The notes under the pieces were generated by a model. That model saw only the letters and a list, made by a program, of their open reading frames with translations, did no database searches and was not told the origin of the DNA. Source: an uncultured Thermoleophilia bacterium (GTDB lineage Bacteria; Actinomycetota; Thermoleophilia; UBA2241). Taken from it: a stretch of 64,000 nucleotides of DNA. A program made the position numbers and the translations under genes. This document shows positions 1 to 64,000 of this stretch, in pieces (position 1 is the stretch's first letter; the number at the start of each line of letters is the position of its first letter). The stretch covers positions 72 to 64,071 of the forward strand of contig CAVPJG010000008.1 in the NCBI GenBank assembly GCA_963705205.1. The letters run 5' to 3'.

Positions 1-351
1 GGGCGCTTCCGGCTCATGGAGGTCAACGCGCGCCACTGGAAGTGGCGCGGGCTGGCCGCGCGCTGCGGCGTCAACCTCTCCTACGCCGCCTACCGCGACG
101 CGATCGGCGACCCGTACATCGCCCGCCGTCAGCAGGATGGCGTCAAGTGGATCGTGGTCAACAAGGACGTGCCGCTGGCGCTCATGGAGATCGCCAGGCG
201 CCAGCGAAGCGCGCGCGAGTACGCACGCTCACTGCGCGGCACGCGCATGGACGGCCTGCACGCGTTCGATGACCCGCTGCGGCTGTTCAACGCCAGCGCC
301 GCGGTCAGGCAGGTGCTGACGCGCGCGCCGCGTTCGAGGGAGGACGTGTGA
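1..351 (+). CDS. ATP-grasp family protein, C-terminal fragment (5' end outside window)
   Basis: Frame is open from base 1 to TGA 349-351. ...RFRLMEVNARHWKW...VKWIVVNKDVPLALMEI resembles the C-terminal lobe of COG3919-type ATP-grasp ligases (from memory). Confidence 0.6.
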   Translation, partial: GRFRLMEVNARHWKWRGLAARCGVNLSYAAYRDAIGDPYIARRQQDGVKWIVVNKDVPLALMEIARRQRSAREYARSLRGTRMDGLHAFDDPLRLFNASAAVRQVLTRAPRSREDV

Positions 352-1857
352 GCAGCCGCGAGTCGCGGCGCCGGCGGCCGCGCGGGGGAGCGCGCTGGTG
401 ACCCTGCCCGAGCTGCAGGTGTAGGTCGGCGCGCCCGAGGCGTTCGCGCCGCGCGCCGAGTGGGTGCTCAGCACGCTGCTCGCGCCGCTGGGCCGCGGTG
501 CGACGTTCACTCGCGACCCAGCGCAGGCGAGCGGCGCCGCGCTGGCATACGCGGCCGCCCCGGTGGCCGGGTGCCGACGGTCCCCTGCGACGCCGGGGCG
601 ATGGAGCTGATCACCGCGGAGCGGCCGCTGCCGGCAGGCGCCTTCACCGGGCGAGGGAGTGGCGACGGCGCCGCCGTCGCCGCCTGGCCCGCCGGCCCCG
701 AGGCCGGCTTCGCCGCCTGTTCGACCTCGTCGCCTCCGCGTTCGTCCTGTCGCCTGCTGGGACGAGCGCACCACCGGCGAGCGCGACGAGTACGGCCGCC
801 TGCCGTTCGCCGCAGCATCTTCGCCGCCAATCCCGGACTGCGCATCGACGAGCCGGCTGTGGACCGCTACGCGGAGCTGCTGCGCGGCGCCCTGGCGCCG
901 CGCCTCGCGGAGCTCGGTCTCGAGGCGCTCCCGGCAACAGGAGCGTCTGGGGAGCGCGCGGCCGCTGCGCGATCGCGCTCACCCACGACCTCGACAACCT
1001 GTGGCGCTGGACACGGCGCGGCTTCGCCGCCGCCGGTACCGCACCGCCCGCGCGGCCCGGCACCTCGATGGCCGCGCCGTCGCCCGCGAACTGGGCGACG
1101 GCGTCGACTGGCTGGTCCGCCACCTGCCGCGCCGCACCGACCCCTTCTGGACGTCCCGCAGATCCTCTCCGGCGAGGACGTACATGGCGTCTCCTCGACC
1201 TCTTCGTCATCGCCCGGCACACGCACAAGCAGGACGGCAACCAGCCTGGTGCGTCCACCAAGCAGATCCCCCGAGGCGCTGCGCCTGGTCACGGAGGCTG
1301 GACGCAGGTGAGCCTCCACGGCAACGACGCCGACCGCCTCGCGCTCGCCGAGGTCGTGCGCAACCAGGACAACCTGCCGGGCGCTGGGTCGCGCCGTCAG
1401 CGGCATCCGCTACCACTACCTCGGGGCCCTCTACCGCGAGACGCTGCCGATGCTGGAGCAGGCCGGGTCCACCTACGACGCCGCGCTGGCGTTCGCCGAA
1501 CACGAGGGCTTTCGCTGCGGCTGCTCCTTCCCGTTCCGGCCGTACGCAGTGGCCGACGAGCGGCCCCTCGACCTCGTCGAGCTGCCGCTCGCGGTCATGG
1601 ACGGCACCCTGCAGGAGCCGCACTACCGCGGGCTGGCGGCGGCCGACGCCGAGCACGCCGCCGCCTCCATGCTCGCCCGCGCCCTGCGCAGCGGTGGAGC
1701 GGTCAGCCTGCTGTGGCACAACAACCGCTTCGACAAGCGCGTCTCTCGGGGCTACGACGCCGTGTACTGGCGCCTGATCGACCAGGCGCTGGCGCGCGGC
1801 GCCTGGTGCACCAGCGCCGCCGACGTGGTGGCCCGCTGGAAGGAGGCGACGGCGTGA
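348..1857 (+). pseudogene. polysaccharide deacetylase-like protein, many frame disruptions
   Basis: Protein-like blocks are scattered over all three + frames: AEWVLSTLLAPLGRG, LFDLVASAFVL, NPGLRIDEPAVDRYAELLRGALAPRL, IALTHDLDNLWRWTRRGF, VSLHGNDADRLALAEV. The C-terminal block MLEQAGSTYDAALAFAEHEGFRCGCSFPFRPY...LLWHNNRF is ORF 1450..1857. GTG 348 overlaps the upstream stop (GTGA). Confidence 0.5.
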
Positions 1858-2980
1858 CCCGCGTCCTCCACCTCAGCGTCGTCCACAAGCCGACGATCCG
1901 CGCATCTACGAGCGCGAGTGCCGGACGCTGGCCCAGGCCGGCTACGAAGTGATGTACATGGTCCCCGGGACGAGCCGGGCCGCGACGACGCCGGCGTCAT
2001 CCTGGCGCCGCTGCCGGAGCGCGGCCGAGCACACGTCCTGAGCTCCGTGGAGATCACCCGGGCTCTGCGCCTGCTCAAGCCCGACGTGCTGCACGTGCAC
2101 GACCCGGAGCTGCTCACGCTGTTCCCGGCGGTCAGGGCGTTCGTGCCACGGCTCGTCTACGACATGCACGAGTACGTGCCCGAGGCCGTCGCCGGCAAGC
2201 CCTACCTCCCGGCGAAGATCCGCCCGGCCGCCTCGCAGACCACGGCCGTCGCCCAGAGGAGCCTGGCGGCGCTGGGCTCGGGCGTCGTGGTCGTCACCGA
2301 CGACCAGCTGGCCGCGCTGGGCAGCGCGCCGAAGCTCCGTCTCGTGCTGCCCAACTACCCGCGGACCTCCCGCTTCGAGGGCGCCGAGCCGATCGCCAGC
2401 TCGCCGCCGACCCGCGCCTCAAGCTCATCTACGTCGGCAGCCTCTCGCGCGCCCGCGGCTGCACGATGATGCTGGACGTCATGGAGCGGTCGCGCCGGAC
2501 GAGGCCGTCCTGTACCTCGGCGGCACCTTCAACGACACGGCGCTGGAGCTGGAGGTCGGCGAGCGGCTGGCCCTGGGCCTCGCCGACCGCGTCAAGCTGC
2601 TCGGCCGCGTCCCGCCGCGAGAGCTGCCGCGCTACCTGGCGGCGGCCGATGTCGTCTGGGTGCCGTCGCAGCCCGACCGCCAGTACAGCCACCCGACCAT
2701 CCCCACGAAACTGCTCGAGGGCATGACGATGGGGCTCGCCGCGCTGGTCAGCGACATGCCGGGGCGTGGCGAGCTCGTGCGCCTCGAGGAGTGCGGCTCG
2801 CCGTGGAGCCGGGCGCCAACGGCCACCTGCGGGGGCTTCGGCGCCTCCTCGATGAACCGCCGGGCGCTGCCGGAGATGGGCGCTCGCGGCCGCCGCGCGG
2901 TCGAGCGCCGCTACAGCTGGGAAGCCGTGCAGGACGACCTCATCGACTTCTACGGCTCGCTCTGCGCCGGCCTCCCCTGA
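1854..2980 (+). pseudogene. GT4-family glycosyltransferase, about six frame disruptions
   Basis: GTG 1854 with AGGAGG at 1841, overlapping the upstream stop. GT4-like blocks VTRVLHLSVVHKP, YERECRTLAQAGYEV, LKPDVLHVHDPELL, LIYVGSLSRARG, VKLLGRVPPRELPRYLAAADVVWVPS, TKLLEGMTMGLA and RRYSWEAVQDDLIDFY lie in different frames. Shifts are near 1893, 1962, 2395, 2492, 2795 and 2860. Confidence 0.65.
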
Positions 2981-3001
2981 CGGCCGCCCGGCGCCGGACC
3001 C

Positions 3002-3831
3002 TCACCTGGGCTCGCCGAACAGGCACCTCTCCGCGTTCTTGGCGAAGAACAGCTCCCTGACCTGCGGCTTGACGGCGTCGGTCCACGCCTCCACCGCGGC
3101 GCCGAACTCCACCAGCGGGTAGTCGGTGCCGGACAGGCAGCGGTCCTTGAGGTAGGAGTTGACCGCCTGGATGGTCGCCTCGGGCAGGTACTTCGGCCAG
3201 AGGGCGCTGAACTCGAGGAAGATGTTCGGGTGCTTCTGCGCCACGGCGAGGGCGAGGACCCCGAAGCCGTTGCCGGCGTGCGAGATCACAGCTTGAGGCT
3301 CGGGAAGTTCATGGCGATCTCGTCCATGTACTGGGGGTCGCCGAGCCACATGCTCTGGAAGCGGTTGTAGTGCAGGCTGCCGTCGACGATCGCCACGAGG
3401 TTGTTGCTCTCGCAGTACGCGTAGATGGGGTAGAGCACGCTGGCGTTGGCCGGGATGCCCCAGATGAACGGGCTGACGTTGACCCCCAGGAAGCCGGCCT
3501 GACGGCACCGCTCCAGCTCCTCCAGATTGCGGCGCACGCCGTTCGAGGGATGGACGCCGGCGATGTAGTGAAAGGGGTCGTCGCCGCCGAGGCCGTCGCG
3601 GACCTCCATGATGTGGTCGTTGTCCGCGATGGACCCGCCGCACACGACGCCTCGCGACACGCCCTCACTCCGCGTCATGGCCACGAACTCCGCCATCTCG
3701 AGCGGCGTGAGTCTGGGCCGCATGTTGTAGAGCTCGATGTACTGGGAGAACTGTGGCGCCGGATCGTCGGGGTTCCAGGGACCGAGCATGTGCGGTGTCC
3801 GCAGGCGCACGCGGAAGTCGACGACGTCCAT
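3002..3831 (-). pseudogene. amidohydrolase-2 (TIM-barrel metal-dependent hydrolase) family, one frame break near 3285
   Basis: ORF 3286..3831 (MDVVDFRVRL...GVHPSNG...MNFPSLKL*) continues in ORF 3002..3643 as VISHAGNGFG...CLSGTDYPLVEF...FFAKNAERCLF. The junction AAGCTGTGATCTCGCAC needs a 1-nt correction. Confidence 0.6.
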
Positions 3832-3857
3832 AGGGGATCCTTTCGTCTCTCGGGCGG

Positions 3858-4996
3858 CTAGTTCGATCGTGGCAGTCCTTCCAGGACGAGTGAGGTGATG
3901 TCCCAGTGCGCGTTGCCCGTGACCGCGGGTTCCCCCCGCAGCTCCTCCGGGATGTAGAGATAGAACTGGCGCGGGCCGGCCTCTTGAACAGCCCGCCCCG
4001 CGTGAACAGCGAGGAGTCGATGAAGCCGGCGCGGCTCAGCCGGCGCGGCAGGAGGGTGGAGCGCCGCAGCGCCAGGCACTTGACGCGAGACAACCGGAGC
4101 TCCCAGCCCCACCGGGTCAGCGCCGCGAAGAGCTGGTCGAACAGCTCGGCGCGGGCGCCGTCCACGAGGACGTCGACCACGTGCAGGTCGCCCTCCTGGA
4201 CGAAGGCGATGGCATACCCCAGGAGCCCGCCGTCCCCGTGCATGGTCAGGTACCTGTGCTCGACGTGGGGGTCGTCGTTCACCCGCCACCGCAGGTAGCC
4301 GGCGCTGCGGTCGACGGTGACGCCGTACTGGCGGCGGTTCCGCTCCCAGAGGCCCGCGATCGCCTCCAGCGGAGCATCCGCTCGGTCGTGCACGGCCACC
4401 CGGTACCGGCTCGAGCGTTCGCGACGCACGTGGCTGTACGCCTGTAGAGCCCCGGCCAGCAGGGAGCCGAGCGCGGGGGCGAGCTTCTTCGCGCCCTTTG
4501 CCCTCAGGATCGAACCGATGTCCTCACGGAGCACGCCCGTCTTCAGCCAGAGTGTGTAGTTGGCCCAATCGTCGAACGCGACGTAGCCAAGCTTGCTGCG
4601 GACCCGTCCGACGGCACCGGCCGACACCGTGCCCGCCGTGGTGAAGAAGAAGCTGTACCGCTCCTTCTCCCGCTCGAAGCACTCGCGCTCGTGCGCGGAG
4701 TACAGGCCCGTGCCCCGGTGGTCGGGGTGGCTCATGCAGTTCTCCGTCTTGCCCGCGAGCACCGGACGGCCCCAAACGCTGAGCGGCGTGGGGATGAGGC
4801 TGTACTGGGCGACGAGCTGGTCACCTTCCTCGCGGTCGAGGTCGAAGACCAGGTTCATGCTCCCCTGGCCGGCCCACGTGTCGAGCCACTCCCAGGCGAA
4901 CTCCTCGGGCGTCCGGTCTCTGCCCGTGAGGGACAGGTAGAGGCGGTTGATCTGAGCCTCATCGCCCGGCTGATAGGCACGACTGAGTGTACGCAC
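3858..4996 (-). pseudogene. two-domain GNAT-type acetyltransferase, frame break near 3970
   Basis: MRTLSRAYQPGDEAQINRLYLSL...HRGTGLYSAHERECFE...GYAIAFVQEGDLHVVDVLV... lies within the long ORF 3665..6007. The C-terminus switches frame to ...QFYLYIPEELRGEPAVTGNAHWD (ORF 3858..4289). GTG 4996 is preferred over ATG 5095 because it leaves about 114 bp for divergent promoters. Confidence 0.5.
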
Positions 4997-5110
4997 TCGG
5001 GGAGACCTGCCTCGCCCGGACTGCTCGTCGAGCAGGCCGTCGCCACGGGCAGTATCCTCCAGCATCGCCTGAGCGCACAACCGGCCGGTCGTCATCCCCG
5101 AGCATGTAAG

Positions 5111-6352
5111 ATGTGGCGCATGGACGGAGCTCACGATCGCGCCGACGCGCGCGCCGGCACGGTCGGGGGCCGGCTCCTCAAGGTCCTCGTCGTGTCGCAC
5201 TTGTATCCGTGGCCCGAAGCCGAGCGCCACCTCTTCGTCCACCAGCAGGTCCTGGCGCTCAAGGAGCTCGGCGTCGAGTCGCGCGTGCTGTCCCCGACGC
5301 CGTGGGCGCCACGCGCCCTCTGGCGTAGCGAGCGCCAGCGGCGGCGCGGCCGCAAGCCGCGCCAAGCGGTCCGCGACGGCGTCGTCGCCGAGTACCCGCG
5401 TGTCCTGCAGCCGCCGCGGCACCTCCTCTTCGACCGCCTCGGCGACATCGCGTACCGCACCGTCCGCCGGCTGCCCTCGGTGCGGTCGGCCGGCTATGAC
5501 CTCGTGCACGCGCACCAGGCGCTGCCGGACGGCGCGCTGGCGCAGCGCCTCGCCGCCGACCTCGGCGTGCCGGCGGTGATCACCGTGCACGGCGCCGACG
5601 TCTACCAGCACCTCCGTATGGGCGGCGCCGTGGAACGGCGCGTTCGGCAGGTTCTCGGCGGCGCCGACTCGGTGATGGCGAACTCCAGCGTCGTCGCCCG
5701 CCTGCTCGCTGATGTGGTGGCGCCGGAGAGGCTGACGGTCGTCCTCAACGGTACCACCGGCCTGGACGCTCAGGTCGAGCCGGCGTCCGACTACCTCCCC
5801 GGCGAACCGCTCGTGCTCACCGTGGGGCAGCTGATCGAACGGAAGGGCACGGCCGACCTCATCACCGCCATGGGCAAGCTGCGGCGCAACGGGCGGCGCG
5901 TCCACCTCGCGATCGTCGGCGAAGGACCGTTGCGGCACGCACTCCAGGAGCAGGCCGCGGCTGAGGGCGTGACCGACGACGTCCACTTCGTCGGCCGCAT
6001 GGAGCACGCCAGGGTGCTCGCGATGATGGCGCGCGCGCAGCTCTTCGCCCTGCCGAGCTGGGACGAGGCCTTCGGGCTCGTCTACACGGAGGCCATGGCC
6101 CAGGGCACACCCGTGCTCGCCCTCCGGGGGGGAGGCCCCGAGGACTTCATCGACCCCGGCGTGAGCGGCGGCTGGCTGATCGCCGCGCGTGACCCCGACG
6201 CCATCGCGGGAGTCATCGCTCAGGTACTCGACGACCCGGACGGGGCGGCGGCGATCGGCGCGGCAGGTCGCGCCACCGCCCTCGGCCTCAGCTGGCGGCG
6301 CAACGCCCGCCTGACGCTCGACGTCTACGAACGCGTGCTCAAGGGCCGGTGA
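5111..6352 (+). CDS. GT4-family glycosyltransferase
   Basis: Real part of ORF 4691..6352: LKVLVVSHLYPWPE..., VITVHGADV, LTVGQLIERKG, LAIVGEGPL, LFALPSWDEAFGLVYTEAMAQGTPV (E-x7-E-type GT4 block). Start could be 5111 or 5120. Confidence 0.85.
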   Translation: MWRMDGAHDRADARAGTVGGRLLKVLVVSHLYPWPEAERHLFVHQQVLALKELGVESRVLSPTPWAPRALWRSERQRRRGRKPRQAVRDGVVAEYPRVLQPPRHLLFDRLGDIAYRTVRRLPSVRSAGYDLVHAHQALPDGALAQRLAADLGVPAVITVHGADVYQHLRMGGAVERRVRQVLGGADSVMANSSVVARLLADVVAPERLTVVLNGTTGLDAQVEPASDYLPGEPLVLTVGQLIERKGTADLITAMGKLRRNGRRVHLAIVGEGPLRHALQEQAAAEGVTDDVHFVGRMEHARVLAMMARAQLFALPSWDEAFGLVYTEAMAQGTPVLALRGGGPEDFIDPGVSGGWLIAARDPDAIAGVIAQVLDDPDGAAAIGAAGRATALGLSWRRNARLTLDVYERVLKGR

Positions 6353-6428
6353 GGCGGTCCGGGACGATTTGGTAGACTTCTACGGTTCGCTCTGCGCGGG
6401 GCCGGCCTGACGCCGCCCGCGCCGGCCG
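6351..6428 (+). repeat. relic copy of a glycosyltransferase 3' end plus its downstream flank (paralogous to 2921-3000)
   Basis: GAGGCGGTCCGGGACGATTTGGTAGACTTCTACGGTTCGCTCTGCGCGGGGCCGGCCTGA encodes EAVRDDLVDFYGSLCAGPA*. The end of the 1854..2980 gene encodes EAVQDDLIDFYGSLCAGLP*. The sequence after each stop is also similar. Confidence 0.7.
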
Positions 6429-6443
6429 CAAGGAGATCCCTTC

Positions 6444-7082
6444 GTGAGCATCGAACGCTTCGACAACGTGCTCGTCCTGGCGCCGCACACCGACGACGGT
6501 GAGTTCGGCTGCGGCGGCACCATGGCCCGCCTCATCGAGAACGGCGTCAAGGTCACCTACGCCGCCTTCAGCACCGCCGCAAAGAGCGTCCCCGAGGGGT
6601 TCCCCAAGGACGTGCTCAAGCACGAGGTCCGCGCCGCGACCGGCATCCTCGGCATCGCCGAGGCCGACCTCAAGGTGTACGACTTCGAGGTGCGCACCTT
6701 CCCGACCATGCGCCAGGACATCCTCGAGGAGATGATCGTCCTGCAGCGCGAGCTCGATCCGGATTGCGTGCTGCTGCCGGCGCTGATCGACCTGCACCAG
6801 GACCACAAGACCGTCGCCGAGGAGGGGCTGCGCGCCTTCAAGCGCACCACCGTGATGGCCTACGAGATCCCGTGGAACAACCTCAACTTCTCGCAGCAGG
6901 CCTACGTGCGGCTGGAGGAGCGCCACATCGAGAAGAAGGTCGCGGCGCTCTCCTGCTACGCCAGCCAGGGCCATCGCAACTACCTCAACGAGGACTACAT
7001 CCGCAACGTGGGGCTCACCCGCGGCATCAACATCGGCTGCCAGTACGCCGAGGTGTTCGAGGTCTACCGCTGGATCCTCTAG
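6444..7082 (+). CDS. PIG-L / LmbE-family N-acetylglucosaminyl deacetylase
   Basis: 212 aa with VLVLAPHTDDGEFGCGGTMARL (AHPDDE-like motif) and HQDH. GTG start. Confidence 0.9.
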   Translation: MSIERFDNVLVLAPHTDDGEFGCGGTMARLIENGVKVTYAAFSTAAKSVPEGFPKDVLKHEVRAATGILGIAEADLKVYDFEVRTFPTMRQDILEEMIVLQRELDPDCVLLPALIDLHQDHKTVAEEGLRAFKRTTVMAYEIPWNNLNFSQQAYVRLEERHIEKKVAALSCYASQGHRNYLNEDYIRNVGLTRGINIGCQYAEVFEVYRWIL

Positions 7083-7116
7083 CGCCCCACGCCGCCGCGA
7101 CCAGTCCGGAGTCCGC

Positions 7117-8160
7117 ATGACCCTGTCCCCGCTCAAGATCGTCCTCACCGCCGCCGGCTGCCCGGGCGCGAGCACGCTGATCGGGCAGCTCAAGGCGAAC
7201 GGCGAGCGCGAGATCCACATCCACGGCGTCGACATGCGGCCGGACGCCGTCGGCAGGTTCATGTGCGACGGCTTCAGCCTCGTTCCGCCGGGCGCCTCCC
7301 CCGAGTACATCCCGGGGCTCGCCGCTGTCGTCGAGCGCGAGCGCCCGGACCTGCTCTTCGTCCAGTCCTCGCACGAGATCGAGACGGTGGCGCGCCACCG
7401 CGACGTGTTCGAGACGCTCGGGACGCGCGTGCTCGCCGACGGCGTGCGCGGCATCGAGATCGCCGGCGACAAGGCGGTCATGCACGCCGCCTGCAGCGAG
7501 ATCCCGGTACCGCAGCCGGAGCTGCTCCGGCCGGCGAGCCTCGAGGAGTTCGTCGCCGGCGCCCGCGAGCTCGGCTACCCGGACGTGCCCGTCTGCTTCA
7601 AGCCACCGGTCGCCAAGGGCTCGCGCGGCTTCCGCATCCTCTCCGCGCACGTCGATCGCGTCCACGACCTTCTCTACGAGAAGCCGATCAACCGGTACAT
7701 GACGCTCGACGACTTCGTCGACCTCTTCACCGGCTACGAGCCGTTCCCCGAGCTCATGCTGATGGAGTACGTCGACGCGCCCGAGATCACCGTCGACCTC
7801 TTCGCCGACAAGGGAGAGGTGGTCTTCCACCAGACGCGCACCCGCGAGGAGTTCCTCACCGGCCTCGCGATGGCGTTCAAGACCATCGACCGGCCGCAGC
7901 TCGTGGAGCTCACGCGCAGGGTGGTCCGCCACCTCGGGCTGGACTACTACCAGAGCGTGCAGTGGATCGGCGGCCGGCTGCTCGAGATCAATCCGCGCGT
8001 CAGCACCTTCGTGTACCAAGAGGACTTCATCATCCCGTACCTTGGGATCAAGTACGCGCTGGGCGAGCTCGGCGCGAACGACGTGGCGGAGATCCAGGCA
8101 CGGGTGCGCACCAGCCGCAGGTCGGTGCGCTACTACGACCAGGTGTTCTGGGACGAGTAG
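7117..8160 (+). CDS. ATP-grasp domain ligase (CarB/PylC-like fold)
   Basis: 347 aa: KPPVAKGSRGFRIL, LMLMEYV, ITVDLF, LLEINPRVS. Typical ATP-grasp layout. Confidence 0.85.
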   Translation: MTLSPLKIVLTAAGCPGASTLIGQLKANGEREIHIHGVDMRPDAVGRFMCDGFSLVPPGASPEYIPGLAAVVERERPDLLFVQSSHEIETVARHRDVFETLGTRVLADGVRGIEIAGDKAVMHAACSEIPVPQPELLRPASLEEFVAGARELGYPDVPVCFKPPVAKGSRGFRILSAHVDRVHDLLYEKPINRYMTLDDFVDLFTGYEPFPELMLMEYVDAPEITVDLFADKGEVVFHQTRTREEFLTGLAMAFKTIDRPQLVELTRRVVRHLGLDYYQSVQWIGGRLLEINPRVSTFVYQEDFIIPYLGIKYALGELGANDVAEIQARVRTSRRSVRYYDQVFWDE

Positions 8161-9416
8161 TGCACATCCTCTTCCTGACGCACTACTTCACCCCCGAGAA
8201 CAACGCCCCCGCCGCGCGCGTGCACGGGATGGCGCGGGAGTGGGCACGCAGCGGGCACCGCGTCACGGTGCTGACCTGCGCGCCCAACGTCCCCGCCGGG
8301 GTCGTGTACGAGGGCTACGAGAACAAGCTGTACCAGGAAGAGTGGATCGACGGCATCCGCACGGTACGCGTCTGGACCTGGCTCGCGGCCAACAGGGGCC
8401 GCGTGCGTCGTGGCCTCAACTACGTCTCGTACCTGGCCGCGGCGGGCGCGGCCGGGCCGCTGCTGCGGCCGCGCGCCGACGTCGTCATCGCCACCACCCC
8501 GCAGTTCTTCGCCGGCTGGGCCGGCTGGCCGGTCGCGCGCGCCCACGGCGCGCCGTTCGTGCTCGAGGTCCGCGACATCTGGCCCGACTCCATCGTCGCC
8601 GTCGGCGCCCTCGGAGAGGGTCGTATCACCCGGACGCTGGGCGGGCTTGAGCGCGCCCTCTACGACAGCGCTGATCACATCGTCGCCGTCGGCGACGGCT
8701 ATCGCATGAACATGATCCGCAAAGGCGTCGGCCCCTCCCGCATCTCCGTGGTCACGAACGGCGTCGACACCGACCTGTTCGAGCCGCGCGAACCCGACCA
8801 GGAGCTCCGCGCGCGGCTGGGCTTCTCGCCCGGGACCTTCGTCGTCACCTTCGCCGGCACCATCGGCATGGCCAGCGGCCTCGAAGTGGCGCTCGGCGCG
8901 GCCCGCAGGCTCGAGGAGAAGGGCCGCGGCGACATCGCCTTCCTGCTCATCGGCGACGGCGCCGTGCGCGCCGGGCTGGAGGAGACTGCCCGCGCGCAGG
9001 ATCTCGCGAACGTGGTCTTCACCGGCCTTGTGCCGCGCGCCGACCTGCCGGCCTACCTCGCCAGCAGCGACGCCTGCCTCGTGCACTTCCGCAAGGACGA
9101 GCTCTTCGGGACGATCCTGCCGAGCAAGTTCTTCGAGGACGCCGCCATGGAGCGGCCGATCCTGCTCGGGTTCGAGGGCGACGCCCGGGCGATGCTGCAC
9201 GAGGCGGACTGCGGCATCGCCTTCGAGCCGTCCAAAGCCGAGGAGCTGGCGGCGGCGGCCGAACGCCTCGCCGCCGCGACGCCGCAGGAGCGGCGGCGGC
9301 TCGGCGAGAACGGCCGCCGCTACGTCCTCGAGCGCTTCGACCGCCGCAGGCTCGCGCACGACTACCTCGAGGTCCTCGAGCGCGTGCGCGCCGACTTCGG
9401 GCGCGGCCGCCGGTGA
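8160..9416 (+). CDS. GT4-family glycosyltransferase (WbuB-like)
   Basis: GTG 8160 overlaps the upstream TAG by 1 nt. VHILFLTHYFTPENNAPAARVHGMAREW..., VLEVRDIWPDS, FAGTIGMASGLE, LPSKFFEDAAMERPIL. Confidence 0.85.
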   Translation: MHILFLTHYFTPENNAPAARVHGMAREWARSGHRVTVLTCAPNVPAGVVYEGYENKLYQEEWIDGIRTVRVWTWLAANRGRVRRGLNYVSYLAAAGAAGPLLRPRADVVIATTPQFFAGWAGWPVARAHGAPFVLEVRDIWPDSIVAVGALGEGRITRTLGGLERALYDSADHIVAVGDGYRMNMIRKGVGPSRISVVTNGVDTDLFEPREPDQELRARLGFSPGTFVVTFAGTIGMASGLEVALGAARRLEEKGRGDIAFLLIGDGAVRAGLEETARAQDLANVVFTGLVPRADLPAYLASSDACLVHFRKDELFGTILPSKFFEDAAMERPILLGFEGDARAMLHEADCGIAFEPSKAEELAAAAERLAAATPQERRRLGENGRRYVLERFDRRRLAHDYLEVLERVRADFGRGRR

Positions 9417-9525
9417 GCACCCGGACCGGCTGCGCCGCAGGGCCGCGCGGGCCCGCAGCGCAACCCGGCCCAGCCGTCTGCGGTACACTGGCGCGAAGCA
9501 GCCGCCGCCTCCGGAGGAGGAGCGC

Positions 9526-10410
9526 ATGAGCACGGACGACAGCACCAGCATCGACGTCGGTTCCTGGTTCACCACGCTCGCCCGCAACTGGTGGGTGATC
9601 GTGGGGCTCGTCGTGCTCGGCATCATCGTCGGCGCGGTCGTCACCCTGGCACAACCCAAGGAGTACACGGCCACCGCCTCCGTGTTCATCGGGCAGACCA
9701 CCGACGCCCAGGGCAACCCCATGGCAGGCCTCAGCTCCAACGCCAAGGCCGCCGTGCAGCTGCTCGCCAGTCAGGCCGTGCTCAATGAAGCCGCCGATCG
9801 CGCCGGCATGGACATCTCCGCGAGCCGGCTGCGCAGAGAGACCACCGTCGAGACGCCGTCATCGACCGTCAAGACCACCACCTCCGTCGTCAACATCGTC
9901 GTCATCACGGTCACCGACACCGATCCCGAGCGCGCGGCGGCCGCCGCCAATGCGCTCGCGGATGTACTTCTCGAGCGCATCGACAGCGGCGTCGGCGAGA
10001 AGATCGCGGTGCTGGAAGAGCAGTTGGCCGCGGACAAGAAGTCCTACGAGGAGTCCCTGGCCCGCAGCGCCGCGGCGCAGAAGTCGATCGCCGACATCGC
10101 CGCGGGCGGCGGTTCCGCGAGCGAGAAGGCCGCGGCGTCGGTGGCCTACGCGGCGATCGTCCAGGCCGCCGCCACGCAGCAGGAGTCGCTGACCAGGGCC
10201 ATCCAGGACAGGGAGTTGCTCCTGCTCTCCGCGCAGAAGAACGAGCAGCCGCGGATGCTGCACGAGGCGGCGGTCCCCGACGAGCCGAGCGGGCCCAGCA
10301 TGACGGTGAACGTCGCCGTCGGCGCGCTCGCCGGACTGGTGATCGGGGTCATCGTCGCCTTCGCGCGCCGCGGGCTCGCGGAGCGGCGCGCCGCCCGCGT
10401 CGCGGCCTGA
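9526..10410 (+). CDS. Wzz-like polysaccharide chain-length determinant (no kinase domain)
   Basis: GGAGGAGGA lies 5 nt before ATG 9526. N-terminal TM WWVIVGLVVLGIIVGAVV, Ala/Glu-rich coiled middle region, C-terminal TM VAVGALAGLVIGVIVAF. Confidence 0.7.
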   Translation: MSTDDSTSIDVGSWFTTLARNWWVIVGLVVLGIIVGAVVTLAQPKEYTATASVFIGQTTDAQGNPMAGLSSNAKAAVQLLASQAVLNEAADRAGMDISASRLRRETTVETPSSTVKTTTSVVNIVVITVTDTDPERAAAAANALADVLLERIDSGVGEKIAVLEEQLAADKKSYEESLARSAAAQKSIADIAAGGGSASEKAAASVAYAAIVQAAATQQESLTRAIQDRELLLLSAQKNEQPRMLHEAAVPDEPSGPSMTVNVAVGALAGLVIGVIVAFARRGLAERRAARVAA

Positions 10411-10494
10411 CCGCCCGCGCGTCTCAGGCCCCCCGCGTCCATGGGCGCCGCCCGCGCGGCCGAGCCCCGGCCGGGATGACGGCGGAGCAGTCCG

Positions 10495-11367
10495 TCAGCG
10501 GTCGTACACGTCCGGGCGTCGATGGCTGAGTGACGGCACCTGCCGGCGCACCGCGTCGAGCCGGGCGAGGTCCAGATCGGCGACGCAGAGGCCGACGCCG
10601 TCGGCGAGCCGCGCCAGCACCTCGCCCCACGGGTCGACGATCATGCTGCGGCCGAAGCAGTCGCGGCCCGGCAGATGCTCGCCCACCTGGTCCGGGGCGA
10701 CGACGAAGCAGCCGTTCTCGATGGCCCGGGCGCGCAGCAGCACCTCCCAGTGCGCCGCTCCGGTGTACGCTGTGAACGCCGCCGGCACGCAGAGGATGCG
10801 CGCGCCGCGCAGAGCGAGAGAGCTGTACAGGCCTGGGAAGCGCAGGTCGTAGCAGATGGAGAGGCCGAGTCTCACCGGAGCGCCGTCGACGGTATCGATG
10901 TCGGCGGTGACCACTTCCCGACCGGGCACGACCTCCTCGGACTCCTGGTACTGGGCGGTCGCGGTAGTGACGTCGAAGAGGTGGATCTTGCGATACGCGG
11001 CGCGAAGGTCTCCGGTCGGGTCGAAGAGGGCGGACACGTTGGAGACGAGGCCGCCGGGCGCAGGCTCGTAGACGGACCCGGCGAGCAGCCAGATGCCGCG
11101 CCGGGCCGCCACCGCCGCGAGGGCGCGGTTGGACGGGCCGTCCGGCGCCTCCGCGGTGGCGACGATGCCCTCTCGGCGGCCCTTGAAGACCCACGTCTCC
11201 GGCAGGGCGACGAGGCGTGCGCCCCGGTCGGCTGCCGCCTCGACCAGATCGACGGCGTTGCGGACGTTGGCGGCGACGTCGTCGCGCGTGTTCATCTGCA
11301 CGCAGGCGACGCGCAGCACGCGGGCGGCCGGCGCGGCAGCGTTCGCGGCGTCCGGCCGGGCGCTCAC
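10495..11367 (-). CDS. carbon-nitrogen hydrolase (nitrilase superfamily, Nit/omega-amidase-like)
   Basis: 290 aa: [22 protein letters not shown] (catalytic Cys block), AFT...HWE. GTG start overlaps the upstream stop (GTGA). Confidence 0.85.
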
Positions 11368-12320
11368 TCGCAGGCCCCGCCGGAGCAGGCGATGAGCGAC
11401 AGCAGCTCGTAGGCGATGGTCGCCGCCATCGTCGCCGTCAGGTGGCTGCTGTCGAGCTCGGGGACGACCTCGACGACGTCTGCTCCGGCGAGGTCGAGGC
11501 CCCGGCAGCCGCGGATGAGAGCGAGCGCCTGCGCCGAGGTCGGTCCGCCGACCTCGGGTGTACCGACCGCCGGCGCAAAGCCCGGGTCGACGAAGTCGAC
11601 GTCGACGGTGATGAACGCCTTGGCGTCGCCGACGCCGTCGACGGCCGCGACGACCACACCGGTGCCGAGCTGCGCGAGGTCGTCCCAGGGGACCACGGTG
11701 AAGCCGAGCTCCCGCGCCTGCTCGTACTCGTCGGGCGAGTCGAGCCCGCCGCGCATCCCGAGGAGGGCCGAGCGCGACGCGTCGATCACACCCTCCTCGA
11801 GGGCGCGACGGATCACCGTGCTGTGGATGTGCCGCTCGCCGGCGCCCTCGTCGAGGCAGTCCGTGTGCGCGCCGAAGTGCAGCAGGGCGACCGGCCCGTG
11901 CTTCGCGGCGGCGGCGCGGAGCTCGGCCAAGGTGACCGTGTGGTCGCCGCCGATGCCCAGCGGCACCGCGCCGGCGCGGTGCACCTGGCCCAGCGTCTCT
12001 TCCATGGCGGCCAGGCTGCGGTCGGTGAAGCCGCCGGCGACCGCCCGCACGTCGCCCGCGTCGACCACGGAGAGTCGCTCGAACACGGCCACGCGCTGTG
12101 CGGGATTGTACGCCGGGTGGATGGTCAGGGACGCCTCGCGCACCGCGCGGGGGCCGAAACGGGCGCCCGTGCGCACGGCGAGGCCCGTGTCGAACGGGAG
12201 CCCGACCACGGCCACGTCCACGCCGTCGAACTGCGTGACGTGGGGCAGGCGCAGGAACGTGGTGACGCCGGCGATCCGCGGCGTGCGTGCGCCGCCGTCG
12301 GGGCCGTATCCCTTCATCAT
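11364..12320 (-). CDS. agmatinase / ureohydrolase (arginase family)
   Basis: GGAGG precedes ATGATG at 12320. GLPFDTG...GARFGPRAVR, GGDHTV, HFGAHTD, DVDFVDPGFAP, EVVP. These match arginase-family Mn ligand motifs. Confidence 0.85.
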   Translation of the reverse strand: MMKGYGPDGGARTPRIAGVTTFLRLPHVTQFDGVDVAVVGLPFDTGLAVRTGARFGPRAVREASLTIHPAYNPAQRVAVFERLSVVDAGDVRAVAGGFTDRSLAAMEETLGQVHRAGAVPLGIGGDHTVTLAELRAAAAKHGPVALLHFGAHTDCLDEGAGERHIHSTVIRRALEEGVIDASRSALLGMRGGLDSPDEYEQARELGFTVVPWDDLAQLGTGVVVAAVDGVGDAKAFITVDVDFVDPGFAPAVGTPEVGGPTSAQALALIRGCRGLDLAGADVVEVVPELDSSHLTATMAATIAYELLSLIACSGGACE

Positions 12321-12471
12321 CGCCTCCCGCGTCTCGAGTGCCGTCCCCGCAAGTCTACTGTCCGCCGCCGACCCGCGGCAGTGCTGCTCATCCTTTTCCC
12401 CACTTTGCCGATAGGACTCGTGCGCGGGCGAGCGAACACAGTGGCATGCCCGCAGACCGGCAGGAGGCAAG

Positions 12472-14130
12472 GTGCCGGACGAGAGGCTCCGCATACTGGT
12501 GATCGACGACGACGGCGACCTGACCGCTACGGTCGCCGCCGTCCTCACCGCCAACGGCTACGAGGTCCTCACCGCGACCACCGGTGAGCAAGGCCTGGAG
12601 CTCGCCTTCACCGGCAATCCGCACCTGATACTCCTCGACGTCACCATGCCGGGCATGGACGGCCACCAGGTCTGCCGCGAGCTCCAGTTCGGCTACACCA
12701 AGGACATCCCCGTGGTGTTCTTCACCGCCCGCACGGAGCTGGCGCACATGATGGAGGCCAATCGCTCCGGCGCGTCCGCCTACATCACCAAGCCCTTCCG
12801 CCCCGACCACCTGCTCGCCACCATCACCAACGTCCTTCGCGACTCCAGCGTCTACCACGACGACGTCACCGGACTGCCGACGCTGGCCAACGTCCAGCTC
12901 GAGGTCCAGCGGATGCTGTTCGACCACGGGCAGCTCGGGATCATCTACGTGAGCATCGGCGGGGTGCAGGCGCTGGAGCAGCTGCAGGGGTTCGAGGTGG
13001 TCGACCTGGTGTACAGGGTCGTCGGCCAGGGCCTGGAGAACGCCCGCGGCAGCCTGATCCGCGGCGACGACTTCGTCTCCATCTCCAGCCTGGGCGACGC
13101 CTTCCTCATCGTCCTCTCGCCCGCCCGGAAGAACGGCTTCATCAGCGAGGAGGACCTGCTCCTGGTCAAAGAGCGCCTGGAGAAGGACCTGCTGGACCGG
13201 CTGGAGAACGACCTCGAGAGCCGCCTGCTGACCAACGTCGACCTCTTCGTCGGCTGCTCGCGGCTCACGCAGTCGCCCAAGATCCGCTTCAAGCGCGCGC
13301 TGCTCGACGCCATCACGCGCGCGACCCAGTCGATCGAGGTCGAACGCGACGAGATCCGCTCCCGCCTCCGTGCGGAGTTCGACGCGATCGTCGCCGGGCA
13401 GCAGCTGAGCTGCGTGTTCCAGCCGATCGTCAGCCTCAAGGACTTCACGGCGATCGGCTTCGAACTACTGTCCCGCGGTCCTCTCGAGAGCGAGCTCCAC
13501 AGGCCGGACGCGCTGTTCGAAGTCGCGCGCAACGAAGGCCGCGTCACGGAGCTCGACCGGCTGTGCCAGCGCACGGCCTCCAAGGCCGGCGAGGCCCTAC
13601 CGCCGCACAGCCTGCGATTCGTGAACACGGAGCCGCTGACGTGGTTCCTGCACTCACAGAGCGACGGCTTCGTGCAGGAGTTCGTCGAAGCGACGCCTTC
13701 TTCGCACCGCGGCCTCACCGTCATCGAGATCACCGAGAACAGCGTGATCGACGACTTCGACCAGATGCGCGAGATCGTGCGCCAGCTGCGCGCGCACGGC
13801 TTCCGCGTCGCCATCGACGACGCCGGCGCCGGCTACGCCGGCCTCCAGACCATGGTCGAGATCGAGCCCGATTTCATCAAGCTCGACATCTCACTGATCC
13901 GGGGCGTCGAGTCCTCCATCGTCAAGCAGCGTCTGGTGCGCACGTTGCGCGACTTCTGTCGCGAGGCCGCGATCACGCTCATCGCCGAGGGCATCGAGAC
14001 GGTCAAGCAGCTCGATGCCCTGCAGGAGCTCGGCGTCTCGCACGGGCAGGGCTTCCTTTTCGGCCTGCCCAGCGCGGACCAGCCCATGCGCGACGCCTAT
14101 CCGCCGCTGGAAGCCGTGACCCCCAAGTGA
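12472..14130 (+). CDS. response regulator: REC + degenerate GGDEF + EAL domain
   Basis: AGGAGG precedes GTG 12472. REC: LVIDDD...LILLDVTMPGMDG...KPF. The GGDEF position reads SLGDAF. EAL-domain blocks: ELLSRG, EITEN, DDAGAGY, KLD, EGIE, QGF. Confidence 0.85.
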   Translation: MPDERLRILVIDDDGDLTATVAAVLTANGYEVLTATTGEQGLELAFTGNPHLILLDVTMPGMDGHQVCRELQFGYTKDIPVVFFTARTELAHMMEANRSGASAYITKPFRPDHLLATITNVLRDSSVYHDDVTGLPTLANVQLEVQRMLFDHGQLGIIYVSIGGVQALEQLQGFEVVDLVYRVVGQGLENARGSLIRGDDFVSISSLGDAFLIVLSPARKNGFISEEDLLLVKERLEKDLLDRLENDLESRLLTNVDLFVGCSRLTQSPKIRFKRALLDAITRATQSIEVERDEIRSRLRAEFDAIVAGQQLSCVFQPIVSLKDFTAIGFELLSRGPLESELHRPDALFEVARNEGRVTELDRLCQRTASKAGEALPPHSLRFVNTEPLTWFLHSQSDGFVQEFVEATPSSHRGLTVIEITENSVIDDFDQMREIVRQLRAHGFRVAIDDAGAGYAGLQTMVEIEPDFIKLDISLIRGVESSIVKQRLVRTLRDFCREAAITLIAEGIETVKQLDALQELGVSHGQGFLFGLPSADQPMRDAYPPLEAVTPK

Positions 14131-14162
14131 GATGTTGGCGGGCGCCGGACCCGTGTGATAGC

Positions 14163-14243
14163 ATGCCGCGCACCATGACGACCCACGACGCCAATCGCAG
14201 CACCTCCTGCGCCAATCGGCGTCGCTGGGCCTGGCGCGCCTAG
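14163..14243 (+). other. candidate leader peptide ORF with two Trp codons (MPRTMTTHDANRSTSCANRRRWAWRA)
   Basis: 26 codons (22 from the second ATG at 14175). TGG codons at 14226 and 14232, stop TAG 14241-14243. Located 150 bp upstream of the TrpB-like gene. No clear SD. Confidence 0.3.
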
Positions 14244-14255
14244 CGCGCCTTTCTC
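14233..14255 (+). terminator. GC hairpin plus T-rich tail overlapping the leader ORF stop (candidate attenuator)
   Basis: GGCGCGC-cta-GCGCGCC (7-bp stem, 14233-14249) followed by TTTCTC. The second Trp codon and the stop codon lie in or next to the stem. Confidence 0.3.
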
Positions 14256-14394
14256 GACACCCGCGCGGGCCCTGCCCGCACTTCCGACCACAACCAGCTG
14301 GTCGTCCCGTCCCCTCACAACGGAGCGCAGGATCAGTGCATCTTCATCCGCAGCCGCAACCCAAGATCGAGCGTCATTCGAGAGGAGGTAGGTC

Positions 14395-15759
14395 ATGAGC
14401 GAGTACAAGAAGAAGTTCGTCCTTGACGAGGAGAGGATCCCCAAGGCCTGGTACAACATCGTGCCCGACCTGCCCGCCCCGCCGCCGCCGCCGCTCAATC
14501 CGGCGACGATGCAGCCGGCCGGTCCCGACGACCTCTCGCCGATCTTCCCCCCGAGCATCATCGCCCAGGAGGTCTCGGCCGAGCGCTACATCGAGATCCC
14601 CGAGGAGATTCACCAGATCTATCGCATCTGGAGGCCGACGCCGCTCATCCGCGCCACCGGTCTCGAGAAGGCGCTGGACACGCCGGCCAAGATCTTCTTC
14701 AAGCACGAAGGCGTCAGCCCGGCCGGCTCGCACAAGAGCAACACCGCCGTCGCGCAGGCGTACTACAACAAGCTCGACGGCACCACGCGCCTCGCCACCG
14801 AGACCGGCGCCGGCCAGTGGGGCAGCGCCCTCAGCATGGCCTGCCAGATGTTCGACCTCGAGTGCATGGTCTACATGGTCAAGGTCAGCTACCACCAGAA
14901 GCCCTACCGGCGCAGCATGATGCAGCTGTGGGGCGGCACCGTGATCCCCAGCCCAAGCGACCAGACCAACGCCGGACGAGCGGTCCTGGCCGAGGACCCG
15001 GAATCGCTGGGCAGCCTCGGCATCGCCATCAGCGAGGCCGTCGAGGACGCGGTGACGCACCCCGGCTCCAAGTACGCCCTCGGCAGTGTGACCAACCACG
15101 TGCTGCTGCACCAGACCATCATCGGTGAAGAGGCCATCCTGCAGGCGCAGGATGCCGACGCCTACCCGGACGTCGTCGTGGGCTGCGTCGGCGGCGGCTC
15201 CAGCTTCGGCGGCCTCGCCTTCCCCTTCTTGCGCGAGAACCTCGCCGGGAAGACGAACACGCGCCTGGTCGCCGTGGAGCCCACCGCCTGTCCGTCTCTC
15301 ACCAAGGGCCAGTTCCGTTACGACTTCGGCGACGAGGCCCAGACCACGCCGCTGTTCAAGATGTACACCCTGGGCCACGACTACATGCCGCCCGGTATCC
15401 ACGCCGGCGGACTGCGCTATCACGGCATGGCCCCGCTGCTCAGCCACGTGTACGACCTTGGGTTGCTCGAGGCCGTGTCGGTCGCGCAGACCAAGGTCTT
15501 CGAGGCCGCACAGCTCTTCGTGAAGACCGAGGCCATCGTCCCGGCGCCCGAGAGCGCGCACGCGATCCTGGCCGCGGTCAACGAGGCGCTGAAGGCCAAG
15601 GAAGAGGGCGTCAGCCGCAACATCCTCTTCAACCTCACCGGCCACGGCCTGCTCGACCTGGGCTCCTACGACAGGTATCTGAGCGGCGAGCTCGAGGACT
15701 ACGACCATCCCGAAGAGGCGATCGCCGCGTCGATCGCGAAGCTCCCCAAGGTCGACTGA
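14395..15759 (+). CDS. TrpB-like PLP enzyme (tryptophan synthase beta, TrpB2 type)
   Basis: GAGGAGG precedes ATG 14395. 454 aa: [17 protein letters not shown] (PLP Lys block), [20 protein letters not shown], long N-terminal extension typical of TrpB2. Confidence 0.9.
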
Positions 15760-15845
15760 CCTCGGGCGGAGCGTCGCCCCGCCCCTCCGCGGGGGTGGAG
15801 CGTCGCCGCCCACCCCCGCGCGAGGGGGCGAGGTCATCAGTCAAG

Positions 15846-15885
15846 GCTGGGCCCTTGATCTCTTCCGGGAGATCAAGGGCCCAGC
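15846..15885. terminator. perfect 17-bp-stem palindrome between convergent genes
   Basis: GCTGGGCCCTTGATCTC-ttccgg-GAGATCAAGGGCCCAGC. Lies between the trpB2-like gene (ends 15759) and the HAD gene (ends 16032). Confidence 0.5.
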
Positions 15886-16031
15886 ATGCGTACGCCACGT
15901 CCCGAGCGGTGCTGAGACCCCTCGGGTGACGCGCCTTCGCCGACGGCGGCTCTCGCCCGTTGGCGGCTCTTCTCGGCGGCGCCGCGCCACGTTGAGCAGC
16001 GCACCCGCGGTCGCGAGCGACGGGGACCGCG

Positions 16032-16796
16032 TCAGAGCAGCGGCATGACCTGGGCGCGCAGTGTCTCGGGGAGCCGCGCCCAGCTCGCCACCACGACGTC
16101 CGCCAGGTGACCGAGCACGTGCGGCGGTTCCCCGACGGCGACCCTCACCGCGGCGGCCGCGAGCAGTGACTCGTCCGCCGTCCCGTCGCCGCATGCGACC
16201 GTCCGCTCCTCCGGCACGCCGAGCCGCGTGGCAACGAACCGCAGGGCGTCGCCCTTGTCCACGGCGGGCGCGGAGACCCCAACGAAGCCGGGCCGGATGG
16301 GCTCGACCCGAAGCCGGCCGGCCCACTCCGCACGCAGTGCGTCGAGCAGCCGCGCGACAGTGCCGGGCTCCCCGTGGAGGACGAGCCGACTGACCGCGTC
16401 CCCCGGGGCGTCACCCCCGGTGTCCGGCTCGAGCTCGCGCGGCTCGTCCACGTCCCAGACGGTCACGGCCACCCCCGCCGCCAGCGCCTGTGCCGCGATC
16501 TCACCCGCGTCGCGGGGCGGGAGAGGCAGGTGCCGCAGGACCCGACCCGACGCCTCAGCGACCAGAGCCCCGTGGTAGCAGGCGTAGATGAGAGCCTCCA
16601 CGCCGAGTGCGCCGACGGCGCGTCGGGCGGCCCGCAGCGGGCGCCCGGTGCAGACGGCGAAGAGGACTCCCCCGGCGATCAGCTCGGCGATCGCCTCGCC
16701 TGCGCCCGGGACGGGCACGGCGTCGTGGTCGAGCAGGGTCCCGTCCAGGTCGCACGCGAGCAGGACGGGACCACGCGAAAGACTTGTCGGCGTCAT
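16032..16796 (-). CDS. HAD-superfamily hydrolase, Cof-like (IIB)
   Basis: 254 aa: LLACDLDGTLL, CTGRP, GDGTADESLL. Confidence 0.8.
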   Translation of the reverse strand: MTPTSLSRGPVLLACDLDGTLLDHDAVPVPGAGEAIAELIAGGVLFAVCTGRPLRAARRAVGALGVEALIYACYHGALVAEASGRVLRHLPLPPRDAGEIAAQALAAGVAVTVWDVDEPRELEPDTGGDAPGDAVSRLVLHGEPGTVARLLDALRAEWAGRLRVEPIRPGFVGVSAPAVDKGDALRFVATRLGVPEERTVACGDGTADESLLAAAAVRVAVGEPPHVLGHLADVVVASWARLPETLRAQVMPLL

Positions 16797-16804
16797 AGCG
16801 TGCC

Positions 16805-18280
16805 TCAGACGCGTCCGGCGGCCGGCAGCAGCACGGTGAACCGGGCGCCGCCGCCCGGCCTCTCGTCGGCGGCGATCGAGCCGCCCTGTGCCTCGACCAA
16901 CCCGCGGCAGATGGCGAGGCCGAGGCCGGCTCCCGACGTGCCGCGCGTCTCCTGTGCGCGGTAGAACCGGTCGAAGACGAACGGCAGATCGACCGCAGCC
17001 ACGCCCGGACCGTCGTCGGTGACCGTGAGGCGCACGGACCGGCCGGCAGGCCCCGCCAGGGCGCCACCGGCCTGGTCGACCGGCAGGTCCACCGTATCCA
17101 CGGCGAGGACCACGTGCCCTCCGGCCGGCGTGAACTTGAGCGCGTTGTCGAGCAGGTTCGCGACCACCTGCAGCAGCCGGTCGCGATCGCCCAGCACGAC
17201 GCCCGGCTGCAGCTCCTCCGTGAGCTCGACGCCCTTGCTGAGGAACGCCGGGCGGAGGCGGTCGGAGGCGCCTGCCGCCAGGTCCGCCAGGTCCACGGGC
17301 TCGTGCTCCACGCTGAGGTCTTCGCTCTCGAGCTCGTTGAGGCTGCGCAGCGCACCGAGCAGCCGGCCGAGGCGCTCGACCTCCTCACCGATCACGCGCA
17401 GGTTCTCCGGCGTGGGAGGCAGGATCCCGTCCTCGAGCGCTTCCACCCGCGACTGGATGGTCGCCAGCGGGGTGCGCAGCTCGTGAGAGAGGTCGCTCGT
17501 CATGTCCCGGCGCCACTGCTCGTCGCGAGCGAGCCGGTCGGCCATGGAGTTGAAGGCCGAGGCCAGCGCCGCGACCTCGTCGTCGCCTCGCGGCGCGACG
17601 CGCACGCCCAGGTTGCCTGCCGAGACGTCTCCGGCGGCATCGGTGAGTTCCTCGAGCGGGCCGGTGATGCGCCGGCTCACGAGCAGGCTCACGAGCAGGG
17701 CGAGCGCGCCGGCGATGGCCGCGGCGATGATGAGGTTGCGCGTGAGGGCGCTCTGATAGGCGTCCTCAGCGGCGGCTCGAGCGCCCTTGGGCGCGTAGAT
17801 CTCGGCGGTGCCCACCTGCTGGCCGGCGACGACGATGGGCGCGCTCCGCACGGTGAGGTCGGCGCTGTTCAGCGGCGTCCCCCGCGGCGACGCGGACGCC
17901 GCCCCACCGGCGCCACCCATCATCCCACCGCCGCCGCCCATCATGCCCTGGCCGCCCATCATGCCGCGTCCCGCGTGCCGGCCCTGGACGGTGAAGATGA
18001 GCCGCCCATCGGTGTCGTAGACCGCCACGTCCACATTGTTGAACAGCGCCACCTGGCTGAGGGCGTAGATGGCAGTGGCGTCCCAGCCGTCGGGCGCCTT
18101 GTAGGTGGATTGAAGCGAGGTGAGGACGGCGGCGTTCCGCTTGCCCTGCACCTGCTCGAGGTAGCTGTCGAAGCGCCGCGAGCCCGCGTACACGACGATC
18201 ACCCCGACCACGACGATGGCGAGCACCGCGATCGCGAGGTGGGTCAGAGCGAGCCGGAAACGTAGGCCGCGCCGCTTCAC
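16805..18280 (-). CDS. sensor histidine kinase with Met/Gly-rich extracytoplasmic insert
   Basis: GTG 18280 overlaps the RR stop (GTGA). Two TMs, HAMP, H-box SHELRTPL, N/G boxes (LLDNALKFTP, DDGPGV, GLGLAI). Sensor loop contains GRGMMGGQGMMGGGGGMMGGAGG. Confidence 0.85.
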   Translation of the reverse strand: MKRRGLRFRLALTHLAIAVLAIVVVGVIVVYAGSRRFDSYLEQVQGKRNAAVLTSLQSTYKAPDGWDATAIYALSQVALFNNVDVAVYDTDGRLIFTVQGRHAGRGMMGGQGMMGGGGGMMGGAGGAASASPRGTPLNSADLTVRSAPIVVAGQQVGTAEIYAPKGARAAAEDAYQSALTRNLIIAAAIAGALALLVSLLVSRRITGPLEELTDAAGDVSAGNLGVRVAPRGDDEVAALASAFNSMADRLARDEQWRRDMTSDLSHELRTPLATIQSRVEALEDGILPPTPENLRVIGEEVERLGRLLGALRSLNELESEDLSVEHEPVDLADLAAGASDRLRPAFLSKGVELTEELQPGVVLGDRDRLLQVVANLLDNALKFTPAGGHVVLAVDTVDLPVDQAGGALAGPAGRSVRLTVTDDGPGVAAVDLPFVFDRFYRAQETRGTSGAGLGLAICRGLVEAQGGSIAADERPGGGARFTVLLPAAGRV

Positions 18281-18981
18281 CGCTGGTCCTCCGCGAAGGC
18301 GTAGCCGCGGCCGTAGACCGTGAGCACGAGCCGGGGGGCGCGGGCATCGTCGCCCAGCTTGCGCCGCAGGTTCTTGATATGGGCGTCGATGGTGCGCTCG
18401 TACGGTTCGAACTCCATGCCCTGCAGGCGCTCCACCAGTTCCGGCCGCGTGTACACGCGGCCGGGGAACCGGGCGAGCGCCTGCAGCAGGCGGAACTCGG
18501 ACTCGGTGAGATCGACGAGCTCGCCGTCCAGGGTCACGCGCCGGCGGGGGCTGTCGACCAGCAACCGCCCGCCGGCCCGTTCGAGCACGTCGGCCTGCGG
18601 CTCGTCCTCGGCGCGGGCGCGGCGCAGCAGCGCCCGCACCCTGGCGGTCAGCTCGCGCGGGCTGAAGGGCTTCGTCACGTAGTCGTCGGCGCCGAGCTGC
18701 AGCCCCCGTACGAGGTCCTCCTCGGCGTCCTTGGCGGTCAGCATGATGATGGGCACGTCGGACTCGGCGCGCAGGCGCCGGCACACTTCCTCGCCGGTGA
18801 TGCCGGGAAGCCCCAGGTCGAGGATCACGAGGTCGGGGCGGCGGCGAGCGGCGGCGGCGAGAGCCTCTTCTCCGCTCGCCGCCCGGTCCACGCTGTGGCC
18901 CTGCCCCTCGAGATAGCCTTGCACGACTTCGGCGATGCGGGCCTCGTCTTCGACGACGAGGATACGGGCGGGTCCGGGCAT
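18277..18981 (-). CDS. OmpR-family response regulator
   Basis: MPGPARILVVEDE...LVILDLGLPG...KPF...winged helix LTESEFRLL...YGRGYAF. ATG 18981 chosen inside ORF 18277..19059. Confidence 0.9.
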   Translation of the reverse strand: MPGPARILVVEDEARIAEVVQGYLEGQGHSVDRAASGEEALAAAARRRPDLVILDLGLPGITGEEVCRRLRAESDVPIIMLTAKDAEEDLVRGLQLGADDYVTKPFSPRELTARVRALLRRARAEDEPQADVLERAGGRLLVDSPRRRVTLDGELVDLTESEFRLLQALARFPGRVYTRPELVERLQGMEFEPYERTIDAHIKNLRRKLGDDARAPRLVLTVYGRGYAFAEDQR

Positions 18982-19067
18982 GAGGTCATCATACCCGCCG
19001 ACCTCGGACCCGGCGCCCGGGCACCTCCCGGCCGGGCCCCGGCCTCGGCTCCGGGCCATCTGATAGG

Positions 19068-20915
19068 ATGCCTGCCACGTCCGAGGAGGTCACCCTGCCC
19101 AACCTGAAGGTGTACCGAGTCGCCTGGGTGGTCACGGCCGTTCTCGTCGTCGTCGCCCTTTTTACGCTCGGCAGTCCCGACACTCCCAGGCTCAGCCAGG
19201 AGCCGCCGTCGTTCGACGGCGAAGCCGCGTATGCCGATCTCAAGACCATCGTCGAGGACTTCCCCCAGCGGGTCGCCGGCACCGACCCGGACGCGCGCAT
19301 GGCCATCTGGGTCGAGGAGCAGTTCCGGGCCGCCGGGCTCGAGACGCACATCGACCCCTTCACCGCCACGGTCAACGGCGAAGACGTGGCGCTGCAGAAC
19401 GTCTGGGGCGTCTCCAAAGGCCGCACGCGCGGCACCATCCTGGTCCTCGCCAACCGGGACGTCCCGCCGCTTGCTACGCAAGGCGCGGGGGACAACGCCT
19501 CGGGCGTCGCCGCACTGCTCGGCCTCGCCGACGCCTTCAGCGTGACCGCCCACGAGCACAGCCTCATCTTCCTGTGCACCACCGGCGACGCCTTCGGCGC
19601 GCTCGGCGCAAGCCAGTTCGTCGAGGCGCACCAGACGGACGACCTCCTCGCGGCACTCGCGCTGCGCGACGTCGCCAAGCGGGACAGCGACGGCATCAGC
19701 ATGGATGGCTGGAGCTCGGTCGCCAGGACGGCGCCGCCGTGGTTGTGGCTGCTCACGGCCCCGGCGGCCAAGAGGGACTCCAACCTCGGGGTCGAGCTGC
19801 CGGGGGTGCCGGCGCAGGTGCTGCGACTGGCAGTCCCCACGGGCTCCGGCAGCCAGGGTCCGTTCGTGGCTGTCGGCGTGCCGGCGATCACGGTCTCCGC
19901 GGCAGGGCCGTCGGCGCCGGCGCTGAGCGACACGCTCAAGGAGGTGTCCGTGGAGACGCTGACAAAGGTCGGGACCAGCGCGCAGAACATGCTGATGGCC
20001 GTCGACGGCACCAGCGAGCCAGGCGCGCAGAGCGGCGGCACGATCTTCCTGACGCGCAAAGCGACGCTGCCGGGCGGCGCGCTCGCCGGCATCCTCGCCG
20101 CCCTGCTCCTGCCGCTCGTAGCGATCGCGGTGGACCTCTTCGCCCACTGCCGCCGCGGCCGCGTCCGCCTGCGACCGGCGTTCGTGCGCGCGGGCCTCCA
20201 CCTCGCCCCGTGGCTGGTGCTGATCGCCATCGTCTACTTCGCCAACCTGGTGGGCCTGCTGCCGCACAGCCCCGACGCGGTGATCCCTCCGGATTCGCGT
20301 CTTGCGGACTCCCCGCGCTACCTGCGCGTCGTCGTGCTGGTCGCGCTCATGCTGCTGGCCTACTCCTACGCGGTCGCGGTCGAGCGGCGGCTCGAGCGAC
20401 GCTTCGCCACCGACGCGCGCGCCACCATCTTCGTCTCCCACCTCCTGTTGGTGCTCATCGCCCTTCTGCTGCTGCTCGTGAACCCGTACACCGTGCTGCT
20501 GATCCTGCCGGCCGCCATTCTTTGGCCACTCGCCAGACCCGGCGGGTGGGCGCGATCGATCCTCCCCGTCTACCTCGGCTTGCTGATGGTGCCGGTGCCG
20601 CTCATCTACTACGCGCTCCAGCTCGATATCGGTTGGAAGGTCTGGTGGTACTTCTTCCTGCTGTTCGAGAACCGCACCATCCCGGCCGCCGCCGTCCTGC
20701 TTGCGGCGCTGTTCTTCTCGACCGCCGGAGTACTCGCGCACACGCTGCACGAGCGCGGGCTCGCGCCGGGTGCGCTTTCGTGGCCGGCGGTGGAGCGCCG
20801 CGGCACGGACCGGATGAGCGACGCGGAATGGGCCGCCGTCGCGGAGGTCATGACGAGTCGCACACGGCACGGCGGCCGCGCACGGCGGCGAAGCCGCGGG
20901 GCGCTGAAGCGCTGA
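19068..20915 (+). CDS. M28-family peptidase domain fused to a polytopic membrane domain
   Basis: 615 aa: N-terminal TM, then NVWGV...ILVLANRD...GAGDNASGVAALLGLA (M28 metal-ligand block), then at least 7 hydrophobic helices. Confidence 0.75.
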   Translation: MPATSEEVTLPNLKVYRVAWVVTAVLVVVALFTLGSPDTPRLSQEPPSFDGEAAYADLKTIVEDFPQRVAGTDPDARMAIWVEEQFRAAGLETHIDPFTATVNGEDVALQNVWGVSKGRTRGTILVLANRDVPPLATQGAGDNASGVAALLGLADAFSVTAHEHSLIFLCTTGDAFGALGASQFVEAHQTDDLLAALALRDVAKRDSDGISMDGWSSVARTAPPWLWLLTAPAAKRDSNLGVELPGVPAQVLRLAVPTGSGSQGPFVAVGVPAITVSAAGPSAPALSDTLKEVSVETLTKVGTSAQNMLMAVDGTSEPGAQSGGTIFLTRKATLPGGALAGILAALLLPLVAIAVDLFAHCRRGRVRLRPAFVRAGLHLAPWLVLIAIVYFANLVGLLPHSPDAVIPPDSRLADSPRYLRVVVLVALMLLAYSYAVAVERRLERRFATDARATIFVSHLLLVLIALLLLLVNPYTVLLILPAAILWPLARPGGWARSILPVYLGLLMVPVPLIYYALQLDIGWKVWWYFFLLFENRTIPAAAVLLAALFFSTAGVLAHTLHERGLAPGALSWPAVERRGTDRMSDAEWAAVAEVMTSRTRHGGRARRRSRGALKR

Positions 20916-20978
20916 GAGGGGCCAACGACGAGGCCGGGGGCTCCCCTGCGGGCGCCCCCCGGCCTCGTCACGCTCGGC

Positions 20979-22537
20979 TCAGTATTCTTCCTGAGAGAGG
21001 GACTCGTCGATGGCCGAGTCGGTCTCGGCGTCGAGCTCCGGCGTGTCGCTGCCCGGAACGGGCTTCTCGCCGCTGTCGCGCGAGAGCAGTGCGGCCTCGC
21101 CGCTCATCATGGCGTCGAACGCCTTGGCCTTGAGGCGGGCGCGGGTCTCCTCGATCCGGCGACGCATCTCGGCCTGATCGATGGAGACTCCCTCCCGGGC
21201 CGAGGCGGCCGGGGCCGCGGCGTCTTCGGCGACCAGCTCCGGCTCCTCGCGCGACGGGCGGCTCCTCGGCGACGGCTCCCGCACGGCTCCTCGGCGACGA
21301 CCGGTTCCGGCTCAGCGGCGACGACGGGTTCCGGCTCAGCGGCGACGACGGGTTCCGGCTCCTCGGCGACGACGGGTTCCGGCTCAGCGGCGACGACGGG
21401 TTCCGGCTCAGCGGCAACCGGCTCCGCCGGGGTCGCCACGGCCAGCGGGGGCGGCACGGCGGGACCGGCGTAAGGCTCTGGCTCGGCGCCGGCCAGGGGA
21501 GCCTCGGCGACGACTTCATCCGCTGCGGCTTCCTCGGCGATGGCTTCTTCCGCGACCGCCTCGGCGAGGTCCGCCTCCTGCACGGCCTCCTCGGCGACGG
21601 CCTCTTCGACGGCGGCCTCCACGACCGCCTCTTCGGCGACGATCTCGATGAACGCCGCCTCCTCGACTGCGGCGGCGGCGACGAGCTCGGCCGCGTCCGC
21701 CTCAGCGACCGCCTGCTCCGCAACGGTGGTGGCGGCGTCGGCCTCCACGATCGCGGCCTCCGCAGCGAACTCCGCGGCGGCTGCGTCGGCGTCGTCGGCG
21801 AGCAGGGCCTCGGTCACAGCGTCCTCGGCCACCTGCTCGGCCGCCACCGCCTCGAAGACGGCTTCCTCGGCCACGACCTCGGCGACATCCGCCTCGGCGA
21901 TCGCCTCCTCAGCGACGATCTCCGCAGCCGCGGCCTCCACGACGGCCTCCTCGGCCACGACCTCGGCGGCCACGGCTTCCACGACTGAGGCATCGGCGAC
22001 AGCGGCAGCATCGTCGGCGCGCTCGGCCGCCTCGTCGGCGAACGGCTGCGCCAGCTCGCTCTCGAGCGTCGCGCGCGTCTCGTCGATGCGCGCGCGCAGG
22101 TCTTCACCGGCAGGCCCGCCGGGGCGCTCTTCCCAGTCCGGGAACGGCTTGGGGGGCGGAGCTTCCTCGGCGATGGCCTCTTCCGCGACGACCTCTTCGA
22201 CCGCGACGAGGTCGGCCTCCTCGACGGCGGCCTCCTCGGTGACGGCCTCCTCGGTGACGGCCTCCACGACGGCGGCCTCCACCACGACGTCTTCCGCGAC
22301 CGGCTCGGCCGGCGTCCAAGGCTCTTCGACGGGCGGCGCCTCCGCCACGGCGGTGGCCGCGCCGGCCCACTCAGCGACCGGCTCCGGCTGCGGGTACTCG
22401 TCGGGCGCGGCGCCCAGCAGCTTGCCGCTCGCGCCGCCGATCAGCTGCTCGCGCAGTGCACGCCCGCTCTTCGGGGCGACGAGCAGGGCGACGCCCGCCC
22501 CGATCGCGAGTCCGAGCAGGAACCTCATCACCTTCAT
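20979..22537 (-). pseudogene. YtxH-like membrane-anchored polyacidic repeat protein; frame breaks at the end of a tandem repeat (or assembly error)
   Basis: AAGGAGG precedes ATG 22537. MKVMRFLLGLAIGAGVALLVAPKSGRALREQL (YtxH-like), then about 400 aa of A/E/V-rich sequence and an AAEPEPVV array. The frame is lost near 21255-21290. The C-terminus continues in ORF 20979..21284 (…EEPELVAED…IDQAEMRRRIEETRARLKAKAFD…SQEEY). Confidence 0.6.
21294..21419 (-). repeat. in-frame 24-bp tandem repeat, about 5 copies (AAEPEPVV units)
   Basis: GGCGACGACGGGTTCCGGCTCAGC repeated on the + strand with 1-2 substitutions per copy. Lies inside the polyacidic gene. Confidence 0.85.
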
Positions 22538-22675
22538 CGCTGCCTCCTTGACCGCTGCCGTGCCAGCCGCACAGGCGCGCGAAGCCGGCGAAAGTGTACG
22601 TCGGAAGAAACGTGCCCAGGCTTTACAGTTTACAGCCCTGTATACGCTGGGTCCCGGTGCAGTCCTGCCGGAAGA

Positions 22676-23071
22676 TCAGGCGAGCCGCTGCGCCGTGACG
22701 CTGCCGTCCTCTCCCGCCGTCAAGAGGACGACCCACCGCGGACCCCACTGCTCGCTCACCTTCATCGCCGCCTCGTTGAGCGCCGCGCTGACGTCCTTGC
22801 CCACAAAAGCCATGAGCGGCAGCATGGGACGGTGCTCGATCTGCACCCGCACGCCCTCCTCGTTCTGCTTGAGCAGGATGGGCTCCGCGCTCAGGTCGTG
22901 CAGCCGGGCGACGTTGGCCGGGGCCAGTTCCAGGGACGTCCTGGCGCCGGCGACCGAGCTCGGCGAAGTGTCGAGATCGCTCTTCATCCGGCGGGCAAGC
23001 ACCCAGACGACGAGCAGGGCCACGAGCGCAACGACCAGGAAGATGAGGATCCCGACATACACACCGCTCAC
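22676..23071 (-). CDS. hypothetical single-pass membrane protein
   Basis: 131 aa. GTG start overlaps the rarA stop (GTGA). N-terminal TM VYVGILIFLVVALVALLVVWVL. GC3-rich codons. Confidence 0.55.
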   Translation of the reverse strand: MSGVYVGILIFLVVALVALLVVWVLARRMKSDLDTSPSSVAGARTSLELAPANVARLHDLSAEPILLKQNEEGVRVQIEHRPMLPLMAFVGKDVSAALNEAAMKVSEQWGPRWVVLLTAGEDGSVTAQRLA

Positions 23072-24426
23072 GACCCCTTCGCCTCCTCGTCACCGTCGCC
23101 TTCGCCGGAAGCGACCTGCCGCCGGATCTCCTCCCAGCGAGCGGCCAGCCGGCTCTCGACTCCCCGTATCGGCACGTAGTAGCGGCGGCCTGAGAGCCGG
23201 TCGGGCAGGTACTGCTGCCTGACCCAGCCGCCGCTGGCGTGCGGGTACTTGTACCCCGCCCCGTGGCCGAGTTCCTTCGCCCCGCGGTAGTTCGCGTCAC
23301 GAAGGTGCGGCGGCGGCGGCTGGTTGCCCTGGCGACGCACGTCGTCGAGAGCCGCGTCCACCGCCGTGTAGGCGGCGTTGCTCTTGGGCGCCAGGGCCAG
23401 GTACGTCGCCGCCTGGCTCAGGTTGATGCGACACTCGGGCAAGCCCACGAACTCCACGGCGCGCGCGGCCGCAATCGCCACCTGCAGCGCCTGCGGGTCG
23501 GCGTTGCCGACGTCCTCACTGGCGAAGACGATCATGCGGCGCGCGATGAACTTGGGGTCCTCGCCGCCGGCGATCATGGAGGCGAGATAGTAGACCGTCG
23601 CGTCCGGGTCGCTGCCGCGCATGCTCTTGATGAACGCCGAGACGGTGTCGTAGTGCGCGTCCTCGCGGTCGTACATGACGGGGGACTTCTGCGCGGCGTC
23701 CTGCAGATCGTCGAGGGTGAGCGTGACGGGCGCTCCCGGCGACGCCGCGGAGCGGGAGCGCCAGGCCGTCTCCAGGGCGTTGAGCGCGACGCGCGCGTCA
23801 CCTCGCGACATGCCGGCGAGGAAGGCGAGCGCGCCTTCGCCGAGCGTGACGCCTCTGCCGCCCAGGCCGCGCTCCTCGTCCTGCAGCGCGGCCATCACGA
23901 CCTGCTCGACCAGCTCCGGCGTGAGCGGCTCGAAGCGGTAAAGCTGGCAACGGCTGAGGAGCGCCGAGTTGACCTCGAAGTAGGGGTTCTCGGTGGTCGC
24001 GCCGATGAGCGTGACGATCCCGTCCTCTATCGCCGGCAGGAGCGCGTCCTGCTGCGCCTTGTTGAAGCGGTGGATCTCATCGATGAAGAGCACGGTGCGC
24101 GCCGCGCTGAGGGCGCGCGCCTCTCGCGCGCCCTTGATGGCGGCGCGAACGTCCGCGGTGCCCGAGCTCACCGCCGAGAGCTGCACCAGCCGGGCGCCGG
24201 TCTCGGCGGCGATGAGCCGCGCCAGCGTGGTCTTGCCGCAGCCCGGCGGCCCGAAGAGGATCATGCTGAACAGCTGGCCGCCCTTGACGGCGGCGCGGAG
24301 CACCGTGCCGGGCCCGATGATGTGCTCCTGCCCGGCGAACTCCGCCAGCGCGCGCGGCCGCATGCGCGCCGCCAGCGGCGCCTCGGCCGCGACCTGCTCG
24401 TCGCTCATGGAGAAGAGGTCGTCCAT
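23068..24426 (-). CDS. rarA: replication-associated recombination protein A (AAA+ ATPase)
   Basis: MDDLF...PLAARMRPRALAEFAGQEHI...LFGPPGCGKTTLA...LFIDEIHRFNK...GATTENPYFEV...YKYPH. ATG 24426. Confidence 0.9.
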   Translation of the reverse strand: MDDLFSMSDEQVAAEAPLAARMRPRALAEFAGQEHIIGPGTVLRAAVKGGQLFSMILFGPPGCGKTTLARLIAAETGARLVQLSAVSSGTADVRAAIKGAREARALSAARTVLFIDEIHRFNKAQQDALLPAIEDGIVTLIGATTENPYFEVNSALLSRCQLYRFEPLTPELVEQVVMAALQDEERGLGGRGVTLGEGALAFLAGMSRGDARVALNALETAWRSRSAASPGAPVTLTLDDLQDAAQKSPVMYDREDAHYDTVSAFIKSMRGSDPDATVYYLASMIAGGEDPKFIARRMIVFASEDVGNADPQALQVAIAAARAVEFVGLPECRINLSQAATYLALAPKSNAAYTAVDAALDDVRRQGNQPPPPHLRDANYRGAKELGHGAGYKYPHASGGWVRQQYLPDRLSGRRYYVPIRGVESRLAARWEEIRRQVASGEGDGDEEAKGS

Positions 24427-24432
24427 CGGCCC

Positions 24433-24449
24433 AGTGTATCTGCTACTAT
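24433..24449. promoter_or_regulatory. back-to-back -10 hexamers in a 31-bp divergent intergenic region (leaderless geometry)
   Basis: Minus sense: TACACT (24438..24433), then 6 nt, then rarA ATG 24426. Plus sense: TACTAT (24444-24449), then 8 nt, then HNH ATG 24458. No SD for either gene. Confidence 0.4.
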
Positions 24450-24457
24450 CCGGGACG

Positions 24458-24958
24458 ATGCGCAAGGTGCTCGTCCTGAACACCACCTACGAGCCACTCA
24501 ACGTGTGCTCCGTGCGACGTGCGCTCGTCCTCCTGCTCAAAGGCAAGGCCGAAGTGCTCGAGCAATCGGGGTCGGCCCTGCACACCGAGCGCTGCGACTA
24601 CGAGATCCCCCTCGTCATCCGTCTCACGACCTTCGTCCGCATCCCGCGCCGGATGACGTCCGCGCGCATCTCCCGCCGGGCGGTCTTCGCCCGCGACAAG
24701 CACCGCTGCCAGTACTGCGGCAGCGCGCGGCACCTCACCGTGGACCACGTGGTACCGCGTTCCAGGGGCGGCTCCGACACCTGGGACAACCTCGTCACGT
24801 CGTGCGCGCCCTGCAACCGCAAGAAGGCGGACCGGCCGCTGCACGTGGCGGGCCTGCGGCTCACGCGGCCGCCGCGACCGCCGGGGCCGGCGGCGTTCGT
24901 GCTGCTCCACGTGGACCACGTCCACGAGAGTTGGCGCCCCTACCTCAGCTACGCCTAG
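24458..24958 (+). CDS. HNH endonuclease
   Basis: 166 aa: RDKHRCQYCGS...LTVDHVVPRSRGGSDTWDNLVTSCAPCNRKK (HNH with CxxC pairs). Confidence 0.85.
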   Translation: MRKVLVLNTTYEPLNVCSVRRALVLLLKGKAEVLEQSGSALHTERCDYEIPLVIRLTTFVRIPRRMTSARISRRAVFARDKHRCQYCGSARHLTVDHVVPRSRGGSDTWDNLVTSCAPCNRKKADRPLHVAGLRLTRPPRPPGPAAFVLLHVDHVHESWRPYLSYA

Positions 24959-24980
24959 GGCTGCTCCTCGGGGTGCGAGA

Positions 24981-25011
24981 GGGGCGGCGGGGCCTCGCGC
25001 CCCGCCGCCCC
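24981..25011. terminator. 13-bp GC stem-loop between convergent genes
   Basis: GGGGCGGCGGGGC-ctcgc-GCCCCGCCGCCCC, between the HNH stop (24958) and the SBP stop (25021). No U-tract. Confidence 0.5.
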
Positions 25012-25020
25012 CTCAGCCGC

Positions 25021-26844
25021 TCAGGCCTCCGTCTCTACGCGCCCCGCCCGTCTCCGCAGCAGCAGGACGACGAGAAGGATGATGACGACGGCCGCGACCA
25101 CGATCGCCACGATGAGGCCCGTGCTGGATCCGCCGTCAGTCTCGGCCGCAGCGGCGCTCCCGGGGTGCACCGCGACGTAAGTGTCCGGCTGGGTGTTGTA
25201 CCACCAGAGGCCCTTGTCCTCGCCGGCGCGCACCCAGCCGGTCCACCTGCCCTTGTTGGCGGCCTCGAGGTTGAGCGGGTAGACGAGCGGGATGTAGGGC
25301 GATTCGTCATAGATGATCTGCTGCATCTGGTGCACGAGTGCGATGCGCTCCTGCTGGTCGATCGTCGTCTGCTGCTCGAGGAACAACTTGTCGTACTCCT
25401 CATTCGACCACATGCAGTCGCTCCAGCTCTCGATCGAGCCGGTGGTCATGACCGAGAGGATGAAGTTGGGGTCGACGTCGCCGCCCCAGCCCCAGATGAA
25501 CATGTCGAAGTCGGGGGCGTAGTCGTCGCCCTCGTAGTTGTACTGCCTGTCGCCGAGGGCGCCGTTGGTGATCACCTGGTAGTCGATGTCGAGGCCGATC
25601 TCCTTGAACCAGCCGGTGATGAGCTTGCCGCAGTTCTGGCTCTCGGGTGACTCGGTGCGTGCGTACAGGCGCAGCTTGATGGGCTCGCCCTTGTACTCTC
25701 GGATGCCGTCGCCGTTCGCGTCCGGATAGCCCGCCTCGTCGAGCGCCTGACGCGCCTTGTCGAGGTCGAAGGTGTAGGGGTTCTCGGGCGTCAGGTGGTA
25801 GTCGGCCTCGGCTGAGTAGAAGTCGGCGGTGCAAAGCGTGTCGGCTGGGGCGGCGTTGCCGTTGTAGCCGATGGAGACGATCTTGTCCTTGTCGATTGCC
25901 CACTGAAGGGCACTGCGGAAGGCCGGGTCCTGCAGGGCCGGGTGCCCCGTCGACTTCGGGTAGACCTTCTGGTCGGCGCAGTTGAAGCCGAGTTCGTCGA
26001 CGCCAATCACGACGCCGCGAATGGACTCAAGGTCGGCCTCGTTGTCGAGCGCGTCGAACTGCGCCCCAGGGATGTTCCAGGCGCTCTGGATGGCGCCGGT
26101 CTTGAGGTCCTGTGCCATCGTGTCCTGGTTCTGATACATCTGGAAGATGACCTCGTCGACCTTGGGGGCGCCGCGCCAGTAGCTCTTGTTGGCTTCCATG
26201 CGCAAGAACTCGCCCCTCTTCCACTCGACGGTCTGGAAGGGCCCCGAGCCGACGATCGGCGGTGGGTTCTTGAACTTCTTCTCGACCTCCGAGGGCTTGA
26301 CCTTGCTCCAGAGATGCTCGGGGAGGATCGGTATCCAGAGGCCGAGCATGTTGGCCTTCGCCTTCGAGCAGGTGAAGACGACGTGGGTATCGTCGATCGC
26401 CTCGACCTTGTCGATGAACTTGACGTAGTCGATGAACATGCCGAGCTCGTTGTCGATGATGTAGTTGAAGGTGAAGGCCACATCGGCCGCAGTGAGCGGC
26501 TCACCGTCCTGCCACATCGACTTGTCGGTGATCGTGAACGTCCAGACCTTGCCGTCGTCGGAGGTCTGCCAGTCGGTCGCCAGGCCGACGCCGGGAACGT
26601 TGGCGTAGTCCTCAGCGCGGAAGCCGACGAGCAGCTCGTAGTTGAGCGCCCAGACCTCGTAGCTCGACGACTCGAAGCCGATGAAGGGGTTGAGGTTGTC
26701 GCAGTCGGTGGTCCATCCCAGGCGCAGGATGGTCTTGCCGGCGGCCGGCGAGGCGCTCTCCTCGGAGGCCATCGCGCCGGCGATGCCCCAAAGCAGCCCC
26801 GCCGCCAGCAGGGCCACCACCAGCGCGGCGAGCAGCCGGCTCAT
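25021..26844 (-). CDS. ABC-transporter family-5 (peptide/nickel type) solute-binding protein with C-terminal membrane anchor
   Basis: MSRLLAALVVALLAAGLLWG signal, then LRLGWTTDCDNLNPF..., WQDGEPLTAADV, ...YWRGAPKVDEVIF. C-terminus: DGGSSTGLIVAIVVAAVVIILLVVLLLRRRAGR. No permease or ATPase genes nearby. Confidence 0.8.
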   Translation of the reverse strand: MSRLLAALVVALLAAGLLWGIAGAMASEESASPAAGKTILRLGWTTDCDNLNPFIGFESSSYEVWALNYELLVGFRAEDYANVPGVGLATDWQTSDDGKVWTFTITDKSMWQDGEPLTAADVAFTFNYIIDNELGMFIDYVKFIDKVEAIDDTHVVFTCSKAKANMLGLWIPILPEHLWSKVKPSEVEKKFKNPPPIVGSGPFQTVEWKRGEFLRMEANKSYWRGAPKVDEVIFQMYQNQDTMAQDLKTGAIQSAWNIPGAQFDALDNEADLESIRGVVIGVDELGFNCADQKVYPKSTGHPALQDPAFRSALQWAIDKDKIVSIGYNGNAAPADTLCTADFYSAEADYHLTPENPYTFDLDKARQALDEAGYPDANGDGIREYKGEPIKLRLYARTESPESQNCGKLITGWFKEIGLDIDYQVITNGALGDRQYNYEGDDYAPDFDMFIWGWGGDVDPNFILSVMTTGSIESWSDCMWSNEEYDKLFLEQQTTIDQQERIALVHQMQQIIYDESPYIPLVYPLNLEAANKGRWTGWVRAGEDKGLWWYNTQPDTYVAVHPGSAAAAETDGGSSTGLIVAIVVAAVVIILLVVLLLRRRAGRVETEA

Positions 26845-26958
26845 GGATCGTGTGCGTGCGACAGCCACGTTCGCTCCTTCCGTTCCCCCCACGGTCAGAC
26901 CGTGCCGATCTCTTCTACTAAAGCACGAACCCTGCGCACGGACCAGCCGGACGGATGC

Positions 26959-26964
26959 TATACT
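26959..26964 (+). promoter_or_regulatory. candidate -10 (TATACT) placed for a leaderless GTG start
   Basis: TATACT, then 7 nt, then GTG 26972. Confidence 0.35.
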
Positions 26965-26971
26965 CCGCGCC

Positions 26972-27247
26972 GTGATCATCGACGACGCCAGAGAGCCGCG
27001 GCTGCAGCTGGGCGACGCGGAGCCGTTCCGCATCGACAGCGCCGAGGTCACGCGCGACATCGAGCGCTCCACACTGACCAGCATCGTCCTCAACGGCGAC
27101 CCGTTCCGGCTGCCCGTGGGGGCCCGCGTCACCCTTTGGACGGGCCCCAACGTCGTATTCGTCGGCAAGGCGGTCGACGAGCACCACGTCCTCGACCTGC
27201 TCTCCACCGAGACAGACGACGAGCTCGCCGACGACGAGATCATCTGA
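26972..27247 (+). CDS. hypothetical small acidic protein (91 aa)
   Basis: In-frame part of ORF 26681..27247 from GTG 26972: IIDDAREPRLQLGDAEPFRIDSAEV...DELADDEII. GC3-rich. Sits immediately upstream of rmlA. Confidence 0.4.
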   Translation: MIIDDAREPRLQLGDAEPFRIDSAEVTRDIERSTLTSIVLNGDPFRLPVGARVTLWTGPNVVFVGKAVDEHHVLDLLSTETDDELADDEII

Positions 27248-27271
27248 CTCGCCGGCGCGGGGGACACGCCC

Positions 27272-28336
27272 ATGAAAGGCCTCATCCTGAGCGGCGGCGC
27301 GGGAACGCGTCTGCGGCCCATCACCCACACCGCCGCCAAACAGCTCGTGCCGGTGGCCAACAAACCGGTGCTCTTCTACGGCTTGGAGGCCATGAAGGCC
27401 GCGGGGATCGACGAGGTCGGCATCGTCGTCGGCGAAACGCACGCCGAGATCGAGGCCGCGGTCGGCGACGGCAGCCGGTTCGGGCTCGCGGTCACGTACC
27501 TGCCGCAGGAGGCGCCGCTGGGCCTCGCGCACGCGGTACTCATCAGCGAGGCGTTCCTCGGCGACGAGCCGTTCGTCATGTACCTCGGCGACAACCTGCT
27601 CAAGGAGGGCATCTCGCCGTTCGTGCGGACGTTCGAGCAGAACGACCCGGACGCGCTGATCCTCCTGCAGAAGGTCGCCGACCCGCAGAGCTACGGTATC
27701 GCCGAGCTGGACGGCGACGGCCGCGTCGCGCGGCTCGTGGAGAAGCCGGCCGAACCGCGCAGCGACCTCGCCCTGGTGGGCGTGTACCTCTTCACGCCGG
27801 CCGTCTTCGACAGCGTCAAGGCCATCACGCCCAGCGCCCGCGGCGAGCTCGAGATCACCGACGCCATCCAGCACATGGTCGAGCGCGGTCTACGCGTCGA
27901 GCCGCACGTGGTCACCGGCTGGTGGAAGGACACGGGCAAGCTCGAGGACATGCTCGAGGCCAACCGGCTGGTCCTCAGCACCATCGCGCGCGACGTCCAC
28001 GGCGAGCTTCACGAGACGACCCTCGAGGGGCCGGTGCAGGTCGGCGAAGGCACCCGGCTCGAGCGCTGCACCGTGCGCGGCCCGGTGGTCATCGGCGCCG
28101 GGTGCCGGCTCACGGACACCTTCGTCGGCCCGTACACGTCCATCAGTGACGGCGTGGTCGTCGAGCACGCCGAGCTTGAGCACTCGATCGTCCTCGAGAA
28201 CAGCCGCATCTCGCACCTGGGTACGCGCATGGCCGACAGCCTCATCGGCCGCGACTGCGTCATCGCTCGCAGCGACGCCCGCCCGGTCGCCTACCGCTTC
28301 CTGGTCGGCGACTGTTGCCAGATCGGCATCCTGTAG
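27272..28336 (+). CDS. rmlA: glucose-1-phosphate thymidylyltransferase (long form with C-terminal left-handed beta-helix)
   Basis: MKGLILSGGAGTRLRPITHTAAKQLVPVANKP..., PLGLAHAV, EKP, hexapeptide-like C-terminus. Confidence 0.9.
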   Translation: MKGLILSGGAGTRLRPITHTAAKQLVPVANKPVLFYGLEAMKAAGIDEVGIVVGETHAEIEAAVGDGSRFGLAVTYLPQEAPLGLAHAVLISEAFLGDEPFVMYLGDNLLKEGISPFVRTFEQNDPDALILLQKVADPQSYGIAELDGDGRVARLVEKPAEPRSDLALVGVYLFTPAVFDSVKAITPSARGELEITDAIQHMVERGLRVEPHVVTGWWKDTGKLEDMLEANRLVLSTIARDVHGELHETTLEGPVQVGEGTRLERCTVRGPVVIGAGCRLTDTFVGPYTSISDGVVVEHAELEHSIVLENSRISHLGTRMADSLIGRDCVIARSDARPVAYRFLVGDCCQIGIL

Positions 28337-28370
28337 ACACACCCCGGCGGTCACGGGGAGGAGGGATCCA

Positions 28371-28859
28371 ATGATCGACGGCGTCATGGTCAAGCAGCTC
28401 AAGGTGATTCCCGACGAGCGCGGTCGCCTCATGGAGTGCCTGCGCTGCGACGACGACCTCTTCGTCCGCTTCGGCCAGTTCTACATGACGACCACGTTCC
28501 CCGGCGTCGTCAAGGGGTGGCACCTGCACGACTCCCAGTGGGACAACATCGTCTGCGTCAAGGGCATGATCAAGCTCGTGCTGTTCGATGGCCGCGGAGC
28601 CGCAGGCGACGCGGCCGCGCCCGGGCACGAGACCTCGCCGACGGCCGGCCAGATCGACGAGTTCTTCCTCGGCGAGCACCGGCCGCTGCTGGTGCGCGTC
28701 CCGCCCGGCCTCTGGCACGGCTGGAAGTGCGTCGGCACCGACGAAGCCTACATCGTCAACGCGCCGACCGAGGTCTACCGGTACGACGACCCCGACCAGC
28801 GAGAGCTGCCGCACGACAGTGACGCCATACCCTACGACTGGGGCGTCAAGCTGCGCTAG
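28371..28859 (+). CDS. RmlC-like cupin (dTDP-4-dehydrorhamnose 3,5-epimerase family; ketoisomerase not excluded)
   Basis: GGGGAGGAGGG precedes ATG 28371. VIPDERGRLMEC...GVVKGWHLH...WHGW. Sits between rmlA and rmlD. Carries a Gly/Ala-rich insert GRGAAGDAAAPGHETSPTAGQ. Confidence 0.7.
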   Translation: MIDGVMVKQLKVIPDERGRLMECLRCDDDLFVRFGQFYMTTTFPGVVKGWHLHDSQWDNIVCVKGMIKLVLFDGRGAAGDAAAPGHETSPTAGQIDEFFLGEHRPLLVRVPPGLWHGWKCVGTDEAYIVNAPTEVYRYDDPDQRELPHDSDAIPYDWGVKLR

Positions 28860-28878
28860 GCGCGGCCGGCGAAGCTGC

Positions 28879-29724
28879 ATGCCGCGCTGGTTCGTCACAG
28901 GGGCCGGAGGCCAGCTGGCCACCGCCTTCTCGCGCGTCCTCGAGGGCGAGGTGTTCCTCAGCCACGAGGCCACGCTCGACATCCGCGACGCCGAGGCCGT
29001 GCGGACGGCCGTGCACGCGTTCGCCCCCGACGCCGTGCTGCACTGCGCCGCCTATACCGACGTGGACGGCGCCGAGGCCGACCCGGCGACGGCCGAGGCG
29101 GTCAACCTGCTCGGCACGCGCAACGTGGTACAGGCAGTGCGCGGCACGCACACGGCAGTGGTCTACTTCAGCACCGATTACGTGTTCGACGGCAAGAAGA
29201 CGGCGCCGTACGTGGAGAGCGACCGCACCCGGCCGCTCAACGTGTACGGGCGCACCAAGCTCGCCGGTGAGCGGGAAGTGCTGAGCTGGGTGCACGGCAT
29301 CGTCTTCCGCACCGCCTGGCTGTTCGGCGAGACCGGCCGCAACTTCGTGAAGACGATCCTCGCCGTGGCGCGGGAGCGCGCCGGGACCGGCGAGCCCCTC
29401 CGGGTCGTGGACGACCAGGTCGGCTCGCCCACGTACGTCGGCCACCTGGCAGCGGCCGTCGACGAGGCGCTGCAGCGGGGCATCAGCCCCGGCCTCTACC
29501 ACCTCGCGGGGAGCGGGTACTGCTCGTGGTGCGAGCTGGCCGGCGAGATCGTCGACCTCGCCGGCCTCGACGTGGAGGTCGAGCCGATCACCACCCGTGA
29601 GGCGGGCCGGCCGGCGCGCCGGCCGGCCTTCTCGGCGCTCGACACCGAGCGCCCCATCCCCCGCCTCCCCCACTGGGCGGACGGCGTGGCCACGGCCGTC
29701 GACAATCTCATCCCGCTCGGATAG
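28879..29724 (+). CDS. rmlD: dTDP-4-dehydrorhamnose reductase
   Basis: MPRWFVTGAGGQLA..., STDYVFDG, YGRTKLAGE. ATG 28879 within ORF 28588..29724. Confidence 0.85.
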   Translation: MPRWFVTGAGGQLATAFSRVLEGEVFLSHEATLDIRDAEAVRTAVHAFAPDAVLHCAAYTDVDGAEADPATAEAVNLLGTRNVVQAVRGTHTAVVYFSTDYVFDGKKTAPYVESDRTRPLNVYGRTKLAGEREVLSWVHGIVFRTAWLFGETGRNFVKTILAVARERAGTGEPLRVVDDQVGSPTYVGHLAAAVDEALQRGISPGLYHLAGSGYCSWCELAGEIVDLAGLDVEVEPITTREAGRPARRPAFSALDTERPIPRLPHWADGVATAVDNLIPLG

Positions 29725-29745
29725 GAAGACCGGAGGAGGCACAAC

Positions 29746-30747
29746 GTGAGGCTCGTGGTCACCGGCGGCGCCGGGTTCATCGGATCCAACTTCGTGCGCT
29801 ACATGCTGGCCCGGCACGACGACGTCGAGATCGTGAACCTCGACAAGCTCACCTACGCCGGCAACCTCGAGAACCTGCGCGACGTCGAGGACGACCCGCG
29901 CTACAGGTTCGTACGCGGCGACATCTGCGACGCGGCCGTCGTCGGTGAGACGCTGCGCGGCGCCGACGCCGTCGTCAACTTCGCGGCGGAGACCCACGTC
30001 GATCGCTCCATCAGCGGCCCGCAGGACTTCATCCGCACGGACGTCCTCGGCACCCACACCCTCCTCGAGGCGGTGCGCCGGCTGGAGATCCCGCGTTACC
30101 TGCAGATCAGCACCGACGAGGTCTACGGCAGCACCGAGACGGGGGCGTTCACCGAGGAGTCTGACCTCGACCCGTCCAGCCCGTACTCCGCGAGTAAGGC
30201 GGGCGCCGACCTGCTCGTGCTCGCCTACCACCGCACCTTCGGCGCGCCGGTGCTCATCACGCGCAGCTCCAACAACTACGGCGCCCGGCAGTACCCCGAG
30301 AAGATCGTCCCGCTGTTCATCACCAACGCCATCGACGACCTGCCGCTGCCCGTGTACGGCGACGGGCTCAACGTCCGCGACTGGCTCTACGTAGAGGACA
30401 ACTGCGCCGGCATCGACCTCGTGTTGCGCGAGGGCGTGCCGGGCCACGTCTACAACATCGGCGGCGGCAACGAAGTGCAGAACCTCACGATCACGCACCG
30501 CATCCTCGAGCTGCTGGGCAAGAGCCCGGAGCTGATCCGTTTCGTCGCCGACCGCCCCGGCCACGACCGGCGGTACGCCATCGACTGCTCGAAGCTCGGG
30601 ACTCTGGGCTGGCGCCCGGAGGTGCAGTTCGAGGCCGGGCTCGCGCGCACGGTGGATTGGTACCGCGACAATCCAGGGTGGTGGCGGCCGATCAAGTCGG
30701 GGGAGTGGCGCGCCTACTACACCCGCCAGTACGGCGAGATCGCCTGA
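29746..30747 (+). CDS. rmlB: dTDP-glucose 4,6-dehydratase
   Basis: 333 aa: VTGGAGFIGSNFV, ISTDEVYG, YSASKAGADLL, RPGHDRRYAID. Confidence 0.92.
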   Translation: MRLVVTGGAGFIGSNFVRYMLARHDDVEIVNLDKLTYAGNLENLRDVEDDPRYRFVRGDICDAAVVGETLRGADAVVNFAAETHVDRSISGPQDFIRTDVLGTHTLLEAVRRLEIPRYLQISTDEVYGSTETGAFTEESDLDPSSPYSASKAGADLLVLAYHRTFGAPVLITRSSNNYGARQYPEKIVPLFITNAIDDLPLPVYGDGLNVRDWLYVEDNCAGIDLVLREGVPGHVYNIGGGNEVQNLTITHRILELLGKSPELIRFVADRPGHDRRYAIDCSKLGTLGWRPEVQFEAGLARTVDWYRDNPGWWRPIKSGEWRAYYTRQYGEIA

Positions 30748-30760
30748 GCGGAAGCGTCGC

Positions 30761-31222
30761 GTGGCGGACACCGTGACGACCGGCATCCCGGAAGGGTACA
30801 GACTCGAGCGGCGCCCGCCGACCGCCCGGGAGCTGCGGGCGCTCAACGATGCGGTCGGCTGGACCGACCTCCCCGCGGACGACGACGCCGTGACGCGAGG
30901 CCTCACGGCCTCGCTCTTCGGCGTCGTCGTGCTCACCACCACCGGCGAGGCCGTGGGCTCGGCGCGCTTGGTCGGCGACGGCGGAGTGTACTTCTACGTA
31001 CAGGACCTCATCGTCGCTCCGGCCCACCAGGGCCGGGGGCTCGGCGACCTCCTTCTGGACCAGGTCCTCACGCACCTGGAGCGCGCCGCGCCGGACGGCG
31101 CGTTCGTCGGCCTCATGGCCGCAGAGGGCAAGGCCGGCTTCTACGCGCGTCGCGGGTTCGCCGTCCGGCCGCTGGACGGCCCCGGCATGAGCCTGACGTG
31201 GCGGTCCGGCGCCGGAAGGTGA
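30761..31222 (+). CDS. GNAT-family N-acetyltransferase
   Basis: 153 aa: VQDLIVAPAHQGRGLGDLLL (acetyl-CoA motif A), FYARRGF. Confidence 0.8.
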   Translation: MADTVTTGIPEGYRLERRPPTARELRALNDAVGWTDLPADDDAVTRGLTASLFGVVVLTTTGEAVGSARLVGDGGVYFYVQDLIVAPAHQGRGLGDLLLDQVLTHLERAAPDGAFVGLMAAEGKAGFYARRGFAVRPLDGPGMSLTWRSGAGR

Positions 31223-31329
31223 GACCGTGGCGTCGGATGGTCTTCGGCACAGGTCGGGAGCGGCGACACGTGCCGCAGTGAGGGATCCGGACCGTGACCA
31301 GCGCGGAGACCAGGCCGGCGCCGGGCCGG

Positions 31330-32364
31330 TCAGCGCAGGTTGTGCACGTGCGTCCCGCGCGGCGTGCGCGCGTACAACCACAACGCCTGGCTGTTGTACA
31401 TGCGCGCACAGCCGTGGGAGAAGTCGCGAGGGGCAGGGCGACTGAGCAGCCACGGTTCGTTCGTGCCGTGGATGGCGATGCCGCCCGCGCGGCGATAGAA
31501 CATGGCGCAGGAGCCGAGCGCGCCGCCGGCAGGCTTGCGCTTGCCGTACACGCGATAGTAGCCGAGCGGGGTGCGGTAACCCGGGCGCCCGAGCGCCACG
31601 TTGAAAGCCCGGATGAGGGCGCCGTGCTCGTAGTAGTACAGCCGGTACTCGTGGCGGACGATCACGATGTAGTGCGCGTACCGCATCGGCACTTTGTGGG
31701 CGTTCGGCCGGTTCACGGTGACGAGCTCCGAAGCGGCTGTCGCGCTCTCGTGCCCGACGTCGGCGTCCATGCGGGCGCGCAAGCGGAAGTAGCCGAAGGC
31801 GCCGGGCGTCCACGGAAGCGCGAAGCGCGAGTCGGCGTTCAGCGCAGCGGTGAGGAACGGCTGCCAGACGCCGTCGACCCGGCGGTCGATAGTCACGGTC
31901 CCGCCGGGATGCGCCGGCGCGACCGTGCCCCGCAGCACGACTGAGCCGCCCAGCCAGAGACCATCGGGGAATGCGGTCGTCAAGCGGGGGCGCACGCGCA
32001 GGCTCACGTCCACCTGCGCCGCCGGCTGGCCGGCAGGTTCGTACGCGACGCGGTACTCTGTAGAGACTGACGGCGCGACGGTGAAGCTGAATGCGCCGTC
32101 ACCACCGGCCGTCGTGGACCCCGCGGGCGTCCAGTCCGCGGCGCCGGCCGGGAGCGCGAGCAGGGAGAGCGCGGCGCCGGGCACGGGGGCCGCACCGCTG
32201 ATGGTCGCCGACCCTGGGTAGACGATGTACGGGCTGGAGATCGTCGCGGTGAGCGCCACCGGCTCCGCGGCGGCGGCCGGGCCTGCGAGGAGGAGCGCGA
32301 GAGCGCAGACGGCCAGCAGAACGGTCGCCAGCGCGGACAGGTGGGGGCGGACGGTCAGGGTCAC
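31330..32364 (-). CDS. L,D-transpeptidase (YkuD domain) with N-terminal Ig-like region
   Basis: Signal/TM ALATVLLAVCALALLLAGPAAA. C-terminal YkuD block IAIHGT...FSHGCARM. Confidence 0.85.
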   Translation of the reverse strand: MTLTVRPHLSALATVLLAVCALALLLAGPAAAAEPVALTATISSPYIVYPGSATISGAAPVPGAALSLLALPAGAADWTPAGSTTAGGDGAFSFTVAPSVSTEYRVAYEPAGQPAAQVDVSLRVRPRLTTAFPDGLWLGGSVVLRGTVAPAHPGGTVTIDRRVDGVWQPFLTAALNADSRFALPWTPGAFGYFRLRARMDADVGHESATAASELVTVNRPNAHKVPMRYAHYIVIVRHEYRLYYYEHGALIRAFNVALGRPGYRTPLGYYRVYGKRKPAGGALGSCAMFYRRAGGIAIHGTNEPWLLSRPAPRDFSHGCARMYNSQALWLYARTPRGTHVHNLR

Positions 32365-32380
32365 GAGCGAGGCCGGGGCG

Positions 32381-33709
32381 TCAGGGCAGGGCCGGGGCGG
32401 GCGAGGCGGACGCCGGGGTGACGGAAGCCGTCGGGGACGGCACGGGGGCCTCGGACGAGCGTGCGGCGGACGCCTGCGAGGACGTGGGCGACGGCGACGG
32501 CGACGGGGTCGTCACCACGAGCTCCGCCGGCGTGAGCACGCGGCGGCCCCAGGCGAACGCCGCCTTCCAGTAGCTGGAGTTGTTGAGCGACGCCAGGGTC
32601 ACGCCGTCGCTGGAGCCGGTGGAGTGGATGAACCAGCCGCGGCCGAGGTACAGGCCGGCGTGGTAGATGGATCCCACCGTCGAGCTCGGCCCGTTGCCGC
32701 CGAAGAAGATCAGGTCGCCGCACTTGAGCTGACTCCGGGTGATGCGCGGCTTGGCAGCTGCGGCCATGTCAGAGGCGCCGCGCTGGTTCAGGGTGATGCT
32801 CGTGTAGCCGAAGTGCATCCGCATCACGTAGAAGACATACCCGGAGCAGTCGAAGCCGCCGGACGCCTGGGCGCCGTACGGCGAGTCCTTGGCGGGGTAC
32901 TCGCCGGCCCAGACGTACGGGTAGCCCACGTACTTGAGCGCGAACCTGACGACCTGCTTCTGGCGGTCGCTGAGCGACGGGAAGGTCACCACACTGAACC
33001 CGCCGAGGCCGTAGAGCTGCCACTCGCCCGCCACCTTGTACGCCCTGGAGAGCATGTAGGCCACCTCGGCCCGGTCGATCGGCTCGCCGGGGGTCGACTC
33101 GTGCGCATCCGCGCCGAGTGGGTGGTTGTAGCGCAGCATCAGCTGCCGTGAGGCGACGATGGCGGGGAGGTAGGAGGGCGCACCCGTCGTCCATCCTTCG
33201 TTCGGTTGCCAGCGCGAGGGCGCCAGAGTGCTGAGCAGCGACCAATCGTAGGACGAGTACCGCTCCCTCAGCCAGCGGACCATCACGGTCTCGGCGGCGG
33301 CGGCGCTCACCTTCTCCGTTGGGCGGAAGTTGCCGTCCTTGTCCACGCCCATGTAGCCGAGGTGAACGGCCATCTGGATCACGGAGGAGTAGCGGTAGCC
33401 CTTGGGGACGTCGGCGATGTCCACGGGCGTGATGCTCTCCCCGTAGTGGCCCGAGGCGAGGACGACGGAGCGCGCGAGGAGCTCCCGCGTGATCGCGCGC
33501 TCCGGCCGGAACAGGGTCTTGTAGTCGTCCAGCAGGCGATGGCCGGCCACGGTGCGGTTGGTCACCGACGAGATGGCGGCGTAGGCCCAATGGCTCTTCG
33601 GCACGTCGGTGTACGCCTTGGCCGAGGCAGGGGCGGCGAGGGCGAGCAGGGTAGCCGCCGAGAGCGCCGTGAGCGTCAGGATGTGGAGGAGGATGCTGCG
33701 TGAGCTCAT
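32381..33709 (-). CDS. secreted NlpC/P60 peptidoglycan endopeptidase with SLH-like N-terminal repeats
   Basis: MSSRSILLHILTLTALSAATLLALAAPASA signal. FTDVP-like KAYTDVPKSHWAY and IADVPKGYRY repeats. Catalytic GGFDCSGYVFYV...IYHAGLYLG...FIHS. P/S/T-rich tail. ATG 33709 inside ORF 32381..33856. Confidence 0.85.
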   Translation of the reverse strand: MSSRSILLHILTLTALSAATLLALAAPASAKAYTDVPKSHWAYAAISSVTNRTVAGHRLLDDYKTLFRPERAITRELLARSVVLASGHYGESITPVDIADVPKGYRYSSVIQMAVHLGYMGVDKDGNFRPTEKVSAAAAETVMVRWLRERYSSYDWSLLSTLAPSRWQPNEGWTTGAPSYLPAIVASRQLMLRYNHPLGADAHESTPGEPIDRAEVAYMLSRAYKVAGEWQLYGLGGFSVVTFPSLSDRQKQVVRFALKYVGYPYVWAGEYPAKDSPYGAQASGGFDCSGYVFYVMRMHFGYTSITLNQRGASDMAAAAKPRITRSQLKCGDLIFFGGNGPSSTVGSIYHAGLYLGRGWFIHSTGSSDGVTLASLNNSSYWKAAFAWGRRVLTPAELVVTTPSPSPSPTSSQASAARSSEAPVPSPTASVTPASASPAPALP

Positions 33710-34004
33710 GTCTCGTACCGCTATCGGCGTCAAGGCCGGCTGCTTGAGCGCAGCCTGAGCCTGCCTCGCGGGCCTGGCCACGGTTTCGCCGCCGGGCTCG
33801 CCTTTCCCTGTGCTGGTCGCCGAGGGTAGCACGCGACGGATGGTGACGCCCCCCATCGCGGTCGCCGACCGGCGTGGGCGTCACCACGAGCCCCACGCCT
33901 CAAGAAGAGGAGACCGCGGGTCGATGCCAGAAGCAGTCACGACCACTGCAGGCCCGTTTGCCCCGCCGGAGCGGGGAAGGGTATCCTCGAGCGAGGAGGC
34001 GCCG

Positions 34005-35523
34005 GTGCCTCACGAGCCCATGCACACTCCGCACCCCACATCCCCAGCTCATCCAGCGACGTGCGCGTCGCCGCGTGGCAGCGGGCGCCGGAGCAAGCTC
34101 GCGCTCACCGGCGCCCTCGCACTCCTCGTCCTTCTCGTCGTGGCCGGACCGGCGGCCGCCCTCACGAGCCAGTACGCCTTCACCATCACCGGCCACGGCT
34201 GGGGACACGGCATCGGCATGTCGCAGTGGGGCGCCTACGGCTACGCCAAGCACGGCTGGACCTACAGGGCCATCCTGCGCGCACTACTACACCGGCATCT
34301 CGTTCGCGAACGTCGAGGACTCGGTCGTCCGTGTGAACCTGCGTAGCGGGCTCGGCGCCGTCAAGCTCACCTGCCCCAACGAGTACACGGTCCGGGGGAC
34401 CGGCGCCGAATGGACCATCCCTGCCGGCGCCACCGCGACCACGACCTGGACGAGCAGCGGCTACAAGGTCGTCGCCGGAGCCTTCAACAGGGTCTTCAGC
34501 GCCGCCCCGACCTTCACGCCGTCCAAGGGCGCGCTGCGCCTGATCACCAAGACGGACCTCGGCGATGACGGCGCCTACCGCGGCACGATCAAGGTCAGCC
34601 ACGTGAGCGGCGGCCTCATGATGGTCAACTGGGTGAGGCTCGAGAGCTACCTGCGCGGCGTGGTCCCGCACGAGGTGTCGTGGACCTGGCCGCGGGAGGC
34701 GCTCCGGGCCCAGGCCTGTGCCGCCCGCGCCTACGCGCTGGGCAGCCTCCAGCCGGACAAGTCGTGGGACGTCTACTGCGACGTCCGCGACCAGGCCTAC
34801 GCCGGTGCCGGCATCGAGCAACCCAGCACCAACGCCGCCGTGCGCGACACCGCGGGCGTCTGCCCGAGCTACGGCGGGAGGCCGATCCTGGCCACGTACT
34901 TCTCCAGCTCGGGCGGCCACACCGAGAGCATCGAGCTCGCGTGGCCGGGAGCATCGGCGATCCCCTACCTGAAGGGCGTTCCCGACCCCTACGACACGTA
35001 CGCCACGCTGCACGAATGGGGTCCGCTGCGCCGCACGCCGTCCCAGATCGGCGGGCCGCTCGGTGCCGCCGGGTCCCTCCGCGCCGTCTACGCCGTGGAC
35101 CGTGGCACGTCCCCACGCATCGTCAAGGCGGCGGTCATCGGCAGCGGCGGCACGACGTACGTCGACGGCAGCTCCCTGCGCATGAAGCTCGGGCTGAACA
35201 GCGCCTGGGCCGTCTTCACCAGCATGAGCGTCAGCCCCGCCGCCCGCGACAGGGCCGCCGTCGGCGCGGGCGCCAGCATCACGCTCAAGGGCCGCCTCTA
35301 CCCGGCGATCGCGGACGGGGCCCGGGTCTTTCTGCACGCCTACTACGGCGGCTCCTGGCACAGACAGGGAGTCGTCACCCAGCGCGTCACCGAGAGCCTG
35401 CCCGGCGCGTACACGGCGCGCTACTCCGCGTACAGCATCAGCGTCGCCCCGGCCGCCACCACCAGGTACTACTTCTCGAGCGGCAAGGCCAAGTCGCCGG
35501 TCACGACCATCAAGGTCGAGTAG
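34005..35523 (+). pseudogene. SpoIID/LytB-domain protein, single frame break near 34281 (or sequencing error)
   Basis: N-terminus in ORF 33810..34346 (signal LALTGALALLVLLVVAGPAAA, HGWGHGIGMSQWGAYGYAKHGWTYRAIL). Continues in ORF 33874..35523 (HYYTGISF...LESYLRGVVPHEV...YFSSSGGHTES). The junction ATCCTGCGCGCACTAC has one extra base. GGAGG lies 6 nt before GTG 34005. Confidence 0.75.
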
Positions 35524-35642
35524 CTCCGTACGCGCGGCGGCCCGGGCATGGTAGGGGAAGCCCGGGCCGCCTGTGCCCTCCGCGCGCCGGAACAGGATCC
35601 GCGGCCGGGAGGGCGAGCTTGAGCGTCACACGGACTGGTCGG

Positions 35643-36365
35643 TCAGCACGCTCCGTCCTGGAAGCCGAGATCGCGCAGGCGCAGCAGCTCCTCGGCGGTA
35701 CCCGGTGCGACCGGCGGCAGGTGGTGCCGCTGGATCTCGCCCTCGACCATGTAGAGCACGTCCTCGGCGATGTTGGTGGCGTGGTCCGCGAGCCTCTCGA
35801 GATAGCGGGCGACACTGAACAGCAGCACGATCGCATCGAGATGCTCGAGGTCGGCGCGGATCTCGCCTTTGAGCTCGTCGATCAGTTCCGCGTAGAGCTC
35901 ATCCACCTCATCGTCGGCCACGAGAACCTGCCGCGCCATAACCGCATCCTGGCGGACGAGGGCGTCGAGCGCCTTCTCGAGGATGGTCCAGGTGCGATCG
36001 GCCATCACGGCGACGTGGTGAGGCACGGCCACCGGGTGCTCGTCGACGAGCTGGAGGGCGCGCTCGGCGATGTTGGCGGAGAGGTCGCCGATGCGTTCCA
36101 GCTCGCTGTTGATCTTGATGACGGCGGCGACGAAACGCAGGTCGCCGGCCACCGGCTGGTAGAGCGCGAGGATCTTGAGGCACTCCTCCTCAACGTCGAC
36201 CTCACTCTGGTCGATCAGCACGTCTGTCTCGATCACGCGCCGCGCCTTGGCCTCGTCCCTCTGGTCGATCGCCTGGAAGGCGAGGCGGAGGTTCTCCTCC
36301 ACGATCGCGCCGAGGGCCAGTACCTTGCGTTTGAGCTTGTCTACCTCACGTTGAAGGTGTGCCAT
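35643..36365 (-). CDS. phoU: phosphate signalling complex protein PhoU
   Basis: 240 aa: two PhoU repeats (…ELERIGDLSANIAE… / …YLERLADHATNIAEDV…). Confidence 0.9.
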   Translation of the reverse strand: MAHLQREVDKLKRKVLALGAIVEENLRLAFQAIDQRDEAKARRVIETDVLIDQSEVDVEEECLKILALYQPVAGDLRFVAAVIKINSELERIGDLSANIAERALQLVDEHPVAVPHHVAVMADRTWTILEKALDALVRQDAVMARQVLVADDEVDELYAELIDELKGEIRADLEHLDAIVLLFSVARYLERLADHATNIAEDVLYMVEGEIQRHHLPPVAPGTAEELLRLRDLGFQDGAC

Positions 36366-36488
36366 CGTCCCCCCGCGCCTCGGCCGGTGCTTCGCTCGGC
36401 CGATGCACTGTCGGTGTCCGGATGCCCGCTGTCGCTTGTGTGTCGGCGCACGTCTGGGCCGCCGCGCGTGGAACCTACCTCCCAGGTA

Positions 36489-36505
36489 TTAGCGGACGGT
36501 TAGCG
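36489..36505 (-). promoter_or_regulatory. candidate Pho box upstream of phoU (two units, 11-bp phase)
   Basis: + strand: TTAGCGgacgGTTAGCG. Gene sense: CGCTAACcgtcCGCTAAT. TAGGTT (36477..36472) lies 11 nt downstream as a TANNNT -10 candidate. About 125-140 nt upstream of ATG 36365. Confidence 0.45.
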
Positions 36506-36638
36506 TGGCGTCAAGCGGCGACGAGCCGGGCGCGAAGGAACGATGGGCGCGGCGGCCGGTCGTCGTGCGCCCGCCGGATTCACCGCGATGTCGTGCCCGG
36601 CTCACACCTTCCTAACATGCAGCGGGCAGGCTGTCGCC

Positions 36639-37077
36639 ATGCTCACTCGCGGCATGAAGATCCGGCGTCAACTCCGCAGCGTCCGCGCCTCCGCGCTGTC
36701 GGAGGAGGAGCGCCGGCAGGAGCTTCGCGAGGCCGAGGCGAGAGGCGCGCACGACGAAGGTGATGCGCCAGCCGAGCCTGCAGCGTCCCCCCGCGCCGCG
36801 GGCCAGGACAGCACGCCGAGGCCACCCGAAGCAGGGGCCGAGCGGGCCGGTGTCGACGAAGCCGACTGACGCCGGCCCGCCCGCGGCCACTCCTGCTCTC
36901 CCGGCGCTTACCGTCCGGCTCACCTGCGAGGTCTGCGACGAGGACCTGCTCGTCGCACCACCCCAGACAGCGGTGCGCTACGGAGCCATCGATTGTCCCG
37001 CCTGTGGCACCAGCTACCTCATCCTCTTGGAGCCACGCGGCAGACGGGGCCCGCGGCCGGCCACGAGCGCTGCCTGA
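36639..37077 (+). pseudogene. hypothetical protein with C-terminal Cys4 zinc-ribbon; either frame-shifted near 36850-36870 or two overlapping small ORFs
   Basis: MLTRGMKIRRQLRSVRASALSEEERRQELREAE... ends at TGA 36867-36869. The next frame carries ...LTVRLTCEVCDEDLLVAPPQTAVRYGAIDCPACGTSYLILLEP to TGA 37075-37077. A GTG at about 36849 could start the second part independently. Confidence 0.35.
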
Positions 37078-37127
37078 GGGCGCACGGCCCCTCGGGATGC
37101 CGGGATTCCCAGATCCGCGCGGCCGGC

Positions 37128-37682
37128 CTACGCCGTCAGTACTCCCTCTGCCCCCGTCCCGAGGCCGGGCGCCACGATCGCCGCGCCGGCCTCCGCGGCC
37201 GGCCAGGCGTGGCCGATCCTGCGGCGGAATACTGTGCCCCGGCCGTCCCCAACGTCGCCATCCCGCCTCGCCGGCCGGCCGCCGATGACAGCGTCGGCCG
37301 GCAGGGGAGTGAAGCCCACGGCGAGGAGGAAGGCGACCGACGGGCCCGACGGCGACGAGACGGAGCGGGCCCAGCCGCGCCCGTGCATGCGGGCGGTCGC
37401 GAAGAAGCGCTCGCAGAGTCGCCGTCCGAAGCCCAGGCGCCGGAACGCCGGATGGACCCCGATCATGTGTACGCAGGCCTCGTCCGGGTGCTCCTGGGAG
37501 AGGAAGCCAAGGAGGAAGCCGACGAGCTCACCGTCGCTCGCCTCGAGCACGAAGCTGGTCGGCGTGAGGTGAGAGAAGAAGACGTGCGGCAGGTAGAGAC
37601 TGGTCGCCGGCCCACCCCACCACTCGTCGATGACCGCGAGCACACGGTCGCAGTCCGACGGGCGCACATGACGCAGTTGCAT
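37128..37682 (-). CDS. GNAT-family acetyltransferase, WWGG-motif type (paralog A)
   Basis: MQLRHVRPSDCDRVLAVIDEWWGGPATSLYLPHVFFSHLTPTSFVLEASDGELVGFLLGFLSQEHPDEACVHMIGVHPAFRRLGFGRRLCERFF. ATG 37682 lies 2 nt after the stop of the upstream YHS gene. Confidence 0.8.
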   Translation of the reverse strand: MQLRHVRPSDCDRVLAVIDEWWGGPATSLYLPHVFFSHLTPTSFVLEASDGELVGFLLGFLSQEHPDEACVHMIGVHPAFRRLGFGRRLCERFFATARMHGRGWARSVSSPSGPSVAFLLAVGFTPLPADAVIGGRPARRDGDVGDGRGTVFRRRIGHAWPAAEAGAAIVAPGLGTGAEGVLTA

Positions 37683-37684
37683 CG

Positions 37685-37891
37685 TCAGGACGCCCTGCGC
37701 GAGGGCCTGGGCTCCGTCCGCTCCAGGTACCAACCGGGACGGATGGAGAAGAGCATGCGGCAGCGCTCCGAACAGAAGAGGTACCGGTCGCCCTGCACCT
37801 CGACGCTCAGCGGCGACTGCTCCTCGGCCAGCTCCCGGCCGCATACCGGGTCGCAGACAAGCCGCCTCGGGGGCTCGCTCATCGACTTCAC
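37685..37891 (-). CDS. YHS-domain (TRASH-type) small metal-binding protein (paralog A)
   Basis: 68 aa: ...RRLVCDPVCGRELAEEQSPLSVEVQGDRYLFCSERCRMLFSIRPGWY. Matches the DPVCG...Y(Y/L)FCS..C...F pattern of the YHS domain. Confidence 0.8.
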   Translation of the reverse strand: MKSMSEPPRRLVCDPVCGRELAEEQSPLSVEVQGDRYLFCSERCRMLFSIRPGWYLERTEPRPSRRAS

Positions 37892-38216
37892 CTCCGTATC
37901 GTGCTCGGCTGATGGGTCGTCGCTCCAGAGCGACTACGTCCGATGCTGGAGCGTCCTTGTTCAGGCGGCGTGAGCTTCACGTCAGCCCATCGCTGAGTGG
38001 CCGCCTCGTGAACGCGCCGGGCCGTGCGCTGCGGTCACGCCGTCGGCCCGAACGGCGAGCGGGTGACGAGGCTTCACACTCCGCAAACAAGGGTCGCGTA
38101 ACCTGCAGCCTTGTCTCCCTCAATGGAGGTGTACATGGGTGCGAATCGGTCGGCGACGCCGAGGCAGACGGTTCGCCCTGGCGTGGTGTTCGGCTCGTCG
38201 GGGTAATGCCAAGCCC

Positions 38217-38903
38217 ATGGAGCATACGATACGGCACACCTTCACCCAGCAGCTCGAGGAGCTAGAGCTGCGCACCTTGGGTGGCTTCGACGACGTGAGT
38301 GAACAGCTCGTGCGCGCCATGGACGCCGTGAGGCGATGCGACGCGTCCCTTGCCGCCCTCGTCGTGACGTCCGACCGACAAATCAACCACCGCTACCTCG
38401 ACATCCACCAGGGGGCCATCACGCTGCTGGCGAGTCAGGCCCCCGTGGCCGGGGACCTTCGCCTGGTCGCCGCCCTGCTCCACATCGTCTGGTGCCTGGA
38501 GCGGATGGGGGACCAGTGCGTGAACGTCGCCAAGCTGGTGCCACTCTCCGGCTACGAGTCGCCGCGTGACGAGGAGATGCTGGCCGCGATACAAGACATG
38601 GGGCGGCTCGTGGGCCTGCAGATCGCCCAGGCGAGGGAGACGTTCGCCTCGCGCGACATCGAGCGCGCCGAGGACCTCGCCCTCCAGGATACCGGGGTCG
38701 ACCGCCTCAACCGCCGGGTCTTCCGGCGCGCGGTCGACATCGGAGACGATGTCGAGCTTCGCGAGTGGGCGATGTTCATGGTGCTCATCGCTCGCGCGCT
38801 CGAGCGCATCGGCGACAACACGGTCGACGTGGCCGAGCAGACCGTGTTCCTCGTCACGGGAGAGCTGCGCGAACTGGTCGATGTCCGGCAGTCCCGCGTC
38901 TAG
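38217..38903 (+). CDS. PhoU-family protein (second, divergent copy)
   Basis: MEHTIRHTFTQQLEELE...; repeats …CLERMGDQCVNVAK… and …ALERIGDNTVDVAEQ…. ATG 38217 inside ORF 38139..38903. 325-bp upstream intergenic region. Confidence 0.8.
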   Translation: MEHTIRHTFTQQLEELELRTLGGFDDVSEQLVRAMDAVRRCDASLAALVVTSDRQINHRYLDIHQGAITLLASQAPVAGDLRLVAALLHIVWCLERMGDQCVNVAKLVPLSGYESPRDEEMLAAIQDMGRLVGLQIAQARETFASRDIERAEDLALQDTGVDRLNRRVFRRAVDIGDDVELREWAMFMVLIARALERIGDNTVDVAEQTVFLVTGELRELVDVRQSRV

Positions 38904-39023
38904 GCAGGGGTCTTCATCGGTCGACATCGTGGCTGGGGTGCTACGCCTGGGACCAGAAGCCGGAGCCGTGCGGACGGCTCCCGGTGTGGTCGTGACCGCC
39001 CCGGACAGGCGAGGGGGCTTGCC

Positions 39024-39992
39024 TCAGCCGAACCGCCCGGTCACGTAGGCCTCGGTGCGGGAGTCGCTCGGGTTGGTGAACACCTTGGGCGTCATGTCGA
39101 ACTCGACGAGGATGCCGATCCGATGGTCCTTCTCGTCCTGCCCTTCTGCCACCGTGAAGAACCCGGTACGGTCGCTGACGCGAGCTGCCTGCTGCATGTT
39201 GTGCGTGACGATGACGATGGTGTACTCGGACACCAGCTCGTCCATGAGCTCTTCGATCCTGAGGGTGGAGACCGGATCCAGCGCGGAGCACGGCTCGTCC
39301 ATGAGGATCACGTCGGGCTCGACCGCGATGCAGCGGGCGATGCACAGGCGCTGCTGCTGGCCGCCGGAGAGCGCCATCGCAGAAGACTTGAGGCTGTTCT
39401 TCACCTCGTCCCAGAGCGCAGCGCGTCGGAGTGACCGCTCCACCAGCTCGTCCAGGTTGCCCTTGAACCCGCCGACGCGTGGACCGAAGGCGATGTTGTC
39501 GTAGATCGACTTGGGGAACGGGTTCGGCTTCTGGAAGACCATGCCGATGCGCCGGCGGACCTCCACCGGCTCGACCTTGGGACCATACAGGTCGAGCCCG
39601 TGGTAGAGGACGCCCCCGTGGACCTTGGCGCCTGGGATCAGATCGTTGGTGCGGTTGAAGCAGCGCAAGACGGTGGTCTTGCCGCATCCCGACGGGCCGA
39701 TGAGCGCCGTGATCTCGTTCTTGCGGATGGACATGTTGACGCCCCGGACGGCGTAGGTGCCGCCGTAGGTCACCGCCAGATCCTTCAGCTCGAAGACGGT
39801 CTCTGCCTTGGATTCGTCCCTGGCCTCGCGACGCCGCTGCCGGGTGATCTCGGCCAGCTTCGCGCTCTCCTGCAGGACGGGGTCTGCGTCGCTCTCGGGG
39901 AGGACCGCGGCCTCAGGAAGCACCCCCGGGGTCAGATCTGGCTCTTCCGTCACGATTGCACCTCTGTTCTCACTCCTGGACGTCTCTTTCAT
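39024..39992 (-). CDS. pstB: phosphate ABC transporter ATP-binding protein
   Basis: [53 protein letters not shown]. The roughly 65-aa N-terminal extension begins with low-GC3 codons, so the true start may be GTG at about 39953. Confidence 0.9.
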
Positions 39993-40029
39993 GTCCGGAG
40001 AGCTTTCACGTCAATCATCCTCACTCCGA

Positions 40030-40944
40030 TCACCATGTCTGCTGGTAGCGGTTGCGGAGCCAGATGGCCACGGCGTTCATCAACAGGGTGATGCACAGGA
40101 GCACGATGATGGCGGCCGCGGCGGCGACGTGGAACTCCACATTGGGCCTTGAGACCCAGTTGAAGATCTGGATGGGGAGCGCGGTGAACGAGCTGTTCAG
40201 CCCCGTCGGGTTGAAGGTGATGAACTGCAGCGCCCCGAGCAGCAGCAGGGGCGCCGCCTCACCGATCGCGCGTGACACGGCGAGGATCGAGCCCGTGGCG
40301 ATGCCCGGGATGGCCGCCGGCAGCACCTGCCTGCTGACCCCCTGCCAGCGCGTCGCGCCGAGCGCCAGCGCGCCGTCCAGGATAGAGCTCGGCACCGCAC
40401 GCAGGGCCTCGCGCGAGGCGATGATGACCACCGGCAGGACCAGGAACGACAGGGTCAGGCCCGCGGTGAGCACGACCGGACCCAGGTTGAAGAAGCCTCG
40501 CGCCAGAAAGGCCAGGCCCAGGATGCCGTACACGATGGACGGCACGGCCGCGAGGTTCTGGATGATGACGTCGATGAACCGGTTGAACCACGCCTCGGTG
40601 TCAGCGAACTGCTCCATGTAGACGGCCGCCCCCACGCCGATGGGGATGGCGACGACGAGCACGATGCCCACCATCCAGAACGTCCCGAAGATCGCCGACT
40701 GGATGCCGGCCTTCTCCGGGAAGCTCGAGGGGAAGTTCGTGATGAGGCTCCAGTTGAGCTTGGGCCAGCCCTCGACGAGGCTCTGCACGATGAGCGCGAC
40801 GAGAACGGCCAGGCCGACCAGCACGCTCCCCGTGACGGCGCCTCGGAACGCCCCGTCCCTGGTGCGGTGCCACCACCCACGCTGGCTGGTCAGCGAGACC
40901 AGCGGGGCCGTGGATGCGTCGTCCTGCGTCGTCAGAGTACTCAA
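40030..40944 (-). CDS. pstA: phosphate ABC transporter permease PstA
   Basis: 304 aa, 6 [12 protein letters not shown] and ALGATRWQ blocks. TTG start overlaps the pstC stop (TTGA). Confidence 0.88.
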
Positions 40945-41891
40945 TCGTAGACCTCGCGGTACTTCCTCACCAGACGGATGCTGATGATGTTCATGATCAG
41001 GGTCATGACGAACAGGCTGATACCGACGGCGAAGATCGTCTTGTAGCCGATGCTGCCGGTCGCCTGGTCACCGAGCCCCGCGGCCCCGATGAAGGCCGTC
41101 ATCGTCTGCATGGCCTCAACAGGGTTGAACGTGAGATTGGGCATGCCGCCGGCGGCGATGAGCACGATCATCGTCTCGCCGACCGCCCGGCTGATGCCGA
41201 GGACGAAGGCGGCGATGATCCCCGAGAGACCCGCCGGCACGACGACGCGTGTGGAGATCTCATACTTCGTGGCGCCGAGGGCGGCCGCGCCCTCGCGAAG
41301 GGATCGCGGCACGGCGTACATGGCGTCCTCGGAGATGGAGGCGACGGTGGGAAGGATCATGATGCCCATCACCAGACCTGCCGAGAGGGCGTTGAACACC
41401 CCCGGCGGGGTCCCGAACAGCCAGTTGTCCCGAAGCAGCGGCGTGATGAACGTCAGGGCGAAGAACCCGTAGACCACGGTGGGAATACCGGCGAGAATCT
41501 CGAGGATGGGCTTGACGAAGCTCCTCGTCCTCCGCGCCGCGTACTCGCTCAGGTAGATCGCCGCCAGGAGGCCGAGCGGCAGGCAGATGAGCGCGGCGAT
41601 GACCGTGACGACGAGGGTGCCCCCGAGAAGCGGCAGGACGCCGAACTTCGAGTTCTTGAAGAGCGGCGCCCATTCCGTCCCCGTGAAGAACTCGACCGGG
41701 CTGACCTGCCCGAAGAACTCGAGGCTCGGGATCAGCAGCGCGAGCACGATACCCAGCGTGAGGACGATCGAGAGCGCCGCACACAGGAACATGCTGCCGA
41801 TGATGATCTTCTCGCGGTAACGGCGGCGGCCCGCCTCCAGGCCCTCGAGGGGACTGGAGGCGGGCTCTACTGTTGGGGCTGCGACCGCCAT
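40941..41891 (-). CDS. pstC: phosphate ABC transporter permease PstC
   Basis: 316 aa, 6 [20 protein letters not shown]-loop region. Confidence 0.88.
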
Positions 41892-41898
41892 CTCTTCC

Positions 41899-42870
41899 TT
41901 ACTGGGCCGCGCCGACGACTCCGTCGAGCACGGACTGAGCGGCCGCGGTCTGCTCAGCGGTGATCGGCACGAACAGGGCCTGCTCGGCGATGCTCTGCGC
42001 GTTGTCCAGATAGAACTGCATGAACGCCGCCATCTCCGGCCGCTGCAGCGCCTCGACCGACGGGTAGATGAAGAGCGGCCTGCTGAGCGGCGTGTACTCG
42101 CCGGACTGCACGGTCTCGAGAGACGGGGTCACGGGGCCGCTGCCGCCGTCGACCGCCACGACCTTCAGCTGGCTGGCGTTCTGCTCGTAGTAGGAGAGGC
42201 CGAAGTAGGCCATGCCGCCCTTGGAGCCGGCCACGCCCTGCACCGCGACGTTGTCGTCCTCGGTGGCCTGGTAGTCGGTCCGGCTGACGCCCTCCTCACC
42301 GTTGATCGCATCGGTGAAGTAGTCGAAGGTGCCGGAGTCCGTACCGGGGCCGAAGAGCTCCAGTGGGACGTCGGGGAAGCTCGGGTCGACCTGGTTCCAG
42401 TTGTTGATCTTGCTGCCGTCGTTCCAGATCATCTTCAGCTGCTCGACCGTGAGGCTGTCAGCCCAGTCGTTCTCGGGGTTGATGACGACCGCGATACCGT
42501 CGTTCGCCACCTGCATCTCGACCCACTCGACTCCGTTGTCGGTGCAGATCTGCTCCTCATCCGACTCGATCTGACGCGAAGCGTCGTTGGCGTCGGTCTC
42601 CCCGGCGCAGAACTTCTCGAACCCGCCGCCCGTGCCGGAGATGCCGACGGTCACACGCACGTCCGGGTTCTCCTCCTGGAAGAACTCCGCCGCGGCCTCG
42701 GTGAGCGGGCCGACCGTACTCGAGCCGTCGATGCGGATGTCGCCCGAGAGGGCTACCGTTCCGGGACTGCTGCTGTCCGAGGTGGACTCCTCGTCGCCCC
42801 CGCAAGCTACGCCGACAAGCGCGATCGCCATCACTGCCGCGACGATCGCAAACCACCGTATGTGCCTCAT
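41899..42870 (-). CDS. pstS: phosphate-binding lipoprotein PstS
   Basis: AGGAGGAA precedes ATG 42870. Lipobox ALVGVAC|[32 protein letters not shown]. Confidence 0.9.
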
Positions 42871-42998
42871 TGTTCCTCCTGTGCCTCTGTGTACTAGCGG
42901 TCCTTGGGTGGTCTCTCGAGACCCGCGCCGAGCGCTGGAACTCAAGTCGCCTCCCAGGCCGTCGCCCCGCAAGGCACGGCCCATACTCCCCAGTTCGT

Positions 42999-43016
42999 GT
43001 TAGCGACTCGTTAGTG
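42999..43016 (-). promoter_or_regulatory. candidate Pho box upstream of pstS (two units, 11-bp phase)
   Basis: + strand: GTTAGCGactcGTTAGTG. Gene sense: CACTAACgagtCGCTAACa. TATGGG (42986..42981) lies 12 nt downstream. About 130-146 nt upstream of ATG 42870. Confidence 0.45.
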
Positions 43017-43112
43017 GACGATGTGGTTGCCGCGAGGCCCAGGAATGCGGACTGCTGGGCCACCTCTGGCAGACCACGACGAGCTGGGTCTTCCGGGGGC
43101 GAGTCTGGACAC

Positions 43113-43919
43113 TCATCGTTCGCGGTTGATGAGGAACACGTCATCGTCGCGTAAGCGCGCCTGAGCCGCCGAGAGCCGTCGGGCCAGGCGTGCTGACCAG
43201 GCGACGGCGGCGGCGACAGCCCCGTTGAATTCGACGTGCCCCTCGCGGTGCACGCTCGTCATCGAAGACAGGCCGGGGAAGCCGGCATTCAGCGAGACGG
43301 CATGGGGAGGCCGTGTGCCACCAGGCCCGGTACTGGACCGAGGACACCTTGGATTCCAAGACGCCAGGACCCGGTCGAGGCCCTCCTGCGAGGATCCTCC
43401 GTGCTCGCTGACGCTGCCGGGCAGGGCCGGCTCGTACTCCGGTGCGATCTGCCGCCTGAAGACCACGCGGTGCCCGCCGGCGCCGGCGTAATCGAACCAC
43501 ACCGGCAAGCCGTCGACGATGACGTCGCCGTGGAGCGGCGCGAAGCCCAGGCTGCGATGGAAGGCGATCGACAGCTGGTTGGACGGCGCCGTGATGCTGC
43601 GCACGCAGCAGCGGCCGTGCATCTGCGCGGCGACGAAGAAGCGTTCGTAGAGCCGCCGCCCCAGGCCGAGCCGCCGGGAGCCGGGGTGGATGCCGATGAA
43701 GTGGACATAGGCTTCCTCGGGATGGGTCTGGGAGAGGAAACCCAGCAGGAAGCCGACGAGCTCGGCGTCGTTCTCGAGCACGAAGCTCGTCGGCGCGAAG
43801 TGCGTGAAGAAGACGTGGGAGAGTCGGGCGCCCATCGGACGGCCGCCCCACCAGGAGTCGATGACGGCGAGCACGGGGTCGTAGTCGGCTGAGTGCACGT
43901 GGCGCAGCCGCATGGTCAC
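43113..43919 (-). CDS. GNAT-family acetyltransferase, WWGG-motif type (paralog B) with about 100-aa C-terminal extension
   Basis: M(T)MRLRHVHSADYDPVLAVIDSWWGGRPMGARLSHVFFTHFAPTSFVLENDAELVGFLLGFLSQTHPEEAYVHFIGIHPGSRRLGLGRRLYERFF. GTG 43919 overlaps the YHS stop (GTGA); ATG 43913 is an alternative. Confidence 0.8.
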   Translation of the reverse strand: MTMRLRHVHSADYDPVLAVIDSWWGGRPMGARLSHVFFTHFAPTSFVLENDAELVGFLLGFLSQTHPEEAYVHFIGIHPGSRRLGLGRRLYERFFVAAQMHGRCCVRSITAPSNQLSIAFHRSLGFAPLHGDVIVDGLPVWFDYAGAGGHRVVFRRQIAPEYEPALPGSVSEHGGSSQEGLDRVLASWNPRCPRSSTGPGGTRPPHAVSLNAGFPGLSSMTSVHREGHVEFNGAVAAAVAWSARLARRLSAAQARLRDDDVFLINRER

Positions 43920-44122
43920 GACGCCTTCCGCCGGGCCGGGTCGTCCGTCGGCTCAACGAACCACGCGGGGCGGATCGAGAACAACCTGCGGCACCGCTCC
44001 GAGCAGAACAGGTAGCTCCGACCCTTGAGCTCGGTGGTCAGCAGAGCCTGACCGGCGGTCAGCTGACGGCCGCACACGGGATCGCGCTGGGGCCGGCAGG
44101 AATGTTCGTTCATGACGCTCAT
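43916..44122 (-). CDS. YHS-domain small metal-binding protein (paralog B)
   Basis: 68 aa: ...RPQRDPVCGRQLTAGQALLTTELKGRSYLFCSERCRRLFSIRPAWF. Confidence 0.8.
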   Translation of the reverse strand: MSVMNEHSCRPQRDPVCGRQLTAGQALLTTELKGRSYLFCSERCRRLFSIRPAWFVEPTDDPARRKAS

Positions 44123-44268
44123 CTCCGCTCCAGTCTCGTAGAACCGACGTCACCGCAGAGGCGACCTCGGTTCAAGATGGCGCAGGCATGTTCAGGGTCG
44201 GTGTGCTCCCGGTCAGCGGACGCTGACCACGACAAGCACCGTCCGCCTTGGCCCAGGAGTCGCGCCGT

Positions 44269-45681
44269 TCACTCCAGGATGTGGGCTTTGATGAGGTTCG
44301 TCTTGCCCGACTTGTTCGTCTGCAGGCCGGCCGTGATCACGACGACCTGACCACGCTCACCGAAGCCCCCGGCAATGACGAGGTCGTTGGCCTCACGTAC
44401 CACATCCTCGAAGTTGCCGCGCTGCGTCCCGAGCAGCGGGCAGACGCCGCGGCAGAGGACGAGCTGGTTGACGACACGCTGATCGGGACTGACGGCGACG
44501 ATCGGCTCCGACGGCAGGTTGCGCGCCACCGCACGGGCAGTCGCTCCGGTGAACGTCGCGCTCACGATGGCCGCGGCTCCGACGCGCTGCGCGACCTCGC
44601 AGGCCCCGCAGCTGATGGCGTTCGAGATGCCGGTGCGGCAGGCGGCCCATGGCTGGGGCGCGCGACCCTCACGCTCGATGTCGGCCTCCACCACGAGCGC
44701 GATCTCGGCCATCGTGCGCACCGCCTCGACGGGGTAGCCGCCGATCGCCGTCTCGCCGGAGAGCATGACCGCGCTGGTCGCGTCGTAGATGGCGTTGGCG
44801 ACGTCGCTCGCCTCGGCGCGCGTTGAGCGCGGAGCGGCGGTCATCGACTGCAGCATCTGCGTGGCCGTGATCACCGGCTTGCCGACGACGTTGGCGGCGT
44901 GGATGATGCGCTTCTGCCAGATCGGCACGAGAGACGGGTCGATCTCGACGCCGAGGTCGCCGCGCGCGACCATCACCGCGTCGGCCGCGTCGATGATCTC
45001 CTCGTGGGCCGCCAGCGCCTCCTTCTTCTCGATCTTGGCGATCACGAGCTGGTCACCGCCGGCGGCGGCGATCGACTCCTTGAGCTCGCGCACGTCGGCG
45101 GCGGTACGGACGAAGGAGAGCGCCACGTAGTCGACGTCCCGGCGCAGCCCCCAGGCGAGGAGCTCGCGATCCGCGGCAGTGAGGGCACTGATCGGCAGAG
45201 TAGTGTCCGGCAGGTTGACGCCCTTGTGCGCCTCGACGACGCCGTCGTTCAGCACTTCGAGCGCAACGGTGGGAAGCTTGACGGCGCTCACCCGCAGGGC
45301 GACGGCGCCATCGTCCACGAGGACCAGCTCGCCGGGTCTGAAGTGCGGCAGCAGCTCGGGGAAGTTGACCCGCAGCTGAGCATCCTGAGCGGTGCCCAGC
45401 TCGACGATCTCGCCCTTGGTCACTCTGAGGGGAGCCGCCAGGTCGGTAAGACGGAGCTTCGGGCCGGGAAGATCCACGAGCACCGCCAGCGGCGAACCGT
45501 GCTGCGCCGCGGCTGCGCGGACTGCGGCGATGCTCTGCTCGTGCTCATCCGTTGTCCCGTGCGAGAGGTTGATGCGCGCCACGTCCATCCCGGCCTCGAT
45601 GAGGCGCGCGAGCACCGGTGCGTCGCGTGACGCCGGCCCAAGAGTGGCGATGATCTTCGTGCGGCGACGCTGCGCAGTCAC
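44269..45681 (-). CDS. pyk: pyruvate kinase
   Basis: 470 aa: TKIIATLGPAS, ARINLSHG, DLPGPKLR, MVARGDLGVEI, TQMLQSM. Confidence 0.92.
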   Translation of the reverse strand: MTAQRRRTKIIATLGPASRDAPVLARLIEAGMDVARINLSHGTTDEHEQSIAAVRAAAAQHGSPLAVLVDLPGPKLRLTDLAAPLRVTKGEIVELGTAQDAQLRVNFPELLPHFRPGELVLVDDGAVALRVSAVKLPTVALEVLNDGVVEAHKGVNLPDTTLPISALTAADRELLAWGLRRDVDYVALSFVRTAADVRELKESIAAAGGDQLVIAKIEKKEALAAHEEIIDAADAVMVARGDLGVEIDPSLVPIWQKRIIHAANVVGKPVITATQMLQSMTAAPRSTRAEASDVANAIYDATSAVMLSGETAIGGYPVEAVRTMAEIALVVEADIEREGRAPQPWAACRTGISNAISCGACEVAQRVGAAAIVSATFTGATARAVARNLPSEPIVAVSPDQRVVNQLVLCRGVCPLLGTQRGNFEDVVREANDLVIAGGFGERGQVVVITAGLQTNKSGKTNLIKAHILE

Positions 45682-45744
45682 CTGCCGTCCCTCGTCAACG
45701 GGGGCGAAGGATGATGGACCGGCCGTGGAAGGCCGGAGCCTGCC

Positions 45745-45912
45745 TCAGGCAGCCGCCTGTGGCTCGGCTGCATGGTCTGTCACTTCCCGCCGAAGCACCT
45801 CCCTGCCGCCGCAGCGAGGGCACTGCGTCGTCGCGGCGGGATCGTTGTAGCCGTTGTCGCGAAGGGCGAACTCGAAGTCGCACCGCGCGCAGGTGACCAG
45901 CAACCCGCTCAT
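45745..45912 (-). CDS. Cys4 zinc-ribbon micro-protein (55 aa; below the ORF-track size cutoff)
   Basis: GGAG precedes ATG 45912. My translation: MSGLLVTCARCDFEFALRDNGYNDPAATTQCPRCGGREVLRREVTDHAAEPQAAA, stop TGA 45747..45745. GC3-rich. Confidence 0.5.
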   Translation of the reverse strand: MSGLLVTCARCDFEFALRDNGYNDPAATTQCPRCGGREVLRREVTDHAAEPQAAA

Positions 45913-46124
45913 CACTATCTCCTTCCTGCCTGGACATGGGGCGACCGTACCCGGCGTCTCTTTGGAGGCCGTGCGCGCACGATGAGGCGAGCGTTAGCCG
46001 GTACCAAGGACCCCCGGCAAGACGGCCCGGAACGTGGCGGCCGACCCAGTGCATCGTCGGCATCACCGCAGCAGGTTCTCTTTGTTCAGCCCGCTCTCTT
46101 GCCCATCCGCGACTCGGCTGCGGA

Positions 46125-46328
46125 CTAGGCGTGGGGCAGCCCCGCGGCGCGACTCGTCCGGGCGCAGGAGCGCACCGCCGCGAAGTCGACGGCGACCAGG
46201 TCGCTCCCGCAGAACGGGCACGCGACCTCCGGGTCATCCGGCAGCCCGTCGTGCTCAGCGACGTCGAAGTCGTCGCCGCAGTTCCAGCAGATGTAGATCA
46301 CGACTGCTTTGCTTTGCGTCAGGTCCAT
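46125..46328 (-). CDS. Cys4 zinc-ribbon micro-protein (67 aa)
   Basis: GAGGAGG precedes ATG 46328. MDLTQSKAVVIYICWNCGDDFDVAEHDGLPDDPEVACPFCGSDLVAVDF.... Confidence 0.55.
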   Translation of the reverse strand: MDLTQSKAVVIYICWNCGDDFDVAEHDGLPDDPEVACPFCGSDLVAVDFAAVRSCARTSRAAGLPHA

Positions 46329-46506
46329 GGCCCCTCCTCGCGTGCGGTTGCGCACGTTTGTAGCCCCCGATTGTGAGAAGGACGTGATGAGGATGTGAGG
46401 AGTCGTTGGTCCGCCTCGACTCAGGGCGCCGCGGCACCGGGCGCGGACTAGTCTGTCCTATCCCCGAGTAGTACCGACACTCGGAGCTTCCTTGCCTCAG
46501 TGAGAT

Positions 46507-46566
46507 GGGGCGACGCATCCTTTCCTGCAAGGACTGTCCAGGTTCTCGCGGAAGGAGCGTCGCCCC
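46507..46566 (+). promoter_or_regulatory. hairpin able to sequester the transposase SD/start
   Basis: GGGGCGACGC (46507-46516) pairs with GCGTCGCCCC (46557-46566). The 3' arm overlaps GGAG and abuts ATG 46567. Confidence 0.4.
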
Positions 46567-47546
46567 ATGACCAATGATGATGTCTTGTACGCCTACCGTC
46601 TACGTGTGCTCGCCAGCGCAAGAGAGCTCGGCAGCGTCGCCGCGGCCTGCCGCCTGTACGGCATCCACCGCTCGACCTTCTACCGCTGGAAGGCGCAGGC
46701 GGAGCGCTTCGGCCTCGAGATCCTGCGGCCCCGCGAGCGCCGCCGCCCGCAGATGCCGAACGCCATTCCCGTGCTCGTCGAGCAGCGCATCGTCGCCTTC
46801 GCCCTCGGGCACCCCGGCTACGGGCCGGCGCACATCGCAAGCGAGCTCGCCAGGCCCAAGTGGGGCGGCTTCAAGGTCTCGGCGAACGGCGTCTGGCGCG
46901 TGCTCCGCCGCCACGGGATCGGCACGCGCACCCTCAGGCTCGGCCTGCTTGCCGGCTACGCCGCGCCGCCCGAGCCCGCAAGGGAGCCCGAGCCCGAACG
47001 CCACATCGCGGCGGACCACCCCGGCGAGCTCGTGCAGGTGGACTGCTTCTGCATCGGCCGCCTGTCGGGCACGAGCGGCGTCGTCTGGCAGTACACGGCG
47101 ATCGATGGCGCCAGCGCCTTCACCTGGGCCGAGCTGCACGTCTCGCCGCGCAACCCGGAGGCGCGCTACTGCAGCGCTCTCGCACGGCGCGTGGCCAAGG
47201 AGCTCTCCGCGGCCGGCTGGGAGCTTGAGCGCGTCACGACCGACGGTGGCAATGAGTTCCGCAGCGCAACCTTCAGCGCCGCTCTCGCACGTCTCGGCGT
47301 GGTCCACACCCGGATCAGCCCCGGCCGGCCGCAGTCGAACGGCTTCGTCGAGCGCGTGCAGCGCACCATCCCGAGGAGTGCTGGAAGCCGGCCTTCGCGC
47401 GCTACCTGGTGCCCAAGTACGTGGGCCTGCGGCGCGAACTGGACCGCTACCTGCTGCACTACAACTTCGACCGCACGCACAACGGGCGCCTGACCAAAGG
47501 CAGGATCCCCGCCGAGGTCCTCGGTGCCGCTAAGATGTATCGCTAG
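46567..47546 (+). pseudogene. IS481-type DDE transposase, 1-nt frame break near 47371
   Basis: MTNDDVLYAYRLRVL...CRLYGIHRSTFYRWK (HTH), ...GELVQVDCF...WQYTAIDGAS...TTDGGNEF...ISPGRPQSNGFVERVQRTI. ACCATCCCGAGGAG should read ..ILEECWKPAF...YLLHYNFDRTHNGRL..MYR* (stop 47544-47546) in the next frame. Confidence 0.8.
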
Positions 47547-47598
47547 CAGGCCGGATGTGTCGCTACATCTTGGGGGCTGTACAGGCTAGTCCTCGGGC

Positions 47599-49395
47599 TC
47601 AGCCTCGAGGGAGGTGGATGCGGAAGGTGCTGCCGCGTCCGATCAGGCTGTCGACCGAGACGCGGCCGCCGTGGATCTGCGCGACGTGCTTGACGATCGC
47701 GAGACCGAGGCCTGTGCCGCCGAGGTCGCGGCTGCGAGCCTTGTCGACGCGGTAGAAGCGCTCGAACAGCCTCGGCAGGTGCTCGCGCGCGACCCCCTGG
47801 CCCTCGTCGGTGACGCTCACGACAACCTCATCGCCTCTCTCCTCGAGCGTGACGACGACGGTGCTGCCCTCAGCGCTGTACTTCACCGCGTTGTCGATGA
47901 GATTGACCACGGCCTGCTCGAGCAGGGGCGGGCTGACGCGCGCAAAGAGGCGTCCGGGGCAGTCTTCCCGCAGCTCGATGCTCTTTGCCTCCGCCTTTGG
48001 GCCGCAGACCTCGAGCGCCACGGCCACCACATCGCAGAGGTCGGCCTCCTCGAGCTGCAGGAGCGGACTGTCTCCCGACTGCTCCAGCGTCGAGAGCGCC
48101 AGCAGGTCCTCGATGATCGAGTTCAGCCGGTCGGCCTGCCCTGAGATGATGCGCACGAAGCGGTGCGCCGCCTCCGGGTCGTCCAGGGCGCCGTCCTCGA
48201 GGGTCTCAGCGAAGCCCTTGATGGAGGTGACCGGCGTCTTGAGCTCGTGGGACACGTTGGCGACGAAGTCGCGCCGCACCGCCTCGAGCCTCTTGAGGCG
48301 CGTCACATCGTTGAGCACGACGACGGCGCCCACGTCGTCTCCGTCGTCGTCCCCGTGCAGCAAGGTACCGTTGGCCTGGAGGTTGCGCTCCTCTGCACCG
48401 ACGCGTATCACGATGTCGGCCTCCACGGGACGATGACCGTCCAGCGTCTGCGCCACCACGTGCTGGAGGTCCGGGTTGCGGACGACCTCCTGGATGGCCC
48501 TGCCCTCGGCCGACACGGGATCGGTGTCCAGGAGGCGCGCGGCGGCCGCGTTCACGGCGATCACCCGCTCGTCGATGTCCACGGCGAGCACGCCCTCGAC
48601 CATGCTGGCGAGCACCGCCTCGCGCTCGTTGCGCTCGTGGGTGAGCCGGCGCAGCTTGTCGTCCAGCTCCGCGGCCATCTGGTTGATGCTCTCGGCGACC
48701 GACGCGAACTCCTCGACACGCGGCACGATCAGCTTGTGCGTGAAGTCCCCCGCCGCAAGGCGTTCGGCGCCGACCTTGATGGCGCGCATCTGCCCGCTGA
48801 TGCGCCGGGACACGTACAAGCCGATGATCGCGGCGATCACCGCGACCAGGATCGCACTCACGGCGATGCTCCCGTAGAGGGAGGCGAGCGCGTTGTTCAC
48901 ACGCGTGAGCGGGACGGCCGTACGCACGACGGTCGTGAGACGGTCGTCCTCGGTGACGGGCACGGCGACGTACATCATCTCCTGCGACAGCGTCCTGCTG
49001 TATCGGATAGCGCGGCCCGGCCGTCCCTCGAGGGCCGCACGGACCTCGGGACGGGTGGCATGGCTCTCCATCTCCAGGGGATCGGTGTCCGAGTCGGCCA
49101 GGACTTGGCCTCTGCCGGATCCCGGACGGTCCACGGCGATGAGCGTGATGCGCGTTCCCGACGACTCGCCCAGTCGCTGCACGAGCGCCTCGAGCTCCTC
49201 GGGCGTGTCGGCCTCAATGGCGGGGAGGATCTGCTCGCGCACGAGCGCCGCCCGCGCCTGCAGCTCCCGCTCGGTGTGGTCCACGTAGAAGTCGCGCACC
49301 GAGCGCACCGCGTAGAAGCCGACCGCGGCGGTGCACAGCACGACGATGACGAGGTAGGTGGCGTAGATACGCCAGAAGAGCCGCGGCCTACCCAC
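47599..49395 (-). CDS. phoR: PhoR-type sensor histidine kinase (2 TM, HAMP, PAS, HisKA, HATPase)
   Basis: 598 aa: SHELKTPVTSIKGFAETL, LIDNAVKYS, DEGQGV, GGTGLGLAIVKH. The PAS segment precedes the H-box. Sits downstream of the PhoB/PhoP-like RR. Confidence 0.8.
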   Translation of the reverse strand: MGRPRLFWRIYATYLVIVVLCTAAVGFYAVRSVRDFYVDHTERELQARAALVREQILPAIEADTPEELEALVQRLGESSGTRITLIAVDRPGSGRGQVLADSDTDPLEMESHATRPEVRAALEGRPGRAIRYSRTLSQEMMYVAVPVTEDDRLTTVVRTAVPLTRVNNALASLYGSIAVSAILVAVIAAIIGLYVSRRISGQMRAIKVGAERLAAGDFTHKLIVPRVEEFASVAESINQMAAELDDKLRRLTHERNEREAVLASMVEGVLAVDIDERVIAVNAAAARLLDTDPVSAEGRAIQEVVRNPDLQHVVAQTLDGHRPVEADIVIRVGAEERNLQANGTLLHGDDDGDDVGAVVVLNDVTRLKRLEAVRRDFVANVSHELKTPVTSIKGFAETLEDGALDDPEAAHRFVRIISGQADRLNSIIEDLLALSTLEQSGDSPLLQLEEADLCDVVAVALEVCGPKAEAKSIELREDCPGRLFARVSPPLLEQAVVNLIDNAVKYSAEGSTVVVTLEERGDEVVVSVTDEGQGVAREHLPRLFERFYRVDKARSRDLGGTGLGLAIVKHVAQIHGGRVSVDSLIGRGSTFRIHLPRG

Positions 49396-49449
49396 AGCTC
49401 ACCGGCCTTCGAAGCCGGCCGAACGAGGGGGGCGCCGCAGGTACGCCCC

Positions 49450-50151
49450 TCACTGGTCCTGCAGGCGATACCCCACGCCGCGGACGGTCTCGATGTACGC
49501 GCCGCAGCTGCCGAGCTTGCGGCGCAGCGAGACGATGTGGACGTCGACCGAGCGGTCGGTCACGAAGCGGTCGTTGACGAATGAGTCGTCCCCTTGGGCG
49601 GCATCGACGATCTGCTGCCTAGTGAACACCCAGCCGGGACGCTTTGCCAGATACAGGAGGATACGGAACTCCGTGGCGGTGAGCTCTACCGGCTTTCCGC
49701 CGACCAGGACCTGATGCCTGCCGGGGTGGATGGTGAGCTCCTTGATGTGGACGGTCGCCTCGTCGTCCGCGGTCTCGTCGCCGCGGCGTAGCACGGCCCG
49801 GATACGGGCCGTGAGCACCCGCGGGCTGAACGGCTTGGTGACGTAGTCGGACGCCCCGAGTTCGAGGCCGGCTACGACGTCTGCCTCGCTGCCCTTGGCC
49901 GTGAGCATCACGATAGGGATGGCGCGGGTCTTCGCGTCCGACTTGAGACGACGGCAGACCTCGAGCCCGTCGACCCCCGGCAGCATGAGGTCGAGCACGA
50001 TGAGGTCCGGCGTCTTGGCACGCGTTGCCGCCAAGGCGTCCTCGCCGCTGGCCACCACCGTCACGCGGTAGCCTTCCTTGTCCAGGTTGTACTTGACGAG
50101 CTCGAGGATGTCCCGCTCGTCGTCGACGACGAGCACGTTCTCTCTGGCCAT
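49450..50151 (-). CDS. phoP: PhoB/PhoP-type OmpR-family response regulator
   Basis: MARENVLVVDDE...LIVLDLMLPGVDG...KPF...LTATEFRILLYLA...VRGVGYRL. ATG 50151 preferred over TTG 50184. Confidence 0.8.
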   Translation of the reverse strand: MARENVLVVDDERDILELVKYNLDKEGYRVTVVASGEDALAATRAKTPDLIVLDLMLPGVDGLEVCRRLKSDAKTRAIPIVMLTAKGSEADVVAGLELGASDYVTKPFSPRVLTARIRAVLRRGDETADDEATVHIKELTIHPGRHQVLVGGKPVELTATEFRILLYLAKRPGWVFTRQQIVDAAQGDDSFVNDRFVTDRSVDVHIVSLRRKLGSCGAYIETVRGVGYRLQDQ

Positions 50152-50201
50152 CGTCACATCCGTGTCGTGGGTGAGGTCGGGCAAGAGACTATCCGCCCGC
50201 T

Positions 50202-50219
50202 GTTAGGTCTCCGTTAGCA
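50202..50219 (-). promoter_or_regulatory. candidate Pho box upstream of the phoP-phoR operon (two units, 11-bp phase)
   Basis: + strand: GTTAGGTctccGTTAGCA. Gene sense: TGCTAACggagACCTAACa. TAGTCT (50191..50186) lies 10 nt downstream as a -10 candidate. 50-70 nt upstream of ATG 50151. Confidence 0.45.
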
Positions 50220-50273
50220 TACAGGCCGGTGGCCGGGCTTCCTGTCGTCGCCCGGCGAAAGGAGATCGCGCAC

Positions 50274-51530
50274 ATGCGGAACACGGCAGACGTCGTCGTC
50301 GTGGGGGGTGGCCCGATCGGAGTGTGCTGCGCACTCGAGCTCGCCCGGACCGGGGCCCGCACCCTGCTGCTCGAGCGAGAGACCCTCGTCTGCCCGTCGG
50401 CGAGCGGCGCGTACGCCAACTGCGGATTGCTGGTGCCCAGCGACGCGACGCCCCTGGCCGCACCCGGTGTGCTCGGCCAGGGGCTGAAGTGGATGCTCGA
50501 CAGCTCCAGCCCCTTCTACATCGCGCCACGGCCGAGCCCGGCGCTGGCGCGCTGGCTCTGGTTGTTCCGGGCCGCCTGCTCGCGCGAGCGGGTGCAGGCG
50601 GCGGCACCGGTGCTGCGCGCGCTGCACGTGGCGAGCGCGCGCCTGCACGACGAGCTCGCCGTCGGGGGCGGCGAGGAGTGGCTCTTCCACCACGACGGCG
50701 AACTGCAGGTGTTCGAGACCGCGACCGGCTTGGCAGCCGCGCGCGCGGACGTCGAGACGGCGCGCGCCTTGGGAGCGCGCATCGACGAGGTCACCGCCGC
50801 TGAGGCGCGCCGGATGTTCCCCAGCCTCCGCTGCGAGCTCGCCGGGGCGTTCTTCTTCCCCGAGGACGGGCACCTCGACCCCATGCGCTTCACGAGAGCC
50901 TTGGCCCGGCTCGCCGAGGATGCCGGCGCCACCGTGAAGACCGGGGCGGAAGTCCTCGCGCTCGAACCGGTGCACGCGGGCGTGCGTGCCCTCACCACGC
51001 GCGGCGCGTTCGAGGCCGCCCAGGTGGTGCTGGCGGCCGGCGCCTGGACGCCGCAGCTCACCCGGGGGCTCGGCCTGCGGCTCCCGATCGAGCCGGCCAA
51101 GGGCTACAGCGTGGACGTGGAGAGGCCGGCGGATTTCCCCGACCTGCCGCTGTATCTTGGCGACGCCCACGTCGTCCTGACACCGCTGGGCGACACGCTG
51201 CGCCTGGGCAGCACGCTGGAGCTGTCCGGGTGGGACATGCGCGTGCGTCCCAAACGGGTGGCGCACCTGAGGGAAGGCGGCCGGCGGGCCATCGGCCTGC
51301 CGGCCGGCGGGCCCGTACGCCAGCTCTGGCGCGGCCCGCGTCCGGTGACCCCTGACGGCCTGCCGATGATCGGCCGCGTGCCGGGCCGGGACCGGGTGAT
51401 CCTCGCCGCGGGACACTGCATGCTCGGGCTCTCGCTCGGGCCGGTCACCGGACGCCTGGTCGCCGAGCTCGCCGGGGGCGCGGCGCCGTCCATCGACCTG
51501 GCGCCGGTCGCCGTGCAGCGCTTCAGCTGA
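50274..51530 (+). CDS. FAD-dependent oxidoreductase (DadA / glycine-oxidase-like)
   Basis: GGAG lies 9 nt before ATG 50274. DVVVVGGGPIGVCCALELAR dinucleotide fold. ...GHCMLGLSLGPVTG C-terminal block. Confidence 0.8.
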   Translation: MRNTADVVVVGGGPIGVCCALELARTGARTLLLERETLVCPSASGAYANCGLLVPSDATPLAAPGVLGQGLKWMLDSSSPFYIAPRPSPALARWLWLFRAACSRERVQAAAPVLRALHVASARLHDELAVGGGEEWLFHHDGELQVFETATGLAAARADVETARALGARIDEVTAAEARRMFPSLRCELAGAFFFPEDGHLDPMRFTRALARLAEDAGATVKTGAEVLALEPVHAGVRALTTRGAFEAAQVVLAAGAWTPQLTRGLGLRLPIEPAKGYSVDVERPADFPDLPLYLGDAHVVLTPLGDTLRLGSTLELSGWDMRVRPKRVAHLREGGRRAIGLPAGGPVRQLWRGPRPVTPDGLPMIGRVPGRDRVILAAGHCMLGLSLGPVTGRLVAELAGGAAPSIDLAPVAVQRFS

Positions 51531-51558
51531 CGGGGCGGCCTCGGGGCAGGATCGCCGG

Positions 51559-51939
51559 TCAGGCCACTGCCTGCCCGCCGGCGACCTCCAGCACGCTGTC
51601 CGGAGCGCACACACGACAGGAGCAGTCCGGGAGATGCATCCAGCCGTAGGCCGGCGAACGCCATGGGGTCACCAGCGAGTACGCGTCTCCTCTGTGGCCG
51701 CGGCGCCGGAACAAGGAGCCGTCGAAGTAGAAGACGACACCCCGGTCATCCATCGTCCAGGCCGGCTCGCCGTCGGTCAGCACCTGGAACCGGCTGAAGT
51801 ACGCGCGCTCTCGCCTGTGCACGGCCACCTCCCTGCTCGCCTGCCGAGATGGTGCCCATGCCGCGTTAGGAACCGATGTGCCGCTTCCGCGAATCTGATG
51901 AAGGTGCGCGTCGGCGGTGAGCGAGCGGTGTGAATGCAC
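51559..51939 (-). CDS. hypothetical protein (start uncertain; may begin at GTG 51828)
   Basis: GC3-rich frame: ...YFSRFQVLTDGEPAWTMDDRGVVFYFDGSLFRRRGH...MHLPDCSCRVCAPDSVLEV. No family recognised. Confidence 0.4.
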   Translation of the reverse strand: MHSHRSLTADAHLHQIRGSGTSVPNAAWAPSRQASREVAVHRRERAYFSRFQVLTDGEPAWTMDDRGVVFYFDGSLFRRRGHRGDAYSLVTPWRSPAYGWMHLPDCSCRVCAPDSVLEVAGGQAVA

Positions 51940-51974
51940 GGCGGCCCGGACGAAGGCGGCGTGTGAGGGCGCCG

Positions 51975-52688
51975 TCAGCGCCCGTCGTCACGCATGATCG
52001 CGTCGTAGGCCGCGCGCCAGTCGGAGAGGTCGGCGAAGAGGTGGTCCGGCTCGTGCGCGGCCAGCTCGTCCGCGCTGTGCCGGCCGGTGGCGACGGCGAC
52101 GGCGGTGACCCCGAGTGCGGCGCCGCACTCCACATCGGCCGGCGCATCGCCGATGACGACGACGTCCTTGCCGGCGTAGCGGCGGCCCGTCATGGCCTCG
52201 GCGCGGGCCACGGCGACGGCCGGCAGCTCGCCGCGCAGCGCCGAGTCGGACCCGTAGGCGCCGACCTTGAAGAGCGAGGACAGGCCCGTCGGCTCGAGCT
52301 TGAGACGGGCCCCCTCCACGACGTTCCCGGTGAGCAGGCCGACCAGGGCGCGACGGTCGGCCGCGAGCGCCGTGACCAGCTCGCGGACGCCCGGCAGGGT
52401 CTCGACCTCGCCGTCGTCGATCTCTTCGCGCAGCAACTCGACGTAGCGGGCGATGCACGCCTCGACCAGCCCGTCGACCGGGGCGCGCCCATCCGGCCGG
52501 CGAGAACCCCACAGCGTCGCCAGGTCGCTGATGATGGCGGGGTCAGTGCGCCCGTGGAACGAGTAGTCCCCGAGCTCGCCCTCGACCCCGTAGACATCCT
52601 TGATGGCGCGCAGGATCGCTCGCCCGCCGGCGCCGTGGGCGTCGATGAGCGTGCAGTCGATGTCGAACAGGACGAGGCGGTCGGGCAT
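51975..52688 (-). CDS. HAD-superfamily hydrolase (phosphoglycolate-phosphatase-like, IA)
   Basis: 237 aa: LFDIDCTLID, LLTGN, VVIGDAPADV. Confidence 0.8.
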   Translation of the reverse strand: MPDRLVLFDIDCTLIDAHGAGGRAILRAIKDVYGVEGELGDYSFHGRTDPAIISDLATLWGSRRPDGRAPVDGLVEACIARYVELLREEIDDGEVETLPGVRELVTALAADRRALVGLLTGNVVEGARLKLEPTGLSSLFKVGAYGSDSALRGELPAVAVARAEAMTGRRYAGKDVVVIGDAPADVECGAALGVTAVAVATGRHSADELAAHEPDHLFADLSDWRAAYDAIMRDDGR

Positions 52689-52741
52689 GGCCCCGAGTAT
52701 ACCGGGCGGGCGGGCGGCGCTGCCGCCGCCGGCCCGCCGGC

Positions 52742-53716
52742 TCAGTCACCCGACGGCGGGTTCCCCCCGTGGCAGGGGCAGCCGGGCTTCTGCCCGAACC
52801 CGCCCTGATGGCACGCGTCGCACGGCAGCGGCTCCTCGCCGGCCGGAACGTGCGGCCCCTCCTGCGGGTGCGTGAACTTGGACGGGTTCCAGTTCTGGAT
52901 GGTGTGGCAGCCGACGCAGTCCAGCAGCCCGTTGTGCTCATCGCCGTGGCAGTCGACACAGCCGTCCGGCTTCGCCGCGACGCCCTTGGTGTGGCAGACC
53001 TCGCAGCTGATCTGCCCGTGCTTGCCGGTCAGCGGACCGCCGGGGTGCGGGCCGCCACCCTTGCCGCCCGTCCAGCTGGTGATGCCGTGGCAATCGACGC
53101 ACGGGCCACGGTCGGTATGCGGCGCCTGGTGGCAGTAGCTGCAGTCCTTCGTGCCGTCGGCGTGGCAGACGAAGCACGACGGCATGGAGTTCGCCGGCGG
53201 CGCGGTGACCCCGGGCGCGCCGGCGTGCACCAGAGAGGCGTGGCACTCGATGCACTGTTGTCGTGTGTGCCCGTCACTGCCGTGCTGGAAGACGACCGTC
53301 GCGGGGGCCCCGAGCTTCAGCGTCTTGCCGGTCTGCGCGCCGGTGTGGCAGCCGGAGCGCATACAGGCGGAGTCCGGGATGTGGCGCGTCACCTTGATCG
53401 GCGCCTTCAGCTGGCCGGTGAAATGGACCCAGACTTCGCGCGACGCGTAGGCCTTGGTCTCGACGAAGTTCACGTAGCCGGGCGGGATGTGGCACTGCAC
53501 GCAATCGGTAGTCCGGTGCGCCGACTTCTCCCACGTGTCGCGGTACGGCCACATCTCGTGGCAGTCCGTTCCGCAGAACTTGTTGCTCTCCGTGAACCTG
53601 GCCGCGAGCGCCGAGCCGCCGACGAAGAGCAGGACGAGTACGCCCGCGACGATCGCGAGACGCTTCCACGAACGGGACCACCAGGATCGATGGGCGGACG
53701 ACTTCGACGCAGCCAC
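52742..53716 (-). CDS. membrane-anchored multiheme cytochrome c (NapC/NirT-like N-terminus, c3-like C-terminal half)
   Basis: 324 aa. N-terminal TM LAIVAGVLVLLFVGGSALAA. Nine CxxCH (CVQCH, CIECH, CFVCH, CSYCH, CVDCH, CEVCH, CVDCH, CVGCH, CDACH) plus CGTDCH (Cx3CH) and CMRSGCH (Cx4CH). Confidence 0.85.
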   Translation of the reverse strand: MAASKSSAHRSWWSRSWKRLAIVAGVLVLLFVGGSALAARFTESNKFCGTDCHEMWPYRDTWEKSAHRTTDCVQCHIPPGYVNFVETKAYASREVWVHFTGQLKAPIKVTRHIPDSACMRSGCHTGAQTGKTLKLGAPATVVFQHGSDGHTRQQCIECHASLVHAGAPGVTAPPANSMPSCFVCHADGTKDCSYCHQAPHTDRGPCVDCHGITSWTGGKGGGPHPGGPLTGKHGQISCEVCHTKGVAAKPDGCVDCHGDEHNGLLDCVGCHTIQNWNPSKFTHPQEGPHVPAGEEPLPCDACHQGGFGQKPGCPCHGGNPPSGD

Positions 53717-53828
53717 GGCGTACTCCCTTCAGCGCCGCCACACACCCTGCGAGCAGCATACGCTCAAGGCCGTGGCGTGTCCCGTGCACGTTCACACGCC
53801 GAAGCCGGGGCCCGCGAGGCGCCGCGGG

Positions 53829-54245
53829 TCAGCTGCCGGGAGCGCCCTTGAGCAGGAGCAGTGGCACGTCGCTGTTGTGCCGCACGTGATCGGCCACGCT
53901 GCCCAGCACCATGCGCTTCGCCCACCCGTGCCCGTGCGTGGCCATGGCGATCAGGTCCGGATGGAGTTCTTCGGCCTGCTCCACGATGACCCGCTGCGGC
54001 TCGCCGGAGAGCAGCCGGGTCTGGACGGTGAGGCCGCGGCTGCGAAGCTGCCCCGCGGCCCGCGCGAGGCCGCTCTCGGCGTCCTCGACCTCGCACGCGC
54101 GCTGGTCCCGCGTGTGGTAGTGCGCGACGCGCAGGAGGACCACCTCGGCGTCGCACATCGCCGCCAGCGCGCCGACGTGCTCGAGCACCGGCCCGTCGGT
54201 CTCGGTGCCCTCGATGGGGACGAGGATGCGCTGGTACATGCCCAC
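53829..54245 (-). CDS. universal stress protein (UspA family)
   Basis: 138 aa: ILVPIEGTE..., DLIAMATHGHGWAKRMVLGSVADHVRHNSDVPLLLL. Confidence 0.85.
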   Translation of the reverse strand: MGMYQRILVPIEGTETDGPVLEHVGALAAMCDAEVVLLRVAHYHTRDQRACEVEDAESGLARAAGQLRSRGLTVQTRLLSGEPQRVIVEQAEELHPDLIAMATHGHGWAKRMVLGSVADHVRHNSDVPLLLLKGAPGS

Positions 54246-54248
54246 TGC

Positions 54249-55631
54249 CTAGCCTCCGAAGAAGAGCTGGTAGAGCAGAAACGCGTTGAGGCCGATGATG
54301 ACCGCCGCCAGCACGAAACCGACGGCGAGCTGCATCGCGTTCATACGATACCCGCCCATGACGCGTTTGCTCCGCGAGAGCCAGAGCAGCGGGATGATGG
54401 TGAACGGGAGCTGGATGCTCAGCAGGACCTGACTCACGATCAGCGCCTTGTACGAGTCCACGCCCAAGGCGATGACGAACATGGCAGGCAGTGAGGTGGC
54501 CACAAGGCCGATCCTGTACGCCCGGGTCCGCGGGTCCTCGGGCTTGCCGAGGTAGCCGGTGACGACGTTCGCCTCGGCCAGCGATGACGTGATCGACGAG
54601 GCGATGCCGGCGACCAGCAGCGCGAGGCCGAAGAGGAACCTGGAGAGCGGCCCCACCAGCGGTTCCAGCGTCTCCGACGCCTGTTCGATGCTGGTGACGG
54701 TGACCCCGGCCGAGAAGAAGACCGCCGCCGCGACGATGATCATCGCCGAGTTGACGAGCCAGCCCATGCCCATGGCCAGGCTGGTGTCGATGAGCTCGAA
54801 GTTCATGAGCCGGCGGCGGCGCTCCGGAGCGAGGTCCCAGTCGCGCGACTGGATGACGTTGGAGTGCACGTAGATGTTGTGCGGCATGACGATCGCGCCG
54901 AGCATGCCGAGCGCCACGAGGATGCTGGCCCCGTCCACGGACGGGATGACCCAGCGTGGCGCCGCCGCGGCCCAGTCCGGGCTCACGAGGACCAGCTCGA
55001 TGACGTAACAGCCGGCGATGATGGCGAGGAAGACGACGATCATCCGCTCCAGCCGGTGGTACTGCTGCCCGAGGATCGCGATGAAGACGATGCCCACGGT
55101 GAGCGGAGCACCGAGCCACAGCGGCAGGCCGAAGAGGAGGTAGAAACCGAGCGCGGCGCCGAGGTACTCCGCCAGATCCGTCGCCATGCACGCGAGGACG
55201 ATGGTCACACCGGCAATCCACACGACCGGCTTGGGCAGCTTGGTGCGGATGTTGGCCGCCAACGAGTGGCCGGTGACGATGCCGAGCTTGGCGGAGAGGT
55301 GCTGCAGGAAGATGAGCATCAGGGTGCTCAGCGACACCACCCACAGCAGCGTGTAGCCGAACTCCGAGCCACCGGCGATGTTCGTCGCCCAGTTGCCCGG
55401 GTCGATGAAGCCGATGGTGACGATGAACCCAGGGCCGAGATAGCGCAGCAGCTCGCGCGAGAAGAGGTCGCGGACAAAGTCCGCGGCCCCTCTCGGGATC
55501 GAATCGTCCTCGAGGTCGGCCGGCGGCTCGAGTGCCAGGCCGACCGCGACCGCCTCGGGGGCGGGATCAGGCTGCGCCCGGCCCGCCTCTTCCGCGGCTC
55601 CCCCCGCGCGGGTGTCGTCGCGCCCGGTCAT
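54249..55631 (-). CDS. mntH: NRAMP-family divalent metal (Mn2+/Fe2+) transporter
   Basis: 460 aa: GFIDPGNWATNIAGGSEFGYTLLWVV, MPHNIYVHS. About 11 TM. Confidence 0.9.
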   Translation of the reverse strand: MTGRDDTRAGGAAEEAGRAQPDPAPEAVAVGLALEPPADLEDDSIPRGAADFVRDLFSRELLRYLGPGFIVTIGFIDPGNWATNIAGGSEFGYTLLWVVSLSTLMLIFLQHLSAKLGIVTGHSLAANIRTKLPKPVVWIAGVTIVLACMATDLAEYLGAALGFYLLFGLPLWLGAPLTVGIVFIAILGQQYHRLERMIVVFLAIIAGCYVIELVLVSPDWAAAAPRWVIPSVDGASILVALGMLGAIVMPHNIYVHSNVIQSRDWDLAPERRRRLMNFELIDTSLAMGMGWLVNSAMIIVAAAVFFSAGVTVTSIEQASETLEPLVGPLSRFLFGLALLVAGIASSITSSLAEANVVTGYLGKPEDPRTRAYRIGLVATSLPAMFVIALGVDSYKALIVSQVLLSIQLPFTIIPLLWLSRSKRVMGGYRMNAMQLAVGFVLAAVIIGLNAFLLYQLFFGG

Positions 55632-55637
55632 GACGAC

Positions 55638-55643
55638 ACTCTA
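55638..55643 (-). promoter_or_regulatory. candidate -10 (TAGAGT) placed for a leaderless mntH transcript
   Basis: Gene sense: TAGAGT, then 6 nt (gtcgtc), then ATG 55631. No SD. Confidence 0.35.
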
Positions 55644-55738
55644 CCTCGCCCAGAGGCGGGCCCAGCAAGATGCCCGTCACGGAACGGCCCGGAGCCGGCC
55701 TAGCGGGAACGGGCCGCGACGCGGTGGCGGCTGTCGCC

Positions 55739-57241
55739 TCAGGCCGGCGTCGTCCCGTCGCTCTCCCGCTCGTGGAAGGGCCACTGGCCGGTCATGAAGC
55801 TCAGGAAGGCTTCGAGCAGCAAGACGACGCCGATGGTCAAGAAGATCCCGAGCCAGGACGACGTCACCAGCGCCAGGACGATCAGACCCACGACGAGGAC
55901 GCCCCAGCGGACGCCGGTCACGTGGTTGACGATCCACGAGGTGACGGGGGAGTCCGGGATGTGGATCTCGGCCTCCCGCCCGGCGACTCGCTTGCCCGCC
56001 GCGACCACGCCGGCGCGCACCTCCCGCCGGCCGAGCAGCCACACGAGAAGCGCCGCCACGACGCCGATCACGCAGATCCAGATGGTCATGGTGGTCAGCG
56101 GCTCGAGGGAGGCGTTCACGACGTCCTTGACGATGTGCTGGCCCTCGCCTTCCACGAGCTTGTCGGTGAGGTACAGCGACGCCCTTTCGATGAGAATGCG
56201 CGTGAGGAAGATAGCGATCGCGGCGCCGATGCCGAGGGCGATCGCAGTGCGCCCGCGCCGCCGCGACAGCCAGATCGTGAGCGCGATGAGGGCGGCTGTG
56301 AGCAGCGGCAGGATCCAGACCAACCGATCGAACCACTCGACCGCCGTCTGGGCCGGGCCGAGAGCATCTGACTGGAGCAGCGTGATCTGGCCGAAGTCGG
56401 ACGGCAGCGGCTTGCCGGACCAGTTCGCCACTTCCTGGATGGCCGCCTGAGGGTCGGTGCCGGGCTCGATGACCGGCGGGCTGAACCGGTCGGAGAGCCC
56501 GCCGGGCAGCCGCTCATCCGCCCAGAGCAGCACCTGGCTGATGAGCGGCAGGACGTTCAGGGTCACATTGTCGCCTTCGGTGTAGACGTTGGTGGTCTCC
56601 CCTCGCAGCAACGCGACCACCTGCTCGTGCCCGACTTCGTTGACCCTGAGCCACAGGTCGTAGGCCTTGTCGGAACTGAGCACCTTGTTGGCGCCCTTGG
56701 TGATGAAGTCCTCGACCGCGAGGGTGACCGGACCGGCGAAGAACTGTGCCCGGTCCGGCAGCGCGTCGGTGACCCGCTGCTGCAGGTCGGTCGCTTCGAC
56801 CACCTGGCTGCCGACGTACTCGCTGAGATTCTGGATCGCCTCGGGGTCCTTGCCGATGGGGCCGACCAGATTCATGTAGCCGTCGGTGTTCAGGACCGTG
56901 TAGTGGGTCCAGAGCGTGACTCCCGTGACGACCACGAGGAGACAGCACAGGAAGACGAGCACGCCGATGAGCAGGCGGCGAAGTCGACTGGGCCGGCGAG
57001 TCCGCACGGCCCCCTCCGGACCTGCTCCGCCCTCGCCGGCGTCGGCCGCTGCCTGAGTCGCGTCCTCTCTCTCGTCCGCCATGACCGCCGTGGATTCCTC
57101 GTCCGTGGCCTCACTCTGGGCCTCGGCTGCGGAAACGGCCGCCGGCTCCGCCTCGGCAGGAGCGGTCGCCTGGGTCACTTCCGTGACCTCCCCCGGCTCC
57201 GAAGCGCCGGCCTCACCGTTCTTGTGATCATTGTCGGCCAC
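55739..57241 (-). CDS. hypothetical polytopic membrane protein with acidic N-terminal tail
   Basis: 500 aa. About 85-aa Ala/Glu-rich N-terminus, one TM, about 200-aa extracytoplasmic region, then 4-5 TM. No family recognised. Confidence 0.65.
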   Translation of the reverse strand: MADNDHKNGEAGASEPGEVTEVTQATAPAEAEPAAVSAAEAQSEATDEESTAVMADEREDATQAAADAGEGGAGPEGAVRTRRPSRLRRLLIGVLVFLCCLLVVVTGVTLWTHYTVLNTDGYMNLVGPIGKDPEAIQNLSEYVGSQVVEATDLQQRVTDALPDRAQFFAGPVTLAVEDFITKGANKVLSSDKAYDLWLRVNEVGHEQVVALLRGETTNVYTEGDNVTLNVLPLISQVLLWADERLPGGLSDRFSPPVIEPGTDPQAAIQEVANWSGKPLPSDFGQITLLQSDALGPAQTAVEWFDRLVWILPLLTAALIALTIWLSRRRGRTAIALGIGAAIAIFLTRILIERASLYLTDKLVEGEGQHIVKDVVNASLEPLTTMTIWICVIGVVAALLVWLLGRREVRAGVVAAGKRVAGREAEIHIPDSPVTSWIVNHVTGVRWGVLVVGLIVLALVTSSWLGIFLTIGVVLLLEAFLSFMTGQWPFHERESDGTTPA

Positions 57242-57308
57242 GGCCGGCCCTCCTCGCTTGCTCGCTCGTTACCGTCCGGTCACACATTCCCCGCGGCGCC
57301 GCGAAGGC

Positions 57309-58517
57309 CTACGCGGCAGCTAAAGCCTGTTGAAGGTCGGCGATCAGGTCCTGCGCATCCTCGATGCCGACTGAGTAGCGCACGAGGCCCTCCGGGATGC
57401 CCAGCGCCGCGCGCTCCTCCGCCGTGCACTCGACGTGGCTCGTCGTCGCAGGCACGCCGGCGAGCGTCTCCACCGCGCCAAGGTTGGCGGCGAGGTGCGC
57501 GAGTCGCAGGCGCGGCAGCACGCGCTTGACGGCATCGAAGCCACCACGGAGCGAGAAGCTCATCATGCCGCCGTAGCCGCGCATCTGCCGCGCCGCCACG
57601 TCGTGGTGGAGGTGACTCGCCAGGCCGGGGTAATTGACGGCCTCGATGGCCGGCTGCTTCTGCAGCCAGTGCGCGATGGTCAGGGCGTTCTCGTTCTGCT
57701 GGCGCACGCGCAGCGCCAGCGTCTTGAGGCTGCGCACCAGCAGGTAGGCGGCCATGGGGTCGAGTGAGGCGCCGGTGATCTCGCGATAGTGGTAGACCTT
57801 CTTGATGAGCTCGGCGGGCCCGCAGAGCACGCCGCCGAGCGCGTCGGCGTGGCCGCCGAGGAACTTGGTGGCGCTGTGCAGCACGAGGTCGGCGCCCAGG
57901 GCCAGGGGGTTCTGGTTGATCGGCGTCGCGAACGTGTTGTCGGCGACGACGATGGCGCCCGCCTCGTGCGCAGCCTTCGAGAGGCGGGCGATGTCCATGA
58001 CCTTGAGGGTCGGGTTGGTCGGAGACTCCAGGTAGACGAGGCGGCACCCCTTGGCGATGGCCGCCTCGATCTGCTCGAAGTCGGAGGTGTCGCACAGCTC
58101 GACCTCCACGCCGATGCGCGGCAGGAAGTCGACGAACATCTGATTGGTGCCGCCATACGTGTCCTTGACGGAGACGACGCGCTCTGCCGGCGAGAGCAGC
58201 GCGAAGAGCGTGTTGCTGACGGCGGCCATCCCGGTGGAGAAGCTGGTGGCAGCCTCTGCCCCCTCGAGCAGGCGGACCTTCTCCTCGAACGCCGCCACCG
58301 TCGGGTTGGTGTTGCGCGTGTAGATGTGGCCCTCGCGCCGCCCGAGGGCGGCATCGACCCACGTGTCCACGTCCTCGTACCCGAATGCGGCGCTGTACAC
58401 GATCGGCACCTGCGTGCCGCGGTGCGCCCGCGCCGCGTCCTCGCCCGCCCGCACCGCCAGAGTGTCGGGCGAGAGCTCCCCTGCCTTGATGTCCCGCCGC
58501 CGCACCTCGTCGCTCAT
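57309..58517 (-). CDS. Cys/Met-metabolism PLP enzyme (cystathionine gamma-synthase / gamma-lyase / methionine gamma-lyase family)
   Basis: GGGAGG precedes ATG 58517. YTRNTNPT, VVADNTFATP, HSATKFLGGH (PLP Lys), VETLAGVPATTSH. Confidence 0.85.
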   Translation of the reverse strand: MSDEVRRRDIKAGELSPDTLAVRAGEDAARAHRGTQVPIVYSAAFGYEDVDTWVDAALGRREGHIYTRNTNPTVAAFEEKVRLLEGAEAATSFSTGMAAVSNTLFALLSPAERVVSVKDTYGGTNQMFVDFLPRIGVEVELCDTSDFEQIEAAIAKGCRLVYLESPTNPTLKVMDIARLSKAAHEAGAIVVADNTFATPINQNPLALGADLVLHSATKFLGGHADALGGVLCGPAELIKKVYHYREITGASLDPMAAYLLVRSLKTLALRVRQQNENALTIAHWLQKQPAIEAVNYPGLASHLHHDVAARQMRGYGGMMSFSLRGGFDAVKRVLPRLRLAHLAANLGAVETLAGVPATTSHVECTAEERAALGIPEGLVRYSVGIEDAQDLIADLQQALAAA

Positions 58518-58842
58518 GAGACCTCCCGCTGCACACACCGACTCCGCCGCGCGGCTCCGCGGCGCCTCGGTTCCTCGTGCCATTCTAGGCCTTGCGGGCG
58601 CCGCTATGGCAAACAGGCACCACGCCGCCGGATGACCCTCTCGTCGGCCAGGTGTCCGGCACGAGTCCCACGCGTACGGAGTCGTGTGGAGACTAGCGAA
58701 GATGGCGAGCACTTGGACCTCGGGAAACTACGAGTCTCGCCCCCAAGAGACTGCGAGGTCGCGGGCCCGCATCAGGGAGGCGGCGGCGCGCCGGTCGGGT
58801 ACAGTGAGTCACGACGTGCGTGCTCCGACTGCGGAGGTGGAC

Positions 58843-59319
58843 ATGGCGCCCTGGAAGCTGCCCCCCAGTGCCAAGGTCTTCGAGGCGTTCACCGCGGTCG
58901 CCGACGGCCGGGTCCGGCTCACCGGACCCGGCTCCGCGACCGTCACCTCCTCTGGCGGCGACAGGACCTACGACGTCGAGTGGTCGGACGACGGCAGGAC
59001 GGTCACCGCCAACGACAACGCCTCGTACTGGCAGGGCTACACGGGCTATCCCATCGTGGCGGTGCTGCTGGCGCTCGGCAGACTGCACGCCGACGAGACA
59101 GCTGTCGGCGCGTTGGCCGGCGTCCCCTGGCACAGCCTCAACAGACAGTACAGGCGCGACTACGACGCGGCGGTCGCGCACGTGCTCGACGAGCTGAGGG
59201 CGCACGGCGGCGACCCTTCACTGGTGGAGCGCGAGGTCGTCGCCGTGCTCGACCAGCTCGCGGCCCTCGGCCTGCAGCGCGGCGGGCGCAGCCGCCGGCC
59301 GCCCGCCGCCAAGAGCTGA
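58843..59319 (+). CDS. hypothetical protein (158 aa)
   Basis: GGAGG lies 6 nt before ATG 58843, inside ORF 58684..59319. MAPWKLPPSAKVFEAFTAVADGRVRL...YDVEWSDDGRTVTANDNASYWQGY.... No family recognised. Confidence 0.5.
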   Translation: MAPWKLPPSAKVFEAFTAVADGRVRLTGPGSATVTSSGGDRTYDVEWSDDGRTVTANDNASYWQGYTGYPIVAVLLALGRLHADETAVGALAGVPWHSLNRQYRRDYDAAVAHVLDELRAHGGDPSLVEREVVAVLDQLAALGLQRGGRSRRPPAAKS

Positions 59320-59358
59320 TCCGGCGGGCGGGCGCGGGCGCCCCACGGCACCATCCGG

Positions 59359-59766
59359 TCAGCTCGCCTGACCGTCCTGGTGCACACCGATGCGGTTGCC
59401 CTCGCTGTCCCTGAAGAAGCCGATGGTGCCGACCATCTCCCCCATGAACGTGGCCGGCATGAGGATCTCGCCGCCGGCGTCGGCGGCGCGCTGGAGCATG
59501 CCCTGGGCATCGCCGTCACACTCCAGATAGATGACGCAGCCGTCCTCGCTCGGCTTCGCCTGTTCGCCGACGAAGAGGTCGAACGCCACCGGCATCTCCG
59601 GCTCGTTCGCCTCGCCGGCGGGGGCGTCCTCCTCGGGGCCGGGCAGGGCGACACCCTCCATGCCTTCCATCTTGATGAACGGGCGCTGCAGGACCGCGCC
59701 GTAGAAGGCCATGGCCCGGTCGAGGTCCGTGGCCGGGATGTCGGCCCAGACGATGAGATTCTTCAT
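59359..59766 (-). CDS. VOC / glyoxalase-family protein
   Basis: 135 aa: IVWADIPATDLDRAMAFYGAVL...GFFRDSEGNRIGVH. Confidence 0.8.
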   Translation of the reverse strand: MKNLIVWADIPATDLDRAMAFYGAVLQRPFIKMEGMEGVALPGPEEDAPAGEANEPEMPVAFDLFVGEQAKPSEDGCVIYLECDGDAQGMLQRAADAGGEILMPATFMGEMVGTIGFFRDSEGNRIGVHQDGQAS

Positions 59767-59841
59767 GGTCGTGTTCCTCCGCTGCTCCGCGGTTGCCTGG
59801 CGTGTGGGACTGATTCCCGCCGGGGACCGGGGTCAATGCGT

Positions 59842-59870
59842 TTGACGTTGTTTTCCTACATGGCTATCCT
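59842..59870 (+). promoter_or_regulatory. sigma70-like promoter upstream of feoA
   Basis: TTGACG (59842-59847), 17-nt spacer, TATCCT (59865-59870), in a locally AT-richer intergenic region. Confidence 0.5.
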
Positions 59871-59877
59871 ATTGCTG

Positions 59878-59900
59878 TTGATTAGGCATCCCTAAATCAA
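59878..59900. promoter_or_regulatory. imperfect palindromic operator just downstream of the -10 (candidate metal-repressor site)
   Basis: TTGATTAGG-catc-CCTAAATCAA (arms TTGATT-AGG / TTGATTTAGG). The TTAGG...CCTAA half-sites resemble the IdeR/DtxR iron box (12/19 to TTAGGTTAGCCTAACCTAA by hand). Confidence 0.4.
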
Positions 59901-59928
59901 TCCCTGTCGGAACCCCAAAGGACGGCGA

Positions 59929-60156
59929 ATGACCCTGCTCGACGCGCGGCCCGGCCGGCCGGTACGCATCCTCAAGATCGCCGACGACCAGGCGCGCGCC
60001 CAGTGCGTGCGATTCGGGATCGGTGAAGGAACGGTCATCGACTCCGCGGAGACCCTCCCCTTGGGACCGGTGCTCGTGCGCCACTGCCGGCAGGAGATCT
60101 GCCTGGGGCGCAAGCTGGCCGGTCGAGTCCTCATCGAGGACGCGGTGAGCGCGTGA
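59929..60156 (+). CDS. feoA: FeoA-domain protein
   Basis: 75 aa: SH3-like VRILKI...RFGIGEGTVI...GPVLVRHCRQEICLGRKLAGRVLI. Confidence 0.85.
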   Translation: MTLLDARPGRPVRILKIADDQARAQCVRFGIGEGTVIDSAETLPLGPVLVRHCRQEICLGRKLAGRVLIEDAVSA

Positions 60157-62024
60157 GCGCAGCGACCGCGGCGGCGCCCTGCTGCCCGTCGCCCACCGTT
60201 GACGCACCCGCCGACGCGCGCAGGATCGTCCTGGTCGGGAACCCCAACGTCGGCAAGTCGCTCTTCTTCAACGCCTTCACCGGGCTCTACGTGGACGTCT
60301 CCAACTACCCGGGCACGACCGTCGCCGTCTCCAGCGGGCGCATGGGCCACGACGTCGTACTGGACACGCCCGGCATCTACGGCGTGTCCTCGTTCAACGA
60401 CGAGGAGACGGTGGCGCGCGACATCGTCATGGAGGCGGACGTCGTCCTCAACGTTGTCGACGCGGTGCATCTGGAGCGCGACCTCTTCCTCACCCAGCAG
60501 ATCATCGACATGGGCATCCCCATGGTCGTCGCGCTCAACATGGCGGACGAGGCCAGAGCCAAAGGCGTGGAGATAGACGTCGAGGAGCTCTCCAGCCGGC
60601 TCGACGTCCCCGTGGTCCCCACCGTCGCCGTGCGCCGCGAGGGCTTCGACCAGGTGCGCGCGGCGCTGGCGGACGCGCGCCCCGGGCGCTCCGACCCGCA
60701 ACTGCAGGAGCGCCTCGCCGCGCTGCTCGACCGCGCGGGCACGCGGCCGGAGGCGCTGCTCGTGCTCGAGGCCGACCGGTACGTCTCCGAGCGGACTGGC
60801 GTCAGCGTCGAGGGACAGCGCGACGCGATCTACCAGGACCGGCGGCGGCGAGTGGACGCCGTGGTCGCCGCCGCCGTTCACCGGCCCGCGGGCAGATCCG
60901 ATCTCGGCGCCCGCCTCGGCCGCGCCCTGGTGCGCCCGCTCGTCGGCATCCCGGTGCTGGCGCTCACGCTCTTCGCCATGTACGAGGTCATCGGCGTGTT
61001 CGTGGCCGGCACCGTGGTCGGCTTCACCGAGGGCACCGTGATGCAGGGCTACGTGGAGCCGTTCCTGCGCGGCGCGATCGAGCGGGTGACGGGATCGTCC
61101 GGCGTCGCCTACAGCATCCTCGCCGGGGAGTTCGGCGTGGTGACGATGACGGTGACCTACATCCTCGGGCTGCTCCTCCCGCTCGTGGTCGCCTTCTATC
61201 TGCTGATGTCGACCCTCGAGGACTCCGGCTACCTGCCGCGCATCGCCGCGCTCTCCGACCGCCTGATGTCGGGCATCGGCCTCAACGGGCGCGCCATCAT
61301 CCCCATGATCCTGGGCTTCGGGTGCATCACCATGGCGACGATGACCACCCGCATCCTGGGCAGCGAGCGCGAACGGCGGATCGCGACGGCCCTCATGGCC
61401 TTCGCGATCCCCTGCTCGGCCCAGCTCGGAGTGGTCGTGGCCCTGCTCGCCGCCGCCGGCGGCGGCATGATCGCCGTCGCCTACGGCGTGATCATGGTGC
61501 TCGTCTTCGGGCTCATCGGCCTGGCCCTCGACCGCGTCCTGCCCGGCAAGTCGACGGAACTGCTGATCGACCTGCCGCCACTGCGCCTGCCGCGCCCGCG
61601 CAACGTGCTCACCAAGACGTACCACAAGACGTGGATGTTCCTGAAGGAGGTGAGCCTGTACTTCGTCGCCGGCGCGCTGCTGCTCAGCCTGCTGGAGGTG
61701 ACGGGCGCGCTCCAGGCCCTGCAGGGCCTCCTCGCGCCCCTCACCGTCGGCTGGCTCGGCCTTCCTTCGGCCGCGTCGAACGCGTTCGTGATGGGCTTCG
61801 TGCGGCGCGACTTCGGCGCCGCCGGCCTCTTCGACCTCGGCCTCGGCGGCACCCAGATCCTCGTCGCGCTGGTGACGATCACGCTGTTCGTGCCCTGCAT
61901 CGCCTCGGTGCTCATCATCATGAAGGAGCGCGGCAAGGCCTTCACCGCCGCGGTCTGGTTCGGCAGCGTGGGGCTTGCCTTCTTCGTCGGCGGCGTCGTC
62001 GCCAAGCTCGCGGGCGTGCTGTGA
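60153..62024 (+). CDS. feoB: ferrous iron transporter FeoB
   Basis: GTG overlaps the feoA stop (GTGA). G-domain LVGNPNVGKS, DTPG, NMAD, followed by a polytopic membrane domain. 623 aa. Confidence 0.92.
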   Translation: MSAATAAAPCCPSPTVDAPADARRIVLVGNPNVGKSLFFNAFTGLYVDVSNYPGTTVAVSSGRMGHDVVLDTPGIYGVSSFNDEETVARDIVMEADVVLNVVDAVHLERDLFLTQQIIDMGIPMVVALNMADEARAKGVEIDVEELSSRLDVPVVPTVAVRREGFDQVRAALADARPGRSDPQLQERLAALLDRAGTRPEALLVLEADRYVSERTGVSVEGQRDAIYQDRRRRVDAVVAAAVHRPAGRSDLGARLGRALVRPLVGIPVLALTLFAMYEVIGVFVAGTVVGFTEGTVMQGYVEPFLRGAIERVTGSSGVAYSILAGEFGVVTMTVTYILGLLLPLVVAFYLLMSTLEDSGYLPRIAALSDRLMSGIGLNGRAIIPMILGFGCITMATMTTRILGSERERRIATALMAFAIPCSAQLGVVVALLAAAGGGMIAVAYGVIMVLVFGLIGLALDRVLPGKSTELLIDLPPLRLPRPRNVLTKTYHKTWMFLKEVSLYFVAGALLLSLLEVTGALQALQGLLAPLTVGWLGLPSAASNAFVMGFVRRDFGAAGLFDLGLGGTQILVALVTITLFVPCIASVLIIMKERGKAFTAAVWFGSVGLAFFVGGVVAKLAGVL

Positions 62025-62206
62025 CGATGCGCGGACCCGTGACGATGCGCGTCACCCAGGCCCCCCCACGCACGTGCGGCCTCCTCACCTGCCCCGAGTG
62101 CGGCCTCGAGCTCGACACCCTCGTGCTTCGCTGCCCGCGCTGCCTCGCCACGATCCCGCTGGGCTGCAGCGGCAACTGCAAGGAGTGCGGCAAGGCCGAG
62201 GGCTGA
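62021..62206 (+). CDS. Cys-rich (8 Cys) zinc-ribbon micro-protein downstream of feoB
   Basis: VTMRGPVTMRVTQAPPRTCGLLTCPECGLELDTLVLRCPRCLATIPLGCSGNCKECGKAEG. GTG 62021 overlaps the feoB stop (GTGA); ATG 62027 or 62045 are alternatives. An 18-bp tandem duplication lies at the 5' end. Confidence 0.5.
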   Translation: MTMRGPVTMRVTQAPPRTCGLLTCPECGLELDTLVLRCPRCLATIPLGCSGNCKECGKAEG

Positions 62207-62292
62207 CTGGGTCGAAGGCCGACTGTAAGAAGTCGCCTCCTCATGGGTTGAGACAGGTGAAGGGCAGCCAGCCCGGTACCAGAGGAGGACCC

Positions 62293-62787
62293 ATGAAGAT
62301 CGTCAAGACGATCGTGGCCACAGCGGTGATCGTGTTCGCGCTCACCACCGTGGCGATGGCCGGCGTGCAGCGGCTAGGGCACGAAGGGAAGGCCGCGACG
62401 GGAGCGGCGCAGGCGCAGCCGGCCGCGGCCGGAGCCGTTGCTCAGCATGCCGGCCCCGTGACCCTTTCGGCACGGCAGTTCGCGGCACTGCTCCACGCCG
62501 TCGCTCACGACGGCGACAGGGACCGCGCGGAGAAGAAGGTGCACAAGCGCTCCTCGACGCGCACCCACACGCAGGCCAAGGCGCGCACCCACATCACGAC
62601 GCACGCCGCCCAGCACGCGCCGGACGGAACGAGCTCGGGCGGCGGCGACTCCACCCGCCACACCGAGACGAAGGCGCGGACCCACACCACGACGCAGGCC
62701 CAGGCCCACGGCAGCACGCATGACGGCGGGACCCACGTCGGAGAGAGCCACGAAGGAGAGAGCCACCACGACGGCGGCCACGACTGA
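62293..62787 (+). CDS. secreted His/Thr-rich repeat protein
   Basis: GAGGAGGA precedes ATG 62293. Signal MKIVKTIVATAVIVFALTTVAMA. Internal repeat TQAKARTHITTHAAQHAPDG / TETKARTHTTTQAQAHGSTHDG. C-terminus THVGESHEGESHHDGGHD. Roughly 18 His by my count. Confidence 0.65.
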   Translation: MKIVKTIVATAVIVFALTTVAMAGVQRLGHEGKAATGAAQAQPAAAGAVAQHAGPVTLSARQFAALLHAVAHDGDRDRAEKKVHKRSSTRTHTQAKARTHITTHAAQHAPDGTSSGGGDSTRHTETKARTHTTTQAQAHGSTHDGGTHVGESHEGESHHDGGHD

Positions 62788-62840
62788 TCACGGGTGACGG
62801 GCGCACAGGTGACGAGTAGGCTGGGTGAGACGAAAGCAAG

Positions 62841-64000
62841 GTGATGTCGTTGTCCTCCCCCACCGATCTCGAACTCGTCCGCGGCCTGCACGCGCGTGAC
62901 CCGAAGGCGCTCGCGCGCGTGTACGGCGACTTCAACGCGGCGGTGTACAACCTGTGCGCCCGCATCCTCGGAGACCGCGAGGAGGCCATGGACGTGACCC
63001 AGGACGTGTTTCTCAAGGCGTTCAGCAAGCCTCCGGCGGCGACCGAGGACGTGCGCCTGCGGGCGTGGCTGTTCAGAGTCGCCACCAATGCCTGCTTCAA
63101 CCTGGTGCGCGCGCGGCGGCAGTCTGAGCCGATCGTGGAGGAGGCGCTGTCGGCGACAGGTGATCCCTACGATCAGGCACGTACGGCGGCGCTCATCGAG
63201 ACCAGCCTCTCGGGTCTGAACGAGCGTTACCGCGCCGTGCTCGTCCTCAAGGATGTGCACGGGCTGGACGGCCGCGAGCTCGCCGAGGTGCTCGAGGTCT
63301 CGCGCCCCGCGGCCGACGTGCTCGTCCACCGCGCGCGCGCCTCGTTCCGGCGCGTCTTCGCCGGCCTCGCCGGTGACGACGCGGTGGCGCCGGCGAGCCT
63401 CGCTCTTGCGCTCCCCATGCTGCCCGTGCCTGCCGCTCTGCAGGCGCTGCCGCTGCCCGTCCTGCACCCGCCCGCGCCCTCTCCGGGAGCTGTCCCCGCG
63501 ACCCCTACGGGACCCGTCCTGGCCGCGACCGGCGCGGGGACGGCCGTGGCGTCCGGTGCGGGCCCGGCTGCCGGTCTCCTCACCAAGATCGGCGCGGCCC
63601 TCGGGACCAAGGCGGCTGTGGTCGCCGCGGGCGCGGCCGTGGTGGCCGGCGGCGGGGTCGCCACCGTCAAGCTGGCGGGCGCGGACAGGGCAGTGCCGCC
63701 GGCCCACGCCGGCGCCTCACCGGGCGTGGTGCACCACGGTTCGGCCGGCGGTGCCGGCGGCGGGCACGTGCGGGACGAGGCCTGGGCCAGGCACCGGCAC
63801 GGCATCGCCGCCGGCCTCGCCGCGCACCACGCCACCGAGACCGCGCGCCACGGCGGCGGCGCCCATGAGCCCGGCGACGGCGAGAGGGATCACCCAGGCG
63901 ACGCCGCGGCGACGCACAACGCCGTCACGCACGACTCCACGACCGCGCCGGAGGCGTCGTCCGCCACCACCTCGACCACTGACGGCACGCACGATGACGG
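62841..64000 (+). CDS. ECF (sigma-70 group 4) sigma factor fused to Pro/Ala linker, TM segment and His-rich tail; 3' end outside window
   Basis: My own translation; not in the ORF track because there is no stop before 64000. (V)MSLSSPTDLELVRGLHARDPKALARVYGDF...DVTQDVFLKAF...RAWLFRVATNACFNLVRARR (region 2), RYRAVLVLKDVHGLDGRELAEVLEVSRPAADVLVHRARASFRR (region 4). Then PVPAALQALPLPVLHPPAPSPGAVPATPTGP, hydrophobic AAVVAAGAAVVAGGGVATV, then VVHHGSAGGAGGGHVRDEAWARHRHG...AAHHATETARHGGGAHEPGDGERDHPGD...THNAVTHDS...DGTHDD. Confidence 0.7.
   Translation, partial: MMSLSSPTDLELVRGLHARDPKALARVYGDFNAAVYNLCARILGDREEAMDVTQDVFLKAFSKPPAATEDVRLRAWLFRVATNACFNLVRARRQSEPIVEEALSATGDPYDQARTAALIETSLSGLNERYRAVLVLKDVHGLDGRELAEVLEVSRPAADVLVHRARASFRRVFAGLAGDDAVAPASLALALPMLPVPAALQALPLPVLHPPAPSPGAVPATPTGPVLAATGAGTAVASGAGPAAGLLTKIGAALGTKAAVVAAGAAVVAGGGVATVKLAGADRAVPPAHAGASPGVVHHGSAGGAGGGHVRDEAWARHRHGIAAGLAAHHATETARHGGGAHEPGDGERDHPGDAAATHNAVTHDSTTAPEASSATTSTTDGTHDD

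Follow-up and report, generated by a model that had tools for sequence, protein, structure and literature searches.

The window, the whole 64,000-nucleotide stretch analysed here, opens inside a surface polysaccharide locus of the Wzx/Wzy/Wzz-dependent kind (wall or capsule) and contains its 3' half. Its core is a run of four plus-strand genes between 5111 and 9416, whose co-directional arrangement, pointed out in an earlier note on this DNA, was borne out by third-position GC frame plots and Pfam searches. The run consists of the glycosyltransferase GT4b (5111–6352; Glycos_transf_1 128 bits, Glyco_transf_4 62 bits), a PIG-L/LmbE-type zinc de-N-acetylase of 212 aa (6444–7082; PF02585 59.3 bits, cut-off 28.2), the ATP-grasp ligase AG3 of 347 aa (7117–8160; PF15632 ATPgrasp_Ter 54.4 bits, cut-off 29.1, and PF21360 PylC-like_N), and the WcaI-like glycosyltransferase GT4d (8160–9416; NF007640 177.7 bits, below the cut-off of 276). 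GT4d is translationally coupled to AG3, and the 1-nt overlap previously described between them is indeed present (taG/Gtg at 8158–8162). The final gene of the locus, also on the plus strand, encodes a Wzz-type polysaccharide co-polymerase (chain-length determinant; 9526–10410; PF02706 46.8 bits plus GNVR) without a kinase domain. The intergenic gaps from GT4b through PIG-L, AG3 and GT4d to Wzz measure 91, 34, –1 and 109 nt. Convergent CN_hydrolase and agmatinase genes (Pfam) lie 3' of Wzz.

At its other end, the window starts within the ATP-grasp ligase AG2, whose C-terminal end occupies positions 1–351 of the plus strand (tblastn against relatives' AG2 proteins, 74–91% identity). On the same strand follow a VimE-like sugar de-N-acetylase with DUF7033 and a weak CE4 region (351–1857; translation, frame plot and tblastn) and the glycosyltransferase GT4c (1854–2980; tblastn and comparison with relatives). 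Two minus-strand genes separate GT4c from GT4b: an Amidohydro_2 gene (3002–3831; 276 aa when intact, PF04909 110 bits on the C14 copy, see below) and a GNAT-like gene coding for ~380–402 aa (3858–5065, with a start at 4996 or 5065; Acetyltransf_9 27.5–28.1 bits). A divergent ~380-aa gene upstream of GT4b, as reported before, exists on the minus strand from 3858 to 4996/5065.

The contig end at the window start has an 11.5-kb overlap with C14, a second contig from this genome. AG2, truncated in the window by the contig end, is intact on C14 (14670–15884). By the list of indels relative to C14, the window copy of the VimE-like gene is disrupted by many single-base deletions, which are assembly errors; ~6 single-base deletions break the frame of GT4c, and the Amidohydro_2 gene lacks one G at 3289. 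The window copy of the GNAT-like gene has one G fewer at 3975. Its frame break, taken earlier as weakening an analogy with a four-enzyme pathway, is present in the letters of the window, but because C14 holds an intact gene it is an assembly artefact and no biological event.

The joined contigs give the gene order Wzx, GT4a, Wzy, AG1, AG2, VimE-like, GT4c, (Amidohydro_2, GNAT-like, GT4b), PIG-L, AG3, GT4d, Wzz, with four GT4s, three ATP-grasp ligases, the VimE-like deacetylase and PIG-L. C14 contributes Wzx (PF01943 Polysacc_synt, 67 bits) and Wzy (Wzy_C, 49.8 bits; Pfam), and gene calls on a relative's 2.1-Mb contig reveal a matching layout. Since Wzx, Wzy, Wzz and glycosyltransferases are all present, the locus belongs to the Wzx/Wzy-dependent class, and the conservative view of the earlier note, surface-polysaccharide decoration, holds. 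No priming phosphoglycosyl transferase of the Bac_transf type was found in the locus; such genes are located on contigs C6 and C5, and in complete relatives they are likewise on another contig than the polysaccharide locus.

The genes in parentheses above are an accessory block. A repeat search identified a 62-nt direct repeat (family D1) with its reference copy at the 3' end of GT4c (2921–2982, plus strand) and a 76% identical relic of that end between GT4b and PIG-L (6351–6412, plus strand). Because of this relic, the Amidohydro_2/GNAT-like/GT4b block can be recognised as an inserted cassette, and we read the relic as the footprint of the 3.4-kb insertion. The GNAT-like/GT4b cassette occurs in few loci only: GT4c is directly upstream of PIG-L, instead of GT4b, in 44 of 61 related loci, and in most relatives GT4b adjoins Wzy, not PIG-L. 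The best NCBIfam matches of GT4b are EpsE/TuaC-like, all far below cut-off. The GNAT-like gene was found in 7 of 64 related loci; the intact C14 protein (P0137) has 412 aa, its only Pfam match is the marginal N-terminal one to Acetyltransf_9 (cut-off 25 bits), and its AlphaFold model has a pLDDT of 43, too low for a fold to be read from it. By eye, an R-G-x-G-L-type motif can be seen in both halves of the protein.

We found the PIG-L protein to be a genuine member of its superfamily, with a PF02585 score above the gathering threshold and the metal-site motifs PHTDDGE and HQDH, which align with TT1542 and BshB-type structures. It has the fold family and metal-site motifs in common with GPI-anchor PIG-L, BshB, archaeal diacetylchitobiose deacetylase and TT1542. 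However, its sequence similarity to known LmbE-type deacetylases is weak (63.4 bits against a cut-off of 182.5 for BshB1), as is its best PDB match (E = 1.4e–9). Identity is 66–96% across Thermoleophilia and 50–53% in three other phyla. On sequence evidence, the protein forms a subfamily of its own, linked to an ATP-grasp ligase. AG3, in turn, is placed in the ATP-grasp superfamily by its fold and catalytic residues. K162, the KGSRG loop, E217, E290, N292 and R294 are invariant (n = 16 homologues), and all 50 Foldseek matches listed for its structure model (pLDDT 80.5) are ATP-grasp proteins, with E-values down to 4e–16. AG3 is not close to any characterised enzyme: these matches are generic ATP-grasp enzymes at 14–19% identity, and the best PDB sequence match has E = 3e–5. 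Homologues of AG3 fall into 167 clusters at 50% identity (E ≤ 1e–30). Enzymes of the PIG-L/LmbE type take GlcNAc glycosides as substrates at the cytoplasmic face. Judged from sequence, neither PIG-L nor AG3 has a signal peptide, and AG3 requires ATP; therefore both should act in the cytoplasm.

We compared 64 related loci from ~60 Thermoleophilia genomes. All share one chromosomal site, beside CN_hydrolase, agmatinase and RR-EAL genes, and the polysaccharide locus is kept within one family of uncultured Thermoleophilia (soil actinobacteria), every carrier being an uncultured MAG. The pairing of PIG-L with an ATP-grasp gene proved well conserved: in 55 of the 64 loci AG3 comes immediately after PIG-L, in 46 GT4d comes immediately after AG3, and 59 contain Wzz. 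In ~9 of 64 loci AG3 has moved from PIG-L to beside Wzy or GT4b. In other phyla, too, the two genes are neighbours within glycan loci. In Legionellales it is accompanied by an Asn-synthase-like gene, GT4, another ATP-grasp gene, Wzx and GT2, in Phycisphaerales by an Asn-synthase-like gene, GT4 and an ABC-2 exporter, and in Hadarchaeota by GT2 and a Wzx-like gene. A further tie to glycans is an AG3 homologue (42% identical) fused to a WbqC-like domain, a family whose Pfam name was taken from an O-antigen cluster gene. A Magnetococcales genome has the pair isolated, with no glycan locus around it and an ABC exporter alongside. MGII archaea carry AG3 without PIG-L, in a metabolic neighbourhood. 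The locus is missing from four high-quality genomes of the same genus (93–98% complete) and from most of the class; AG3 has no counterpart in these four, nor in 112 of the 151 Thermoleophilia genomes sampled. Such patchy presence in genus and class is more in keeping with a surface glycan than with a core redox cofactor.

What these results establish directly is which genes are present, that their catalytic motifs are intact, how the locus is built, and that the pair is conserved and linked. The chemistry that these genes point to is probably de-N-acetylation followed by ATP-dependent re-acylation of a hexosamine in the surface glycan. An amide link between a de-N-acetylated amino sugar and a carboxylate made by an ATP-grasp ligase, suggested earlier, remains the most plausible prediction from the genes. 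On the cytoplasmic side, the repeat unit, growing on its lipid carrier, would receive a HexNAc from a GT4, and PIG-L would take off the N-acetyl group of this sugar. AG3 would then convert a carboxylate, from an amino acid or a small organic acid, to an acyl phosphate and link it to the freed sugar amine. GT4d may extend the repeat unit, which Wzx would flip and Wzy polymerise, with Wzz setting the chain length. Less in keeping with this scheme are the loci in which AG3 has left PIG-L, the isolated Magnetococcales pair, the MGII genes for AG3, its distance from characterised enzymes, and a locus that lacks the primer gene.

It could be argued that the two enzymes act on different groups of the same polysaccharide, PIG-L merely exposing a free, cationic sugar amine and AG3 coupling an amine or amino acid to the carboxylate of a uronic acid. 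Such activity has a precedent in Cj1438C, the C-terminal TupA-like ATP-grasp amidoligase of the Campylobacter jejuni HS:2 capsule, which forms an amide at C6 of GlcA (PMC11800379). Cj1438C resembles AG3 in being an ATP-grasp enzyme of a surface-polysaccharide locus, and amide formation on a sugar is predicted for AG3 as well, but the carboxylate that Cj1438C activates belongs to the sugar itself, at C6, and the incoming group is an amine (PMC11800379). The pairing of AG3 with a de-N-acetylase suggests the opposite polarity, namely a sugar amine and a free carboxylate. The Asn-synthase-like amidotransferase directly after the pair in Legionellales and Phycisphaerales also speaks for uronic acid amidation, since the Vim pathway uses an enzyme of this class, WbpS, to amidate a uronic acid (PMC7468200), and nucleotide-sugar dehydrogenases are encoded in the genomes. 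However, the locus and its surroundings contain no sugar dehydrogenase, those closest to it being ~80–96 kb off or on other contigs, and AG3 has no TupA-like Pfam match but ATPgrasp_Ter and PylC-like_N instead. Moreover, adjacency of deacetylase and AG3 across five phyla, including the isolated two-gene unit, speaks for two steps in succession at a single group. Overall, we consider uncoupled action rather unlikely. Very unlikely, in our judgement, is that AG3 N-carboxylates the sugar amine, or N-carbamoylates it together with an amidotransferase, in the manner of biotin carboxylase, PurK or carbamoyl-phosphate synthetase (CPS). The closest NCBIfam model is indeed a 'carbamoyl phosphate synthase-like protein' (PRK12767, 61 bits, below cut-off), the best Foldseek matches after the uncharacterised top match 2pn1 are biotin carboxylases and CPS, and two distant phyla have an amidotransferase of the Asn-synthase type after the pair. 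Yet an identity of only 14–19% to biotin carboxylases and CPS is what any ATP-grasp protein would show, Foldseek scores almost as good were obtained with RizA, an amino-acid ligase, and with PurD/PurT, and the Thermoleophilia locus lacks an amidotransferase.

The headline of the earlier note was a different one, a mycothiol- or bacillithiol-like set of enzymes. The order of reactions is the same (GT4 transfer, PIG-L/LmbE de-N-acetylation, ATP-dependent carboxylate ligation to the sugar amine), but the ligase here comes from another superfamily, the genes lie in a Wzx/Wzy/Wzz operon, and the product to be expected is a substituent on a polymer rather than a thiol in solution. No protein reaches the cut-offs of the MshA, MshB, MshD, BshA or BshB families. 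GT4b and GT4d score 88.1 and 49 bits with the MshA equivalog TIGR03449 (cut-off 462.5), and GT4b scores 90.8 bits with BshA (TIGR03999, cut-off 273.7). PIG-L has no match to the MshB equivalog TIGR03445 (cut-off 224 bits) and its score with BshB1, given above, is for TIGR04001. Neither the window copy nor the intact C14 copy of the GNAT-like protein has any NCBIfam match at E ≤ 0.001, and hence none to MshD (TIGR03448). In the genome as a whole (76.6% complete), no MshB match was found at E ≤ 0.001. Among 21 related genomes, 13 of them of high quality, MshA, MshC and BshC are all without a hit above cut-off: the best MshC matches (TIGR03447, cut-off 485 bits) score ~240–276 bits, consistent with ordinary CysRS, and BshC (TIGR03998) has no match at E ≤ 0.001, while it was detected in control genomes. 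EgtD was not found in the source genus.

These absences, the shared logic of glycosylation, deacetylation and ligation, and the Magnetococcales pair standing alone beside an ABC exporter could favour a soluble mycothiol/bacillithiol-type molecule, e.g. Cys-GlcN-aglycone, made by GT4, PIG-L and the ATP-grasp enzyme, with the latter in place of MshC/BshC and the GNAT-like protein as MshD. Against this, the genes sit mid-way in a co-directional Wzx/Wzy/Wzz operon in ~60 genomes, the Msh/Bsh model scores are all three- to fivefold under cut-off, the GNAT-like gene is accessory, the GT4 adjoining PIG-L varies between genomes, and AG3 is absent from close relatives and from much of the class. With scores far below every Msh/Bsh cut-off, partners that are not conserved and a patchy locus, we regard a thiol product as very unlikely. 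Of the earlier interpretation, the polysaccharide reading and the amide chemistry are retained, and the four-enzyme thiol-cofactor analogy finds no support.

A closer parallel to the re-acylation scheme is the Wbp/Vim linking-sugar pathway of Porphyromonas gingivalis and Tannerella forsythia, which comprises VimE, VimA, the amidotransferase WbpS and the glycosyltransferase VimF (PMC7468200). There, VimE is proposed to remove the 2-N-acetyl group and VimA adds Ser/Gly to the LPS sugar amine (PMC7468200). The same steps, a dedicated deacetylase, an amino acid replacing the N-acetyl of an amino sugar and subsequent incorporation by a glycosyltransferase, are predicted for the Thermoleophilia locus, which also has its VimE-like protein; in the distant PIG-L/AG3 loci, a WbpS-like Asn-synthase homologue and GT4 are directly downstream. 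The enzymes differ, however. The acyl-adding ones are of the ATP-grasp type (AG3, AG1/AG2), whereas Vim uses GNAT/FemAB-type VimA, and the partner deacetylase of AG3 is PIG-L/LmbE, not CE4. No match to VimA-type TIGR03019 was found among the scanned locus proteins, and Wbp genes for a di-N-acetyl uronic acid are likewise missing, with no Wbp-type dehydrogenase or aminotransferase among the locus genes. The host also differs, being a probable monoderm actinobacterium without T9SS. The best reading is that the locus would match the Wbp/Vim pathway in function, with different enzyme families.

The VimE-like orthologue in L001 matches PF23019 and NF053580 VimE (E = 8.5e–35, 120.2 bits), over profile positions 86–426 of 431 and below the equivalog cut-off of 440. 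Judged by these scores, the DUF7033 protein is a VimE relative, not an equivalog. AG1 and AG2, of which AG2 is second, are tandem ATP-grasp paralogues with 60% identity; the intact AG2 on C14 has CPSase_L_D2/ATPgrasp_Ter matches. Together with the VimE-like protein, they probably exchange the acyl group of a second amino sugar in a like manner, or else lengthen the first substituent. A bolder version, which we hold to be unlikely as a whole, would make PIG-L and AG3 a self-contained 'N-acyl swap' module of several phyla that converts a GlcNAc-type residue to an N-aminoacyl hexosamine, with AG1/AG2 and the VimE-like protein extending or duplicating the substituent in Thermoleophilia. If so, the wall glycan would be peptide-decorated by ATP-grasp ligases, not by Mur or FemAB-type enzymes, and proteins or cross-links might be anchored to its free amino groups, in the way that T9SS cargo is attached to the Vim linking sugar.

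Because the window is about 70% G+C, raw ORF lists are noisy; genes were called from third-position GC frame plots and Pfam matches. On the plus strand these support a GT4 glycosyltransferase (GT4b, 5111–6352), a PIG-L family deacetylase (6444–7082), an ATP-grasp ligase (AG3, 7117–8160; ATPgrasp_Ter and PylC-like_N matches), a second GT4 (GT4d, 8160–9416) and a Wzz/GNVR protein (9526–10410). The GT4, PIG-L, ATP-grasp, GT4 set described in an earlier note is thereby confirmed, including the 1-nt overlap of AG3 and GT4d (taG/Gtg). The divergent gene for a GNAT-like protein of about 380 aa that was described with it is also seen on the minus strand (from 5065 or 4996 to 3858). It has a frame break near 3975 and a Pfam match (Acetyltransf_9) that is marginal and N-terminal. 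The cluster is terminated downstream of Wzz by convergent CN_hydrolase and agmatinase-family genes (10495–12320), which overlap by 4 nt. The best NCBIfam match of the CN_hydrolase is 'deaminated glutathione amidase' (204 bits versus a cut-off of 500). The synteny of this pair is stable, and the two genes probably have no connection with the glycan.

Joining the window to C14, a second contig of the same MAG that overlaps its head, gave the order Wzx, GT4a, Wzy, AG1, AG2, a DUF7033 (VimE-like) deacetylase and GT4c, then Amidohydro_2 and GNAT-like genes on the minus strand, followed by GT4b, PIG-L, AG3, GT4d and Wzz; the locus runs from C14 8764 to window 10410. With Wzx, Wzy, Wzz and four GT4s in one locus, the reading as a surface-polysaccharide cluster is upheld. 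AG1 and AG2 are tandem ATP-grasp paralogues, 60% identical, to which AG3 has no relation beyond the fold. A priming transferase was sought in the locus without success and is present only elsewhere in the genome. Upstream of Wzx (3884–6339 of the C14 region) are a DUF1574-like gene and an MBOAT gene, the latter divided between two ORFs. Several relatives (L042, L054, L078) have kept both together with the locus, and the two resemble a pair of the AlgI/AlgJ type that would O-acetylate this glycan.

The 3' end of GT4c (2921–2982) recurs as a 62-nt direct repeat, 76% identical, at 6351–6412, just before PIG-L. Judging from this repeat, the Amidohydro_2/GNAT-like/GT4b block looks like a 3.4-kb cassette inserted between GT4c and PIG-L. 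A 2.1-Mb contig of a relative carries the same co-directional Wzx-to-Wzz operon without the minus-strand pair, and in other loci (L026, L048, L049, L053, L056, L064) the Amidohydro_2 and GNAT-like genes occupy other positions and have other orientations. The GNAT-like protein had no match in the PDB by sequence, and its AlphaFold model has a pLDDT of 43.

A scan with one genome per species yielded 76 loci, nearly all in uncultured Thermoleophilia; 64 of them had enough flank to be assessed. PIG-L was found within the locus in 61 of these 64, immediately preceding AG3 in 55, and GT4d immediately followed AG3 in 46. Also recorded were Wzz (59/64), Wzy (53/64), AG1/2 (52/64) and the VimE-like gene (51/64), and the same flanking CN_hydrolase, agmatinase and RR-EAL genes recurred in 50 loci. 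The GNAT-like gene was present in only seven. GT4c was the upstream neighbour of PIG-L in 44 loci, GT4b in only two.

The earlier note had likened these genes to those for mycothiol (MshA-D) and bacillithiol (BshA-C). We found that all scores fall far below the respective NCBIfam cut-offs, so that placement as MshA/BshA or MshB/BshB fails: GT4b scores 88 bits versus 462.5 for MshA and 91 versus 273.7 for BshA, PIG-L scores 63 versus 182.5 for BshB1 and does not match the MshB model, and the GNAT-like protein matches no NCBIfam model at all. Since GNAT-like and GT4b appear to be cassette genes, the Msh analogy loses two of its four legs. A search for the pathways elsewhere gave no MshB match in the genome of the window (76.6% complete), and none of 21 genomes from the genus and class, 13 of high quality among them, has MshA, MshC or BshC over cut-off. 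EgtD was also not found in the genus; of the five other families of the class that were sampled, three have it. Only the lack of these enzymes in the clade speaks for a soluble thiol as the product. Against it, of 151 genomes sampled from the class just 39 carry AG3, which is frequent in the family of the window, occurs in one other family with an identity of about 42%, and is missing from four genomes of the same genus that are 93–98% complete. Such patchy occurrence befits a surface glycan and not a core cofactor. HMM cut-offs, gene context and phyletic pattern thus rule out membership in the known thiol-cofactor pathways; a thiol product is very unlikely, and these genes do not open a new redox-thiol route.

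In PIG-L the metal-site motifs PHTDDGE and HQDH are retained. Solved structures match it weakly, the best of them (TT1542, archaeal diacetylchitobiose deacetylases, BshB1) with E-values of 1e–9 or worse, and hence PIG-L forms a subfamily of its own. AG3 retains the ATP-grasp catalytic residues and has a confidently predicted fold (pLDDT 80.5). PDB sequence and fold searches yielded generic ATP-grasp relatives only, from which its substrate cannot be deduced, the Foldseek matches being 14–19% identical (the uncharacterised 2pn1, biotin carboxylases, CPS, RizA, PurT/PurD). Its subfamily is of modest size, with 167 clusters at 50% identity (E ≤ 1e–30) among 1.84 billion representatives. In one member, P0246 (611 aa), a WbqC-like domain (PF08889, 182 bits), from a family named by Pfam after an O-antigen cluster gene, is naturally fused to an AG3-type ATP-grasp part 42% identical to AG3 of the window.

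Conservation of the PIG-L and ATP-grasp neighbourhood, which the earlier note had proposed to analyse, extends beyond Thermoleophilia. In Phycisphaerales the order is PIG-L, AG3, Asn-synthase-like, GT4, ABC-2 exporter, and in Hadarchaeota PIG-L, AG3, GT2, Wzx-like. A Magnetococcales MAG (L083:10001–11721) carries PIG-L/AG3 as an isolated two-gene unit with no glycosyltransferase nearby, flanked by a DUF418 membrane protein on one side and a convergent ABC exporter on the other; MGII archaea have AG3 without PIG-L in a metabolic neighbourhood. In Legionellales the pair is followed by Asn-synthase-like, GT4, ATP-grasp_3, Wzx and GT2 genes. Directly upstream on the same strand in that locus (L070:1677–5890) lie genes for PAPS reductase, phosphosulfolactate synthase (ComA) and a histidine phosphatase; speculatively, sulfolactate could be the acid ligated there. 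We found no characterised PIG-L/ATP-grasp linked module in Pfam, NCBIfam, the PDB or the searchable literature, and no literature on ATP-grasp with LmbE/PIG-L or on DUF7033. Papers that mention WbqC, and one on ATP-grasp in Pseudomonas syringae, added nothing of use.

Exchange of N-acetyl for an amino acid on the amino sugars of glycans is chemically known from many O-antigen structures. To our knowledge, the enzymes have been assigned in very few cases, Wbp/Vim among them. The DUF7033 protein of the locus matches the NCBIfam model for VimE, a UDP-2,3-diacetamido-2,3-dideoxy-glucuronate deacetylase, with an E-value of 8.5e–35 and 120 bits versus an equivalog cut-off of 440. In the Wbp/Vim system, which makes the A-LPS linking sugar, VimE is proposed to take off the 2-N-acetyl group, the GNAT/FemAB-like VimA then puts Ser or Gly on the amine, and the uronate is amidated by the AsnB-like WbpS (PMC7468200). 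It thus documents deacetylation followed by aminoacylation within a polysaccharide; however, the acyl-adding enzyme there is of the GNAT/FemAB type, whereas here it would be an ATP-grasp ligase. A precedent for ATP-grasp enzymes forming amide bonds on capsule sugars is Cj1438C (PMC11800379). The genes and the type of locus are ordinary; the linked PIG-L/ATP-grasp module would be akin to N-acyl editing of glycan amino sugars, as in Wbp/Vim.

That the two enzymes catalyse consecutive steps is argued chiefly from the linkage of PIG-L and AG3 across phyla, mostly in glycan loci. We consider it reasonably probable that PIG-L de-N-acetylates a HexNAc and that AG3 then couples the amine to an amino acid or small acid, before the polymer is completed. 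[quoted passage not shown] ATP-grasp ligases would fill the acyl-adding role twice, AG1/AG2 with the VimE-like enzyme and AG3 with PIG-L. Alternatively, the enzymes may be uncoupled and AG3 may amidate a uronate, a reaction assigned to WbpS in the Wbp/Vim system; a uronic-acid dehydrogenase was sought in the locus and found only elsewhere in the genome, the conserved linkage argues for coupling, and we regard this reading as doubtful. It is improbable that AG3 activates bicarbonate as a carboxylase or carbamoyl-type enzyme; biotin carboxylases and CPS are among its distant fold matches. If the N-acyl exchange is correct, PIG-L with an ATP-grasp ligase would constitute a second, independent enzymatic route to the amino-acid swap, kept in at least five phyla and about 60 Thermoleophilia genomes. 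It would also give an unstudied ATP-grasp subfamily a testable function and provide an initial glimpse of the wall or capsule glycan in a group of abundant, uncultured soil actinobacteria. The hypothesis is testable and concerns conserved, unstudied enzymes, yet is unsurprising in kind.

The frame break in the GNAT-like gene, taken in the earlier note to weaken the four-enzyme analogy, is an assembly artefact by comparison with C14. The source MAG consists of 15 contigs (2.6 Mb), and positions 1–11457 of the window's contig, C8 (window 1–11386), align with the last 11.5 kb of C14 (15462–27015) at 96.8% identity with 113 gap openings. Differences cluster at the C8 head and the C14 tail, which carries errors of its own, and the middle (about 5000–7000 in C8) is nearly identical. 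By this comparison of sequences, the two are unmerged, poorly polished contig ends. Window 1–5000 has 30 indels relative to C14, nearly all single missing bases, and almost all genes upstream of 5000 are broken (the VimE-like deacetylase, the third GT4, Amidohydro_2 and GNAT-like). One G missing at 3975 accounts for the break in the GNAT-like gene and one at 3289 for that in Amidohydro_2; both are intact in C14, whose 412-aa GNAT-like product is on record (P0137). Pseudogene status of the GNAT-like gene and its neighbours is thus rejected, and any such call in window 1–5000 or in the final 5 kb of C14 is best taken for an assembly error. The genome's only CysRS-like gene (contig C10, 58806–59821) likewise falls into two overlapping frames that score about 125 bits each against the MshC/CysS model, probably through another assembly indel.

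Follow-up and report, generated by a model that had tools for sequence, protein, structure and literature searches.

Two YHS-GNAT gene pairs bracket phosphate-uptake genes in the genome of an uncultured Thermoleophilia bacterium. Within the window, that is, the whole 64,000-nucleotide stretch that was analyzed, pairs A and B are both read on the minus strand, and all four ORFs have the coordinates, order, and orientation around pstSCAB that an earlier note on this DNA had described. Pair A consists of the YHS_A (37685-37891) and GNAT_A (37128-37682, 184 aa) genes, and pair B of the YHS_B gene (43916-44122, 68 aa) and a GNAT_B gene whose 185-aa core (43359-43913) runs from ATG 43913 to a canonical ...VLAS end. 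Between them lies the pstS-pstC-pstA-pstB operon (39024-42870, minus strand; assigned from ORFs and Pfam), in which pstS probably starts with MRHIRWF at 42870, judging from upstream conservation. The phoU2 gene (38217-38903, plus strand; Pfam PhoU, TIGR02135 137.7 bits) is divergent from YHS_A, an arrangement found for A-type YHS genes in at least 11 loci. A small zinc-ribbon ORF, ZnR3 (36851-37077, plus strand, start codon uncertain), is convergent with GNAT_A; a 76-aa gene is annotated at its position in L142, homologues lie convergently downstream of GNAT in A-type loci, as do more distant relatives in some B-type loci. The window also encodes a PhoR-like kinase (47599-49395) and a PhoB-like response regulator (49450-50184), which among NCBIfam models matches PhoB TIGR02154 best but, with 251.9 bits, falls short of the cut-off of 296.

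The YHS and GNAT proteins

Both small ORFs are YHS domains, as the earlier note had supposed: against Pfam YHS (PF04945) they score 37.4 bits (YHS_A) and 35.6 bits (YHS_B), above the gathering cut-off of 30.3 bits. YHS_A has 68 aa when read from GTG 37891, and ATG 37882, giving 65 aa, is the more likely start because GGAGG stands 8 nt upstream, A-type homologues retain the Met, and a 65-aa product is called in L142. A protein identical to YHS_B is encoded in an independent contig (L141), and the AF2 model of YHS_B (pLDDT 76) consists of a beta-hairpin and a helix. Of the proposed metal-ligand positions, C17, C40, and C44 do not vary in the YHS alignment, and D14 hardly does. The C-terminus, ..R(R/K)AS, is also kept, with a Ser codon that varies synonymously.

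GNAT_A and the GNAT_B core likewise pass Pfam Acetyltransf_1 (PF00583; 39.9 and 48.6 bits, respectively, cut-off 20.7 bits), and GNAT motif A, RRLG(L/F)GRRL, is intact. Their family profile matches PDB 1MK4, Bacillus subtilis YqjY, a structural-genomics “probable acetyltransferase,” with an E-value of 9e-61 (positions 1-156 against residues 2-157), and 1MK4 is also the best Foldseek match of the AF2 model of GNAT_A, in which residues 164-184 are of low confidence. These full-length matches and a shared N-terminal EWWGG signature assign both window GNATs to the uncharacterized YqjY family; the idea of a separate “WWGG-type” GNAT was rejected, since WWGG is the signature of this widespread family. 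The GNATs of the pairs differ from YqjY in having a C-terminal extension of ~25 aa ending in ..L(T/A)(A/S), and from YqjY and most other family members, which are stand-alone genes, in having a YHS partner. No study of YqjY was found in the searched literature, and its function is not known, so that it provides no mechanism to borrow.

By BLASTP, YHS_A and YHS_B are 53% identical (36/68), and so are GNAT_A and GNAT_B (97/182). The GNATs are paralogues, as supposed, but these values replace the 60-65% estimated previously for either pair. Averaged across loci, A and B types are 57% identical in YHS and 63% in the first 160 residues of GNAT.

A tail of roughly 100 aa had been noticed in paralog B. 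This segment (43113-43358, minus strand) comprises 81 aa (43116-43358) and a stop codon. It opens with TGG where homologues have TGA, homology to L081 (94.6% at the nucleotide level) stops at 43357, and the conserved region 5' of pstS occupies bases 42851-43180. B-type orthologues (L081-L088) end in ..LAS, ..LTT, ..LAF, or ..LAG, and the closest two, L081 and L082, terminate after VLAS. Two differences from L141 fall within the tail, both non-synonymous. An extra domain was rejected because homology ends at a rearrangement junction and the tail holds no Pfam match; its sequence identifies it instead as read-through following loss of the stop codon at this junction.

Conservation of the pair and its junction

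In pair A, the YHS stop codon and the GNAT start codon are separated by two nucleotides (TGA-cg-ATG, 37680-37687, minus strand; read directly), and the earlier description of a stop fused to the GNAT start holds. For pair B, it had relied on a GTGA overlap, which is where the mechanical ORF begins, but the better start is ATG 43913, two bases past the YHS_B stop (TGAccATG). Since this ATG aligns with the GNAT_A start (MRLRHV vs. MQLRHV) and is called as the start in an independent contig, the two pairs share the same stop-NN-ATG geometry. Indeed, 27 of 31 YHS-GNAT pairs, both window pairs among them, have a stop-NN-start junction, and the recurrence of both pair and junction in ~30 other loci means that the arrangement is not due to chance.

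YHS lies directly 5' of GNAT in eight Thermoleophilia MAG species and in more than 22 metagenome contigs, the latter found by the reverse search from YHS, so adjacency is kept far outside this genome as well. Among the best 80 YqjY-family loci, YHS is directly upstream in all eight Thermoleophilia loci of the clade and in none of the 72 others; the family stands alone, with no YHS partner, in hundreds of species. The earlier note knew of no described YHS-GNAT system, and none was found in the searched literature. Because the pairing recurs in ~30 related sequences, the YHS-GNAT pair is a real, hitherto undescribed two-gene unit made of known parts. All of the loci come from one narrow lineage, and conserved synteny therefore carries limited weight.

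In the tree, the YHS-linked GNATs form one clade split into A and B subclades, which indicates that both genes were duplicated together. Other genomes contribute orthologues to each subclade, and YHS and GNAT genes alike have dN/dS values of 0.12-0.5, pointing to purifying selection and agreeing with the view of an old duplication that was kept. YHS and GNAT agree in A/B typing in 22 of 23 pairs, and their distance matrices are correlated (r = 0.46, Mantel p <= 0.0005). Few positions are specific to the YHS-linked GNAT clade. After some A-type YHS genes (L093, L095, L099), a small zinc-ribbon ORF replaces GNAT, and therefore YHS does not strictly require GNAT; in such GNAT-less loci, e.g., L099, relatives of ZnR3 directly follow YHS. 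In one case, L026, a truncated GNAT remnant is located next to a tRNA-like sequence.

The upstream element and putative Pho-box promoters

Each pair is preceded by an element of direct repeats, called the cassette element here: GCTGAC-N5-GCTCAC-N5-CTGAAC-N10-CAGCAT for pair A (37943-37986, minus strand; nhmmer E 1.7e-12) and GCTGAC-N5-GCACAC-N5-CTGAAC-N10-CATCTT for pair B (44174-44217, minus strand; E 1.9e-12). In A-type and B-type loci alike, 93-97 nt separate it from the start of YHS. In the window, nhmmer matches it at the two YHS genes only, and ~1.9 Mb of loci contain 30 matches, one per locus, always ~95 nt 5' of YHS. Between the putative -10 hexamer and the SD of pair A, the leader can form a hairpin, GTCGCT-CTGG-AGCGAC (37919-37934, minus strand), with an equivalent in most loci, although the RNAalifold consensus is weak. 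The corresponding hairpin of pair B, GAACCGAGGTCGCC-TCTGC-GGTGACGTCGGTTC (44141-44173, minus strand), is predicted by RNAfold at -23.7 kcal/mol (z = -5.3 vs. shuffles).

The reference for comparison is the putative Pho-box promoter of pstS (ACTAAC-N5-GCTAAC, 10 nt, GAGTAT; 42983-43026, minus strand), which is conserved in L001, L002, L094, L106, L115, L117, and L141. Further putative Pho boxes precede phoU1 (36472-36515, minus strand), where three units are followed by 10 nt and TAGGTT in a geometry identical to that of the cassette element, and the PhoB-like regulator gene (50186-50229, minus strand). A Pho PWM was built solely from the pstS, phoU1, and phoBR promoters, with the YHS elements left out. 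In 21 of the 27 regions upstream of YHS, its best match falls in register, and among ~128,000 window positions it ranks element A 5th and element B 18th; with 8.8 and -3.3 bits, the cassette elements score low compared with the reference sites (31-37). Like Pho-box promoters, the cassette element has 11-bp direct repeats in place of -35 and 10 nt before the -10 hexamer, but its units are GCTGAC, GC(T/A)CAC, and CTGAAC instead of GCTAAC, with position 4 consistently G or C rather than A, and binding is putative. Possibly, a different regulator acts on it. The shared geometry of three units, 11-bp period, 10 nt, and -10 nevertheless argues for probable control by a PhoB/OmpR-family regulator. 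The suggested link to phosphate homeostasis thus stands in part: A-type pairs adjoin phoU2/pst in at least 11 loci and the geometry is Pho-box-like, but the repeats are degenerate and B-type pairs are mostly not near pst genes.

Proposed mechanism and alternatives

Tentatively, we regard the pair as a lineage-specific expression cassette, probably under Pho-type switching, in which the YHS protein is a trans-encoded partner of GNAT. The cassette, found in a clade of Thermoleophilia, would be self-contained, with the order direct-repeat promoter, short hairpin leader, 65-68-aa YHS, stop-NN-start, and YqjY-family GNAT. A PhoB/OmpR-family response regulator would probably switch it, with phosphate limitation as a plausible trigger. 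Translation of GNAT may depend on ribosomes completing the YHS gene; being tied to YHS termination, it would yield both proteins together in a fixed ratio, and they may act as one unit in a complex. GNAT_A and GNAT_B are predicted from the YqjY family to be acetyl-CoA-dependent N-acetyltransferases, and the Asp and three Cys of YHS probably form a metal site. The YHS protein would then be a dedicated partner that serves GNAT as a subunit for either metal-dependent regulation or targeting. Of the earlier notion of a metal-gated acetyltransferase, the proposed ligands are indeed (near-)invariant, while metal binding and gating remain putative. A class IIIc adenylyl cyclase of Mycobacterium phlei likewise has an adjacent YHS module, which was proposed to be a Cu2+ sensor that activates the enzyme, with one Asp and three Cys as metal ligands (PMC4626032). 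The four positions are conserved in the cassette YHS, which is a separate microprotein upstream of GNAT, whereas the cyclase YHS is fused in cis through an 8-residue linker (PMC4626032).

Alternatively, the genes may be merely co-transcribed, with YHS as a stand-alone metal chaperone or buffer and GNAT acetylating an unrelated small amine, without contact between them. Stand-alone metallochaperone-type TRASH/YHS proteins and copper P-type ATPase N-termini are small Cys-based modules of the same Pfam family, but the cassette YHS proteins have CGR for the canonical CGM. TRASH/YHS proteins beside metal ATPases are thought to be metal chaperones or buffers. More distant relatives of the window YHS proteins precede unrelated genes (for a DUF347 membrane protein and a DedA/VTT protein) or are P-type ATPase N-termini (L136, L138, L139). 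The small-molecule enzyme EctA is among the nearest characterized structural neighbors of GNAT, the YqjY family normally stands alone, and GNAT homologues, YHS homologues, and the best 150 of 7,126 YHS-profile matches include no natural fusion of YHS with GNAT. This reading is still rather unlikely, because the junction is retained in 27 of 31 pairs despite divergence to 53% identity, and pair and promoter were duplicated and inherited as a unit. Moreover, the neighborhoods of the loci show no metal gene beside the pairs, neither for a metal transporter nor for a MerR/CsoR-type regulator.

It is improbable that YHS is a substrate, carrier, or targeting adaptor of GNAT, e.g., a zinc ribbon docking on RNA, the ribosome, or a protein. 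The conserved YHS C-terminus, the recurrent small zinc-ribbon ORFs around the cassette, and the presence of N-terminal acetyltransferases needing auxiliary subunits (Naa10, Naa20, Ard1, RimI) among GNAT neighbors would fit such a role; ribosomal protein eL24 is among the nearest folds of the YHS model, but the matches are weak (Foldseek E >= 0.17), the YHS alignment has no conserved lysine, and no feature specific for ribosome binding is present.

Finally, a toxin-antitoxin-like module, with GNAT as toxin (cf. TacT, AtaT, KacT) and YHS as antitoxin and autoregulator on the cassette operator, would resemble the type II GNAT/RHH modules (TacAT, AtaRT, KacAT) in gene order, sizes (a small upstream gene abutting a ~180-aa GNAT), and a conserved, module-specific upstream element, and would accommodate two paralogous copies in one genome and the L026 remnant, but it is very improbable: PADLOC gives no match, TacT, AtaT, and KacT are absent from the PDB profile matches (E <= 1e-3) and the best 50 Foldseek matches, the upstream gene encodes a YHS domain and no RHH/DUF1778 antitoxin, the GNAT belongs to another family that mostly stands alone and is therefore not inherently toxic, and the cassette is syntenic and inherited vertically next to core genes at a conserved chromosomal position.

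The two pairs and their products

All four ORFs were confirmed at the positions given by the earlier note, and all lie on the minus strand: the YHS microprotein gene YHS_A (37685-37891) is followed by its acetyltransferase gene GNAT_A (37128-37682), and YHS_B (43916-44122) by GNAT_B (43113-43919). Between the pairs lie phoU2, on the plus strand, and pstB, pstA, pstC, and pstS. The start of YHS_A is probably the ATG at 37882, which gives a protein of 65 aa and is preceded 8 nt upstream by GGAGG. The two pairs are less similar than the 60-65% identity previously estimated by hand, since BLASTP gives 53% for the YHS proteins and 53% for the GNAT proteins; the GNAT cores of the A and B types share a mean identity of 63% across loci. 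The junction of pair A reads TGAcgATG, as had been noted, but the GTGA overlap proposed for pair B is replaced by TGAccATG: an ATG at 43913, two bases past the stop codon, aligns with the start in pair A and is the GNAT_B start called on an independent contig, indicating that both pairs share a stop-NN-ATG geometry.

Both small proteins are indeed YHS domains, scoring 37.4 bits (YHS_A) and 35.6 bits (YHS_B) against Pfam YHS (PF04945; gathering cut-off, 30.3). In an alignment of 23 sequences C17, C40, and C44 never vary, and D14 is found in at least 90%. In the M. phlei adenylyl cyclase, an Asp and three Cys of the YHS sensor domain have been proposed to be copper ligands (PMC4626032), and this proposed ligand set is retained in the YHS proteins of the cassette, that is, of the promoter element, YHS, and GNAT together. 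The AF2 model of the YHS protein (pLDDT 76) is a β-hairpin (strands 28-32 and 35-39) followed by a helix (42-50). Its best Foldseek matches, toluene/methane monooxygenase hydroxylase alpha chains and eL24, are weak (E at least 0.17).

Both larger ORFs pass the GNAT test, with 39.9 bits (GNAT_A) and 48.6 bits (GNAT_B) against Pfam Acetyltransf_1 (PF00583; cut-off, 20.7). The acetyl-CoA motif A, searched as R/Q-x-x-G-x-G/A, is intact in A (RRLGFGRRL) and B (RRLGLGRRL) and conserved across the family. The earlier note had set these proteins apart as a "WWGG-type" GNAT, a type that dissolves into a known family: the family profile aligns with the whole of Bacillus subtilis YqjY (PDB 1MK4), EWWGG segment included (E 9.2e-61, 1-156 vs 2-157). 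The same structure is the first-ranked Foldseek match of the GNAT_A AF2 model (E 4.5e-14, TMt 0.85), followed by EctA and N-terminal acetyltransferases. A literature search found no paper on YqjY; this branch of the GNAT superfamily is common and functionally blank, as are free-standing YHS/TRASH proteins.

Two other acetyltransferase groups were considered and rejected. Mycothiol synthase MshD is recognized by a tandem of two GNAT domains (about 300 aa) and by scoring more than 163 bits against NCBIfam TIGR03448, whereas the window proteins have a single GNAT domain and score 18.8 and 15.8 bits. For the arsinothricin and phosphinothricin N-acetyltransferases (ArsN1/PAT), the best score is 24.1 bits (ArsN1b vs GNAT_B) against NCBIfam cut-offs of 170-300. 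Presumably mshD adjoins pst/phoU genes in Mycobacterium and Corynebacterium, an assumption not used here as evidence; no papers on mshD together with pstSCAB were found in the literature search.

The extra tail of GNAT_B exists, although it is 81 aa long and not roughly 100 aa as had been estimated. Orthologues of GNAT_B end at about 180-186 aa after ...LAS, ...LTT, ...LAF, or ...LAG, the two closest after VLAS. In the closest of all (L081, 94.6% nucleotide identity), homology with the window ends at the stop codon of the orthologue, at window position 43357, where the window has TCT TGG vs TCC TGA in L081. The tail runs into the pstS upstream region (42851-43180, minus strand), which is strongly conserved in six other loci over about 310 nt before the pstS start. 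From this loss of homology and the pstS upstream DNA, the tail is explained as read-through across a rearrangement junction. A second metagenome contig, 98.8% identical (L141), encodes the same 266-aa product, so the tail is not an assembly error; the two differences between L141 and the window within the tail are both non-synonymous. The read-through, these differences, and the absence of any Pfam match in the tail rule it out as a domain. At codon 79 of GNAT_B (window 43678), just before RRLG, the window has Ser and L141 has Tyr; this position is aromatic in nearly all family members. Together with the read-through tail, the Ser codon may reflect relaxed constraint on the window copy.

Conservation and history of the pairing

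The YqjY family was found at 334 loci among species-representative genomes, spread over Bacillales, Chloroflexota, Cyanobacteria, Desulfobacterota, and Actinomycetota. Of the best 80, only eight loci, all from Thermoleophilia MAGs (L001-L008), have a YHS ORF directly before the GNAT gene. In a reverse search of metagenomes with the YHS alignment, more than 22 contigs proved to carry a GNAT gene directly after YHS. The adjacency is thus conserved beyond this genome, within one lineage. The stop-NN-start junction is kept in 27 of 31 pairs, most commonly as TGACGATG or TGACCATG.

Neighbour-joining groups the YHS-linked GNATs in a single clade, divided into A and B subclades; its sister clade consists of Thermoleophilia and Actinomycetota GNATs without YHS. 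The sole apparent exception, at locus L026, is a GNAT fragment with a truncated N-terminus (1350-1856 of that locus). The A or B type agrees between YHS and GNAT in 22 of 23 pairs, and the distance matrices of the two proteins correlate. Furthermore, both genes are under purifying selection (dN/dS 0.12-0.5). The single clade, the agreement of types, and the selection indicate that YHS joined GNAT once, and that the pair was then duplicated as a unit with both copies kept; the old, retained duplication of the earlier note is thereby borne out. Two loci may be mentioned separately: the L026 fragment adjoins a tRNA-like sequence and pyk, and L089, in which YHS is A-like but GNAT B-like, is a possible recombinant.

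The upstream element and phosphate control

Alignments of upstream DNA revealed a conserved block before the YHS genes, GCTGAC-N5-GC(T/A)CAC-N5-CTGAAC-N10-CA(G/T)C(A/T)T, located in the window at 37943-37986 (A) and 44174-44217 (B) on the minus strand. Its distance from the YHS start codon is fixed at 93-97 nt in A-type and B-type cassettes alike, whatever the neighbouring gene, and on its 3′ side follow a hairpin, GTCGCC-loop-GGCGAC, and then GGAG. Within the window, an HMM of the element has matches at the two YHS genes and nowhere else (E ~1e-12), and in about 1.9 Mb of loci it gives 30 matches, one per locus, all before YHS. RNAalifold on the cassette leader returned no structure or a weak consensus, leaving a larger RNA structure unsupported and the simple hairpin as the sole recurrent one, and Rfam over 36.5-46.5 kb gave nothing save a match to htlv_FSE. 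As there is no support for a riboswitch or structured leader, the block is read as a DNA promoter or operator. The htlv_FSE match (41833-41861, both strands, E 0.009, below threshold), near the pstS/pstC junction in the GC-rich 5′ end of pstC (40941-41891), is almost certainly due to chance. Scans for a sigma-70 consensus and intrinsic terminators returned nothing useful. Four sister-clade GNAT genes without YHS (L011, L014, L015, and L017) have GCTCA(C/T)-N5-CTCAC at 75-95 nt upstream of their starts, which hints that the direct-repeat promoter is older than the YHS insertion.

The region from 35.6 to 50.2 kb is a phosphate-control island containing two phoU genes, pstSCAB, a PhoR-like histidine kinase of 598 aa (47599-49395, minus strand), and a PhoB-like response regulator of 244 aa (49450-50184, minus strand), whose best NCBIfam match, PhoB at 252 bits, is below the cut-off. 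Upstream of pstS (42983-43026), phoU1 (36472-36515), and the phoBR operon (50186-50229), all on the minus strand, there is a candidate Pho box, a GCTAAC-N5-GCTAAC direct repeat with a -10-like nAnnnT 10 nt further on. Conservation of a direct repeat and a spaced -10 at the same genes is what comparative analysis normally takes as the mark of a Pho box, and these boxes are kept at the same genes in eight loci (L001, L002, L094, L106, L115, L117, L141, and L142). The conserved DNA upstream of pstS, about 310 nt, is far longer than a promoter requires and may include a long leader that is structured or regulated; the true start of pstS lies near 42870 (MRHIRWF).

The geometry of the YHS element equals that of the phoU1, pstS, and phoBR promoters. 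The phoU1 box has three units, the first being GCTGAC in L001, L094, and L117 and CTTGAC in the window, and so reproduces the geometry of the YHS element exactly. Trained on the pstS, phoU1, and phoBR promoters alone, a PWM has its best match in the YHS upstream region, and in register, in 21 of 27 loci; among about 128,000 window positions it places YHS element A 5th and element B 18th, both with low scores. The sites above element A are just the three used for training and one upstream of the ORF that precedes ZnR3, a small zinc-ribbon ORF convergent with GNAT_A. The units of the YHS element are degenerate, position 4 being consistently G or C and not A; to judge from these units and the low scores, the element may be bound weakly by the regulator of the Pho boxes, or may instead serve a paralogous member of the OmpR family. 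The phosphate link suggested by the earlier note therefore stands in part: A-type pairs are divergent from phoU2 and adjoin pst in at least 11 loci, and the geometry is Pho-like, but the units are degenerate, the scores low, and B-type pairs mostly lie elsewhere, next to pyk or small zinc-ribbon genes. Should the link prove real, the phosphate-starvation response of a little-known class of actinobacteria would gain an acetyltransferase module, and GCTAAC-N5-GCTAAC would be defined as a candidate Pho box of the lineage.

Possible roles of the cassette and neighbouring ORFs

The reading we tentatively favour, giving it a little less than an even chance, is that of a dedicated unit. One promoter would lead to YHS and GNAT being produced in fixed proportion, the small protein would be a metal-binding partner of the YqjY-type acetyltransferase, and the cassette would probably be under a PhoB/OmpR-type regulator. 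Translational coupling, complex formation, metal binding, and Pho control are what we infer for such a unit. A YHS-GNAT cassette with its own promoter offers a concrete, testable pairing. As the earlier note had supposed, no YHS microprotein-GNAT system was found described in the literature search, nor any paper on YHS together with an acetyltransferase; what is new is how the known parts are combined, together with the inferred coupling and the promoter.

Alternatively, the two genes may only be co-transcribed and serve two independent functions, a somewhat unlikely explanation under which the finding would come down to an operon that is conserved but whose two genes are uncharacterised. YHS genes do occur in other company: in L093, L095, and L099, a small zinc-ribbon ORF takes the place of GNAT after an A-type YHS, and more distant YHS relatives are found upstream of membrane proteins or as ATPase N-termini. 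No YHS-GNAT fusion was found in 154 GNAT homologues (none with a PF04945 annotation), in 21 YHS homologues (all of 86 aa or less), or in the best 150 of 7,126 YHS-profile hits (none with a GNAT-HMM match). A search for an interface in the YHS-linked GNAT clade gave only about 10 clade-specific residues, which are scattered.

A more specific proposal, which we consider unlikely, is that YHS would act in trans as a metal or metalloid sensor switching the YqjY-type GNAT on or off, the cassette being induced by the phosphate-starvation regulator. It would be a new two-subunit "metal-gated acetyltransferase" tying together phosphate limitation, metal status, and acetylation, and would provide a first functional handle on the YqjY GNAT family and on free-standing YHS proteins. 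More doubtful again is a role of YHS as substrate, carrier, or adaptor of the GNAT. A toxin-antitoxin-like module is very improbable, given that the YqjY family is mostly stand-alone, that the partner is a YHS protein with no RHH/DUF1778 match, that the synteny of the cassette is conserved, that TacT, AtaT, and KacT are absent from 35 PDB profile hits (E ≤ 1e-3) and from the top 50 Foldseek matches, and that PADLOC gave no defence-system or toxin-antitoxin matches.

Several small ORFs accompany the cassettes. A charged ORF (MKIRRQLRS..EERRQELREAEAR; about 36654-36869) and ZnR3, with a CxxC...CxxC pattern (about 36851-37077), both on the plus strand and both in conserved frames, overlap within 36654-37077 and represent either two genes or one frameshifted gene; a Pho-like box lies upstream of them at 36589-36632. 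Other small zinc-ribbon ORFs, with weak matches to Pfam Zn_ribbon_8, are found at 45745-45915 and 46125-46355 on the minus strand; such ORFs recur around the cassette, their families being present also in L001, L004, L082, L085, L094, and L117. Many of the small zinc-ribbon ORFs end in ..AAA, the YHS proteins in ..R(R/K)AS, and the GNATs in ..L(T/A)(A/S), endings that may be degradation-tag-like tails.
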